The notes beneath the pieces are model-generated. The model did no database searches. It worked only from the letters and a program-made list of their open reading frames with translations, and was not told where the DNA came from. Below, in pieces: positions 1 to 64,000 of a stretch of DNA of 64,000 nucleotides. The DNA lies in contig CAJFCJ010000003.1 of assembly GCA_904063045.1 (NCBI GenBank), forward strand, positions 2,094,504 to 2,158,503, in the 5' to 3' direction. The position numbers were made by a program, and so were the translations under genes. Numbering within the stretch: position 1 is the first letter of the stretch; each line of letters opens with the position of its first letter. The DNA is from Dimorphilus gyrociliatus (lineage: Eukaryota > Animalia > Annelida).

Positions 1-93
1 TTTCATCATTGAAATAATATCAGATTGCAGGGAATAAGTGCTCTTTTAACTGATGCATATCCAAGCTTTATATTCAATAATGTTAAACTTAAC

Positions 94-1175
94 CTGAAGG
101 CAGTGACGCCCCAAACAATTGTTTCTTTATTCTTATTTTCCCTAGCTGGTACCATTCTGTGTATAACTTGGTTTTTCAGAGCATCTACCAAATACAGAAC
201 ATCGATACCACCGGCAACAGCAAAATTAGTTTTAGGGATCCAAGATAAAGATAAGATTCGTGATGTCTGACGTGTGACGAAACCATCGAATTCGAAGCCA
301 TGTTGATGTAGATTAAATCGAATTACGCTACCGTCTTCCGTACCTGCCTGAAAGGTTTTTAAGACATTATTTATTAATCTGTCAGTTAATAGATTCTTAA
401 AACCTGTAAGTAATTTTATAATTTATGCTTAACCTATAAGATGAGAAACTAGATATTTTTGCTAAGCTGGCTTTTCTTTAATTAATAAGTATAATAATTT
501 TTCATTTTATTTTAAAAATACCAACCAAAATTACGTTTTCGGAATCTGTACATGAGCACCATATTGCTCCACTGTTTGATGACTGCGAGGCCTTAAAAAA
601 AATTACAATAAAAAACAGTTTTCTAGTTTTGTAAACAAAATATATGCCTTAAAACATATAGAATTTAGATCGTGTTCGAACACAAAGCCATCTAAACCTG
701 CCGAGAACAATCTGCCTTTACACCAAACTAGAGTTTCAATCGTGTGATTTGTATGCGGCGGAAGCACCTGGAAATGGTTAAAGTTACAAAAAAAGCATAC
801 AACTTTGTAAAAGAAAATCCTTATTTAAAAAACATTAAATAATTTTCCTGAGTTCAGACAGTAGTACTGCAAAACATTAGCTATATATATTTCAGCTAAA
901 TTATTTGGCCACCCCCTTCCTTTAAAATAAAAAAGGAAAGTATTTTATTCGACGACCCCTCCCTGTTTTGTTAACTTTGGAGGGATAAAGTTAAAAGTTT
1001 TAGGAAACTCAACTCTTTCTTGAAACCAGCTGGAGTGACGGGTATCCCAAATTTCAATACATCCATTTGATCTACCAACAGCCAGTTTATTTATTGAACC
1101 ATCGAACGCCAGAGCATGTATAGCATTAGCTTTATAATTAAAAAATTTAACACGGTGACATTTGAAGTCTCCCAT
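94..1175 (-). CDS. UTP4: U3 snoRNA-associated protein 4 (cirhin), WD40; N-terminal exons, gene continues toward/off the left edge
   Basis: Exons 1175-1014 (MGDFKCHRVKFFNY...IEIWD), 767-648 (IETLVWCKGRLFSAGLDG), 591-526 (SGAIWC...VIL) and 347-94 (AGTEDGSV...RILSLSW...IVWGV) join in frame. They match the human UTP4 N-terminus (MGEFKVHRVRFFNY, RLFSAGLNG, GCEDGSV, RILSLSW, IVWGV). Confidence 0.93.
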
Positions 1176-1661
1176 TGGAACTTTCAGCACGTGATACAAT
1201 TTCACTTATTATCGCTCAAGAGTCGTCCGCTTGAAATAATTTCTTTTGATGCAAATTAAGCAAAGATAAGCCGCTTTGTAGAAAGCTAACTTTAAAATAT
1301 TGTTTAAGAAAGAATAATATTTTATAACTTTGCACAAAAGTTTAAGATTTGACAAGAAAGAAATTAAAATTTTCAGAAAAAAGGCAGATGTCGCTTATGC
1401 TTTTACTACCAGTTTGTATTAACTACCTATTTGTGTTTCGGTTAAAATAGGCCTTAAAAATTGGACAAAATTCCCCAAGATATTATTTTATCTACACTCA
1501 AACCTTTAAAATTATAGCAAACTTTGTTAGAGAATGTGATTAACGTTAATCACTGAAAATTACCAAGATTAGTTGGGAGTGACTCACTGACCTTAATAAG
1601 GGATCACAAGAAGATTTTCCTGTTGAAATGCTTGATACAATGTTAGATTTTGGTAACAAGT

Positions 1662-4646
1662 ATGCATTGGAAGCTCTTTATAATTGGTTTAATTTGTATG
1701 ATATATGAAAATGATGCTGATGAAAACAAAACGCAAACTAGTTATGATTTTAAGTTATTTACTCTAAACAATGGTTGGTAATTACAGTATACTGTTTATT
1801 TAGAATAGTTGAATTGATTCAAAGCTTCTGAATAGTAGTATTCTAACTTATTCTATTTTTCAGAACTGCTCGTAACATTCAACGGTTTCTACACCAAAAG
1901 TGTTCGACGACAACATATAATATCAGCCCTAAGGAATATAAATGAGTTCAAATTTGGTATAAAACCTCATTTGAACGATCTCAAAACAATTCTTTCAGAT
2001 TTTGACGTTGTATCTTTTGATTCACAAAATTTGACACAAGTACAAAAAGTGAAGAATACTCTTACTAGGTATTCAGCTATAAAGACAGTCACAGCTCATA
2101 AGAAAATTGTACAAAGTCTTAAGGATACAAGTGAAAGAGATGCTCAACGACATCCGTTGAGGTGGACAGGGCCTGTTGGCCACATCACTAACGTTGTTGG
2201 AGCTAATGAGTTATGGTCGGCAGGAATAACAGGCAAAGGGGTTAAAGTTGCGATATTTGATACTGGTTTGGCTGCTTATCATAGTCATTTCAAAACTAAC
2301 TGCATCTCTGAAAGAACCGATTGGACATCAGATGGAAGTTTGGAAGATAATGTTGGCCATGGAACTTTTGTTGCAGGAGTTATCGCCTCCTCTTCACCTC
2401 AGTGCCCTGGGTTAGCCCCTGATGCTAAGCTATATATATATAGGGTTTTTACAAGCCGACAAATATCATATACTTCCTGGTTTTTAGATGCTTTTAATCA
2501 TGCTATATCTCGTAAAATTCGAGTTTTAAACTTATCAATAGGTGGTCCTGATTTTATGGACGCTCCATTTTTAGATAAAGTTCGTGAGTTAACGGCCAAT
2601 GGTATAACCATGGTTTCAGCTATTGGAAACGACGGACCACTTTATGGGACGCTTAATAATCCTGCAGACATGCCGGACGTTATTGGTGTGGGTGGTGTTG
2701 ATGAAAATAGAAAAGTTGCAAAATTCTCCTCTAGAGGAATGACAACTTGGGAATTACCGAATGGCTATGGAAGAGTTAAGCCAGATGTTGTCACTCTGGG
2801 CTCAAATGTTCGTAGCTCATCTTTAGGAAGAGGATGTCGAACTCTATCCGGAACAAGCGTGGCATCTCCAGTCGTTGCAGGAGTTGTTGCTTTGCTATTA
2901 AGTGTTGCTCCACAATCCTCTCCTATTGCAATCAAGCAAGTGTTGATGGAGACTGCAAAAAGAACACTCGGTGCAAATATTTTTGAACAGGGTGCAGGAC
3001 AAGTTGATGCTGTTCAAGCCGCCGCCTTATTACAGAATTACAAACCTCGGGTCACCTTACACCCACCCTATATTGATTTAACAGAATGTCCCTACATGTG
3101 GCCTTATTGTACTCAACCTTTGTTTGTCGGAGCTTCACCTGTAATCGTGAACGTTACAGTATTATCAGGTTTATCCGTTACGAGTTACATAAATTCGACA
3201 CCCATCTGGCATCCATACACCCCTCACAATGGTAACATGTTGGAAGTCTCAATATCTTACTCATCTGTATTATGGCCTTGGTCTGGTTATTTGGTAATTT
3301 CATTGTATGCATCTGAACATGCAGTTAATTTTGAAGGAATTGCTCATGGACATGTGGAAGTTACTATTTGGAGGGAGGATTACAAATCTAATAGTAATAT
3401 TACACTTCCCGTTAGAGTCAAAATTATTCGCCCCCCACCGAGAAATAGAAGGATAATCTGGTCTCAATGGCACCAGGTGAGATATCCATCTGCTTATGTA
3501 CCAAGGGATGATTTAAAAATGAAAAACGACCCTTTGGATTGGAACGCTGATCACTTACATACCAATTTCCGTGACTTCTATCAACAATTACGCTCTGCTG
3601 GCTATTATATTGACGTTCTAACAACGCCTTTGAATTGCTTAGATGCCTATCAGTATGGGACATTACTTCTTGTCGACATAGAGGAAGAATTTTGGTCTGA
3701 AGAAGTAATAAAATTACGTGACGATGTTGTCAATAAGGGCTTATCTGTTCTTATTATAGCCGACTGGTACAATACAACTGTCATGAAAAAAGTAAAATTT
3801 TTTGATGAAAACACGCAACAGTGGTGGCTGCCAGTAACTGGTGGATCAAATATTCCTGCCCTTAATGATCTACTCAAGCCTTTTGGTATATCATTATCAG
3901 ATAAAGTTCTAGAAGGTAAGTTTTCTGTTGCTGGTCATGAAATGTATTATGCTTCTGGAACAACAATATCATCTTTTCCGGCAAACGGAAGGTTATTATC
4001 TGTATCCCTCAACGATCAAGGTCATGATGTGATAATAGGTTCTCAAAAAGTTGAAAAGCTACTCCCATTACCAATTAGTGGAATACTTGAAGCCGAGAAA
4101 AGCACTGGTGGAAGAATAGCTATATATGGTGATTCGAATTGTGTGGATTCAAGTCATATGCAAATTGATTGTTTTTGGTTTATCTTGTCTCTACTAGATT
4201 ATACGAATAGCGGAGTAATATCTTCTCCGCTTTCAGAGCATTTTGAGAAGAGAGATTTAATTAAAAGGGGCAGAGATCCAGAAAGAATGGAAGGAAGTCG
4301 CCTGAGAGAATTCACTAAAACTAATCGAACAATCTTAGATTGTCCAAGGATTCATTTTGCAAGTCCTCGTTCCTTAAATATTACAATTAATGAAGGATCA
4401 TTTAGACGAATGAAACTATTTTCTTTACCCTTAAAAATCAAAACTTTCCCGAAAAACCCGGCCGTCGAACAAGATACGGTTACAAGCATGCCTACTACAG
4501 TGTTAATTTTAGCCTTCCTCTGCTCTATTTCAGTTGTTTTATTCTTCATAAGATTTTGGTACGGAAGGAAGTTTAGGCGAAGGAGTCACCGAGTGAAAGA
4601 AGCCAACAGGATTTACTTTAGTAACAGAGTTGGATTTTCGGCATAA
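1662..4646 (+). CDS. MBTPS1: Membrane-bound transcription factor site-1 protease (SKI-1/S1P), subtilase
   Basis: Exon 1662-1773 (hydrophobic signal MHWKLFIIGLICM) plus exon 1864-4646, phase 1. Catalytic triad motifs FDTG, GHGTFVAG and GTSVASP; VLNLSIGGPDF; C-terminal TM and basic tail. Confidence 0.97.
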
Positions 4647-5737
4647 CTTAAATAAATAAACCAAGTTTTCGACGTTATTTATTAACAGGGGCAGAAAGGA
4701 GGTTAATAGGGTTATAAAAATAAAAGATCGCCTAACAGGCGCCTCGAGGGCAGTTGTAGCCTTGCAATGTTCAGGATAAAACGTTTTAAAGTATACTTAA
4801 GTATTCTTCTATCATACGTTTAATGTAAGTTATCTGATGTCAGAAAGATGTTTGAAAAATAAATATAAACCTCATTAGGTGATACATTTTTTTCGTTTAC
4901 TTTGATCATATCCGCTTTTTCTTTTGCCAAACTTTAATTGCACGGTACTCTCTTCTTGCATATTCCCGAATACTGGTAAATGTCTTTATCGATAATTAGG
5001 GCGCATGTTTGAGAGATTTTATACTTTTCCTTACAAATCATTTAGCACTTTCTGCATTACGGTTTTAGACGCCATTATAAAGAACTGGAAGCGTTTAAGT
5101 GCCCAGGCGTAACTAAATCCCATTTATTCGATTGTCCTCAATCCAAAATGGTTGGTAATCGATCTGATATTTATTCCGCTAGCTTAAAGGACTCTTCAAC
5201 AGCACCTCTCTAGTATGATAATGGCAAATGGGTTAAGGACAAGCAAGGACAACAATAGATATGATAAATCCATTTATTAATCAATATTTTCAATGAACAT
5301 CAGTTATCGAGAACTAATAAATAATACCCCACCCAACAGTATAACCAATTCAATCACAATTGAAAGGCGACGCTTTCAATTTCAAGTTTATCTTCAGAAC
5401 TAGAAAAAATATGGAAATAATTCCGATAGCAGTTTCCTAAATAATTTGATATAGGGACATTTAAATCGACAACATTGGCAAAGGCGATTCCGCAATGTGA
5501 AACTATAATTCAATTCTCATTATCTTAAAAGGGCAAATGTTAGATGGAAATATATTTCGAAATTTTATTCTATTGTCGAAAATTCTAAGCAAAAAAGAGA
5601 CTTAGAAGATATAAAAATAAAATATAGAAAGACTTTCTTCACTTTTATATATTCTTCAGTTTATCCTTCTGTTGCATTTTTTATTAGTCAAGATGCATTA
5701 AGCAGAGTATGTATGTAAACTTTTGTCTAAAACAAAA

Positions 5738-6448
5738 CTATAATAGGAGCTGAAGAAATCCTGGATTTATTTGAATACCTACAGCTGCGGCTGTAATGGT
5801 TGCTGCAGCAGCCGCAACTACCTTTGCCGTTGTTTCTTTATCACCATGTTTCAATGTCACAGAAGAACTATTTCGTTTTTTTGCGATTTCTTTTTCATCA
5901 CAGTTGCGTAATTGATTATTGTTATAGGCTCGTTTTCGTCTAGTTTGCACTTTATGTAATTGCTCTGGAACATCTTTCTGAAAGTTTCTATGCTGAAATA
6001 GATAAATTCCTCTATCTTTTTCCCTCCAGTTAAATCCATACTCCCTCATTTGACGCCTAATGTTCTCAAATCTAGCAACCTGTACTAGCTTCGGGAAGTC
6101 ATTCATAACCTAAAAAGCGTATGGAACATTGTATATATAAGAAAGTTTTATTTTCGAAAAAAATTCCTCTATGTTGTAGAGTTTTACAAACATCACGTGA
6201 TGTTGCGTGAGTTCCTCAATGAATTATTGGACTAAGAAAAAAAGGGGCATTGAAAGCGATAGAACCGTATAATTTCTATAAAATATCATAACTCTTACTT
6301 GTTCAGTAAATCTGCGAGAATCTATGGCAACTGCTTTGCCTCCTTCAGCCCACTGAATCAAGTCTGAGTGCTCAGAATTGACAGCTTCCCATAGCTTCAT
6401 TGGGAACCTTGGTAAGCCGGTAACCTCTAAGTCGTCAGATTCCATCAT
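5738..6448 (-). CDS. HSF-type DNA-binding domain protein (HSF5/HSFX/Y-like), ~170 aa, no trimerisation domain seen
   Basis: Exon 6448-6299 (FPMKLWEAVNS...LIQWAEGG) and exon from 6109 (RRQMREYGF...FQHRNFQKD) join in phase 0 to give an HSF winged-helix domain. The C-terminal end is uncertain (possible donor near 5777). Confidence 0.8.
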
Positions 6449-7355
6449 ACTAAGAGATTAGCTAATTTTAATTCAGATAAATGACGTCATCCCTGACCGC
6501 GAATGTCAATTTAGAAAACTTACAATTTAAAATTTAAATGAACTATTGGAGGAAATGAGAAATGACTGTAACTGTATTTGTCAAATAAACCTAACAAAGT
6601 TCTACTGCTATGTCAAATCTAATTTTGCTGATAATTGGAGATAATAAACAAAGTTTCTCAGCCTTAATAGTTCATTAAATATTTAATGAACCATATATTA
6701 TAATAATTTTACTCTGTTGATACGGAATAGCTCGAATAAGAGCAATGCTTAAGAATATCTCAATTGAATGTTTTATTTTGATGCTAAACTTTGATAACGG
6801 CAAAATTGATATCTAAGCTATTTCTTTTTCTTTTCTGGTAAAAGTTGGTCAAATTAATGTTGAAAACTTGAATAACTTTGACTATTTGATCTGTTTATCC
6901 AAAGGTTTCGCTTTCGACATGGCCTGAGTTGAAATTTATATCAAAGTTTAGTCTTGTTTGATATAACACTACATATTAACAATGCATTAAAATAATAGAT
7001 CTAATTACAAAAAGGGCATTCACCGTTAAATGACATTAACCTTAGGTATAAATATATCATATATACAGTATGTATATTTACAAAATTATCCTACAAACAA
7101 TATATCTATTTTATTAATTCTTGAAGGATTCCAAATTTCAAATACGGCTGAGAGAAATTAAAGAATCTAGGACATAACTTGAAGGCCAGTTTTCTGTTGA
7201 AACCACTGGCGTCATCTGTTGTCGATGGAAATAGTATTCAACTGTCAGCTATATTTCAAAATGGCGCGATATAGAAGTAATGATTCGGTCATTTTTAAAA
7301 TTTTGTTGGATTCATTACAATTATTTTGTGATATATACTACTCTATCGGTAAAAG

Positions 7356-8811
7356 ATGGTGAGTATGCAGAAATTATTTGTTAATTATTACTTAAGTACG
7401 AAATTTAACTAATAACAAACGATAAGGATGCAAATATTGTATTTGAATCAACGTTGATGAAACTTTTTATAAGTATTTACACCTTAGGAAATATGAAGCT
7501 AAGGCTGTGAAAACTAAATACTGAACGATAATATAGTAGTTTAGAATTTTGCTAAATAATTTTTTTTTTATCAGTTCCGTAACCAATATGATAACGATGT
7601 CACTGTTTGGAGCCCTCAGGTAAATAATTTTGTTACTTCTATTTGTAAAATCAATAACATTATCCGTTCCTAGGGGAGACTTCATCAACTCGAATATGCT
7701 ATGGAAGCAGTAAAACAAGGATCAGCAACCGTTGGACTAAAATCCCTCAACTATGCCGTCCTTGTTGCTTTAAAGGTTAATATCTTTATAATGTTTTTCG
7801 AGTTATTAAATATTCGTCAGTTTTTCTAACACACTTTTTTGTAACTTGATTTCAGAGAGCACCATCGGAATTATCGGCTCACCAAAAGAAAATTATACCA
7901 ATCGACGATCATGTTGGTGTTTCGATATCTGGACTTACAGCAGATGCTCGTTTATTAAGGTAAAATTGTCCTTGAAAGCTAATCTGAAGCTTAATCGCAA
8001 GTATCCCTACAGCAAATACATGAGAACTGAATGCCTCCATTCAAGATATACTTATGGAAAACCGCTACCAATATCTCGACTTGTTTCCATGGTTGGAAGC
8101 AGTAAGTGGGAGGTTGTCTAATTTTTTAGTCAACTTATCAAATCCATTTTATTTCAGAATCTCAAATTCCAACCCAAAGATATGGTAGAAGACCATTTGG
8201 AGTAGGTTTACTTGTTGCTGGCTACGATGTATGTATAAAGAATTTTCTCTAATTAGCTAAATATCTATTGTTAATTTAAGATTACTTTTGTGTGTTTTTA
8301 CTACGTTTCAGACGCAAGGGGCACACATTTACCAAACTTGTCCTTCGGCTAACTACTTTGACTGCAAAGCAATGTCTATTGGAGCTCGTTCACAATCAGC
8401 CAGAACGTATTTGGAAAAAATTTTAGATACTTTACCAGATTGCCCGTTAGACGAATTGATAAAACACGGACTAAGGGCTCTCAGAGACACTTTACCAAAT
8501 GACGTAGAACTCACTACTAAGGTAACAAATCAATAGCAAAGCCTGCAGAAATATCTTGCTTTTTGCTCAAATATCATATAAAATTTGAATTCATATTTCA
8601 TTAGAACTGTTCAATGGGAATAGTAGGAAAAGATAAAGAGTTCACTGTCTATGATGAAGATGAAATAGGACGCTATTTGAAAATGATTGAAGGGGAAGAA
8701 AGAACTCCGGCACCTCAAGCTGAACAAATGGAAGAGGACCCGGCACCAGAGAGTGCAGCAGATGAATCAGCTGATCCCACTCCAGCACCACCTCAAAGCG
8801 AAGGACGTTAA
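7356..8811 (+). CDS. PSMA1: Proteasome subunit alpha type-1
   Basis: Exons 7356-7358 (ATG only), 7575-7619, 7674-7775, 7856-7959, 8013-8101, 8158-8228, 8312-8521 and 8605-8811. Product [40 protein letters not shown]...[14 protein letters not shown] is near-identical to PSMA1. Confidence 0.98.
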
Positions 8812-9108
8812 CTTTTAAAATAATATTTGTATTTTCCGTTTATTATTTAAAAAAAAGTATCAAGGAAATACTATTGAGTATTTTAACTCGTGTATCAAAA
8901 TTTTGTATGCAATCTACATCCAAATGTCTATGGTTAAAAGTTAAAATCTACGCAATCCGCTTTCCTCAAACTGAACTGCTTTTCCAGACTTGAAGTTGTT
9001 TTAATTCTTACTTGAGTTCATCACAAATTCTCGTATCAAAGTAAAAAAATCTTTGCCATGTACCGAAGTATTGAAGTATAGAGCAGGTAATAATTTCCAA
9101 CAAGTATT

Positions 9109-9576
9109 TTAGTTTTCCAAAAATTTAGAACGTTTCTCTTTCAAAAATTTTTCTAAGGCCAATATCAGCTTATTGGATAAACAGCATGCTGATCCAATCT
9201 TATAAGATATTGCTTTCAAATTGCAGTCATTTTCGATTTCGTAATTATGAATCTCACCCTTTTCGTCTTTGAAAACAAGTTTGAAGAGAATATCAGTCGA
9301 TTTCGTTGTCATATCGGAATTTTTTTGAGCAGAACGGCTGGGAGGTTTATATAGTTGTCTTTCTGGACGTCGATGTTTGGAACAGTCGTTAGGTTTTTCT
9401 TTTTTTAATTTTTGTTCTTTGTCATAGTTATCACTATTGGCACAGAGCAACTATAAGATATGAATAATAGTAGATAATGTTTTATATTTTAATACTAACC
9501 GGTCAATTTGATTTCTAATAATTTCTTTCATAAAACCATGGGAAAAATCTAATTTCATTCGATTTTCCTTCTCCAT
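9109..9576 (-). CDS. C2orf68: UPF0561 family protein (C2orf68 homologue)
   Basis: Exon 9576-9500 (LDFSHGFMKEIIRNQIDR) plus exon 9433-9109 (DNYDKEQK...RPERQLYKPP...LFKLVFKDEKGEI). These match human LDMNHGFVHHIRRNQIARDDYDK, KPDLQVYLP and LFCLEYEADSGEV. Confidence 0.85.
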
Positions 9577-9654
9577 CGCTCAATCATTTATTTTTTTGTC
9601 GCTTTTCCGGTTTTTGTTTCTTTGCAAAAGTTGTTTCTTGTCTAAGGATCAAAC

Positions 9655-9680
9655 GTCACGTGCTTCCTACAGGAAGTATA
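9655..9680. promoter_or_regulatory. E-box/CLEAR-like GTCACGTG plus ETS CAGGAAGT in the 168-nt bidirectional promoter of C2orf68/SNX16
   Basis: aaacgtcacgtgcttcctacaggaagta between the two ATGs. Motif match only. Confidence 0.4.
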
Positions 9681-9744
9681 CCGTGCAAACTATAAACAAA
9701 CAATTTTCCCTTTCACAATAGAAAAATATGAGAGTATTCTAAAA

Positions 9745-10452
9745 ATGCAACCTGCAAATTTTCAAAATGACGAATCATCGATCCAATCAACGAGAGAAGC
9801 AGAACACAATGCAGACGAATCTAGAAATTTGAACTTCCAATCCTCAACAGTTGAAAGTGGTTTTGACCACGGAGTAAAAGCTCCCATCATTGGCCATGAA
9901 GTTGTTGAGCAAAGAAGTAGATTTACTGTTTTTAAAATTCACGTTCAGAAATCCGATAACAACGAATGGTTTGTATTTAGACGCTATTCAGACTTTTCAA
10001 GACTTCACGACCGCCTAAGAGAACAGTTCCCTAATTTTCGATTTGCTTTGCCTCCAAAAAAGTGGTTTGGGGATAATTTTGATGTGAGATTTATAGACGA
10101 CCGAAAGCTTGGGCTTCAAGCTTTTATAAACAACATCCTTTCTCATGATCAAGTTCAAAAGAGTGAAGATGTGAAAATGTTTTTGTGTTTGGACGAGCCA
10201 CCGGGTGCTCATGATAGCTTAGAAGAAAGTCGGGCGCTGTGTGAAGCTCTAGAAGAACAAATGTATAAATTGAAAGAGGAATTAAAGACTAAAAATGTTG
10301 AAATATCCCTATTGAAAGAAGAATTAGATATTGTAAAAGACGATGCTAAGGCTCTCAGAACTGCTCTTCGTAAGCAAAGATCATCTTCAGTAAATGATAG
10401 CATATCATCTGAACACGACAGAAAAGATGGGTCAACAGAAATGTCAGAATAA
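9745..10452 (+). CDS. SNX16: Sorting nexin 16 (PX domain plus coiled coil), intronless
   Basis: PX motifs WFVFRRYSDF, LPPKKWFGDNFD and RKLGLQAF, followed by the SNX16-specific CLDEPPGAHDSLEESRA and a coiled coil. Confidence 0.93.
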   Translation: MQPANFQNDESSIQSTREAEHNADESRNLNFQSSTVESGFDHGVKAPIIGHEVVEQRSRFTVFKIHVQKSDNNEWFVFRRYSDFSRLHDRLREQFPNFRFALPPKKWFGDNFDVRFIDDRKLGLQAFINNILSHDQVQKSEDVKMFLCLDEPPGAHDSLEESRALCEALEEQMYKLKEELKTKNVEISLLKEELDIVKDDAKALRTALRKQRSSSVNDSISSEHDRKDGSTEMSE

Positions 10453-11325
10453 AGTTTTTAATCTGGAATAAAAAACGCACTTTCTTTTCCGATATATATA
10501 TGTAATCTCATAAACCCACTCAGCTCTTCCTTAGTATTCTACCACGTGGATTTTCCCTAAATTATTCAACTTAATTTATTCTTTTTAAGTTCAACCTATA
10601 ATTCAGGATTGGTTTTTAGTTTATATTATCAATATCAGTATTCTATATTTATTTATAAATCTGCTAATCCAGAAATATTATTTAAATCTAAAAGAAATTT
10701 TTATTATTATTATTAACCATTCGATGAAATATGCGTCGATTGCAAATCGATTCTTTTGCAGTTGTTAACATGCTTAATAATCCTAATTTTGAGCTCAAAG
10801 CTTTAAAATGTTCGGTTGTTGAGGATTAAGAAGTGTTTTTTTTATTGCTTTCTAGCATCAATTTATTCAAGACTTTATGTTAAATACTGTATATACATAT
10901 GTCATATATCTAATACTTTATTTTATATATAGATACAATTATCTAGAGATGTATAAATCTCTCGACTATTTTGAATTAATTTATACAAGAGAAACGTATT
11001 AAGATAAATTCAAGGAAATGTATTGTTCACTTATAATATTCATCCACAGTAATCGCTCAATATATACTTATTTTATATACACATATATTTTATACAGTGT
11101 ATATACTAATATATCAAAGTTACAAAGAGTACACGCACTATAGAGGTTATCTTTAAGACTTTGACTCGCCTCTGCTCTGTATATTTCAACATAAATCACA
11201 AAAGAGCAATAATTATTTGTTTAATTATTATTTTCAGACAGGAATTTTTAAGAATAACTGAAATCCAACAAATTTTCCTAATTACAATGCCATTCGTAGT
11301 ATATTACAAAGAAAATTTATAGAAA

Positions 11326-12910
11326 TTACTCTGCAGCTTCTGCATTAATCTTCTCTAAAATATCTTCTGCAGTATAGGTAGTTTTGTGCAAAGTATGAAC
11401 CTTAGTCTTTACTCTTTTAGTGTGGCTGATCGTAACACCCATGATAGATAACCCAGCGTTGGGGCAAATTCCTAATGATGACTTTTTTAGAGGAATATCG
11501 TCAGGTAATCCACAATTGCGCTCGGAAACTAATTTCCTAAGAAAAGCACAAATCCATCCCCCGTGTGATACCAACAAAACATTTCGTGTAGGAGGGTCAG
11601 TTTCTTTTTTGTTTAAGTCGAAAACTGAATTACAAAGCCCATCAAACCAATTAATTGCCCTTTCACCGACCTAAAATAAAGATAACAAGAATTAACGCTT
11701 TATTGATTTAAACAAAATAACCAACGTCTTCAAGAGACTCTCCACCTGGAGGAATAAAATGCTCAAAACTTCGTCTGCCAGCCATCTCTGCAAAAACTGA
11801 ACGATGCATCCCCTCCCAGTCTCCAAAATGCTTTATTAATACAATAATGGATAAATATTCTACCTTATTCCTCGTATATTAAAATATCACGTCCAGCTTA
11901 CCCTCTCTCGTAGAGCTGTATTTTTTTCAATTTGCAAGTCTTTTGATTCACTTTTACTTTTTTCCAAAATAAGCTGACAAGTCTGTGTTAGAAATGAGTT
12001 TGAACTTATCAAAAGAAAGTAATTCCTTGACTTGGAATAATTAAAAAAACCTCAAATGCTCTCGTCAAATCACTTGAATAAGCCTCGTGAAAAGCAGTTG
12101 TGTCAAGATAGGAACCAACACTTTCGGCCTGTTTCCTACCTACATCGGTGAGCTGCGTGTTTTTATGACCTTTTGAGGAGGAATCTAATTATTTTTACAA
12201 GATTTAATGCACTTATCTTGTAAACCTTGTAAGAATCCTTTTCTATTTTCCATCGTCTCTCCACTGCAAGGAAGTAGTCAGCATTTAAATTAAAGTTTTC
12301 TATGCAATCAAATTGGCCATAATTGTTTATTGATTTTTTTTTGAGTGTAAATCTAAATAATTCTTTTTATGGTTCTAAACTGCTGCTTGATAAATGGAAA
12401 AAGATTTAACAAGCATATAGTGGAAATTTATTATTATTTACTTGAGTGCATCACAAAAGTTTATTACACTGAATTGTGACAATTGGTTTGGAGACAATGA
12501 AAAATTCACGAATTTTTATGCTCTTTATATATCATTCATCAGAATATTCATAAAAATTAATTCAAGACATTTCGAAAAATCGGACAAGTTGTTTTAAAAA
12601 AATAATTTTGCAGATATTGATTTCATGCGAATTCTATGAATAGATCTAGAATTTACACCAATGTCTTTATTTACATTTATCAACCCCACTAATCATCTAG
12701 ATTGCGCTTAGAGGAAGATGGAAAGGTCGCTGCACGAAATAAATGAATCGCTCGAAGATTTCATCATTTACTTTTTTTTCACAAAATTCAACACAAATAG
12801 TTATTTTTTTTTACATATTAAGAATTTATTAAAATTTCATCCTTAAAAACTCCAAATAAAAATGGTGCTTACTGACGAACAATATACAGTTGAAATTTTA
12901 CTTCGGTCAT
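11326..12910 (-). CDS. TIGAR: Fructose-2,6-bisphosphatase TIGAR (histidine phosphatase family)
   Basis: Exon 12910-12873 (YIVRH) is followed by exons encoding GETMEN..LQG, HKNTQLTDVGRKQA..YSSDLTRA and ALRER, then 11830-11726 (FGDWEG..PPGGESLED) and 11670-11326 (LLVSHGG..CPNAGLS). The RHG, LRE and SHG catalytic motifs are present. Confidence 0.9.
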
Positions 12911-13197
12911 ATTTTCCCCTAGAATTAATTTTTAGAAAAGTTCAAAGACCTGTAATTAATAAGGTTCTAATATGGATTAGTCCCTTCTTTTTTGGACATG
13001 TTTTTTAAATATAAAAATATGTTTAAACTATATTGCAACAATTTTTTTGTGAAATAAAAGGAACCAGATTTTTTATACGAAAATTCTATTAAGCATCCGG
13101 GAAATTCGTGTATTTATTATGATTTTTATGCGCGATCGTTAGTTTGTAAAATGAAGGGAAGCGAGGACGGACATGGGCGAATCATATAAAAGAAAAG

Positions 13198-16100
13198 ATG
13201 GATAAAAGCAAAATTGGTAAAATCGGCAAAATACGCAACTATGTAAATACAGGAATCGAAAAGCTTCGGCAGAGCGTTACCACTTCCCAACCTAAGTATG
13301 AAGTGGATTTGGAAGAACTTACTCCCGAGCTTTTTCAAGTTCGAAAAGTATGTTATTTTGTATTTCATCTCTTACAGATAATTGTTGTTATTATAGAATG
13401 TAACGTTATCATATGTATCATTGGGCTCTGCAAATTCTTTCGTAGTATTTATAATATCGAAGAACATTTGATAATTTTCAAACGGGCAAACCATTGCAAG
13501 TATAGGTTGTCACCGTAAATAATTGACGATGCTCGTCGGTCGCTTGCAGGCCAAAAACAACTTGGATACGCTTTTTCAAACAATATAGCTTTAGTTGATT
13601 AACACTCGATTTCTATGACGTAATTGATTTATGGTTTGTTCCCAGCTCATCTCGTAAATAATGCAATATAATTTGGAAATATTTTGCAAAATAAAATATA
13701 AAATCTCTACAAAAGCATATACTCCAAGGGCGCGTCGCGCATTTTGTTTAAAAATCAATCAATGATGATGACGTCAGTTCCTGGTGCGGTAGTGTTTGTC
13801 ACGTCTTATTAATTGGAATGCTGTTCGGGTATAATGGTCTTGGATTCATTTTAAAAGAATTGTTTCTCTTTCTAAATGAAAGTATACTTCCTTTCAAAAG
13901 TTGCCATTTGAAATGTCAGTCTGATGGCAGAGGAAAAAAATAAGAGACATTTACGAAGTATTTCAAAAGCATTTTTCTTAATTAGTCACTTAGTGAAATA
14001 TGTTTATCATATTTTTTTTCTCTAGTCGTGTAATTAAAGCTTAGCTAGTTTAGCCTTCTCTTTGAAAGGCAAATAGCGCTAGTCAAGATGTTAAATTTCA
14101 AAGTTAGCCCTTAAAATTAGTCACTAATTCTTAGGGTTTTCTTCGTCTACGTTTTCTTTGAGTGACTAAAAAATTGATGACATTGTTTCGCCTATATTAC
14201 TATAATTTTTTTTTTAAATAAAGATAATCCATTATTTTCATTAATCATTACGTTCTCCTCGAATCATTTATTTATTTCTCTATTTTATTTTATAGACTCT
14301 ACGCCACGGTTTTCCTTACGAACCCACGGCCATTGCCTTCGATCCTGTACAGAATTTATTGGCAATCGGAACGAAGAATGGATCGTTGCGAATGTAAATG
14401 TATAGATTTTAAAAATAACGCAAATTATTATATTGATTTCCTAATCACCAGACTGGGGCGAGCCGAGGTCGATTGTCATGTCAACCACGATGGTTCAGTC
14501 GAAGTACAGCATATAGTCTTCCTCATTAACGAAGGTTCTCTAGTCACCTCCTGCTACGACGAAAAAGAAAAACGTGCCGAATTGCATTTATGGAGTTTAA
14601 AGAAGAAAATACCGTCCATTGTCTACTCACTACAATTCCAAAGAGATCACATAAGCTGTCTTCACATACGCTTCAACACAAATTGGTTGTACGTTGGAAC
14701 GACGAACGGCAATGTTCATTTTGTTGAAGTTGAAAAGTTTTCTTTAAGTTCCTATGTTATACATTGGAATAAAGCGGTAGGCACTCGGTGTAATTCTCAT
14801 CCAGGAATGGTCGTACAAATGGCTGATAATCCTATCGAAGAAAATCAGGTAAATAATAAATAATCATGACAATAAATTACTGTCATTTGAGATATTTTAT
14901 ACCTCATTTTGAGGAAAGTAGCAACAGACGTAAGAGAAGCAACTACTATTTTAACAAAAAAGACTTTATATTATTAGTCACTTGCACAATCAAATTTTAG
15001 AATTGTGAAACACGATCTCCTATAGGTGTTTAATATAGCTGAATTCCTCTTGCTTAGTGATTAATTAAACAGCAGATTTTTAACCTCAAAATTAACTTCC
15101 TGTTACTCAATTATTTATAAATTTTTATTTGTTCCCTTGGGCAGTGACAGATAAAACAATACTCATCAATATCGCTTTGACGACTATTGAATCTGTAATG
15201 GGAATGTAAAACAAAATCAAAATCTCATTACTATTATTATTTATACATTTTCTGTTTTCTAATTAAATTTTTTCTATTTCTGTTACGGTCGTTAGTGAGA
15301 TATTGGGTTTTTTTTAAAAATATATCAGGGCACATTTCCTCTGATGGTATTCCCGAATCAGGTAAACCGTGAACTAAGCTCATTAAGAGTTATTGGGAAA
15401 GGGATAATGACGAAATTGAGCGGCAGCGGTCGTAATAAATCTACCGCAACAGCAGCAAAAATCGATAATGCAATTTTTTTCTTGTTTCATAGCTTCTACT
15501 CGCTTTCGAACAAGGCCACCTAGTCCTATGGAATTTACAGCAGAAAGAAGCTGACGAACGTTTCAACTGCAACGAAGGAATTACTTCAGTTTCTTGGCAC
15601 TATGATGGTAAATCATTCGTGTGTGCCCACTCGACTGGATCTTATTCAGTTTGGAAGTTAAATAAAACTGATGGACCTTTCAGTCGGCATAAGAGTTCCG
15701 ACTCCCGTTGTACCCCAATTCATCGAATACTGCAAACTTTCTGCAAAGCCTCTAACGAACCTTATCTTATATTCAGCGGAGGTGTTCCGATTGATAGAGA
15801 TAGTTCTATGAGAGCTGGAACGGTTACAATCAAGCATGCAAAAAATACTATGAAATTCGAACTAGAAAGTGATGTTGTTGATTTGCTTGTGCTAGATTCC
15901 ACTCCATGGCGTAATGAAGTTTCTGATCCTAAAGCCCTGGCAGTTCTTCTAAACCATGATCTTATTCTTCTAGATTTGGAATCTTCAGAACATGCAAGGT
16001 TTGAATCTCCTTATCCTATGGATTTGGATGAATCGGAAGTAACTTGTTTACAGTATTTAGCTGATTGCACCCCTGATCTTATACCGGCTTTATACAGTGC

Positions 16101-19100
16101 TGGTTCTCGCTCTGGTAATACGAATTCTGGCAAACCTTGGCCGCTACTTGGGGGCGGTTGTGTTAATTCTAATTCGTCACTGGAGGAATTAGTCATAACA
16201 GGTCACGCAGACGGATCATTAAGATTTTGGTCTGCGTCTGCAGGAAGTCTACAGATTCTGTTCAAGTTGAAAACAGTTCGGGTCTTTGAAAGAGCCCCAA
16301 GTACGGCATCTGAATTAGATCCTCTGGCTATTAAGGTTATTCATCTAGATCCCGAATCGAAAATGTTGGTTGTTGGTGGGAAGACTCATGCAACTTTATT
16401 TTCCTTTTCAAAATCGGAAGCAGTTGTGGAAATTGGTTGTGTGGAGGTCGCTATAGTGTACGATGTTAATGATGACCTTGATTCACCAGAAAGTGAGCAT
16501 CCGCCAAATCTTTCGGCGCAAAATAGTCAAAGTTCGGCTGCTTCGGACGGGCCAAGTAGGTCTGACGTGACTACACTGAGGGTTCGATCCAAACCCCGAA
16601 ACTGGCCAGCAGGTTTCCAGCCAGATATAGCTTGCGTCCTATCGGCTGTCGACGGAGAGCCTCCAGGAGCGGTTACATGTGTGGCTTTGAGCGCTGTTTA
16701 TAATCTTATGGGGATTGGTACAGAATACGGATTAGCTTTAATTGATATTACACACCGAACCTGCCTATTGTCAATTGGTACGCCGGATTTGTATGGTTCA
16801 TTGGACCCTTACACCAGAACTCCTAATCCAAAGAGTCCCAAATTAAAATCGGCTGGTCCGTCGTCTTCCTCCCGTTTTCAATTTCAGGATAACCCCAATT
16901 CGTCTTCGAATGCGACTAATGATGATTGCAGAAGTCCTACAAGTGATCAGGTGAGTGTTTTTGTCATGTTTTTAAAGAACCTAGTTAGTCAGTCGGGGAA
17001 TTTAAAAAGTAAAAGTCATGTCGTAATGAGAAAATTGACATTTAAACTGGCAGACGTCAACACCTTATCTACAACATATGGCAACACTCGAATTGCCATC
17101 GTTTGTAAGTGATTTTATACATGTTTGAGTCTTTTACGATAACCTTAATCACTTATACCTCTTCTAAAACAATACTGGATCGTTTTTTAAGATCAGCATG
17201 TTTACATATTCGTTTTTTCAATTTATGTTTTTTTTACGAGTAATCGAATTCTGTAGCGCTGCGTTGTAAAACTTACTGCCTATTGAAATAACTCGATAAT
17301 TAACATACAATAATGCGTTACATTTAAAAGTATCTTTCTTCTTTTTTTTCAATGTCGAGGTGAGATATCTCTTTAATTATTTGGAGTATAAAGGCTTTTT
17401 AAAGAAAAAAGAAAGAACTTTAAAGTAATGAGCTTTAATTATGAAAGAATACTAAAACTAAAACAGTCTAAATAAGTAGTAAGTTTCTACAAATTCCGGT
17501 GCACTTTACCCGTTTTGAGATAACTAAAACTTGAAACTGAGCACGCCACTCTCCTACCACAAAAGATGTTGATGAGTCGAAATCATATAATGTTTTTTTC
17601 TTGCTCATGGAATTTGCAAGATGACTATGTATGAAATTTTTATACACGCCCTGTTTCATAAATAAATCGACATTTATAAGAAACAGGTATACAATTTTAG
17701 AGATTGGATTATTTGCAACAAAAACGACTACAGTTTTTCAAGACAGACAACAGAGTAGATAGGCAAAGAATTAATAAATGGATTTCTAGATACTGTATAT
17801 AATATAATCTATATTCTCTAGCCTAAATTATATAGCTATTTATTTATTTATTTAATTAGTTGGCTGTGGTATAAACAATCGTGTTTATATGGGTATTAAT
17901 AGAAGGGTTATACAAGCCTATTTATGATTATTTACTATATAAATCTATAAATACTACATGAATAAAAATGAAACGAAACCACACAAAACGAACAGCAAAA
18001 GACACATCCAGGAGTCTGTTGTGATGAGAAACCGAAAGCTCCTCCTCGCCTAAAGAAGAAGAAGGCATCTGAGGAGAAAAAGCGACCACCTAATCTTCGT
18101 CTAGATCCCCCGAATCCTTTAGAGGGTATAAAAAGCTCAAATTCGACACCAAGTTTGTCGAGACAAAATTCAGAAGTAGAAGTTGTTCAGAAGCAACCCT
18201 ATACAGCCAATGCAAACCTTTTGGAGCCTAACTTCTTTTTTCCGACATCGTCAAAAAGCGAGGATGAATTGGATAGTAAACCTCGGCAATCTTTTTTATC
18301 TAGTATAACAAAACTCGTAAGGGGAGGTTCTTTAAAAGGGAGTTATAAGTCGGAAAAAGAGGAAACAACATGCGATAAATTTGAAAAGTTCGAAGTGACT
18401 GATTTGAGAGAGGATGAAGATAGTTTGAAACGATCTGGTTCGTAGGTCGGCTTTCTTCTCCAGACAAAACAGCACAGCTTCAATATTTCGCTTTTTCTTA
18501 CTTTCCTAATTTTATCGTTTCATTTAATTTAGTTCGTAATTGTATTTTATGATAGCGCACGCGTTATATGTACTTTTTTCCGCAATTTGTATTTCAAGCA
18601 ATGTTTTTCTGGGTTATTTTTCTCCGAATAGTCCATTAGATAATATAAATTTATTCCAATCGTTCTATTTTTCGGAAGAAAACAATATTTTGAAAACAAT
18701 ACACCCAGTCAAACGTAGCTTGATTAAAAAGCTTTAACGAAAACTCATAATTAACTTTCTTTAATCTATCCGCTGCTTTTGTAAAAAAAAAGGGTACGTT
18801 CTTCGTAAATTTTATCTTGTTTCCTTTTTGCTTAATCGCTTAGAACAACGGCGGCGCGGTTCATATCGGTGTCGGTGGACGATTAGGTGGGAAGAAGATT
18901 TTAGGAGAATTGAAGAGATCCAAAACCAATACGGCGCCGTCTAGTGGAAGTTCGAGTCCGTCAACGACCCCAACTTCAAGGCGTCTTGTTAAAGCATTTT
19001 CGACTACATCTAGCTTGGATGCTATCGATTATTTTCAAACGCCTGGTGCGAAATTTGTTGTTCGAGCTTGTTAATATCCAGCAAAAAATATTTTTACGCA

Positions 19101-22100
19101 CATTTGCAGTCGTGATAATTATAATGTTCAACTGGCACCGCTGTAACCGCGTCGTCCGTTTTTTATAGTATATTTCTGCATGATATTTAGTGCATGCAAT
19201 CTTTTTGTACACACTATGCACTCCCGTTAATTGGAATATTGAACGAGAAGTCAATAACCAGATATTAGATTAGCGCCCCCTGCAAAAAACTGGTTGTTTT
19301 CAACAGCAATGAATCATTTTCTGATGATATTATATTCAATATATTCAAAGTTGGATGATATTTTTTCATTTAAATATCACACTAAATGATTTGCTAGAAT
19401 ATTATAAAAAATTGGGAAACTTTCGTTTCGGATTAAACTTATTTCGTTAGATATAAAAATTTATTCTTTGCAGTAAACACTATTTAATTGAGTTTAAAGA
19501 TATTATAAGAGCCATTATCTAACATAAAACAGTTGTAATTTGATTAAAAGTTTTATTAATCCAATTAACGAGAGTGAAGGTATGAAATTCATTTTATATT
19601 TTTCGATTTCTCATTTTACCGAAACGAACTCCTAATCGAAATGTCCTTTTACCATCTCACTCCGAAAGCTTGGTTTTTGCTTAACCTTCGTCACTCTTTC
19701 CCATCACAATACTATCCTTTAATAATTTCGCTAAAACAGCATTTACTTTTTTAATTATATTTTATTTTATATTGTTTTTGCTTTGAGTTTTGATTTCTAA
19801 TAAAAACATTGTAGGAGGATCGACAGAAGGAGCTATGTTCTCGAGATCTCGGTCGTCTTCCATGTCGTCGACGGATCAAATTGTAACTGCCGAGTCTATT
19901 ACTTGCTTGTCATTGGTTGATTCATACACTAGAAAAACTGATACGAATAGATCAGCTAGTGTTTGGATAGGAACTTCATTGGGTTCGGTTCTGGTCCTTA
20001 CCCTATCACCACCGACAGGTGGGGGAGCTGGGGATGAAGATGTGAGTTTAGACCTAGTTGTACTCTCTCCAAATGAATATTATATTACTTCATTATACTA
20101 AATGAATTATATATCTAAATTAATATTAAAAAAAAAACAGATTACCCTAATGCCATCACCATCCGGCACGATTTTCCGGTTGAAAGGAGCCTTAATCTGC
20201 ATTTCATTTTACGACGTGTTAACAGTACCAGTTTGTAGCAATGACAATTCAGTGGAAAATTCCCAAACGACGCCTCCAGGACCTACTTCAACTACTTCCA
20301 GACAACGAATACAAAGTAAGTGCTTTAGCGGACGTGCGCTAAAGCGAGTTTTGTTTTCTTTTCACCTCACTTTTTTTATATGAATTTGCTGACTGAACCG
20401 TAAAGCCGTTGTTCGGTTTTTTATTACGCACATATTTTATTCCATCCATATATAATGTATTTATACTGTATAAATATATATTACATATAAATTATACTGT
20501 ATATAGACCAAACTATCTGCAGTATACATATATATAAACATATATGTATATATATATATATGTAATATACGTACTTATCTTTCTATCCACTACAGTATAT
20601 ATATAGATATATATGTGTATTAGTATATATATATTAATACATATATATATCTATATATATTGATACATTTATCTATTTATTTTTATATTTATATCTCTCT
20701 ATATATATTTCTACATTCTTACTTACGTGTAATCGTGTGTGCAGTTTATACGTCTTCATTTCCTTTATATTTTCTAGCTTCCGGAATGTGATAGCGGTTA
20801 GAGATGCTGGAGGATGTAAGCTGTTACAGTTTCATCCTTTCACAGCGAACTGACAGCATTATACCGCTACATTTTTTTTATATTTACATATATCTCAAAC
20901 GTTTGCTATCCCTGCTCTCACTTTCTCTGAGGATTGGATACCCAGCTATTTATTTTTCTGCTAGAATTAGAGCACTTTTATTATAGAGATTTTATAATTT
21001 TTTCTCAATTTTTTCAAATTTTTCTTAAGTTGTTGTGCTTGCTACTTCGAGTATCAATTTTTCCATACTACCTGTTGTTACAATGTTATATTTCATATAT
21101 TCAGAATGCCCTTTTTTCTAAATTTTTATACCTTTTTCTTGATCATTCCGTTCGGTTTATTTTACAAACTGAATGGAACGAATTATTTTTAGTTGATTTT
21201 AAAAGATTTTTGAGAATAATAATAATAGGTTTTAGAATGTATGATTAGGGAATTAAAATGAAAAAAAAGTAGTTTTTGATAGCTATTAGGAAATCGAAAG
21301 CTAAGCAGATTAGTATGAGCTGTATTTTAGAGCGTTTTAACCGTATTCTCTAGACTTTCACAACGAACCATTCCCAGTTAAATTCATAGAAAGTAGTTGT
21401 TCTTATTAATAGCCTTTAAAAAGAAATGTTAAATGGACTAACTATTGGAAAAAATATTGATTCCCAGTGTTATGGTTACAATCGTTGTGAAAGTAGAGAA
21501 TAAGCACGTCACTGGCAAAAAATTTAAACTGTAAATTGAATGCAGACCGAAAGCTTTTCTCATGTTACTGTTGCTGCGCGTCAGCCAGAGGTATTTGAAT
21601 CACACAAAAAACCAGACGTTTTAAATTTGTCTCTCTTCGCGCAAACGGGCAAGTTCTCTGATATTACCGTTTCAGCTTGGTGTTTGCCTAAACTAGCAGA
21701 GAATTCTTAGCCGGGTTTCTCTATTCAAAAATTGCTATTTTTGCACCAGAGAAATAGTCAATGAGAATAAAATATAAAGTATAAAAAAAATGATAAAGAA
21801 TAAACAGAGAAAGCGGGACAAGGACGGAAAAAAATATTCCTTTTTCCGTTACAGATGAAGGTAGTGCCAGTTCAAAGTGGCAAAAGGCATTTCAGAATAT
21901 TCGCTCGCAAAATTTACAGGACTTACCAAAAAAAGGTAGATAAGCGTAGAATTGTAGGTTTTTCAAGTATATCTAGGTACTTCTCATAGATAATATATAT
22001 CATATTTTCATTCTTAGAGTCTAAGAGAGAAATCTTCGACCGAAAATATTGAAAATATATTATCTATGTTATACATTTCCAATCTAAACAAAATATGTGA

Positions 22101-22947
22101 CACAGGGCAACAGTCGGTGTCATCATCGCGCGCCAAAATCTCGCCGACAACTTCACAAGAGCAATCGAATGATAAACAACTCGTCATTTTGTGTTCGGAA
22201 AAGCAAGCTCGTGTTGTTTCGCTGCCATCTCATCAGGTGGTTCACAAGGCCAAGTTGACAGATTCGTATGTTGTCGTTAGAGCTAATGTTATTCAAATTA
22301 AAGAGACTTTATGTCTTGTGGCATACGTTTCTAATGGACGAATAATGATTTTGAGTATTCCATCTTTAAGGCCACTTGTGGACTTTGATTACATAACACC
22401 TCAGCTACCTGAGCAATTTGCATCTACATTTTGTTTCTCAACTGGAGGTCATGCTGCTCATATGTGCTCACCAAGCGAGCTGCAAAAAGTAACTTTATGC
22501 AGTCAGTCGGAACAGTTCACAGAATCTTTATGTGATTTGTACGTAAATAAGGAGGCTCCGGTTGAGCGAAAACCAACGTTATGGTCTAGTTTGATTCGTA
22601 AGCCTGTCAAAGTTGATAGGCAAGAACTATGTATGATAATTTTTCATGTTTACTTTACAAAACTATTATTGCCTCTTTATTTTTTTATAGTTGGAAACTG
22701 CAGTAAGTCTACAAGTAGATCGGTAGCACATCTTGTTAAAGGTAATAAACTAAGTGCCGAAAAAGGGAGAGCCGACCAAGCAACGTCTGAAATTCAAAAA
22801 GCAAAGATGGCAGCATTGGAAAGAGGTGAAAAACTGGGTAAATTGGAAGAGAACACGGCTCAGATGATGGATGCCGCACGTAATTACGCCGAAAATGCTC
22901 ATAACTTAGCTAAACAGATGGAAAAACGAAAATGGTATCAATTGTAA
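13198..22947 (+). CDS. STXBP5: Tomosyn / syntaxin-binding protein 5 (WD40 propellers plus C-terminal R-SNARE motif)
   Basis: Core exons 13198-13347, 14296-14393, ~14452-14848, ~15493-16950, 18844-19045, 19815-20041, 20141-20315, 22106-22630 and 22691-22947. Motifs TLRHGFPYEPTAIAFDPVQ, FSRSRSSS, SPSGTIFRLKG, and R-SNARE ERGEKLGKLEENT...KWYQL. Candidate alternative exons are listed under findings. Confidence 0.95.
19271..19284 (-). promoter_or_regulatory. CTCF-like site TGCAGGGGGCGCTA
   Basis: Close match to the CTCF core in otherwise AT-rich intronic DNA. Related sites are listed in findings. Confidence 0.5.
20451..20710. repeat. Imperfect (TA)n-rich microsatellite region in a tomosyn intron
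   Basis: Dense run of tata/atat units visible in the sequence. Confidence 0.8.
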
Positions 22948-24442
22948 ACGCTTTCTCCTGCAGAAGCTCGGAAAAAAGGAATAAATAAAGGGAAAAACTA
23001 AATATTTCGCCATATTTTCTTTTCGACTCATTACAATTCTCTCTTTCTGCAGAGGTTGATTCGAACAATATTTTCCTTTCAAATCAGTATTAATTATTTA
23101 TATATATACATATATATATAAATCGAATCGACCTCGTTCAGCACCTAGTTAGCGCAGACCAAAAACGTGTAAAAAATGTTGTAGTTGTATCTGTGATACA
23201 CTTTTTCTCGACTTTCTACATTCTGAAACTGCTACCATAGTTTATATAGTCGAGTTAAAAAGCGTACGATGTAAAGAATATTCATTTTTTTTACTGTTCG
23301 TGCGGTCTGTACAGTCGGTGAGCACCTTAAGAACATTCGTTTTCCCCGATGTTGTACAGTATGCGTGTTTTTGACAATGATTCATATGAGAAAATATCAT
23401 GCATGTTAAGCAATAGAACTTGAATGCAATATAAAAAAGGGAAATTTTTACTGCTTCTCATTTCCATTACATTTTCAGAACCAAAAAACTGCACCTTTAT
23501 CGCAGTTCTATCCTATCGTAATAACCTTTATTGAACAAATAAATCTTTTCTGTGTTCGTTTACTATTTACTCCTGTTTGCTTATATTTTAGGAATCAATT
23601 CCCAAATCATAGAGTTCGGAATTTATGCAATTTACAATTATCGAAGCTTGTTTGTCTATTCGAAATGTTTGTGACGAGTCGAGCAATTTTCCGTAACAAG
23701 AATGGGAAAGTACTTATTTCCAAAAATATGGCATATCATGGTTTATTTCATATTGTAATTGGTTATTTATATTGCACTAAAAGGAACATTGCAGCAGCAC
23801 TCCTATACTGTATTCCATAATTTCGACACATGTTAGTCCATTATTATTCTACAAACAAACAAAAATATCATTTGTATAAACAATTAATAAAAGTCTCTTA
23901 TTTGGATCAAAATGTGTATCTTTATGCGAATTTGGTTATAAATACAAATAAACACGTTGGAAATTTGAAACATTCTGATATCGTTTAAAGCTTATTCTTT
24001 TTTATCATTACGTATAAGTAACACTTAAAAATAGTTTTTACAAATTCTCGATTGTATTTAAATAATAGAAGCCCGCGTAATTAGATTTAGACCAATCGCC
24101 ATGTTCTCGCCGTGTCCCTAAATATCTCGTGAGATGTAGTAGCCGACGCCATTTTTTAACGGAGGCGATCCTACAACAAAGTTGCTTCATCAATCTAGTT
24201 ATTGTAAACTCTAGCTGAATTTTGCATTACTAAAAAGGATACCAATAAGGTAAAATGATTATTTTAGAAAAAAAGGAGCTCTAAAAATGCTTCACGTAAT
24301 AGAAAATACTTTCTTTATTAATTTGTCATCCCTGAGTATGGTAGCGCCCAAACCAGGCGATTTAATCCTTGTAGTATGGGGGTGTCTACAATTTTAACGG
24401 CAAATAAACTAGTCGAAATGGTTTCTTTCAGGTCACCTAAAA

Positions 24443-27400
24443 ATGGACGAAGAAGAAAACAATGGAGAACCATCAAGTTCCGATGGATGGCCCTCAACCA
24501 CTCAATACGATCAAATTATGCAAATAACCAGATCCCATTATATCTCTTCAAATCAATACGAAAATCAAGCAGGACCGTCCACTAATTTTTCGGTTTCTGA
24601 TTTGAATGTTTCCGACCAAGACTATGCAGTACAGTTCTTAATACCAAACGGAGAATCTCATATACTGGCTCCATCAACTTCTAATGTATCTTCAAGAACC
24701 TATTCCGATACTTCGGAGGCTTCTCCTTTAGTTCATTCTTTAGACAGATTGGTCAAAAGTCATGGATTAGATAGTTTTCAGAATGAGCCTGATACAACCC
24801 AAGAAGACAGTCAGGATCATTTAAGTCAAATTCAAGCAGAAAGAATTATAGCTGAAGGTAAATAATCTTAATATTCAGATATAATTAAATAGTTGTCGTT
24901 CATTAATTATTACAGCATTAGAATAAAAAAGCTAGATAGTTGTTGTTAACTAATTTTTTAAAAAAAGTGATTATATTGATGAGAGTTCAAGTCTTGGAAT
25001 TGTAGTTGAAAAATTTGCAAAAAAAAAGTAATATTTGAATCATTTTACCAGCTGCAATATCCGATTCGAATGCGGTTGTGGACAGTTCCAGTGGAGTCTT
25101 AGATTCTACTGTCAGTCAAAGCTCACCAAATATTGACGCATGTCAACCGTCGACCACGTTGGATGCGAGTATTGATACTACAATGAAAACACCTAATTCT
25201 GTTGTCCAAGCAAGAATTATTGAAAATTCAGATTTGGTAATAACTTGTCAAGATAGTGACATACAGTCGACTGAGAGGAAAGCAAAGAGAGGTGTTGGTA
25301 TGGAAGATTTCGATGGATACTTTAGGGTTATGGAGTACAACGTGAATCAATTTTGTAAGTTATTAACCTTAAAAGAAAACAAAAGCTTATAGATTTTTCT
25401 TTCAGGGTGTCAAGACTGCAGCAAATATTATGACGAAGAATGTCTTATACATAATATACTCTCAGTTCCTGATAAACCTGTCGATTCGAAAGCTCGTGCC
25501 ACTTGTCCTGCCCAATTATGTATTGGAAAAATCGATGGTCAAGAAGGCGTTGGTCTGTTTGCTAAAAAGAAAATTTTGAAAAGAACAAGATTTGGACCAT
25601 TTGAAGCAGAATATGAAAGAGAATCTGATGGGCAAGGCTTTATTCTTCCTGTAAGTTGAACGTGACGAATCTTAATATAAGCACGTTTTAGAGTAGACAT
25701 TTCTATATTTCTCGTGCCCTTTCTTAATCTCGTGGAAAAAATAACTAAGCTGACGTTTACGCACACAACAATCCTGTAACTTCCTCGTGTATGAGCCCAA
25801 AATATAGCTTGAGGGGGCGCCATACATCTCAGATTGGCTAATTCTATTCTGTTTCAGATTGAAGATAGCGAAACAAAAAATATTGTCTACATTCAGGCAA
25901 CAGATGAATCGATCTGCAACTGGATGATGTTCGTGAGGCCAGCAACTGATCACAGGCATCAAAATTTAATGGCTTACCAACACGGGGGCCATATTTACTA
26001 CAACGCTTTAAGAGATATTGATGTCAGAGAAGAGCTTAGAGTACGTGCCCACTTTCTTTATTTTCTTGTAGTTGACACGCTGAAATTGATTAAGCTGGCA
26101 GTTAATTTTATTAAGATTTCCAGCCACTGACAGAGCAGGCTGGCTTAGAAATGGAAGAACTGCAATATTATTTGATCCTTTGCTTTGATATTCCTGTTGA
26201 AATATGAAAGATAATTGATGATGTTTTGCAGGTTTGGTATGCACCGCCGTATGCGGCAAGATGGGATTTTGAGTTGTTGAAAGTTGATCATGAAGGAATC
26301 GGTTTGTAAAATGTTGATTAGAAATATGTTATTTAATTGATTTTAATTTCATTCTTCGATAAACAGCCGAATCGGACAAAAAATACAAATGTTTTGAATG
26401 TTCGGCAAGTTTTGAGACACCATCAAAGTTTGAAGCTCATTTAAGTCAGCACGAAGCGGGTATGTTTGTCTGTCTCTTCTTCTATATCTTAGCACTAAAG
26501 AATTTCTTTATCCAGAAGAAGAAAGGGAAGAAGCACGACTGAAAGTATCTTTGAAAGGCAAAAGAGGACGTAATAAGGATAATGATTACATACAAGCCAA
26601 TTTGAAAAAGCGCAAAAGTTCTATCTACTTGAATAGGTAGTTTTTAAATAAAAGTCTCTTTGTGTGTTTCATTAACCACTTTTTAGATTATCGAGGGATT
26701 CTGTTAAACGATCTTTAAGGAGAGTACAACAACGAAGAGTGTCATGTAGTGTCTGCAATATGGCTTTCGATGATACTAGAATTCTAAGTATACATGCAAC
26801 TTCACACGAAGAACATCCTGTTGAGTCAATAGACTATGGTAACTATCAATATTCTATTTTAGAATCGTCTTTGACGTCTCTTTTTCCGAAACAGAAAATT
26901 TAACGTGCCCAGTTTGTAACAAGACTTTCGTGTCGCATGGAGAATTAGTAGAGCATACCACAAGTCACGCTCGGGTTAGACTGTCAATGAAGAAAGCACG
27001 TTTTAAGCCGTTTACGTGTTCAACTTGTCTTAAAGTAAGTCTAAAGCTATCCAGTATTATTCTTTTATCTAAAATTTAATCTATTTTCATAAAATTGATG
27101 CTATTTTGACAATTGATTTTTAAATTTAGAAATTTACAACTCATGAACGGCTAGAGGCCCACAGAAAAGTTCATACTGGAGGTGATGAAGTCAGACCATT
27201 AACTTGTAGTGTCTGTAAAAGAAAGTTAATGAATAACTCTGCTTTGGCATGTCATATGAAGACACATTCTAGCGATAAATTTTTTGATTGCCCAATTTGT
27301 GACGAAAAATTTGATCAAGTTCATAACTTAAAAGTACATGTCAAAGGCCATTCGGTGAATGGATGCTATTTTTGTCCAAAATGTCCTAAAAAATTTACCG

Positions 27401-28630
27401 AATATGTACACATCAGAAAACACATGAAAGCCGTACACGGTGATAAATGTTTCCAGTGCAGTCAATGTCCAAAGTAAGTTACTCATTTCGCAGAAATTAA
27501 AGAGATTAAATTTAAAGATTTTTTTCAATAAATTCCTCGTGGATTCTTTCCCTATAGAATATACAGCCTAAGAATCTAATGGAAAATAATTCTTACTAAC
27601 TTTTTAATTTCATTAATTTTTCAGATCCTTTCCGAGAGCGGATAAACTGCGTTTGCACATGCTAGTTCATTCGGATAAAAAAGAGTTCATGTGCGATCAA
27701 TGCGGTCGGCAATTTAAAAGAAAAGATAAACTAAAAGATCATACAGCCCGAATACATAATGCTGACCGTAAACCTCGTCACCGTATTGGTACAAGTCAAA
27801 GACGATCTAATCAACAAGATGATGATAGTGAGCTACAGTCCTGTCGCGCAAATAAGGTTCCTCCGACTGAGTATCAACGTTACGTATACAAGTGTGAAAC
27901 TTGTATGCTGGGATTTAAGCGTAGAGGAATGTTGGTTAATCATTTGGCCAAGCGTCACCCCCAAATGTCAATTGAAGAAGTTCCCGAGTTGACCTATCCG
28001 ATTTTGAAGACACAGAGGGATTATTATTGTCAGTATTGTGATAAAACATATAAAAGCAGCTCTAAGAGAAAGGCGCATATTCTAAAACATCACCCTGGTC
28101 AGGAATTACCGCCTTCAGGCAGACATAGTACAATGGATGAGGGAGATAATACATTTAGCACGCCAGTTGGAAATATGACTGTCACTCCCCACGCATGCAA
28201 TATGTGCCATAAGCAATATGCTAGTAGAGCAAAATTATTTCAACATCAAAGAAAAGACCATCCACAACATAATTTGGCCCCACCGTTACTTAAAAAGAAA
28301 GCCACAAAATTACCCACTGATAATCAAACTCAATTAGTCGGACAGATATTGGTACAGGATGGTACTGGTGGAGCTGGTCATACTCTCCTTGTGCCTCAGC
28401 ATCAATTTGTCTTTCAAAATGATCAGGGTACTAGTGATCAACTGCAATTGATAACCTTCAATGGAAATGACCTGCTGCAGCAAGCTGTTTGTGAGGCTAT
28501 CTCTCCAGATCAGCGTCTAAACGTTTTACAGCTACAGCAATTTGGAAATGAAAACACCATAACATTGAAGAGTGGAAATGAAGGTACCTCTACTCTGACC
28601 CATTTCGAATCGCAAGAAGACAATTTGTAA
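24443..28630 (+). CDS. PRDM10: PR/SET domain zinc-finger protein 10
   Basis: Zinc knuckle WCQDC..CLIH; PR domain KRTRFGP and CNWMMFVRPA..QNL.AYQ..ELRVWYA; C2H2 array with PRDM10 signatures GFKRRGMLVNHLAKRHP, EEVPELTYPI and YCQYCDKTYKSSSKRKAHILK. Confidence 0.93.
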
Positions 28631-29274
28631 TACTTTACCATGAAATTACTCTTGAGCTTTATTTATTAAAGAAGTCATTTTAATGAACATGCAAATTGTT
28701 ACAGAATTCTGCAGTCTATATTGTTAAAATTCGATCGGTAAAATATTTGTAATAGTAAAAAATTAAGTGAAATATCTACTTTAGGCAGAAAATAAAATGT
28801 TTAATCGCGCACAATAACAAATAATTATTTATTATTTGCGTTTACTATTCTATTAATTCGTTATTGTGTAGAAAAAAACAATTTTATTGAGGAATGACAA
28901 TTTTGTGATAAAATCAAATCATGAACATTTAAATCATTCTGCAGTTGAACGGCTAAAATGATGCGACGACACGAAGTTCAGTGGACACCAACAACCTGCA
29001 TAGTGATATTTAGTTATAATCTGCAACTTTCCATACGTAACAATCGATTAGACGGCGGATATAGTTCCTTCAAGTGTATCAACCATTTCTTACTCGAGTG
29101 TTTTTGTACACATTTTTGCCTTTTTTAGTGGTGATTTTCTATGGTGAGCATAAATACAACATAAGCGCGTGTAACATTCTTCCCACCACTAAAAGCATCA
29201 CAGTTGTACATTTTTTCTTACTAAGGATTTGAATGAGCAAAAGATAGAGCAAGTCAGCAGTTAACCCACATTAT

Positions 29275-32689
<3,415 letters not shown>

Positions 32690-33062
32690 TGAACTGAAAA
32701 TTGGGACATTGGGTCAGCGGTAATTAAAGTCAAAGGTTTCTAATAAATACTTACTTCGCAATTACCTAATCTTCTCACAGTGTTGTATTCACAGAAATAT
32801 GAATCGGCTTATTATGGCATATGATTCAGACTCTATTGCATAAACATGCTTTCACCAAAACAAACAGTCTGACAGGAGAAGACAAATAGCTTTGTTCGAT
32901 TTTCCTTCCGATTCTTCTACTCACTCTTTCAAATATGTTATATTCTTCAGTTAAAATTATTAATTAAATTAGAAGCCGTGTCAAACAGCCTTATTCACGA
33001 TAGAAGCGCTTCTGCGAACATTTCTCCGTTCTTATTAATCTCCCATCTACCATTGCATTCAA

Positions 33063-33090
33063 TGACGTCACTTCCCGCTCTTCCCGCGCC
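33063..33090. promoter_or_regulatory. Composite promoter element upstream of STK38: CRE (TGACGTCA) overlapping an ETS-like CACTTCC, followed by E2F-like TTCCCGCGCC
   Basis: aatgacgtcacttcccgctcttcccgcgcc, a GC-rich island ~370 nt upstream of the STK38 ATG. Function is inferred from motif match only. Confidence 0.45.
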
Positions 33091-33909
33091 ATTTCTTGTA
33101 TTGGCTATATTATATGATCGAAAAATGACGGAGAGATACAATATTCAAAAATGAAAATGTAGTCTATTTATATACAATGCAACTGTCGATAGATTTTCAA
33201 TGGGGTGACACTCTACAAGGTTAACGGCCGGTCAAAAGTCATGTGATTCAAACTTCTGATTTTTCATAAATATGTGCAATAGATGGCGTTTGAAATTATT
33301 ATGTATTTTCCGAATTGTCACATGCATAAATGACGTCATAAAGATTTATGTATATATTCTATAGAAAAATAGAAGTCTACAGTATACGGGGTAAACCTGT
33401 CTCATTTGATAAAGGGTGATTATTGGAAGAGCATATCCATTGCACTCTGAATTTTCACAAGATAGGTCAATCCTATATATTTAATATCAGATAATATAAT
33501 GGATTTAAAGTATCATCTTTTTTCATTTACTATCAGTTAAATCACTTTTATCGTGATCAGAAATATGTGAATCAAATCAGTTATTAAATATTTGTTTATA
33601 TATATATATATCTATATATATATAGTATAAATGTACAGCCTATTTAGAATATGAAATTTGTTTGCATTGCATGTTCGCCTTACTTCTCAGAGTAGTAAAT
33701 AGGACAGCAGATTTAATGAAAAACTACTAGGTGCAAAGAGAGAAATGCCTCTAGAGAGATAATTATTCATACTGTAAAAGACTAAGCTGCAATATAGGGA
33801 GTTTAAAACACCAACTTTGTTTTGTTTATTTAAAAAAAAATCTTAGTTTTTAAATTAACTACGAATAAAGGAGTTTAAAAATATTAAATGAAACATTGTG
33901 TCGAAAAAC

Positions 33910-35822
33910 TTAGTTTATTTCAATAAAATCCAATAAATACTTCTTTACTTCAAAATCGATTGATCTGAAAAATTTCAAAACATAAAAGTTTGTAAAATCA
34001 CTACAAAGAGTACACTCACTTGGAAATCCCTTCTAGAAAACTTAAATTAACTAAGCACTTATACCTGGGATTGTCGATGCAGTCGCTTGCATTAGTCTGA
34101 CATAGCAAACCCATAGAAACTAAAGACGTAATCTGTAGAAATGTATGAAATAAAGGATATGGATTTTAAAACGTTCCAATACCTACTTGATTAAATATGC
34201 TTGTATTTAGATTTATAGATTCTAAATTTTCTTCCACGATAAAAGTAAATATATCAAGTAACCTATTAAGCGTAAATGTTTTCGGGCCAAGAAGCCATGT
34301 ACTGTTCTATTTAAAGAAGAATTTGTAAATAATGGGGGCAAGCAAAGTTCTAGATACGTACCCTTTCGTTTTTTTTCTTTTCCCCTACCAGTTGTCTTTT
34401 TTTGCTTATCTTTGCAGATTTCTATTAACGAATGTTATTGATTTATTGTACAGTTTTGCTAAGCTATCAATCAAAAACTACTCAAAACGCAATATTGTAT
34501 AAAAGAGCTTTTAAATAATTGTAACCTTTTGAAAGAGTCTTCCATCAGTTTTCGCTGAATTATGAGAGGCTATGAAAGCTGCAATAAGTAAATATTTTGA
34601 GAAGAGAGGCAGTTCTGCGTTTACTCTCGAGCTTGATTGTTTACTAGATTGAATTTTCACTTCCTTCCCTTCGGCTAAGCAATGTTCTTGCAGACGTTGC
34701 CACTTTGAACTGTTGGAGGAAGTGTATAAATATCATCAACATATAAATGGAAAATTTATGTCAGCCATTGTATTGCTATAGAGTTATTATATTTATGTGA
34801 ATCTACCAGAATCTTTCTCTAACTATGTGCCCATACAAACCTTGAAATTTCTCTTAAGTACAGAGTTCTAAGGGCCTCTTTTAAATGACCTTGAACATTT
34901 TTCCACAATTTTCCAACCTGATTTTCAGTTGCTTCCCCATCTAAGATCGGTTGATAAAATTTAGGAAAGTTTAAAACAGCTTGGTGTCGCAATTCCATCA
35001 AATTATTGCAAGCTTTGTGAAAAATGTTAAACAAAAGAGAGCAATAAGTTTTGTAGAGAGCCGGGCTGCATTTATCTGGAACATCCTCAGTCATTATAGC
35101 TAATAATTCGAATTTAGTATAGATAGGAAATCGTATCAGAATAGGACGTGGAAGCCCCAGATCAGTTTGGAATTCTTGCCAGAGTTTTTGGGTAACAAAA
35201 ACGCAACTAATATTACATTCTGCCTAAAAAAGAGAGACAGAAAGATTGAGGTTTTGTTACTCATGTTCTTTTTTTTAAAATAACTTACTAATTCTCTAAG
35301 TTTTATAAAATTTAATAAAACCCTAGGTTCAAGACTTCTTAGACGATCAGCCTTGTCAAAGACAAAATATATAGCTTCTTCTTTGTCGCTTAACGAGGTC
35401 TGAAGTTTATGAATAAATTCATTTTCATTTTTGACAGATACTTTCTCAGTGTCGGTTAATGTTGAAATGATAAATTCGTATATTAATCGGGAATTATACA
35501 GCTCGATACAGTTTATAAGCAAACGACGTATCTAATGAATAAAACAGTTATTTACAATTATGTTATGCGTATTGTTTTCATCAACAAATTCTTACTTTAT
35601 AATGATTAAAGAATTTATCTAGTGTATATGTTTTTCCTGAGCCAGGGGATCCGAAAATAAATACGTTAGAGCAGCAAGCTATATCTCTCTGCATTTAATA
35701 AAAGCACAAATTAAGTTCATGTGGCAAATTTATTAAATACTAACCCTTAGTAAACTTTTCAGAGTTTTAATCTGCGGTTCGCGTCCACATACTGTCAGAT
35801 CTTCGGATAAATGTTTATCCAT
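33910..35822 (-). CDS. ORC5: Origin recognition complex subunit 5
   Basis: GREPQIKTL; Walker A FIFGSPGSGKT; FVFDKADRLR; KLPLLSKYLLIAAFIAS; C-terminal ITSLVSMGLL..DNPRYKC..DFEVKKYLLDF. Confidence 0.93.
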
Positions 35823-36255
35823 GAGTGATAATATAAATATGTTATTAATAAGTTCTTGAAATCGGTTTGTTCTTCAGAATATATCTTCAAGTTTGAAATA
35901 TAGCTTTTTAAAAAGTATGTGGCTTTTTATTTATGGTTTTTATAGACAGAATATTTGATGAAAGAAAAAAAGTAGCGTTTGGCGCTTTCAGTATGTCGAT
36001 AAAAACTGGTAAACCAGTTTATGTTTTACATTTAAATAGGAGGGAGTTTTTGCCTAAACTGTCAACACGAAATCGAAAATATCACTCCTATAAAATAGTA
36101 CCAAAAATTTATTAATGAAACTTAACTAGAAAATTAAGAAAACATAAAAACATATAATACAAGTTTGAAAAGTGTAGATCTAGATTGATCTTAATCTTAG
36201 GCAAAATACACTGCTGATTTGGAACAAACGTTTTTAAATGTTAGCTAATAAAAAA

Positions 36256-37253
36256 TTAACTTTTCCTAGTAATTGGCAAAAGCTCATATGTAATCATATA
36301 AGTTGCTTTCATAAGGATGATAGTGGGAGAGGGCCTAACAGTAAGGCCATCTAAAGGCTGAAAGTTTGTAGACTCTTCATATTGTTCATGTTCGGTTTCT
36401 TTAATTAAAACTGGCTGTCCCAATTGGCAATTCAGCAATTTAGCAATTTCACTAGCCTTTTGAGTTGTATTTTGTACAGCCTTTAAACCCAATTGAGTTC
36501 TCGACGATTGTAGTTTAGCTGGACTGTGATAAAATGTTGGAGCAGACAGTTTAATGGAATCGCCTAATTTTTCTACAAGAAAGTTGCAAGCTTCGCTCTA
36601 GGAATTGGAAAAATACATTTATGTTTTGTTTTTGTTTTTGCTTGAAATCAGCTTCTTTTTGATAGGAATAGCCTTTTATTCATCAAGCAATTATGTAAAT
36701 TAATGATCTATTTTTTATTTAAATAAATGGAAAACTATAAAACGAACCTGTTTTGACATGTCGCTAAAGTCCGCGTTAACCTGAACTGTATAGGCAAAAA
36801 AGCTTTCTTGTTTTTCCAAATGTTTACTAACAGTTATGTCAGTTTCCTGTACAAACGGAAATAATTTAGAGTGCATACTTTCAAACAATCAAGGCTTTGC
36901 ATAGAGTTTAATTATTTAAAAACAGTATAAGTGGAAAGTTTAATAAAAAAACTTACTTTTACGTTATGATTTTTTAAAGTTTGTAACAGGTAATCTAATC
37001 TCCGATTAACACTATTTTTTGATTCTGCAGCAGAATTCTTGGAACTAAATAAATAGAACATTACTCTAGCTCTATCGGTATTGACGCGGAATTCAGCACT
37101 ACTCGAAACTTGAATCTCTCGCTTGTAACCAGATTTAACTTTGGAGATTTCATCTTCTAATTGCTTCATTGTGCATAACTCTTGAGCTTTTGTTGCAGGT
37201 CGATTGTCATTGGATAATTCTGCAAACATATGAGCTGGTCTAAACCCAGACAT
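36256..37253 (-). CDS. IRAK1BP1: IRAK1-binding protein 1 (SIMPL domain)
   Basis: REIQVSSSAE..DRARV..SKNSVNRRLDY, CNFLVEKLGDSIKLSAPTFYHSP and LGQPVLIKE match human REVQVSGTSE..DRAQV..KKSVCRRLDY, CNFLVEKLDSS and LGKPLLIKE. Three exons. Confidence 0.9.
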
Positions 37254-37502
37254 AGTAAATTAGGTTTTCGTAACTCTGATTAGTGGTAGAGCGAGACAAC
37301 AATTTACTTGAGCAACAGAAGGCATATAAAGTCTCGAGCCTTTCATAAAAACTATTACTCTTATGAATGAGAAACTTGAGACTAATTAGTTTGAGTATTA
37401 TATCTGCATGGTTTATATTTTCGTCTCTTGACAATTATGTAAACAATGTTAAAAGTGATAGATTTGAGGATAAATGAAAGGTTTTTTTAAATCATCTTAA
37501 AT

Positions 37503-39145
37503 ATGTCAACAAAAAGAGTCCAAAGTGCTGGTTTATTTAGAAGTCCGTCCAATCATATTTCTTACTTAAATAGCGAAATATGTCGTCTTGAAGAGGAGGC
37601 GGCCCAATATAAAGCAGAGAATCAACGAACGAATGATAAATTGAATTGTTTGATTTCACTTGTTAAGAAGTAAGTTTTGAAGACATTTTATCTTATTCAA
37701 TAAAGGTCAACAGTTTAGGTGACTTTGTTTTTTAAAAATAGCGCATGGAATGGGGATCGAGCCGCCTCCATACATGTCGCAAAGATCGTGGGTAAATATT
37801 TGAAATATTACTGTTTGTTGACTTGAGTTTTATTAAAAAAATTTTAATTTCGAATAAAGGAGCAGCTCCACCAGAAATTGATGTTGAAACGACCGAAAAC
37901 AATACAATTGTTTTAACGGCCAAGCCCAAGGTTATTATATTGGCTATTTGTCTTTCAATTTTAACTTTACATTTACTGTTTTTAGCCAAAGGCGTTAAAT
38001 AATTGGGCATTGTTAACAATTGGCTTATTAAATCGTGAATATAAGAAGATTGAAATGAGCATTGCTAAAGAACAAAATCTAAGATTGGAACAACGACGAC
38101 TGTACTTAGAGGAACAATTAATTGAGAATCGACACTCCAAGATGGCAATTGTACCGCCAAATTCACCAAGAACAGGAAAGCGTGATGAACAGCAAAAGAC
38201 CACTGCTATACTGCAAAATCACGAGAAAACTTTCACTAAAAGACATAGAGCAGGAAGTGCTCCAGTTACAAGACCAAGGCAAATTAGAGTTAATCGACCT
38301 GCTTCCGCCCAAAAACATTTGAACGTTCAACCTGTCTACGTAGCAGATTTAATTGTTCGTCCTACAACTAATCATAGAGTTGATGAGGTAACAAGCTAGT
38401 TTTTACTAAATTCTCATTTTTTTCTAAAATATAATAATTAAAATAGGCCTTTCAAGCTGTGCATGATTTAACAAAATGTGTGCAAAAGAAACGAATTATA
38501 CCTCAAAATGTTAGAAGATTCTCTGCTGGAAGCGAATCCGAAGTTAACGAAAAGATATGGACAAATCCAAGTCGATATAAAGGAAATTCAGTAATATTAT
38601 TCTATTGTATTAGAGAATGAATAGTTATAAAAATGGATTTTCCTTCTTCAGACAAACGCTTATAATAGCGAAAGCTTATTAAAAGATATCGATGGAAGTT
38701 CAAAACCTCCTAAACGTCCTGTCAGTTCTAAACAAATGCTCGAAAATGACAAAAGACGATCAAGGCCTAAAAGTTGTAAGTTTTTAATTGGTTAACTTTA
38801 GTAGACATCTGATATTAAGCTATATCTATCATCAATTTACTAGCAAAGCCATCAAATGGTAGAGTAATTAAATTCGCCGACGAAAGCAATTCAAATGATG
38901 CATCTTCAAATGATAACTTAAACGGAAGAAATGAAGAAAAGGTGCAGTTAGAAGATATTGAAACAAACTCAGAAATTGAGAGAGAACTGAACGTCAACAA
39001 GATGTCAGTTACAGTAAGAAAAACAGATATGAACGATTTTGTTGATGAATTGAAAAATATGGAAAAAATGGAAGAAGAATTGAAAAAAAGTACATATGCT
39101 CTTCAGAAAAAACTTGGAATTATGACAGAAGGAATGATTCTCTGA
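37503..39145 (+). CDS. Uncharacterised coiled-coil protein, about 7 exons
   Basis: Phase-consistent exons 37503-37669, 37742-~37791, ~37860-37931, ~37986-38388, ~38447-38591, ~38651-38775 and 38844-39145, separated by short GT-AG introns. N- and C-terminal coiled coils. No family recognised. Confidence 0.75.
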
Positions 39146-39449
39146 TATATAGATAGTTTTTACTCCTTATGTTTATATATTTAAGGAAAATAATTATACA
39201 TTTATAATGTTTTTTTACATAAAAATATACATATTTTTAAACGTTCATTTCTGTAAAAAGATATTATTTCTATTTGTTGAAATAGTAAAAATAATAAGAT
39301 TAGTGTAAAAATGAAAAGTTATCTCAACAGGTTTCAAAGTTTAAATATATTTTATCATGTCTTGCAACGAGTTGTGAAATTGATTACTATATTATCGCTA
39401 TAGTCGGTATACATTCTTCATTCTTTCAAGTTTATGTTAGCTAAGCAGA

Positions 39450-41009
39450 ATGCTTAAACAAGATATTCGAACGTATGGTGTATGTATAGGTGTAATAACA
39501 GGGTCTATAACTCTTGGTGTTTATGCGTATAAGAGGCTATTTAGTCGATTGCCTCCTGGACCTTTTACAATACCTTTTTTTGGGAGTCCAGCAAGAAAAA
39601 ATGAACTAGTATATGAAACGAATAAACGCTTAGCAGAAAAATATGGCGTAATTTTCTCATATTGGTCTGGTACACAGTAAGTTATTCTTTATTTCATGTG
39701 CTAAAATAATACATAAATGACAAAATCATTTATTAATCAATAGATTAAAGATATTCTTAAATGATTATAATTTAATAAAAGAAGCTTTTGTAAATCGTGG
39801 AGATGAATTTAGTCAAGCACCTCCAGAGAATATGAGTTATTTTCTCAAGTTTCATGATCGTACGTTGTTGATCTTTAACAAATTAACTGATTTATTGATG
39901 TGTAAACATTCTCTGATTCAAAAGGTTTTATAACGGTTGATTATAATGAAGACGTGAGAATTCTCAAGCGAGGGATTTTACAAGCTTTTCGGGGGCTCTT
40001 TGGTTCGGGAAAAACTCTTCTGGAAGACAGAATTCGGTTTGAACTATTTCATAAATTCTACAACATCAAAGATGATACTCCTATTGACGTTGGAGAATTT
40101 TTCAAGGCCCTAAGCGTTAACGTTACGTGTTCAATGTATTTTGGCAAAAGATTTGAATACGATAGTAAAGAGATGGATGAGCTCTTTAAGTTATCTCAAA
40201 ATTACTTTAAATGGTTTTTTGTGGAATTAACTTTAAATTTCACAAATATGCCACTACCCTTTTTTTTAAAGAAGATAATTTATCGTAAAGCGATTCAAAA
40301 ATCTAAAGATGCCATAGAAGGTATGAGGCAATGGGTTCGTTCGATGATGGAAGATCATGATGATACTGAAGATGACTTAGTTTCTGCCTACAAGAAATTA
40401 GTACCAGAAGCCAAGATTGAGGAAATAATTGATACAATAATGTTTTTACTTAGTGATCCTTTAGACGTGGTGCCTGGCGTTCTTTCTGGTTTATTTCATC
40501 TTGTTGCAATGCATCCAGAAAAACAACAGAAAATGTTCGAGGAAATATCGAATTCACAATCGTCGTTCTTAGATCAATCAAAATTACCTTACGTTAGGGC
40601 TTTTATTATTGAAACATTGAGATACGCTAATTTTGTTTCAAACTCTGCTGCTCATAGAGTGATCAAGGAAACGACACTACAAGGTTATAGAATACCAAAG
40701 GATGCTGATATTTATGCTAACTTTTATGCCGTTCATATGAATGAGGAAACTATGAAGGATTGCTTCATTTTCCGACCTGAAAGGCATTTGGAAGATAATC
40801 ACAATATTATTACTTTTGGTATTGGGCGAAAGTCTTGCCTTGGTGAGCAGTGGGTAAGATCCCAGATGTATTTGACATTGGTCATTACACTACAAAAGTA
40901 TCGCTTAGAACCTACTCCAGGATTTAATAAATTAAAATATCAAAGCGACGTATTTCACTTGCCAGAAAAAGTTGAGTTACTATTCATCGACAGAAACAAA
41001 AGTGACTAG
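39450..41009 (+). CDS. Cytochrome P450 (CYP2-clan-like, atypical), 475 aa
   Basis: Exons 39450-39676, 39744-39859 and 39925-41009 total 1428 nt. N-terminal TM followed by LPPGP, K-helix ETLR, FRPERH, and heme motif FGIGRKSCLG. Confidence 0.93.
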
Positions 41010-41088
41010 AGCATAAATTAGTCTTTCCTTTCAAATGATTTTCTGTAAACGAAACAATATAAATAAACGAAACATTATCTTGAGTTGG

Positions 41089-44000
41089 CTAAAATGCCGT
41101 GGTAAGATTAATATTAAGTATAATATCTTTAATGTAACTGATTAGGAGGCCACTATTTCCGGATGTTGGAGGCATCATATTTATTCGTTCTAAATGTCCT
41201 CTAACTTGATCATAAATGGTTTGTATTTCGGGTCGAATAGTATTTTGAGGTTTGTTTCTCAAATCGATTGGCAGAAGATTTAGTTTTCTTGTTTGTACCT
41301 CATAAACGAAAGCGAGTACAAATTGTATATTGTTCCTGACATCTTCAGGCTCGGGGATAAATTCCAGCATAAACATACACTTCAGACGATCCTTCCAGAA
41401 AATAAATGTTGATACACCTGGAGGGCTGTTCAGTGGAGCGTCAGCCACGGGAAAAGTTAATAAGAGTTTGATTCTAAATGGAAACTGCGACTCTGGGTAA
41501 AACTCAAATTTAATTAATTGTATAAAATCCTTAAGTATTTGGACGGGAGCGCAGAGCAGCGACATGAAAGAAGTAATGGCATTCGTGTTATAAGGAGGGG
41601 ATGCAATTTTTGTGTCATAGAATTTCGTTAAAATAGAGTTTTCTTCCATATCCAGTGCCGATGATAAAATTTCAAATCGCAAAAACTGCATGTGATTATC
41701 TTCTAAATATACTTTATAAGTTAATGATTCGTTTTGGAATAGTAAACTCATATTGTCCTGACTTTGCAATGGAGTTAAAAATCCTAGTTGAGCTTTATCC
41801 ATGAGTACCTTTTTAAATTTTATCCGTTGATCCAAACAGGCCAAAAATCTTTCAAGGGGTGAGCAGTCAATAATGGAAACATTATTTCCAGCCGGCGGTC
41901 CAGCAGTCAACAGTTTGTTTAATGCCTGATATGACAACAAATTAGTTATTCCATCATTCGAGGGCTTTTCAGGTTCATTAAATCCCATAGGTTGCATACC
42001 GTAGTCGTCAGTCATCATTTCAAATAGTCCATCGTTGCTTTGAGCTGGTTGACAACTATCATCACTGATCCTGCGAAGGAAATTCGACAAGAATGGAATA
42101 TTGTGAAATGAAGGAGATAATCTGTGGTGAAGTGTAGCATCCTTAACATAAATTCCTTGTTCTTTCGGTGCTGCTATAAGCTCCAGCACAAATATAGATT
42201 TATATATCAAATGGACACGATTTACAGTTTGAACAATAGAACTAAATAAGATTGAAGGCTTAACATTTGCTGCTGTCAAGTGAAGGAAGGAATTAACTTT
42301 TCCTAGCAAAGTGTACATTTTACAGGTATCTAGTAAAAGTTGGACTATTTCCACCAAATCAACAGTATCGTTTACTATTTTTTGAAAGTGTATGGCAGCA
42401 AGTACGTGAGGATTTGGACCGCCAGAAGATCCTTTGCACCCAAATTTAATTTGAAGCGTACCATCACTCTTACACTGAAAACAAACAATATAGCTCCTTG
42501 TAGGTCCATAGGCAATTTGTAATTTCTTGAAATTATAGTTGTCAATGCTTATAGATCGTTGAAGTATTGTTGATTGTCTAAAGGCATAGTTTAACTTCCT
42601 TGCCGGTCCATATAATAAGACCAGGCTTGATATTTCTTTTAATAATCTTTCGACGGTTTTCTCAACAGGATCATTCAAATTGTATACAAAGTGTAAAGAA
42701 GCTGTATCACCGCTCCCCCCAATACAAACATCACTTAGAAAATTTTTATCGAATGACAACTCAACAGACCATTTAGCCAGTGACTTTTGGAAAATAAAAA
42801 TTTTACATTTTGTGAAACCATTGTGAAATGCTGCTAAGCTTTCTTTATCGATGTTTGGTAGACTTGAGAACTTGTTAATATTGAGCGAATAATTTATGCC
42901 AGTTTCATCAATTGTAGGACCACTATGTTGAACATCACACTTTCGTAGCTCGTCACTCAGTAGTGTAAACATCAGCTTGTCCTGCACAACTGATAAAATA
43001 TCTGCAAATTCTGTATCAAAATACATTGAAACTTCTGGATTAATTGCTCTCCGCTTTCGATCCTTTCGGGAGGATAAACGATTTTTTAAATGTTTCACAG
43101 AAAAATCGTCAACATTCGTTATAGTATCAATTTTCAAGAAGTATTCTGTTCTATCGGCTTTCGAAGCTTTTAACAGATAATAAAGTGTCTTCACAGTCTT
43201 TATGCAATTAAGTTGAAAATCAACAGCCAGATAATAATGCTCAAACTTGGTGTTGGAAGTTAAAGGAATAAAATTAACATATTTCGAGAACTGACTTAGC
43301 TCATCTTGTGATAATAGCGGAAGGGAAGATAAAAAATGTCGCCCAAACGATCGTGCAATCATTTCGAAATGATTTCTAATTAACTTAAATCTTTAAAATA
43401 AAACTATAAGTACACATGAATTAAAAATATATATTTCCAAATACCTAATATCAATAAGAATTTCGCCAAGTCCAGGCTTTGAGGGATTATTAAGGCAGTT
43501 TTGTAATTTTTTACAATTGTTTTTACCTGTAATGTACATACAATTATATTTTTATGATTATGGGATATTCCATCTTCTACTTGCCAATAAATTCTGATGA
43601 AACTACAAAATTCCCTGTTAAAACCTCAACTCCTATAAATAAATGATTTCCACCAATGCAATCTTTGACGATAGGGACCCGTAAAATAACGGGTAACTTT
43701 GTCAATTCACATGGATCTTTCAATAAGAGGCAGAGTTCCCTTGATAATTCATTCAATTTTGCGATTGATCTAAAAGAAGGTATAAGTTGACAAAACAGAT
43801 AGGAAGTTTGTTAAAAAATAATGTACCTGACGTTTATAACATGAGTCAACATATCATCAATTGATAAATTACAGCTGTTTAACATTGTAGGAACCATTAT
43901 AGATTCCGAACCGACCAGTTCAGGCAAGTGGCTTATTACCAGCGGTTTCGCTTTTAAATTTTCATTAACATGGACAATCAATTTATATTGTAGGTCTAAT

Positions 44001-45265
44001 CAAGGAATCATAATTATAATACATTCAAACTTTTAAGTCGAAATATAAACGTTCTTACTTGTCTGAGTTTGACTATTTTTGATTCTCGCGCTGTGATTTT
44101 GAAAAGAAATATTTAGAAACATATTCTTATAATATTATGATGTAGTTTGTTCTTACCACCAGTATACTAGTGTTAATTTCTGCCCTATCAAGTACTGCTC
44201 GATATGAACATAGTTTATCCATCTATCATGAGTAAGACGCTGCGCTTGTGAAAACAAAACTTCGAGTTGCAGACTCTGACAGAAGCTATGCAGCGTGTCG
44301 TACAAATCATGAAATGGATTTTGACAATCTATGAGCCTTGATTGAACAACTTCCTTAAGGTAATTTACCTATAAACAAAATTATCTGAGATCTGATAAAT
44401 GTATAGTCATTTCATACTTGTAAAGGATGCACTAAAGATCGACAAGCTCCTATATTGGGATCCTCAACTAGCATTTCTAGTTTTACAACCTTCCACGGAA
44501 TAGTTGGAGAGTTTCCCAATAAAGTTAATGTTATTCTAAATTCATTATTCACGGTAAATGTAACAGTTCCTTCGTCTAGGGATAATTTGAAATTAATTAA
44601 TTTAACATACAAATTAATTAACTTTACCAAACGTTATTTGACGCATGTACGAAGGTAAATTTTCAGTAACTAGACGCTGTTCTATTATATAAGATAACTG
44701 TTTAAGCGTTTTCTGCTTTTCTTCAGCTGAAATAGGGTCTGCAGGTATGATTTGATCCCTTATACATGTTGGCATTCTTTTATATGTTCCTGTAGTCAGA
44801 ACATCGATGGCAATTGGTAATGCAAAAGAGGGCAAACGAGCATTCACTAGCGATTCACGGGCCATCCTCGCTAAATTATCTGCACTATCAACAAAAAAAT
44901 TCGATTGTTGATTGAGAAACTGCATAATAGCACCACATTTTTCCACTTTAGATGCGCTATTTGCCCATTTAACTAATGCTAGAAGACGAATGAAGACATT
45001 TCTTGAACGAGAAGCAAATTCTATGATGTCCACCTTTCGATCTATGTCAGACTTGCGAGGTAATCTGTTCGCGATAGCTAAGTGATAGATCGAAATTCAG
45101 ACTAATGCAATTTACTTACATTTCACTCAGAACAATCACTTGATTGTACGTTCTCTGTAAAATAAGATCTAGCAGATTTGCAAGAGAAACAGTCTGACCA
45201 CAGCCGCTCATTGCATTTTGAGGTCCAACATACGGAGCTATAACATCATCCATAGACTCTTCCAT
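41089..45265 (-). CDS. MED14: Mediator complex subunit 14
   Basis: [52 protein letters not shown] and [13 protein letters not shown] match human MED14. The first coding ATG in frame is at 45265 and the terminal exon is large. Confidence 0.95.
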
Positions 45266-45909
45266 TTCGGATTGATCTGTTTTTAGGCTCTGTAGGATAT
45301 ATCATTCGTTAGGCATCGGGAATTAAATTAGTTTTATCCGTCTTTGATAACAACAGAAAGTTCCAAAGTTTTATATTTCGGAAAAGTAAAGAAACTTTTC
45401 TGAGATAATAAGTGGGCAGTCTCACCCAAATTTTATATTGCTTAACTTACAAATTGCAGCAAAGAGATTGAAAACTATATGACGATACTAAATAACTTTT
45501 AAAGCGAATTATTATTAGTGTTATATGAGGGAGATGTTAAATTTTTCAGTCTTTGATTCAGTCTCAAAAGAGCCTTTTGCAAATGTCAACATAATAATAA
45601 TATTTTTAAACCATAGAATGTAGGAAAAACTTATATACACTATTACCATTTCTATTAAAACGATTTTATAACTTTAATTTATCAAATAACCGGTAAATCG
45701 TCATTTCTCCGACATCGCTGCTCCTCAATGCAAACGGATACGGAAGTAGTATTTTTTACGAGAATGAGTACAAGGCCATTGTTTTCGTAATTCATTGACG
45801 CGGAAAATTTAAATGGATAGTAAATTTATTTTCTTGTTTATTTAACTACCAAAAAGTTTGGACTTAAGATATAAAATATCAGACAATTATTCATTTGACA
45901 AGTGAAGGT

Positions 45910-46522
45910 TCAATAATCTTCATCATCACTATCGAAAGCAGCTCTCCTTCTATCAAATTTAACTGTAGTTTGCTTTTGGGTCTTCTGGTTAACTTGTTCT
46001 AGAAGACTTTTTAATTGATCTTCACCCAATTTTCCCATTATCTGCCCAGTTTGAGCCATTTGACATAGCATGCTCTCAACCATTTTAGCTTTTTCCGGTT
46101 TGGTTAGTGCTATGCAATTTACTGGAAAAAAAATGAAATATTTATATAGTCATGCCTATCCAGTTTCTATTTAAATTTGGCATACATCTTGCTCTCGCAT
46201 TTTGATCAAGCACTTGATTTAAAATACTATTTTTCATGTCTTCCTGCTTCTTCTGCATTTCCATTTTTCTTTGGGCATCTTCACTACCTTCCCCTCCGAA
46301 GCCCTAATAAATTATGACATTATATTGAACCAGAAAAATTTCGAGTATTTCTTAGAGGTATAATGAGCCTAACTACAGTTCTACAGCACGATTTGTCTAT
46401 TTAATCAAGGTTACAACTGATGTAGCTTATTTTTGTAACCATCATTAACTGAACTTTACCCGCTGGTTAGCTTCCATTTCAGCCAAACGTTTTTGGCGAA
46501 GAGCATTTAAATCATCGTCCAT
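45910..46522 (-). CDS. PDCD5: Programmed cell death protein 5
   Basis: MDDDLNALRQKRLAEM, ILNQVLDQNARARL, KPEKAKMVE and TTVKFDRRRAAFDSDDEDY, across three exons. Confidence 0.95.
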
Positions 46523-48795
46523 TATTTTCTAAAATTTCGATAGGTGATATCGACAGAGCGATAATGAGAAAAGCGGTGAGTTAAAAATATTCCGCCTAAA
46601 CTGGTACTGTGTTTTAGGCGGAAATTTCAAATGATAGAAACTTGAAAATGTTATAGAGAATGCTGAGAGCGTAAAGTGTCTTTTTTAGAAGATTTCTTCA
46701 ATGGTATGATTACTGTAAAAATCAATACATTTATATGCAATTCTAATAAATTCTTGATAATGTTTCAAAGAAGTAGACAATAGAAATATTTTTTGTTAGA
46801 ATATAATGCTTTCAGACAGCCCGAAGATGTTACAAACAAAGATGTTAGCTTTTCAATAATCTGACTTCAGGTGAGAGATATTTAAAAATTTCCAAGAAAT
46901 TACTTGAGTTGTAAAATAAGCAAGAGAGCTATTTAGAAAGATTCTTATCAGACAGTTAAAAGAGATAGTGAAAACTGTAAAAAGGTTTGGGTGGCTAGCT
47001 GCCTTTTCTTATTTACTGAAAAAGCAGTAAGGATAGCTAGTTCTTTTCTTGGGACTTATTGTGAAAGGTATTCATTTGTTTATCTACTTTCTTACCATAA
47101 TCTAACTTTTAAGACGATGAAAGACAAGAGAAAGGAGAAAAATTTTTGAAAAGCATTCGGAAGAGAATGTAAGTTTGTAAGTTGGTTTAAGTTTCGTTTT
47201 TTTAATTAATAATAACTTAATTAATAATTATATTCCGATTGGCTTAACCCTTAAGAGGACATTCGTGAGAAGGCTAAGTACGAGAGCCTGTGTCTCATTT
47301 TCTTTTTTGACTTTATATATTGATCTTCTATTGAGCTTTATAAAAATGGGAGGATCTTTGAGTAATTTTGGTTTCTAGATTAAAGATAATTGAATTCTAA
47401 GCAACGCAATCGATATCTAAAAGGGTGGAGCTATGAAATAATGATAAACTTAAACTTGCCTTTTGGTACAATATGTTCTCTATCAAAGATTGTTTAGTGC
47501 ATCTTATTTAACAAAAGAAAATACTTATATATCTTAATATTACAAATCATCTATGAATGTCAATACATATATTCATAAATTATAAATTATTATCTAAAAA
47601 ATATATGTAAACTTTTAAACCGTTGCCTAAGAAACGATGTTTATAGTTTAGGTTATAAGAAAATCTGATGGAGAGTTTTGTTTTCTTCTCTTTAATATTT
47701 ATCAGCCTATAAAAAGAACTTTTCTCTATCAAACATGAAAAAAAAATTATAAAAAAGGAATGCGTTGATTGATGAAATAATAGGTTAAAATTCCAGATTT
47801 GATTGGTATTTTTATAAATTCTATCCTCCCTTTCTTATATAACTTTAGATTTTTCAAATAATTAATTTACTTAGAAAAATTTGAGATTTTATATTGGATT
47901 AATAGAAGTATAGTTAACCGTTAACGATTCGAAAGAAGAGTTAATATAATATTTATTAATGGGATAAGGCAAATAGCAAGGAACAGTTACCATCACCCCC
48001 AGCTATCTCTTTAAGTAATGTATCGTATTATTAGAAAATTACCGTTGTATCTTCCCTAATCTCTCTTGCATAGAATAGAATTAAAGCTATAGTTTAGTAT
48101 CAAGAAACCTCTATCTAGAACCCTTGCTGCTCTTCTCTCCATTATAAAATACAATATAAAAATGGTAAGTTTACAAATTTCCTTCTCTTAATATAATAAT
48201 AGTAACATGAAGTTTTAATCATTTATTCATTGATAAACACCAATATTTTTACTAATAGTTGATGCGTAATTTTCCGAAAAGTATGTTTTTATTTAATTTT
48301 ACATAAACATTTGAAATAAAAGTAGAAAACCGATGATTATGTAATAAAATTTCAAGTTATTTAATACAGAATCATTTTTTTTTTTACCATAACTAATTGA
48401 CGTAGTTTTGTAAATTACTCTGGTTTATAAACATATTAACTGGGAATAGTAGATGGCGCTTACTGTATCTGATAAACGAAAATACTGCAAAGATAAGCAA
48501 ACTATATAAAAAAGGAACCTCGAAATTTTCTTAATTTTACACTAGTCGAGCGAATAAATCCAACGATCGTGACTTTTTCCTTCTTCGAGCAAGCTGTTTG
48601 GTCCTGTATGAAGAATATTAAGCTCTCTCTGTTTGCTAGAGTAAAGTCTATGTCGTATACTTTTATAAAAATCATGAAAATTTAAACTTATATTTTTCAG
48701 TTTCTACTTGTTTTCTCTGCGGAAAGAAAAACAATGATAATTCAAATATAGTTCGAAACTGTTATATCTTCTTTATCTCTCTTGCAAATTGCAGA

Positions 48796-49062
48796 ATGCC
48801 ATTGTGCAAAGAAAAGATTTTGTTAAATATAAGCAATCAAACAACATATTCTTCAATATTATCAACTTGGAGGAATGAAACAAATTCAACTTTATTGCCC
48901 GATTCTAAAGATGACGACGATCGTCTATTCGCTAAACTTCAATTTATTAAGGCTATAGTACTTGTTGTTGTTGTTGCTGCCCTACTATTGTCAAGTTGCC
49001 GATTAATTTTTAAGACTTTCTCAAAATACACAGCATCGTCAACGAAGAGGAACGAAGTATGA
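48796..49062 (+). CDS. Small single-pass membrane protein (88 aa)
   Basis: ATG-initiated ORF directly after a ttgcag acceptor. It has four N-x-S/T sequons, then a ~22-residue hydrophobic helix (AIVLVVVVAALLLSSCRLIF) and a short basic tail. Confidence 0.6.
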   Translation: MPLCKEKILLNISNQTTYSSILSTWRNETNSTLLPDSKDDDDRLFAKLQFIKAIVLVVVVAALLLSSCRLIFKTFSKYTASSTKRNEV

Positions 49063-49916
49063 GCAAAAAATATTGACAATAGAGAAACGTCTTTCTTATT
49101 TGTAAATAGAGGCAGATGTTACAGTGATATACGACTCAAGTTTGGTTCATCACTTTTAGTATTAATCAACCAGTATTATCTTATCTAATTTCCTATTTAA
49201 ACAAAAAATAAAAGAAAACTAATTGACGATAAAAGTGGATTAATTTGACTGTGCTCTTGTTTCTGTCTTTCTTTTTTATCCTCGTAATGACAATACCTTG
49301 TTAAATTTGTACCTTATTTCACCAAATCCATCTTTATATAACTATAACACAAGAATTAAAAAAGATACTTGCTCATTAGACAAAGAAGACAGAGGGGTAT
49401 CATTTATCAAACAGTAAATATAATGTATTAATTAAAAGACAAAAATTTTTATAAACGACATCATAAGTTTGTATTTCAGCATTATAGAAAGAATGTTTAC
49501 ATAGAAGTTATTTTAATAAACAACTAATTACATATTCTGCATAAACGATTATATTTATTATAAAGATATAAAATACTTGATTATCAATCATAGTAACTTG
49601 TTATATCTGATTAGAATTTAAATATGCATTCTGAAAGGATAAATAAATTTCATGGAGTCATACCTCTTTGTAGATTGTTAATTGTATAGGATAAAATAAA
49701 AAAAGAGGGTCATGCACTCATTTTATCCAACTATAAGATGCGACAAATGTTTGCTTTTGTGTCGCAAGTACTCAATCTATATGCTGCGGATTTGCTAAAA
49801 ATAATCCTTTAAAGGTATAAATTTATTATTTTCAACTTTGTAACAAACTTAAAACAAAAAAAATATATACGTTTACTAAAGAGTGTATGTACTTTAGTAA
49901 ATGTACGTTCAGACAT

Positions 49917-49935
49917 ACACACACACACACACACA
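49917..49935. repeat. (AC)9 microsatellite
   Basis: Direct reading. Confidence 0.9.
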
Positions 49936-50214
49936 TGGTTCTCACTAAAGAGAATGCTTTCCCTTATCTAATAAGAGTTACTGTACACGATGCAATACTT
50001 TCGATAGCTTTGAAACATTGTTTTGAATATATTAATCTATGTATAATTAACAAATAAATACAATTCATTATATATTTAGTTACCTTTATATACCAAATAC
50101 CGTATTCTCTAAATAGTTCTCTTTGATTAAATCATTAAATCATTCATGCATAAAATCTTTGATATCATTGTTTTTAGTGAAACCCACTACGTTTTTAGAT
50201 ATAGTAGTAGTATA

Positions 50215-50216
<2 letters not shown>

Positions 50217-50245
<29 letters not shown>
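50217..50245. repeat. (AT)14 microsatellite
   Basis: Direct reading. Confidence 0.9.
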
Positions 50246-50454
50246 ACTAAAAGAAAAAAAAATTCTATATATAACTAAACTGAAAAAATACTCTTTTCAA
50301 GAAAAGAAAAAGAGATGTCTAAATAGAACAGAAGAAAGAATTTTTAAACATTACCGCGAATTTTTTTTCTCTTTAATAAAAAAATACTATAAACGAAAAC
50401 TCGTTAATTATAGAAGGAAATCTGATAATTATATCTGATAAACGAAATTAAGAT

Positions 50455-51630
50455 CTAAGAATCCCTTTCAAACTCTTGTTCTGATATTTTACCATGGCAG
50501 CTATGTGATAATAATGTTCGGCTTTTAGTTTCGGTATCTGTCAAGACTACCGGCGGAAGATCGGGGAGAGTCACTTCCGTTTCGTGGCAATTCGTCCAAA
50601 TACAAACGGCTGCTATTGGTTTCATGACATTCTGCCAGATATTTTCGTGACGAATAGCTTTCCTTAACATTGTATAATACACAACGGTCAATAGTAACCC
50701 TAAGGAAGTAGAAGCCAGAGAAATTATGCCAAGAAATCGCCAACTGTCATTCCAAATGATTGTAGTGGCTACAGCTGATTGAATTGCAAAGAGAAGGTTG
50801 CAGAATAAGATTTCGCCTTCTGGTCTATAGCCTTCGCTGGGTGAAATATAGGTCCATATTGTAAAATAAGAATAAATTAACGACTTTCGGAAGCCGTAGA
50901 TGGCAGAATAGACAGCAATGATTATAGCTACGTGGACGGCCACTGTTGATAAGAGTACTTTATATCCGTATCTGATGAGTAAGGATAGAAAGCAAGACAG
51001 TCTTGCCGTAAGACCTAAAGAGACTACTAGTAAGTTTGTAAGGCTGGTCACATGAGAGTAGGAAGATAAAGCCCTTTTTGACCTAACTTTTTCAAAAACC
51101 GCAACGCCAACTATACAGCTACAAAAAGAATTTACCGTTGATACAACTTGCATAACGTGAATGTCGGAAGTTGAATATAATATCAACGAAGAATTAAGAA
51201 TAAATTGAGGCCCCGAATCTACAACTGCATGAACTAGTAATATTTGTGCACAGATCCATTCTCGTCGGCGTCTTGCTTCGCTATCTGGTCCTGGACCATC
51301 ACACTTCTTTGAGGCAATCACGAAACGATGACTTATTATTGCCAATTGCAATGGTATATTCAAAAGCGTTAAAAGTGCAATTCTAAGAGGATGCCGGCGT
51401 TCCGCCAGTCCATAGGCAATTCGCACAGAGTAGACAGAAGCGCAAATAATACCATTAGCAAGGAAGAAGAGCGATGAAAATGCTGTTACCAAGTAGGTAC
51501 CCTGACGAGCAAGGTGGATGATGACCGAAAGATCTGTAATTAGATCAAAGCCAATTAGGATTGTAACTAGAGTGAAGGCTAGTCCGCTACAGCAATGTTT
51601 CGATGTCGTCTCTTCTTCCTCTTCATCCAT
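50455..51630 (-). CDS. XK-related (Xkr/CED-8 family) multi-pass membrane protein, intronless
   Basis: 391-aa ORF with ~8-10 hydrophobic segments. TM1 contains DLITD and there is an XK-family-like VDSGPQFIL motif followed by VVSTVNSFCS. Confidence 0.8.
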   Translation of the reverse strand: MDEEEEETTSKHCCSGLAFTLVTILIGFDLITDLSVIIHLARQGTYLVTAFSSLFFLANGIICASVYSVRIAYGLAERRHPLRIALLTLLNIPLQLAIISHRFVIASKKCDGPGPDSEARRRREWICAQILLVHAVVDSGPQFILNSSLILYSTSDIHVMQVVSTVNSFCSCIVGVAVFEKVRSKRALSSYSHVTSLTNLLVVSLGLTARLSCFLSLLIRYGYKVLLSTVAVHVAIIIAVYSAIYGFRKSLIYSYFTIWTYISPSEGYRPEGEILFCNLLFAIQSAVATTIIWNDSWRFLGIISLASTSLGLLLTVVYYTMLRKAIRHENIWQNVMKPIAAVCIWTNCHETEVTLPDLPPVVLTDTETKSRTLLSHSCHGKISEQEFERDS

Positions 51631-52436
51631 CGTTTGAAAGACGACGGATGGCAGGTAAGCGCATCGATCAAGTCATCACGTGATTTCTGACGTCAGTGAT
51701 TTCTTGTTTGTTAAAAAGTCGAAAAAGAGGAAAGAGAGTAAAAAAGGAAAAGTGCGCGTGCTTGCTTGTATGAGAAATAGGCCTTCAAGAGATATTAAAG
51801 AAACGTGAGAAAAAACCCAGTAGGAGTCGACATAGAGCAAAGAATATCCAATATATCTATAGAAGGTATTGTCTTGATGAAATAGGAATCCGAGTCTCAT
51901 TATGAATAGTTTATAAATTGTATAAAAGTGGTAATGAATATATTTTAAAGCTCTATCTATTAATTAATCTGCAGCCATATTCAATGTAGTTTATTTATCA
52001 TTTGTTACAAGATTTAAAGAAAATGCAGTATAATAAGCTAATTTCATTCAATCTAGTACAATTGTTTACTATTGCTAAATAAATGAGTGACGATATTATT
52101 TTTACCTTGTTTTTCTATTTCCCTAACTGCAAAAGGAAAATAAAAAATTTCAATCGTCTTCATAATCTGCAACAGCTTGAAAATGCAGACTTTTTAATAA
52201 AATTATGTATATAATATTAAAAATGCTAATTATACTTTTTTCTACTGCAAAATTTTTTCCAAAAATATATTAATCGATCTCATTTGCTGTAATTAATCAA
52301 GAAATTTTAAGAAAATGTTTACAAAGAAACTTGTTCTATCAGCAAAAAGAAAAAAAACCCTGGTAAGGCAGCTCATTGGTGATTGTATTTATATTAGTTT
52401 AAAAGCTTTGAAGACGAAAAAATAAAATAAAAAAAA

Positions 52437-54347
52437 TTAGGCGCGTCTACCTGCAAATTTCTTAGGCCTATCGCTCGGCATTTGCATTAATTGTAGATCG
52501 TGCATAGTAGGCAAACACGATCTACGTAGAACAGCAACTTCAACATCCAAATTGTAAAACTGATGCCTTATTTGGGCTAGTTTATCAAATAGTCGTTCTT
52601 GGCTGTTAACTAGAGTTCTAGCTTGTAGAACTCTTGACGAATATACTATCGCCTCTGGATCAATTGCTTTTTGCTTCGCTTTTTCTAGTACGGTGACTGC
52701 GTCTACAGCCTGAGGTTTTTCTTTCTCTTCTTGTAATAATTTCTTTAATTGTCCATATGCGATGGCCGTTTCCTCCGCAGTAGGTTCGACAGGTGAAGCT
52801 AGATGCTCTCTAATCAATTTTTGTACTTCAGGTTCCGTGTTCAACAATGTGCTGCACGAAAGTTGCAGTTTTTCTACAGGTTTATTATCTAATTCTGCAG
52901 TATTATTATTATCTTCTTTTTCAATTTCTGATTTAGCTACCTCTGTAGCTATTGCAGTATTTTCCAAAGTTTTGTTAGTTTCAATATTTATACTACTTTC
53001 ATCAACAGAGTCTTTTTCCTCTTCCTTGCTACTCTTATTTTCCTCTTTCTTTGAATCTGTCTTTTCTTGCTCCTCAATTTTTTGAGCTTCTTCGATTGGC
53101 TTTTCATTTTCCTCTGGATCAGCCTTTCCCGCTTCTTCAACATCATCGTTTGTGTCTTTCTTATCATTTTCTTTCTCCTCTTTAGCTGGGGTTTTGTCAC
53201 TGATCGTCTTCTCTACTATTTGTTCCTCTTCTAGATCTTTTTTCCCGTCGTCTTTTGATGTTTTATCCTCTTCTTTTTCGTCCTTCTCTTCTTCACCCTC
53301 CTCTTCCTCCTCATCCTCATCCTCCTCTTCCTCTTCCTCGCTTTCCTCATCTTCTTGTTCACTCTCTTTTTTCTCTTCTTTTTTAGCTTCTGCAGCTTTT
53401 TCACTTTCTGCTTCAATCTCTTTTTCTACCTTTTGCTCAAGTTGTTCTTTCTTGACATCCTCCTTGGCGTCATCAACTTCCTTTACGTTTTCTTCACTAT
53501 CATTCGCTTTTGAATAGCTGCCAGTATCGGTGTTTTCATTTTCCTCTCGACTTTCGCTGTTTTCTTTAGATTCTTCAGGCATCTTTTCATGTTGATTTCC
53601 AACAGTTTTGTCTTGATCTTCACAAACGTTTTGTTCAGCAGATTGTGCCGGCACGTGTTTTTCTGGCTCAACTTTTGTTTCGTTTAAAGATTCCTCCTTT
53701 TCAGTTCCTTGTTCATTGTCATTTTCTTCAACTGTATCTTCATCCTCCGCGTTTTTTTCTTCTTCTTCTTCTTCTTCTTCTTCTTCTTCTTCTTCTTCTT
53801 CTTCGTGTACTTTTTCAGTTTCGGTTTTCTTTGCAGGTTCTTCGGTAGGTTGGGAATTCTTTTCAATTTCAACAGCCTTATCATCACTTTGCAAAGTTTG
53901 ACCGTTATTTTGAACTTTTCCGGAGAAATCTTTATCACTTTCGGCCTCTTCAGTTATTGTCTCGCTACCAACAGTGTCGCTAGTGATAGCGCTGCTCTCC
54001 TGGGAAGAATGGTGTTTCTTTTTTTTCTTGTCTTTCTTTTCCTTGTCCTTTTTCTCCTTTTTCTCCTTTTTCTTCTTTTTCTCCTTCTTTCTATCTGCTT
54101 CAGAAATCATGGACTCAGACTCACTAGTTGTTTCCAGAGTTTTCTTTTTTTTCTCTCTCTTCTCTTCTTTCGATCTTTTCTCTTTTTTCTCCTTTTTTTC
54201 TTTTGTTTGTTCTTTTTTGGAGCCAGATGAATCTTCTTTACTGCTTTTTCCTTGAGTTTCCGAGACAGTTTCATCCATCGTTACTGTATTACTATCGCTG
54301 ATTGTATCCGATATGTACTCGGAATATGATTCAGTCTCCGACATCAT
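52437..54347 (-). CDS. Uncharacterised hyper-acidic, low-complexity protein (636 aa)
   Basis: 1.9-kb open frame with K-rich blocks (KKEKKEK), poly-E tracts and a ~130-aa non-repetitive, probably helical C-terminus. A polypyrimidine acceptor lies just upstream of the ATG (~54370). Confidence 0.8.
   Translation of the reverse strand: MMSETESYSEYISDTISDSNTVTMDETVSETQGKSSKEDSSGSKKEQTKEKKEKKEKRSKEEKREKKKKTLETTSESESMISEADRKKEKKKKKEKKEKKDKEKKDKKKKKHHSSQESSAITSDTVGSETITEEAESDKDFSGKVQNNGQTLQSDDKAVEIEKNSQPTEEPAKKTETEKVHEEEEEEEEEEEEEEEEKNAEDEDTVEENDNEQGTEKEESLNETKVEPEKHVPAQSAEQNVCEDQDKTVGNQHEKMPEESKENSESREENENTDTGSYSKANDSEENVKEVDDAKEDVKKEQLEQKVEKEIEAESEKAAEAKKEEKKESEQEDEESEEEEEEDEDEEEEEGEEEKDEKEEDKTSKDDGKKDLEEEQIVEKTISDKTPAKEEKENDKKDTNDDVEEAGKADPEENEKPIEEAQKIEEQEKTDSKKEENKSSKEEEKDSVDESSINIETNKTLENTAIATEVAKSEIEKEDNNNTAELDNKPVEKLQLSCSTLLNTEPEVQKLIREHLASPVEPTAEETAIAYGQLKKLLQEEKEKPQAVDAVTVLEKAKQKAIDPEAIVYSSRVLQARTLVNSQERLFDKLAQIRHQFYNLDVEVAVLRRSCLPTMHDLQLMQMPSDRPKKFAGRRA
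53757..53804 (-). repeat. Perfect coding (GAA)16 repeat encoding poly-Glu
   Basis: A ttc x16 run on the + strand lies inside the acidic-protein ORF. Confidence 0.92.
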
Positions 54348-55498
54348 TATCCTAGTCCTAATTGGTCTATAAATAAGATAAGTGGAAATGTCTTAATTGA
54401 TCTTAAATAATAGTGATTTTCAAATTAACAAGGCAGAGAAATAACTTAATCTTTCTCAAGAACTTTATTGCAAATGGAATAGGTACAGTAATAACATTAA
54501 TCTAATAATAGCAGATCGGTTTAGGCACAGATTTCGTACCAAGGTGATAAAAAGCGCCATCTATAGCATATCAATTGTTTATGCAAAAATAAAAACAACA
54601 AAGTTTAATTAATGAAATAAACAAGGGAAATGTCATGAAGAACTTCACTTCGTTATTCGGAAAATTTCTAAGAAAGGAACGAAAGGGGCAATAACATTAG
54701 CTTTAACTTATTAAATTCCTTTAGATTTAGTTTACATTCGTGCTAATTAAATCTCACGGGGAAGGTAGATATCATTTCCAATTATTTAAATATTATTAAT
54801 AAAGCATGATATATAATAATAATAGATAAAATTCGTGAGAAAGTGAAATAAACTCACCATTTATTGCGAACTGCAAACGTTTCTGCCCGATATTTCCAGT
54901 GCAAGAAACTTTGCAGCCGGCTCAGATCATCTAAAAATAGACGATTCGTTCCCTATTTACTTTCGTACACGCGAGCGCTTTACCCCAAAAAGAAGGTTCC
55001 AATGTAGATTCTACTTTTTTATTTTTGTTATAAATTTTGTTATTTAAAGTATTAAATTTTTATCAGATAAAATAGAAGTTTGTATATTTTCATTTATAAT
55101 GGAAAAGATTCATTCTATATAAATTTCTTTCATTATCTCTTTTTTTGTTGGCAGGGATTCAGTCGTAAGTTGAAAATAGAAAATAGACTATTTCTATTAG
55201 AAAAATTGTATACAAAGTAGGGAATATTTTCAAAATAATACCTGGATCTCTTTTGCAGTTGTCGGTAATCAATTAACTGGAAAAGAGGCAATAATATATT
55301 TTCTTTTCTATATTCCTAGTGGTTTATTTTTCTTTGCTCTCTCTTTTTTAATAATAACGATTTTGAAAGGCAAAATGTAAAATTATCAATATGAAAATGA
55401 TCATTTATTGTTGTGTCAGTAATATACTTTTTAATGTAGTATTGTGCATTAATAATGAAAACAATCGTTTTCATTTCATAAATCAGACTAAGGTTATA

Positions 55499-57183
55499 AT
55501 GCCTTACATACTGCACCGCCACCCACCGAGCACCCTAGACTTTCTTTTTACAGACAGCCGCGCCACACTACCTCGCGAAAATTCTCTAAGAATAAAGAAC
55601 GAAGAATTCTATATTAGCTGGAAAAGAATGGCAGAGTCGAACGATAACGATAGCGAAGAAATGGAAACTACCCTTCAACCTCCTTCGGCCGTATCGAAAA
55701 CGGATAGCTGCGAATCTGGTATTTTTAGCGATATTTCACCTCCTGTAAAAGCTGAACAAAAGTCAGAGGAGGATGTCGACGATATAATTCAAAGGGTACT
55801 AAGCAATCATAGGTACGTTTTCAAAGTCATTAATAACTATTTACTAGCCTATTTGAACAGAAACTTAATAATAATAATGATCAATTAAATTATACGATCT
55901 TCTCGAAGATTCTCCCAAGTGCAATACTCTTTTAGCATCTAACTGATAAGTTAGTTTATTCAAAACTAGGCTGCTCTTCCTGAGTTTAAACTTTCCTAGA
56001 AGTACCAAAAAGATTGATTATTAGATATTTCGGAATATTTTCTCCAAAAACGCCATCTGTCAGCAATCTGGCAGACAGACCATTAGCAAACAGGTATCAA
56101 ATTATACTCAGACAGGAAACAATTGTTATTTTACTGAATATTAATAGAAAATTCATAAAATAGCGAAGCAACTTATTGCACTTTGAGGCATCTTTTGTGA
56201 GTTGTCTACAGCATCTTTAAGTTCAAGGCAACTTGTTCTTTACAGTATTTTCTTAGACATAAAAAAAAGTCTATAAAGCTTGATAAACTATATTATTTAC
56301 TAGGTGTACTATAACAAGGCTTTTATATCTAGTTTTTAGGAGTTACGTTCATAAACATAGACAGAATTCTATTTTGAAAGAATATAACAACGGCTTACAA
56401 TAATATCTTTCTTACAGACAAACGTTTTCTGATGAGAGTGCCATCTATCGTCGACGCCGCTTTCAAAGAACGTCTGAATTTGAGGAGGAAGAAGTTTTCG
56501 AAGATCGATACGATAATGGCATGGATTATATACCGGATGATGAATTCATACCAAAGAAGGGACTTCATACAGAAGATGTCGTTCGTGAGCGGAGTGCAAG
56601 CATAAGAAATGTCGTAGATGATCAATCGAAAGTTCTAAAGAGACTTAAATCTGTAGGTGAGAGTTTTGATGAACTGCAAGATGAGATTCGCTCAATTAAA
56701 CAACAAATGTGGGAGAATGAAGCAAGACGGGCAGTCTTTGATGATGAATTTAATAATTTAAATATGAGTGAAGAAGAAGATGAACACTTTCGACAAGAAG
56801 TTCGTCAAAATATATACCGGCCTAGACCTTCATACAAATACGTAGAGGATGACTATGATACATCTTACAAGTCGAGAAATTATAGACTGGAAAGAGCCGA
56901 AACATTTGACGTTGGAAACAGATACGCCACAACATCTTTTGCGCCGCAAAGCAACAATTACTCGAGAGCCACGAATTCTTTAATGAGATCAACGTCGTTT
57001 CAAAATTCCGAAGAATTCCCTTCAAACCAACTCGGCAAATATCCAAGTGATAAATGGAGTTTTGACAGTAGATTTTTAAAAAAAGTTCGAGAGGCTAAAG
57101 CATCGGGAGAGTATAAACCAAAGAAGCCGTTTCAGTCGAGATTTCTTCGCAAGACTACTGCTAATGATTCTCCTGCAGAATAA
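55499..57183 (+). CDS. Uncharacterised protein with coiled coil and repeated F-x-SRFL motif; N-terminus uncertain
   Basis: Exon 55487-55812 (phase-2 end) joins exon 56418-57183 in frame, with an optional 69-nt phase 2-2 exon at 56025-56093. The start could be 55499, 55628 or the upstream exons at 51648 (see findings). Confidence 0.7.
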
Positions 57184-57260
57184 TAATATAATATTATTAT
57201 TAATTATGATAATGATTATGATAACAATAGTTTGTAATAATAATAATAATAATAGTTAAG
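57181..57260. repeat. Imperfect (AAT)n tract immediately after a stop codon
   Basis: taataata...gataat units, direct reading. Confidence 0.7.
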
Positions 57261-57590
57261 ATAAATAATGACAAGAAAGTTTTTTCCGACTTTTTGAAAT
57301 ATAAATAATAAAATTGAAAGAATTTAAAATAATGTCTTATTTGCTTTCGTCATCTTCCTATTTTGAAAGTTTCAAAACTTTTATTTGTTTTTATTAAAAA
57401 AAAATAATATCAGTATTTTTTTATTTTAGTATAAAGAAATAATTATATATTTTGCAAAAATTAGTGTTATTTTATGTTCTTTGTTTTCATTAGCCTTTTA
57501 CTTAATGTTTATTTAAGTTTCTTCAATTTCCTTTTCACAAGTTTAGCCATTTTCCATAAATTCTTTTCCCGTAAATCAAATTATCCCGTT

Positions 57591-57845
57591 TTAGCATCCA
57601 CCTCTAGCAGACGAACGAACTTTTCTCGTTCCCTTTCGTCCTCTAGATCGCTTTTTCATAACAGCTGACCGCTTCTTTCGCTTTACGGTTCTTCTCTTGG
57701 TAGTACGTGCACTTTTTCGGCCTCCTGATGCTCTCTTACTTGATGATCGTTTTCTAGTCTTTCTATTATTATTGATGTTGTTCTGCCTGATTCGTTGAGC
57801 TGAGCCAATAGTTTGGGCAATTTTTAGAGCTTCTAAATTAGCCAT
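57591..57845 (-). CDS. Protamine-like / sperm nuclear basic protein candidate (84 aa)
   Basis: Single-exon ORF with 18 R + 13 K of 84 residues (hand count), 10 S and a single acidic residue. R/K clusters are separated by S/G/T/A, and an AATAAA lies downstream near 57511. Confidence 0.72.
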   Translation of the reverse strand: MANLEALKIAQTIGSAQRIRQNNINNNRKTRKRSSSKRASGGRKSARTTKRRTVKRKKRSAVMKKRSRGRKGTRKVRSSARGGC

Positions 57846-58361
57846 CTCTCAAAGATTTTTTTAAATTTTGATCTAGCTAACCGTCTCTTTAGTCTTTGAA
57901 TATTAATATTAAACTGAATTTTATAAGTTAAATTCAAATTTAATAATTAATTATTGACGTAAATTTTGACAAATAATTGCATTTTTAAACTTTTTTTACT
58001 CTTTCTCACCGGAATTGATTTATTAGCGTTTCCTGTTGTAGATTAGTTTGTACTATAGAACAAGTAGTTATAGGTTATCTAATGGCCTACAATAAGTAAA
58101 ACTCTTTACTTCGGGATCTTATAGTGTAATTTGGTGTCCTATACTGTAACCGAATATTGCTTAGCAAGGATATAAATGTGCGAAGTGCAGCGCATTCTTC
58201 TTTTGCACACCACTCTTAACCTTTTTGCAGATTTTTGCGCACGAATCGAAAGCGCTGGCCAACCGCAACAGTCCGTTTGAGCAGTAGATGCAGTAAAAGG
58301 TGAGTCTCGGTCGAAAAAAAAATCGTTTCTTTCCGATTGAATTGGAGGTTCAAACAGTAAG

Positions 58362-60263
58362 ATGGAAGCCGTCGCCGCCTTCTATGGTGTGTACGTACTA
58401 TTCGCTGCCATCGATATTCTTCTAATTATATTTCGAACGCTTCGATGTCGTTGCGGTAAACGACCGGAAAAGGAAAAATTTCGAAGAGGCAGCGTTTCAC
58501 ACTCTTGGAAGGAGGCGACGTTGGTTGAAGAGCGCGATAGGATGGCTAAGCAATACGAGAGGGAAGCTGAGGAAAAATTAAAAAGTACATTTAGTTGTAA
58601 TTTATGCACAGAATTTTTCGTAAACTTCGTTCCCACCAGGAGCGATAGATGAAGCGACTGCAACGTCTGCAAAGAGCAACCGGTCGAGTAAGGTATTTCG
58701 CCTCCAGTTCAATCGGCAGATGGCGTACACATAATTATTTTTAGTTGAGAGTAAACGTTGTAAAAGTTAATAGCAAAAGTATTTAAAAGCTGCTTTAGAT
58801 CTTAGTTATTGAAAAAATTTATATATCTAATATACTGTATAGCACTAAATAACAGATGATATGATTGAAAAGACTATAAGCAAACTGTTTAACTTTTAGA
58901 TAGATGAATAGATAAGTGTAATTTTTTTGTACATATAATTAAAGACAGAAAAACATCTTAATATAGTTTCGCCATTGAAAACACATGATTAGAGACTCTT
59001 TAAAAATGCGAACAATATGAATTTTAGAGTTTAATGAGAGATATTAACATTTGAATTATGATTTTTATAACTACGGTACGTTGGAAGGAATAGAAAGGAG
59101 AATAAAAAGCTAAAAAAAAGAAACTCTTTCTTCGCTCATATTTCAATTAGATGAAGCGTCTATACTTATTTAGGTAGAAGAAAAGCGCAATAAACTATTC
59201 AATAAACACACCGGTTGTCTTGATCGATTTTAATTTTTATTCCATCGCTCTGCAGCACCTAGCTAGAGACGATTCTGTAGACGTGATGGAAGAAAATTGG
59301 GTTGGAGAGCAACTCTGTTGCCATAACTGCGAAAAGTCTCTTACTGGACATCGTTATATTCTAAGGGAAGAAAATCCTTTCTGCATACAATGTTACGAAA
59401 GCCTATTCGCGAATTCTTGCGAGGAATGTAAGAGTCCAATTGGATGCGACTCAAAAGATCTTTCCTATAAGGAACGTCACTGGCATGAGAAATGTTTTAA
59501 ATGTTCAGATTGTGAAAATTCGCTGGTTGATCAACCTTTCGCATCGAAAAATGAAAAGCTATACTGCGCTGATTGCCATGATAAGAATTTTGCTGCGAGA
59601 TGCGACGGATGTTCGGATATTTTCCGAGCCGGTATGAAGAAGTTTGAATATAAGGGCAAGCAGTGGCATGAGCAATGCTTTACCTGTAAATCATGCCAGC
59701 AACCGATAGGTAGAAAAAAATATGACTAATGCATTATTTATTTATAAACTTGATTATTTATTAAATAGGTAACAAGTCGTTTATACCGAGAGAAGGTGAA
59801 ACGGTCTGTGTTCCTTGTTACGAGGAGCATTTTGCGCAAAGGTGCTTAAAATGTAATGGTGTCATCAACAAGGGTGGCATAACCTACAAGGGAACGCCTT
59901 ACCATAGAGACTGCTTTACCTGCACTCATTGCTCGAAGATTTTAGCTGGAGAGAAGTTTACTTCTAGAGAGGAGCAACCCTATTGTGCTGACTGTTTCGG
60001 TGAACTTTTCGCCAAGAAATGCTGCAAGTGCTCTAAGCCCATTACAGGTGACAAAACTTTATTAAACTTTATTGAATGCTTTTGTATATCTGCTTATTTT
60101 TATTTGATATAAAGGCTTGGGTGGAACGAAATTTATCTCTTTCGAAGAAAGACATTGGCATAGCGATTGCTTTAACTGCTATAAATGCAATGCTTCTTTA
60201 GTCGGTAGAGGTTTCCTTACCGATGGTGATGATATCCTCTGCCCGGAATGCGGACGAGCCTAG
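58362..60263 (+). CDS. FHL2: Four-and-a-half LIM domains protein (FHL2/limpet-like), with a TM-anchored long isoform and a soluble isoform starting at 59286
   Basis: Exons 59256-59709, 59769-60047 and 60115-60263 encode a half LIM (CHNC..CIQC) plus four LIM domains ending GLGGTKFISFEERHWHSDCF..CPEC. Upstream exons 58362-58584 and 58640-58692 splice in frame. Confidence 0.92.
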
Positions 60264-61081
60264 GCTTTTGGAGAATGCGGAAATAGAATTTTTCCATATA
60301 TCCTTGCTCTTTTTTGTCGCTGCTGTGACTTTGCGTTCGTAGTTCTTTGCTTTAAAAAAAATTATATATGATATTGGAAAGCGCTGAAATTCTTAACCTA
60401 TGCAAATGAAAAATTCATGATAGTAATTGTGCTGAAACTGGAATTTTTGTCGATGATTAGCTTTTAAAGACTTTGAAATATAGAAAAAGATGAATAAAAG
60501 AAACATTAGAAAGAAAGCTTGTTGATTTTGTTTTGTTATTGTTCTTTCTTTTAGGTTTCTTAATAGCATTAAGTCTTTACGATAAACAAGACAATAATAA
60601 TAGCAAGTAATATCTTTTCTTCTTTCTCTCTTCCATATTCATCATAGATAACAAACTCAAATATCAGCGAACAAATAAAAAGAAACTGGTGTACAGAAAT
60701 ATATTTTTTATATTTGGTGAATCCAATAACCTTACGTTTTTTTTTTGAGCTAACTTTTCTTTTCTCTTTACAAAGAGTTAAACAGGAAAAGACACGGCTT
60801 GTAATTATTATACAGAGTTGAGTTAGTCTTTTATTTTGTTCTTGATCCAAGAAACAGGGATTTTTTTTATATAATACATATAATTATTAAATAGATGGGG
60901 ACGCGATATTGGAAGCTGGCCGATCCTGGGGAAGAAAGGTGCACCTACTTTTTTCCATCAAGCAAAAAATAAAAAAACAGATGAGAAATGAACCAAAAAC
61001 GTACGCAGTTTTTTGCTTACGATACGACAATATTTGCCTAGTATTGCTTCAATTAAGTAAAGTCAAAAAGAGAACCAGTTT

Positions 61082-63953
61082 CTATGAGCAAAACGTCGAG
61101 AAATCTTCCTGCCGACGCGGAGGAGCTGAGAAGGTGTGATAAAGTCTCTCCTTCTCCGCATAGAGATTACTCTGTTTCAGCGGGTTGTAAGTTGCCACCC
61201 TTATTTTTGGCGATTCGGTTGGTGAGTTAAATTTAGTAAGATCTGCACTGTATCGTCTGCTGTACAACGATTCGTTGCCTAGTTTAGAACCATAGATCTG
61301 CTCCACATTCAAGCAAGAATTATACGCTGGTCTTGCTTGATTTAAATTCGATTTATTCGGAACCGATGAAGCAATCGGTTCCAGTGAGATTAGTTCTTCA
61401 GCAGGTCCATCTCCGGCATCTGAACCAATTAAGCTCCTCACAAAGTAGGAGTTTGAACTCTTTGTCGCCATTAGCTTCCGTTTAGGAGTTGATAGCGTGC
61501 TGGCGCCGTCTAACGGTTGAACGTCGGCTTCGAAATCGTAGTGGACACTCGGCGAATTCATTCTATCGACCGACTTTGGGTAGAGTTCGATCGTTTCCTG
61601 TACACGACCATAATCGCTTTCTGTATGAGACGGACTGGTCCTTTTGATGAGGTATTGCAGTCGAGAGCCGTCTCTCGACAAAGAATTTTGTTGATTGACC
61701 ATATTCTGTTTCCTCATATATTCCATAGAAGCCCTCGAAAGGTAGGCTGTTTCCCTGACCGATCCACGACTCATTATTCCCCTGCATTTTCTTTGCCTGT
61801 AGGGATTTTTAAAAAGGGAACGTTAGAGGGAAGTAATTAGGGCATTCGACTGAAATAGATGGTACTGATACTCGAAAGAACAAAACAGAAAAGTATCATT
61901 GGAGAAAGATACTTACTTTCTCAAGCAAATCATTCCAACCGTCAGAATTACGACGCTAAGAACAATAGCTGCTCCAATAATGATAGCGATCCAAATCCCA
62001 TGCGGTAGGGCTAATTTTCCAACGGTCAACTTACTTCTGGCTGTACATTGAAATGAAAGTACAATATATAGTAAACTTAAAGTCACGATCTAATCCTTAA
62101 ATCGTAAACTTACCGTATGTACAGTTTCCAGTTGGTTTCAGCCAATGTGTTCCATTGCAATATCTCGTCCATGTGTAATCCGTATAATTACAGCCCATTT
62201 TCATCTTTTGACCTTTTCTCTCCGCCCAACCATGCTCTGGAGGTGGTAGGTTTGGGCATCCCCGAGCTTTTGATATGTAGTAATTATTATATAATTGGCT
62301 AAAAATGGAACTAAACAAATAAAATGTTACCAAAGCACCTCTTACTATCACATTTTAAAGAACTTTAAGTATTATAGAGATGATAGAAGAGGAGAGAAAA
62401 ACGAAAGCCAAGTCATCCGAAAAAATATACAACGACTAATTTACCCTATAAGTGTCAAAAAAGACGACCCCCGAGGTCTTTTGAACTGAGGCCATATTAC
62501 TTAGCGGTGGAACTTTTGGATTTGGTTCAAAGAAATATTTTTAAAAGTGGTATTAAAAGTTCTGCTTCCGATCAAGTAATTCCTAAATCTTTCAACTTAA
62601 CGAACGTTAAAAGGCTATTTAAAATGTAATAGAGAATAATGATAAATATATGATGATTTAGTAAACTGCCTAAAGCGGAACAACTCCTCCTCAATCAGCG
62701 CAAATGCCATTTCAATTATCTGCAACAAGCGCCATCTAGGTATCTTCCGTGCCGGAACGAATCAAGTGGAAGAGGTCGGTTCGGTGGGGTCACAACTCAG
62801 TAGAAGGCCATTTGCGTGATATACTTCGCTTTACTTAACGTGGCTTTTCATCTTTAGTGTTCTAGGTCTATGTAGTAGGATATTTTTCACCGGAGCGCGG
62901 TAATTATCGAGCCGCCAGGTACTAAAGCATACATAAAATACTCATATACAAAATAAACGAAAGCACATATGCACACATTGTATAGACGTCGACGAGGTGA
63001 CAGCTAACTGAGTGACTCACTGCCACATATTATTATACAAATGTAAATATAAAAGAATATAGAGTATACTGTATATATAGGCTATTAAGACGCACACACG
63101 TGTGTGTATAGTATTATAAATATATATTAGTATAGAAATGTACCCTCCATGCATTATACTGTATATTCTTCATATTATATATTTAAACATTCGACAAGAG
63201 TGAAACTGTGAGAAAGTACGATAGGAAAAATCAACATTTATGTACGCGAGTATAATGACGAACGTCGGCGGTTATTCGGTGCCTTGGCGTTTTATAATCT
63301 AAGCCTTTAAATCCTAAGGTGCTTACCTTCGTAACGTAATAGGAAGTCGGTTGGGGTAAGGATAATCACTTTGATCCTATCGCCTGACGACTCGTACGTC
63401 TGATTCTTTCGGCAGAGATTCCTAGGACGTTTACCCTCTTCTTCAACAACCGCTATTGGTGCACAATTTTCACGATGGTTAACATCTCTTCCCTTAAGTC
63501 TCTCGAAAGTTAATAGTATCTTACGCCCCTTTTCCGCTTTTAGTTTTATAGGACATTTAAAACTGTCTTTAAATTTTTTAATTGTTCTTGTTGACAAATA
63601 TCGACTGTTTGTAGTCGCGGCGAAATTGGCATCCTTTGGTCTCATTTTGTCACAGAAATATGGTGAATTGGGAACGCAGTTATAGGTTAACTGTAACTCG
63701 CAGAAGAGATCTTTACACGGATTCAAATCGCCAAAATCATCAACAACTGAAATCTTGCAGTTGTTCAGCCCCGTACAACTTTCGTGTAGTCTATCCAAAA
63801 CATCAACACTGCATTTCTCTTCTGTGCTCGACATTTTAATACAATTATTTGTTCTAGTTCTGCCGTATATTGCCGTTCGGAAGACGAATACCCTACTCCT
63901 AGGGCAAGTTCGATCAAACTTACCACGCCAGCATACGTCCGTATGATTTCTTT
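61082..63953 (-). CDS. Type I membrane protein with SUEL (galactose/rhamnose-binding) lectin, CUB-like, sushi/CCP and TM domains and a long Ser-rich tail; N-terminus beyond the window
   Basis: Exon 63953-63327 (CPRS..AIYGR..C..DVLDRLHESCTG..DLNPC..LTYNC, then CUB-like CPIKLKAEKGRKILLTF). Exon 62266-62114 (CPNLPPPEHG..C..C..W..C, sushi). Exon 62040-61917 (TM) and exon 61796-61082. All phases are compatible. Confidence 0.85.
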
Positions 63954-64000
63954 CTGTTATTCATCAGGAGATTATTCAGATTTAAGTCATGGAGGGAATT

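Follow-up and report, generated by a model that had tools for sequence, protein, structure and literature searches.

An alternative, conserved exon adds a predicted amphipathic helix to a disordered propeller loop of tomosyn in the annelid Dimorphilus gyrociliatus

In the small marine annelid Dimorphilus gyrociliatus, the tomosyn gene contains a genuine alternative cassette exon at positions 21855–21935 of the analyzed window (the whole stretch of DNA, 64,000 nucleotides long). Transcripts that include this exon and transcripts that skip it were both observed, the encoded peptide is under purifying selection, and inclusion adds 27 residues in the middle of a loop of about 50 residues that is disordered in the structural model of the C-terminal beta-propeller. 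We consider it probable that the insert is a lineage-specific, splice-regulated helix through which this loop docks on a putative partner.

The presence of LLGL, Lgl_C, and Synaptobrevin domains, detected with Pfam, identifies the gene as tomosyn (STXBP5-like). The LLGL domain (E = 5.6e-20, positions 15493–17109) and Lgl_C (E = 7.9e-9) correspond to the double WD40 propeller of the Lgl type; Lgl_C and Synaptobrevin jointly span positions 22108–22941. The score of the Synaptobrevin match, 26.4 bits, is exactly at the cut-off; the R-SNARE is located at the C-terminus and has no membrane anchor, with the protein aligning to other tomosyns up to KKWYQL. In the AlphaFold2 (AF2) model of the public isoform, a long helix is predicted at the R-SNARE end (residues 311–371). 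This public protein, DgyrCDS2387, is a fragment of 378 amino acids, 100% identical across the tested exon, that represents the skipped form, and hence the 81-nt exon is absent from the public gene model. Contig joints indicate that optional exons are also present in the hypervariable region of the same gene, between positions 16950 and 19814. The gene and the relevant exons are as follows:

13198–22947 (approximate), forward strand: tomosyn (STXBP5-like) gene, likely start codon through stop codon, delineated from open stretches and the Pfam LLGL, Lgl_C, and Synaptobrevin domains
20141–20315, forward strand: constitutive exon before the cassette, with joints 20041>20141 and 20315>21855 or 20315>22106 in Logan contigs
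21855–21935, forward strand: cassette exon of 81 nt in phase 1 to 1, which encodes EGSASSKWQKAFQNIRSQNLQDLPKK and two junction codons
21936–22105, forward strand: intron after the cassette, 170 nt, with the weak donor GTAGAT; retained in record 5 of run X1, which is unbroken over 21855–22135, and removed in run X3 (21935>22106)
22106–22630, forward strand: constitutive exon after the cassette, Pfam Lgl_C
22691–22947, forward strand: last exon, containing the R-SNARE motif and the stop codon and ending in KWYQL, with the joint 22630>22691 in all four runs

The exon preceding the cassette ends in phase 1; it encodes the last beta-strand, ALICISFY, as well as the loop's first half. The remainder of the loop, QQSVSSSRAKISPTTSQE, comes from the following exon, which also encodes the last propeller blades, aligns with residues 810–935 of Llgl1 and 796–914 of Llgl2 in solved structures (6n8p and 8r3y), and has counterparts in 254 relatives.

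The cassette itself is bounded by canonical splice sites, namely the acceptor ...cctttttccgttacAG/A at 21855, with the AG at 21853–21854, and the donor AAAAAG/GTAGAT after 21935, with the GT at 21936–21937. Its length of 81 nt is divisible by three, and it contains no stop codon in the gene frame. The first base of a codon is the last nucleotide of the upstream exon, at 20315, and the next constitutive exon begins at 22106, so that inclusion yields (N)EGSASSKWQKAFQNIRSQNLQDLPKK(G) and skipping leaves a single R codon in this place. The coordinates, the splice signals, and the 1-to-1 phase given in the original prediction are all as found in the sequence.

Splice joints were read from Logan contigs of public RNA runs, in which depth conveys neither inclusion level nor tissue nor stage. 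The first inclusion joint, 20315>21855, was found at depth 9 in X1 and 301 in X3; the second, 21935>22106, at depth 231 in X3, where 79 letters fall on the side of the exon; and the skip joint, 20315>22106, at depth 5.6 in X1 and 3.8 in X2, where the shorter side spans 97 letters. All three joints are flanked by GT..AG and are well beyond chance. The cassette that had been predicted to be skippable is indeed skipped in some transcripts, and the inclusion joints show it in others. The two inclusion joints occur together only in X3, which comes from a relative 90–95% alike; in this run, the cassette is spliced on each side, at a depth equal to that of the constitutive exons, and the skip joint was not found. 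In the two runs nearest to the window, X2 and X6, there was either the skip form alone or no joint at all. The acceptor at 21855 is used in X1 by a single contig, which continues unspliced through 21936–22105, where a TAA at 21941–21943 would truncate the protein. This contig, along with the omission of the exon from the public annotation and the variability of the loop in length and sequence across animals, would be compatible with the exon having no specific function, being either a tolerated spacer or a source of unproductive transcripts that, through inclusion combined with retention of the next intron, lower tomosyn output. However, the splicing pattern in X3 and the frame-preserving, stop-free character of the exon argue against this possibility, and so does the pattern of substitutions.

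The comparison of conservation covered a single genomic relative (L001/L002) and a single set of transcripts (X3). L001 is a syntenic relative with about 79% identical DNA overall, and 78 of the 81 cassette positions are identical in it; the three differences are synonymous third-base changes, there are no nonsynonymous ones, and the splice sites are kept. By comparison, each of the constitutive exons compared carries 3–10 amino acid changes, and synonymous changes, found in 3 of the 26 cassette codons, affect 29–46% of the codons in exons 19814–20041 and 22106–22630. Exon 20141–20315 shows 94% nucleotide identity and few synonymous changes. The cassette peptide is, accordingly, under purifying selection, and we regard the lack of a specific function as very unlikely. 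Two conserved blocks were also identified in the intron upstream of the cassette:

20316–20500, forward strand: conserved intron start, a candidate splicing control element, 179 of 186 positions (96%) identical to L001
21805–21854, forward strand: conserved flank comprising pyrimidine tract and AG acceptor, 46 of 51 positions (90%) identical to L001

Most of the surrounding intron is 34–70% identical to L001, with 69–71% in the deeper part beyond the first block and 34% in the 50 nt that precede the second; the first 50 nt of the intron after the cassette are 78% identical. Low synonymous change combined with conserved intron flanks is typical of regulated alternative exons. The minimum-energy fold of the first block includes a 10-bp hairpin directly after its GTAAGT donor (z = -0.9 for the whole stretch). 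Long-range RNA pairing of this block was considered and rejected: 17 of 300 shuffles paired equally well with the upstream cassette flank, and pairing with the downstream flank was worse than the shuffle average. An inverted-repeat scan was dominated by TA-rich simple sequence, and an Rfam search of the entire window returned no families.

Beyond these close relatives, the exon was not found in the sequences searched. The motif W..[AGS][hydrophobic]..[hydrophobic][RK] had no matches in 158 tomosyn and Lgl relatives, in agreement with the earlier remark that no such motif was known in vertebrate tomosyn. In the orthologous intron of Bulinus truncatus (L004), located at the same place before RQMSV, tblastn with the peptide produced nothing above noise, and a degenerate DNA pattern for KWQKAFQNIR had no matches in metagenome contigs. 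The search in related species that had been proposed for the exon thus came out positive in L001 and negative in the Bulinus intron, the 158 proteins, and the metagenome contigs, and the cassette so far seems to be a lineage-specific feature of D. gyrociliatus and its close relatives. We also considered whether the cassette Trp corresponds to the Trp that other tomosyns conserve in the loop (E-x-W-[KR]-D), given the similar spacing to Q[QM]SV (19 residues here and 20 in Bulinus); this identity was judged less likely because the alignment places NSVEN, from the upstream exon of D. gyrociliatus, at that site.

The position of the insert within the protein was assessed on the AF2 model of the public isoform, which lacks the cassette; 31 aligned relatives went into this model. 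Residues 91–140 of this model have pLDDT values of 45–53 and lie between two confident strands; the cassette is inserted within this segment, between residues 118 and 119. In other animals, the insertion site falls in a variable, charged loop that differs in length and sequence. Judging from the order along the protein, we take this loop to be “loop 3,” the third and final loop of tomosyn, located before the tail and the R-SNARE. Williams et al. are said to have found in 2011 that deletion of loops 1 and 3 abolished inhibition and left syntaxin pairing unaffected. For the insert, AF2 modeling of a 31-mer from its sequence alone, the first three residues being non-native, predicted a 13-residue helix, ASSKWQKAFQNIR, with a block pLDDT of about 86. 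In a 28-residue peptide that includes the two junction residues, the hydrophobic moment over 11 residues is about 0.55–0.58, with W, F, I, and A on one face of the helix, and a Trp followed by hydrophobic residues at positions 5 and 8 with a local charge of at least +3 arose in 0.16% of the shuffles of this peptide. Among 600 Trp residues of tomosyn relatives, none shows this arrangement.

The original prediction interpreted this helix as a Munc13-like Ca2+/calmodulin site, inclusion of which would render the tomosyn brake on SNARE assembly calcium sensitive. The cassette segment WQKAFQNIR does resemble WLRAFNKVR, which we take to be the Munc13-1 site: the two share W-x-[KR]-A-F-x-x-[IV]-R, with four identical and two to three similar residues of nine, and this part of the proposed parallel stands, whereas the second anchor of the Munc13 site is missing. 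Calmodulin binds many basic amphipathic helices, and some binding in vitro is therefore plausible; the predicted amphipathicity, the rarity of the W1-F5-I8 type of arrangement by chance, and the purifying selection on the peptide fit such a role as well. Classical calmodulin targets carry a charge of about +5 to +7, whereas the net charge of the cassette peptide is only +3 over 27 residues. In the 1-5-8-26 motif of Munc13-1 and ubMunc13-2, Trp at position 1 and hydrophobic residues at 5 and 8 are combined with a second hydrophobic contact at position 26 (PMC7017353). W, F, and I, surrounded by K/R, occupy the first three positions of the cassette peptide, with Trp as the first anchor as in both Munc13 proteins, but position 26, a Trp in Munc13-1, falls on a Ser in QQSVSS of the next exon, so that the second anchor is absent. 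The peptide does not belong to the canonical classes either (1-10, 1-14, 1-5-10, 1-8-14, and 1-16), which we defined by a bulky anchor at 10, 14, or 16, a continuous helix of about 16–20 residues, and a strongly basic character (in part after PMC7017353): positions 10, 14, and 16 are Ser, Gln, and Leu, and Pro17 terminates the 13-residue predicted helix. An IQ motif, [FILV]Qxxx[RK]Gxxx[RK], was also rejected, as FQNIRS has two residues between Q and R and no Gly. A phmmer search of the PDB with the 26-amino-acid peptide retrieved only chance matches to glucocorticoid-receptor helices (E = 0.7–1.5) and no calmodulin target, so that the resemblance to Munc13 is no stronger than that of unrelated look-alikes. 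The calmodulin motif does not occur in any other tomosyn examined, and of 114 papers naming both tomosyn and calmodulin, the top-ranked ones report no interaction between the two. Judged on these sequence comparisons, the calmodulin interpretation is neither supported nor refuted, and we deem it unlikely.

By analogy with the polybasic propeller loop of the Lgl family, which binds the plasma membrane, the insert (K-W-x-K-x-F...R...KK) might instead be a membrane-binding amphipathic helix that holds tomosyn on acidic, phosphoinositide-rich membranes. The helix is predicted to be amphipathic and basic, contains Trp and Phe, and would be exposed in a disordered loop, all of which is compatible with membrane binding; yet its charge is low, and Gln, Asn, and Ser, not Lys and Arg, make up most of its polar face. 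Moreover, the polybasic loop of Lgl is located elsewhere: the exon after the cassette aligns with Llgl2 from residue 796, whereas the aPKC-site loop of Llgl2 presumably lies well upstream of that residue, and identity of the cassette loop with the aPKC/polybasic loop was rejected on this positional ground. Membrane binding thus appears improbable as an explanation of the insert, and it remains so, if slightly less markedly, when the candidate partners of the helix are ranked.

Under the docking interpretation that we favor, inclusion would place a short basic amphipathic helix within the disordered loop and alter what this loop binds; a helix of this kind would thereby tune the part of tomosyn braking that is independent of the SNARE motif. 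The partner could be another protein of the fusion machinery or the tail of tomosyn itself, a proposal that we hold tentatively, at somewhat below even chances.

Mammals and flies are already known to splice tomosyn loops alternatively. The s-, m-, b-, and xb- variants of tomosyn-1 and -2 in mammals resemble the case described here in that frame-preserving alternative exons fall in a disordered loop of the WD40 propeller, and these variants are described as altering a disordered loop that projects from the propeller core (PMC5529015; PMC8612732, citing Williams 2011, Groffen 2005). Unlike the D. gyrociliatus cassette, the mammalian variable exons are located in loop 2, which contains the SUMO site K730; the next loop, roughly 130 residues on, is the site of the cassette. 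The cassette and the exons of the mammalian hypervariable region show no similarity in sequence, and no amphipathic Trp helix is known to have been described in the latter. In Drosophila tomosyn, exons 13A and 13B are mutually exclusive, in contrast to the include-or-skip cassette, their sequences are unrelated to it, and both isoforms rescue release equally. The Munc13-1/ubMunc13-2 site, likewise a basic amphipathic helix with Trp1 and hydrophobic residues 5 and 8, belongs to presynaptic priming regulators (PMC7017353); the cassette helix is shorter, less charged, and not homologous to it. Llgl1 and Llgl2 belong to the same double beta-propeller superfamily and also have a regulated docking loop in the second propeller, but this is a different, far more basic loop that is regulated by aPKC phosphorylation rather than by splicing.

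The public gene model is incomplete and is corrected by the exon, a gain of modest practical value, and the apparent confinement of the exon to one small annelid lineage limits the general reach of the finding. Combined with the conserved block in the intron, the exon makes a convenient system in which to study regulated splicing. It is a long shot, but conceivable, that splicing in dinophilids installs a calcium/calmodulin- or membrane-binding switch helix in loop 3 of tomosyn, such that presynaptic calcium would release or tighten the brake on vesicle priming only in cells that include the exon. Such a switch would mirror the calmodulin control of Munc13, the antagonist of tomosyn, and calmodulin binding by the helix, if real, would link a calcium sensor directly to tomosyn for the first time. 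Tomosyn sets synaptic release probability, and little is understood of the contribution of its propeller loops. With an optional and strictly conserved helix in the loop near the tail, an animal whose genome is compact offers two isoforms 27 residues apart, which would provide a natural handle on the role of these loops.

The tomosyn gene, identified by its Pfam domains, and the exon analyzed here are located as follows.

About 13200 (13198) to 22947, forward strand: tomosyn gene (Pfam domains)
15493-17109, forward strand: LLGL domain, in a 539-codon exon (Pfam)
21855-21935, forward strand: cassette exon, 81 bases, with a pyrimidine tract and AG before it (...cctttttccgttacAG) and GTAGAT after it
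22108-22941, forward strand: Lgl_C and Synaptobrevin-type R-SNARE (Pfam)

Among 1.84 billion representative proteins scanned with HMMER, 254 relatives were recovered, the best named ones being syntaxin-binding protein 5 of gastropods, arthropods, and fish (identity no higher than 53%). In solved structures, the final blades of human Llgl1 and Llgl2 align with the exon downstream of the cassette. The gene is flanked upstream by a 935-codon intronless subtilase-like open reading frame (1839-4643) and downstream by a PRDM-type C2H2 zinc-finger gene (24413-28627), the position of which beside tomosyn is kept in L001, a syntenic genomic contig of a relative.

The exon upstream of the cassette stops after the first base of a codon, at 20315, where GTAAGT follows, and the downstream exon starts at 22106, directly after acacAG; the cassette is therefore phase 1 to 1, as originally predicted. 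With the cassette, the protein reads (N)EGSASSKWQKAFQNIRSQNLQDLPKK(G); without it, a single Arg codon takes its place. At 20316 the donor matches the GTRAGT consensus in full (GTAAGT); that of the cassette, GTAGAT, deviates from it at +4 and +5. A 100% identical public protein, DgyrCDS2387, comes from Dimorphilus gyrociliatus, a miniature annelid with a 73.8-Mb genome (PMC7854359). This 378-residue C-terminal fragment (...SRQRIQ-R-QQSVSSS...) is the skipped form, so the only public gene model recovered for the locus lacks the cassette. DgyrCDS2387 begins at an internal Met and spans only the last four tomosyn exons; because its 378 amino acids omit the upstream LLGL-domain exons of the same frame-consistent gene, the model looks truncated or split. 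The last intron (22631-22690; 60 nt) is in frame and stop-free, such that its retention would add 20 residues; it is removed by splicing in four of four RNA runs, and gene callers misread this boundary on relatives' contigs (predicted proteins P0001 and P0151).

Logan contigs of four public RNA runs (X1, X2, X3, and X6) were aligned to 17000-22960. X3 (“organism A”; likeness to the window mostly 90-95%) contains both cassette joints: one contig (depth 301) covers 19814-20042 and 20142-20315 and then runs 30 letters into 21855, and another (depth 231) begins with 79 cassette letters and continues at 22106; the skip joint 20315>22106 was not seen among X3 contigs. X1, a marine metatranscriptome (95-99% likeness), includes both 20315>21855 (depth 9) and 20315>22106 (depth 5.6). 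X2, a coral metatranscriptome (at least 99% likeness), shows only the skip joint, the shorter side of which spans 97 letters, and no contig of X6 (at least 99% likeness) spans the region. Given that inclusion joints (X3 and X1) and skip joints (X1 and X2) both occur and are all GT..AG, the predicted skippable exon is really used and really skipped, with contigs that carry neither tissue nor inclusion level. One X1 contig using acceptor 21855 is unbroken over 21855-22135 and hence retains the 170-nt intron 21936-22105, with a TAA stop in frame at 21941-21943. This contig may be a half-processed transcript, or else a truncating isoform that would lack the R-SNARE as well as the final blades of the propeller.

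The tomosyn of this worm also has its own hypervariable region (16950-19815) with optional exons (17051-19093). These include a large exon at about 17993-18437, which X3 contigs contain at about half the constitutive-exon depth and join canonically to 19815, and a possible 54-nt mini-exon, 17051-17104, in X2; 18848-19093 is covered by an X1 contig. The skip junctions of this region (in X1 and X2, loose ends starting at 16950; in X2, also the joint 17104>19814) carry one G beyond what canonical GT-AG splicing leaves. The frame is kept only with the additional G, so that the intron reads GT..TA or TG..AG, and the same genomic arrangement in L001 shows that this is no assembly slip.

P0151, a close relative of the product of the exon 3′ of the cassette, led to L001 and a second contig, L002. 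Both are syntenic with the window, with the same PRDM zinc-finger gene after tomosyn and identity of about 76-81% across aligned blocks. The cassette is present there (78/81 identical) with both splice sites retained, and the three differences, in K, I, and D codons, are all synonymous third-position changes in the tomosyn frame.

Differences between the window and L001
Cassette 21855-21935: 26 codons, 3 synonymous, 0 non-synonymous
Exon 19814-20041: 76 codons, 35 synonymous, 4 non-synonymous
Exon 20141-20315: 58 codons, 7 synonymous, 3 non-synonymous
Exon 22106-22630: 173 codons, 50 synonymous, 10 non-synonymous
50 nt 5′ of the cassette: 90% identity
Intron 20316-20500: 96% identity (179/186)
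Remainder of the intron: 34-71% identity

Judged from this comparison, the cassette peptide is under purifying selection, and the nucleotides of the cassette, the preceding exon, and their intron flanks are constrained beyond coding needs. Regulated alternative exons usually show such constraint, in the exon as well as in its intron flanks. The cassette might instead be a spacer or an unproductive-splicing device, but three synonymous and zero amino acid changes are hard to reconcile with this possibility, which we regard as very unlikely. The block 20250-20500, about 250 nt that take in the exon end and the initial 185 intron nucleotides, shares 96% identity with L001, more than most tomosyn coding exons do, and contains a perfect 10-bp hairpin (GCUUUAGCG...CGCUAAAGC) immediately 3′ of the GTAAGT donor. 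It is a probable control element for splicing, which would govern whether acceptor 21855 or 22106 is used.

Alignment of 31 tomosyn C-terminal regions placed the insertion site after the strand ...SF[LY]D... and ahead of the conserved [KR]-[IM]-SPT-x-S...Q-x-x-V-x-CSEKQA segment, in a loop that is rich in charged residues and variable in length in all animals aligned. An AlphaFold2 model of the public skip isoform, built with this alignment, has strands of high confidence over residues 78-85 and 143-149, with pLDDT of 45-53 for residues 91-140; the cassette enters at residue 118/119, in the middle of this disordered stretch. Three disordered loops project from tomosyn propellers, and both mammals and flies splice loops of this kind alternatively (PMC5529015, PMC8612732). 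Along the chain, the cassette loop lies beyond the hypervariable region and an FSRSRSSS motif and ahead of the tail and R-SNARE; by this order, the cassette loop probably corresponds to loop 3. At the loop start (20230-20260), D. gyrociliatus has NSVEN versus E-x-W-[KR]-D in most aligned bilaterian tomosyns. In the constitutive sequence, Val takes the place of the conserved loop Trp, and the cassette supplies a Trp about 30 residues later.

AlphaFold2 modeling of a 31-residue reference piece, the first three residues of which are non-native, predicted a helix over ASSKWQKAFQNIR (residues 11-20 have a mean pLDDT of about 86). A helical-wheel projection puts A, I, W, F, and the later L within about 120 degrees of each other; the hydrophobic moment peaks at 0.55-0.58 (11 residues), and the whole insert has a net charge of +3. 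Trp with hydrophobics at +4 and +7 arises in 1.3% of peptide shuffles, and in 0.16% with local charge of at least +3; among 600 Trp in tomosyn relatives, the spacing occurs at 2.8% and the spacing plus charge at none. Any hydrophobic 1-5-8 triplet is common (about 42% of 27-residue windows), but the arrangement of Trp, hydrophobics, and charge is not a trivial product of composition.

The original prediction read this arrangement as a calmodulin-binding helix resembling that of Munc13-1. In Munc13-1 and ubMunc13-2, calmodulin is bound through a 1-5-8-26 motif in which Trp occupies position 1 (PMC7017353). The Trp-anchored 1-5-8 spacing is present, as is a predicted basic amphipathic helix, but counting from the cassette Trp, position 26 is Ser, encoded by the next exon, and the second half of the Munc13-like motif is absent. 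Furthermore, Ser occupies position 10 and Gln position 14, Pro17 directly follows Leu16, and the predicted helix stops at position 9, so the defining second anchor is missing for every calmodulin class checked; the charge is also below that of classical targets. A PDB search with the peptide returned no calmodulin-bound peptide, the sole match being a glucocorticoid-receptor ligand-domain helix (...KWAKA...FRN..., E about 1), and a full-text search found no tomosyn-calmodulin interaction reported in the top-ranked of 114 papers naming both. The motif occurs in no other tomosyn among the relatives scanned or aligned; the orthologous snail intron holds no look-alike, and a degenerate DNA pattern for the motif had 0 matches in metagenome contigs. 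A Ca2+/calmodulin site that brings tomosyn under physiological calmodulin control appears improbable. Calmodulin is promiscuous towards basic amphipathic helices, and weak in vitro binding of the isolated peptide is therefore likelier than such control. That the cassette helix binds membranes seems similarly doubtful.

We favor the possibility that the cassette encodes a lineage-specific, splice-regulated docking helix set into a flexible loop adjoining the tomosyn tail. The exon itself, both of its splice forms, the selection acting on it, and its position are demonstrated; that the helix forms in the native protein, that it serves for docking, and that exocytosis is affected are inferences. 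Alternative exons that remodel a propeller loop, as the cassette does, are already known from the mammalian tomosyn hypervariable region and Drosophila exons 13A/13B. Unlike these, the cassette lies in another loop and another phylum; it is without a sequence relative and is predicted to encode a helix.

Follow-up and report, generated by a model that had tools for sequence, protein, structure and literature searches.

Four-and-a-half-LIM (FHL) proteins have mainly been studied as soluble scaffolds that shuttle among adhesion sites, sarcomeres, and the nucleus. Alternative splicing of FHL1 generates the isoforms FHL1A, FHL1B/SLIMMER, and FHL1C/KyoT2 with altered localization, which differ at the C-terminus with respect to nuclear import and export signals and RBP-J binding and which remain soluble. 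To our knowledge, FHL proteins reach membranes only via partners, e.g., integrin tails or, for LIM-9, the protein CPNA-1. Outside this family, S-COMT and MB-COMT represent a soluble and a membrane-bound protein that are distinguished by an N-terminal extension, and N-terminal signal anchors occur in microsomal P450s and in Tom20. The recruitment of C. elegans LIM-9 to integrin adhesion sites close to the membrane depends on CPNA-1, a protein with a predicted N-terminal transmembrane domain (PMC3583664). At the level of RNA, a modulation of alternative splicing by conserved long-range structures has been reported for Drosophila (PMC2724269) and for conserved complementary regions in human (PMC8052449).

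The locus presented here, which is located in a window of 64,000 nucleotides (the whole stretch of DNA that was analyzed), is the FHL gene (four-and-a-half-LIM protein, Limpet/LIM-9/FHL2 type) of the miniature marine worm Dimorphilus gyrociliatus. Its FHL body of 283 amino acids comprises an N-terminal half LIM domain, four complete LIM domains, and no other domain, as is typical of this family with its length of about 280 amino acids, and thus has the same layout as FHL1, FHL2, FHL3, FHL5, Limpet, and LIM-9. In contrast to these family members, the D. gyrociliatus protein can be preceded by an extension that adds a predicted transmembrane helix. The coding sequence of the body is distributed over three exons:

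59286 to 59709, plus strand: first FHL coding exon with the ATG at 59286, the N-terminal half LIM domain, LIM1, LIM2, and the start of LIM3.
59769 to 60047, plus strand: second FHL coding exon with a LIM domain; joints present in the RNA runs X1, X15, and X3.
60115 to 60512, plus strand: last FHL exon with a LIM domain; coding up to the stop codon at 60261-60263 according to the list of open reading frames, with the 3' UTR making up the remainder; RNA contigs extend to 60496-60512.

The 3' end of the first coding exon is marked in the RNA contigs by the joint 59705/59765 (cut +4). Pfam searches of the window detected the half LIM domain PF25076 (FHL2/3 type) at 59256-59726 (E value of 3.6e-15, 56 bits, cutoff of 35) and repeated matches to PF00412 on all three FHL exons. 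The full-length orthologue of a relative (P0005) likewise has 283 amino acids, with five PF00412 stretches and a PF25076 score of 85.6 bits, and is 96% identical to the window over the first FHL exon and 99% identical over the second one, while the first-exon identity to invertebrate FHL2-type proteins amounts to 55 to 79%. Human FHL2 is the closest solved structure for the FHL body (2miu; E value of 1e-39), and residues 8-282 are tiled by PDB matches to the LIM domains of FHL2, FHL3, FHL1, and FHL5. Among the proteins of 101 to 320 amino acids covered by the protein search with FHL, whose upper limit was 320 amino acids, none was 100% identical.

One 5' region of this single gene gives rise to two mRNAs, which probably encode a soluble and a predicted membrane-anchored form. 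All of the RNA evidence consists of assembled contigs, and rare variants get dropped in assembly. The contigs stem from run X15, which is identical to the window, and from run X3, which represents a relative with about 92 to 95% identity. The joints 58584/58640 and 58692/59256, both of the GT..AG type, are present in X15 and X3 and hence in two organisms. Together with the sequence, they agree with the ATG at 58362, the 55-nt intron at 58585-58639, and the phase 0 mini exon at 58640-58692 that had been proposed in an initial annotation of this DNA, and they confirm the in-frame fusion to the FHL exon at 59256 suggested there. The anchored form is covered in X3 by a single contig of 1468 nt (record 20; blocks 58286-58584, 58640-58690, 59254-59704, 59764-60045, and 60113-60496), which begins upstream of the hydrophobic exon's coding part, includes the entire FHL body, and ends in the 3' UTR, and the sole X3 contig assembled across the 5' end corresponds to this form. 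The third joint expected from the initial annotation, 58299/59256, was also found. This skip joint is present in X15, where its short side comprises only 28 nt (short sides of the X15 junction contigs are just 28 to 29 nt), and in the mRNA contig L135 of a relative, which reads AGTAAAAG directly followed by CACCTAGC, where the part to the left of the joint is just 8 nt long and adjoins an adapter.

The switch is an alternative choice of donors, i.e., a consensus donor at 58299 versus weak donors at 58584 and 58692. For the soluble form, donor 58299 is spliced to 59256 across an intron of 956 nt, and translation from the ATG at 59286 would yield the ordinary FHL protein of 283 amino acids. For the anchored form, donor 58299 is bypassed, the first exon extends to the weak donor at 58584, and the 55-nt intron is removed; the mini exon 58640-58692 is then joined to 59256, so that the ATG at 58362 would start a protein of 385 amino acids consisting of 102 additional residues and the complete FHL. 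The exons joined in silico fit this layout, with 223 plus 53 nt forming 92 codons in phase 0, followed by 10 linker codons (59256-59285) and the ATG at 59286, and the joined frame is open over 385 codons to the stop at 60261-60263. The nucleotides around the ATG at 58362 (A at -3 and G at +4) are favorable for initiation, and an in-frame TGA precedes it at 58338-58340. The splice sites read AAA/GTACAT at the donor 58584/58585, CCACCAG at the acceptor ending at 58639, and CTGCAG at the acceptor ending at 59255. The expectation that skipping of 58358-58692 produces the soluble FHL was correct regarding the joint 58299/59256, but the mechanism consists of alternative donors and a mini exon rather than two skipped cassettes. 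A 58-nt intron at 58300-58357 that had been placed in front of the coding exon was not recovered; record 7 of X15 (58270-58584) and record 20 of X3 (58286-58584) read through it, and no joint 58299/58358 was found. This splice may nevertheless exist as a minor variant, since rare variants are dropped from contigs. The introns of D. gyrociliatus have a median length of 66 bp, and splicing works best at short introns (PMC7854359), which makes the 956-nt intron exceptional. Trans-splicing as a source of depth differences is excluded by the genome paper (PMC7854359).

The 5' region and the alternative block are composed of the following elements, for which identities refer to L014, a syntenic genomic contig of one diverged relative that served as the comparison genome:

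58133 to 58204, plus strand: conserved promoter-like block with TATAAA at 58172-58177; 93% identity.
58205 to 58299, plus strand: shared 5' leader exon (start uncertain) with the consensus donor AAG/GTGAGT; 89% identity.
58300 to 58361, plus strand: dual-use segment, 5' UTR in the anchored mRNA and start of the intron in the soluble one; 93% identity.
58362 to 58584, plus strand: coding part of the extended first exon, M1-K74 plus 1 nt, with the weak donor AAA/GTACAT.
58585 to 58639, plus strand: 55-nt GT..AG intron with joints in X15 and X3; 93% identity and a 1-nt indel.
58640 to 58692, plus strand: 53-nt mini exon encoding R-AIDEATATSAKSNRSSK, with the donor AAG/GTATTT; flanked by joints in both X15 and X3.
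58693 to 59255, plus strand: intron of 563 nt in the anchored isoform, defined by the joint 58692/59256.
59256 to 59285, plus strand: linker HLARDDSVDV, translated as part of the anchored isoform but belonging to the 5' UTR of the soluble one; one synonymous change.

Upstream of the promoter-like block, the identity to L014 is about 50%. Transcription likely starts at about 58200-58210, but the leader may extend further upstream and then include several ATGs; record 6 of X15 spans 57493-58299 unbroken. Neither a joint nor a loose end was seen at 58231, where the initial annotation had placed the start of the exon, and an acceptor at 58230/58231 fed from an upstream exon was dropped as a candidate for the same reason. 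The leader exon contains a two-codon upstream open reading frame (ATGCAGTAA, 58288-58296) that is kept in L014.

The hydrophobic exon has a dN/dS ratio of 0.089 in comparison with L014 (26 synonymous and 14 non-synonymous changes; dS of 0.95); the respective value for the first FHL exon is 0.006. The mini exon is 96% identical, both of its changes are synonymous, and mini exon plus linker together show three synonymous and no non-synonymous changes, which only the fused frame explains. In X3, 17 differences are listed for the exon, 12 of which are synonymous and five conservative according to a hand count. The features kept in the relative include the hydrophobic segment, the central Asp18, the cysteines of the CRC motif, and RRGS. 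Judged by these substitution patterns, the N-terminal extension is protein-coding and under purifying selection. Conservation also extends to the splice sites and to the flanking non-coding sequence, the latter of which is 87 to 93% identical to L014 compared to a background of about 45 to 50%. Within the 563-nt intron it is confined to the two ends (first 43 and last 75 nt), with identities of 0.91, 0.45, and 0.87 for the 5' end, the middle, and the 3' end, respectively.

These data bear on two readings that deny the existence of a functional fusion. The first one regards the hydrophobic frame as a stand-alone small membrane peptide or upstream open reading frame (96 amino acids, 58362-58652) that is translated from unspliced RNA, with FHL always being soluble. 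Such a frame is present in the unspliced sequence, and a gene caller predicted an 86-amino-acid product on the genomic contig of the relative, but both RNA contigs that cover the region splice out the 55-nt intron and fuse the exon in frame to FHL. Moreover, the 1-nt indel in L014 shows that the 55-nt intron is not coding and alters the unspliced tail, which is wholly different between the two species (STFSCNLCTEFF... versus STFLVIYAQYFS) and hence not conserved as a protein, whereas mini exon and linker lack any amino acid change. We therefore regard this reading as largely refuted and very improbable. Of the two outcomes that the initial annotation had named as refuting it, i.e., expression of 58362-58652 solely as a separate, unspliced small frame and absence of the joint 58692/59256, neither was observed. 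A match to zf-C2HE in this non-conserved tail was below the threshold (15.9 bits; cutoff of 30.1) and was discarded. According to the second reading, to which we assign an even slightly lower probability, transcripts with the hydrophobic exon are splicing noise or unproductive isoforms without a protein function. The weakness of both used donors (GTACAT and GTATTT) fits this assumption. It is already contradicted by the selection data, i.e., by the low dN/dS ratio at a saturating dS; furthermore, three lineages (window, X3, and L014) retain an intact anchored frame, the weak donors themselves are conserved, and the X3 contig at the 5' end shows exclusively the anchored form.

The extension of the anchored isoform consists of hydrophobic residues at positions 3-24, a basic juxtamembrane stretch with two conserved cysteines (RTLRCRCGKR), the motif RRGS, a charged helix at 49-73, and the linker. 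The hydrophobic segment of 22 residues reaches a Kyte-Doolittle mean of 2.37 over 19 residues, and its summed energy on the Hessa scale is about 0.1 to 0.3 kcal/mol, i.e., only borderline for insertion because of the central Asp. AlphaFold2 predicted two helices, one at 3-32 and one at 49-73; for residues 1-30, the block-mean pLDDT ranges from 78 to 95. The N flank "ME" has a net charge of 0, and seven K/R face two D/E in the 15-residue C flank, a distribution that is kept in the relative. The virtual absence of an N-terminus, which is uncharged, and the net charge of +5 on the C flank point to a signal anchor that is predicted to be uncleaved and reverse (type III, N-out/C-in); the single N-terminal helix of at least 19 residues and a charge difference in line with the positive-inside rule are as expected for this class. 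A cleaved signal peptide was rejected, given that the hydrophobic region is too long, small residues are missing at -1/-3, and the LIM zinc fingers need the cytosol. With a type III topology, the zinc-binding LIM domains would stay cytosolic and be tethered to the membrane, and their scaffolding activity would be focused on a particular membrane site, e.g., at muscle attachments or other adhesion sites. Membrane insertion, palmitoylation, and PKA phosphorylation of the extension are predictions from its sequence. The sequestration of transcription factors and a release by intramembrane proteolysis, both suggested previously, found no support here.

The helix could be real without being a type III anchor of the endoplasmic reticulum or plasma membrane, and instead represent a mitochondrial outer-membrane signal anchor of the Tom20 type, a monotopic or lipid droplet hairpin, or a partner docking site around Asp18. 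Signal-anchored outer-membrane proteins also combine a short N-terminus with a single hydrophobic helix and a basic C flank, all of which are present in the extension. The conserved Asp in the middle of the helix raises the insertion cost to about 0 kcal/mol, and such a residue typically occurs in helices that associate with a partner; a study on the organization of muscle mitochondrial networks reportedly includes fly Limpet (PMC9636386). The hydropathy, with a mean of 2.37 over 19 residues, is however high and more typical of anchors targeted to the endoplasmic reticulum. We consider an alternative location unlikely. This alternative concerns where a tethered isoform resides and leaves its existence untouched.

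The predicted type III anchor resembles MB-COMT, the P450s, and Tom20 in that an upstream ATG and a hydrophobic extension are placed on an otherwise identical cytosolic body and in that a short N-terminus precedes a single helix with a basic C flank. It differs from them in the unrelated protein family, in an extension whose sequence has no detectable relative, and in the choice between the forms by alternative donors and a mini exon. As for the FHL1 isoforms, alternative splicing of an FHL gene changes the cellular location (here predicted), but the change is N-terminal and adds a predicted membrane anchor. The anchor of CPNA-1 resides on a separate copine-domain protein, whereas that of D. 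gyrociliatus is spliced onto FHL itself, and no homology was detected between the two anchors. The CPNA-1/LIM-9 pair nonetheless offers a plausible purpose for tethering an FHL protein. If true, a conserved FHL isoform with its own anchor would show that constitutive tethering is compatible with function, and a single gene would supply a natural comparison of tethered and free FHL.

The choice between the donors may be linked to two complementary non-coding boxes that bracket the alternative block, with arms 350 nt apart in a region of 1.1 kb:

58324 to 58349, plus strand: box A, 5' arm with the core 58333-58349; invariant in L014 and with no listed difference in X3.
58700 to 58725, plus strand: box B, 3' arm with the core 58700-58716; starts 8 nt after the donor of the mini exon.

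Pairing of the boxes is part of the RNAalifold consensus fold of the window and L014 and of the minimum free energy fold of the 1.1-kb pre-mRNA (58205-59320), and they correspond to the inverted repeat I3 of the window and I7 of L014. The duplex has a predicted energy of -39 kcal/mol, with a core of 17 bp in an interrupted helix of 24 predicted pairs, and this energy was reached by none of 800 dinucleotide shuffles (0/500 and 0/300; z of about -5). The duplex of the minus strand amounts to -28.5 kcal/mol, and four U.G pairs make the helix specific to the plus, i.e., transcribed, strand. These properties suggest an RNA bridge that loops out the alternative block. Pairing of A and B in the pre-mRNA would favor the long-intron splice of the soluble form, and the anchored form would be made when the helix fails to form.

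Alternatively, the boxes could be kept as sites of splicing factors or as an enhancer or silencer, with an incidental complementarity and a donor choice made by proteins or transcription kinetics alone. Compensatory substitutions are absent, as the two genomes do not differ in either arm and X3 has no listed difference in box A, and the conservation could hence reflect protein-binding elements; conservation is likewise seen in intronic stretches that lack an obvious partner, namely the 55-nt intron and the 75 nt at the 3' end of the 563-nt intron. The strength of the core in comparison with the shuffles and the strand specificity conferred by the U.G pairs argue against an incidental complementarity, and the single substitution of box B in L014 (58717 C>T) falls on a predicted bulge, while the changes near box A are located outside the helix. 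We regard this explanation as doubtful, albeit far from negligible. The proposed RNA bridge shares with the long-range cases from Drosophila and human the conserved complementary non-coding boxes around an alternative region and the looping-out geometry. It differs in its occurrence in an annelid with introns of about 60 nt, in an arm that is 5' UTR or intron depending on the isoform, and in the lack of covariation. We know of hardly any work on the regulation of splicing in spiralians, for which this locus provides a compact and testable case of alternative donors connected with a long-range RNA helix. A metagenome scan with the 16-mer common to the boxes was uninformative, yielding more than 120 isolated chance hits but not one contig that carries the two arms together.

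The 74-amino-acid hydrophobic exon has no match in Pfam and no usable match in a feature search of the ESM Atlas. P0001, the genomic open reading frame of the relative, was all that was retrieved when 1.84 billion representatives were searched with HMMER and 5.8 billion clusters by words, and a six-frame search of the organism's own genome revealed no paralogue at E values up to 10. Within the reach of these searches, the exon is without a detectable homologue beyond close relatives. An N-terminal hydrophobic anchor was present in none of 32 FHL homologues of at least 260 amino acids (from a search that returned proteins of up to 320 amino acids), 25 of which carry the half-LIM motif no further than 45 residues from their start. 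Searches of the full-text literature retrieved no description of a transmembrane or signal-anchored FHL or Limpet protein. We tentatively propose, leaning slightly toward doubt, that a lineage-restricted exon makes a soluble FHL an integral membrane protein, which would be the first transmembrane FHL, that a conserved pre-mRNA helix bridging an unusually long intron gates this switch, and that the mid-membrane Asp, the juxtamembrane cysteines, and RRGS make the tether regulatable by partner assembly, acylation, or PKA. Extensions of a different, non-hydrophobic kind that end in ...LIFSGEYTKAM occur in several invertebrate FHL forms.

The FHL locus carries a real, conserved splice switch between a soluble FHL of 283 aa and a 385-aa FHL with a predicted membrane anchor. 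Assembled contigs of four runs were aligned to positions 55200-61100. The contigs of run X15 are identical to the window and leave the middle of the long intron uncovered, which identifies them as RNA, whereas those of run X3 are only about 92-95% identical and therefore stem from a related lineage. Both runs contain the GT..AG joints 58584/58640 and 58692/59256 proposed in the initial annotation, and one X3 contig of 1468 nt (58286-58584, 58640-58690, 59254-59704, 59764-60045, and 60113-60496) unites the hydrophobic and mini exons with the complete FHL in a single assembled transcript. The skip joint 58299/59256, expected for the ordinary soluble FHL, is likewise present in X15 and in L135, an mRNA contig of 1107 nt from another relative; it encodes the 283-aa form, and its exon 1 is 88% identical to that of the window. 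The 5' end of L135 reads ...AGTAAAAG/CACCTAGC..., which is the skip joint rather than the one to the mini exon. The short side of the junction contigs measures 28-29 nt in X15 and only 8 nt in L135, and the contigs are no reliable guide to isoform levels.

From 58362 onward, all splice signals and frames of the initial annotation are present in the sequence:

Exons and splice sites of the FHL locus
58362-58584 (+), hydrophobic exon from its ATG; donor AAA/GTACAT at 58584
58639 (+), acceptor CCACCAG/ of the 55-nt intron
58640-58692 (+), 53-nt mini exon; donor AAG/GTATTT at 58692
59255 (+), acceptor CTGCAG/ of the FHL exon; FHL ATG 59286 follows after ten in-frame codons
59256-59709, 59769-60047, and 60115-60263 (+), body exons of the complete FHL

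The ATG at 58362 has A at -3, G at +4, and an in-frame TGA seven codons upstream, and the anchored form joined in silico stays open for 385 codons. All three body exons match the half LIM (PF25076) or LIM (PF00412) domain, five PF00412 stretches were found in the full-length orthologue of the relative (P0005), and the best solved relative of the FHL body is human FHL2. The published D. gyrociliatus genome measures 73.8 Mb, with a median intron of 66 bp; it lacks trans-splicing and is spliced most efficiently at short introns (PMC7854359), a picture with which the 55- to 67-nt introns of the locus agree.

The 5' end had to be remodeled. A 58-nt intron at 58300-58357 had been proposed, but this segment is retained in both covering contigs (X15, 58270-58584; X3, 58286-58584), and no joint 58299/58358 was reported. 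The mRNA of the anchored form thus reads through the consensus donor AAG/GTGAGT at 58299, and the switch consists in using either this donor or the weak ones further downstream (58584 and 58692). An exon start at 58231 found no support. The block 58133-58204, which contains TATAAA at 58172, shows 93% conservation in L014, the syntenic genomic contig of a diverged relative, compared with about 50% identity further upstream, which suggests a transcription start near 58200-58210. An X15 contig also spans 57493-58299 and may represent the leader of the FHL gene or the minus-strand ORF 57591-57845. This Arg/Lys-rich, "protamine-like" ORF of 84 aa has a 76-aa minus-strand counterpart at the matching place in L014; its region is transcribed, as the X15 contig is unbroken, and the contigs do not give the strand. 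The leader common to both isoforms contains a two-codon upstream ORF (ATG CAG TAA, 58288-58296 [+]), identical in L014, that may affect the translation of both.

The sole database relative of the hydrophobic exon, the ORF P0001, lies on L014 (18.7 kb) in the same gene order. The hydrophobic exon differs from it by 26 synonymous and 14 nonsynonymous changes (dS, 0.95; dN/dS, 0.089), the mini exon plus linker (27 codons) by three synonymous and no nonsynonymous changes, and dN/dS of FHL exon 1 is 0.006. Asp18, Cys29, Cys31, RRGS, and residues 40-59 are unchanged, and helix substitutions are hydrophobic for hydrophobic. A hand count of the X3 differences listed within the hydrophobic exon gave 12 of 17 synonymous and 5 of 17 conservative. 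Synonymous changes are unusually rare in the mini exon plus linker (pS, 0.15 versus 0.54-0.69 in neighboring exons), which hints at an RNA-level constraint. Noncoding identity to L014 is 0.93 for both 58300-58357 and the 55-nt intron; in the long intron it is 0.91 over the first 43 nt, 0.87 over the last 75 nt, and 0.45 in the middle. This pattern is typical of regulated alternative splicing. Reading the hydrophobic exon as a stand-alone small ORF fails because the 55-nt intron of the relative differs by a 1-nt indel, which changes the tail of its unspliced ORF.

The two-species consensus fold pairs 58324-58349 (box A) with 58700-58725 (box B), and the 16- to 17-bp core, CCGATTGAATTGGAGG with CCTCCAGTTCAATCGG, was reported for both genomes as one and the same inverted repeat. 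Segment 58300-58361 and the long intron form a best duplex of -39 kcal/mol, an energy that no shuffle attained (0 of 500 for one side, 0 of 300 for the other; z about -5); owing to four U.G pairs, the minus-strand equivalent has only -28.5 kcal/mol. The helix is also present in the MFE fold of 58205-59320. Its arms are invariant: the sole box B substitution falls on the bulge of the prediction, and changes next to box A are found immediately outside the helix. Box A lies 24 nt downstream of the strong donor 58299 (33 nt for its core) and box B 8 nt downstream of the mini-exon donor, so that their pairing would place the entire alternative block in a loop and reduce the effective length of the 956-nt intron. 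We infer that this would favor the soluble splice, in line with long-range RNA structures known to act on splicing (PMC2724269, PMC8052449). A second inverted repeat kept in both species, 58221-58231/58666-58676 (+) (CTTTTTGCAGA/TCTGCAAAGAG), joins the 5' leader to the mini exon, and a local hairpin, 58563-58579/58612-58628 (+), also found in both (I4 in the window, I14 in L014), has the weak donor 58584 within or close to its loop.

For residues 3-24 of the anchored form (AVAAFYGVYVLFAAIDILLIIF), the Kyte-Doolittle mean over 19 residues is 2.37 and a simple Hessa-scale sum is close to 0 kcal/mol; single-sequence AlphaFold2 places helices at 3-32 and 49-73. The N flank consists of "ME", and the 15 residues after the helix include seven K/R and two D/E. 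Under the established positive-inside and charge-difference rules, this composition predicts an uncleaved N-out/C-in anchor with cytosolic LIM domains. Membrane insertion is likewise a prediction, and palmitoylation and PKA phosphorylation are putative at the motif level.

The hydrophobic exon has no paralogue in the D. gyrociliatus genome (77.9 Mb, 349 contigs); 1.84 billion representative proteins yielded no match beyond P0001, and the ESM Atlas yielded none. None of the FHL homologues of up to 320 aa found in many invertebrates bears an N-terminal anchor; some have nonhydrophobic N-terminal extensions, so that alternative N termini are a normal feature of the family. Six such homologues from nematodes, arthropods, and other invertebrates (P0015, P0017, P0023, P0026, P0027, and P0046) share the end motif ...(L/I)IF(S/A/N)(G/S)(E/D)YT(K/R/S)(A/G)M directly before the usual start Met, and protostome FHL genes may thus have carried upstream coding sequence in frame from early on. 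Full-text literature searches found no transmembrane FHL. In Caenorhabditis elegans, CPNA-1, a protein with a transmembrane domain predicted at its N terminus, brings the FHL protein LIM-9 to membrane-proximal adhesion sites (PMC3583664); there the anchor is on a separate recruiting protein, whereas in D. gyrociliatus FHL itself would be tethered, for which the LIM-9 recruitment provides a plausible purpose. D. gyrociliatus has two further FHL-like paralogues, at G000:C8:474393-475124 (-) and G000:C7:1213906-1214978 (+), and the genome-wide search placed the hydrophobic exon near neither; the C8 paralogue is a 250-aa intronless ORF 100% identical to an unnamed D. gyrociliatus protein at NCBI.

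A separate gene lies upstream (55259-57183 [+]), for which an X15 contig splices 55810/56416 across a 605-nt GT..AG intron. Its ORF 56521-57183 (+) (220 aa; syntenic in L014 4362-4856) is acidic, looks coiled-coil-like, and matched no Pfam family above threshold. Downstream, the 230-aa ORF 61082-61774 (-), without a Pfam match, is syntenic in L014 8569-9261, and the 175-aa ORF 63307-63834 (-), syntenic in L014 10729-11253, has a subthreshold SUEL-lectin match.
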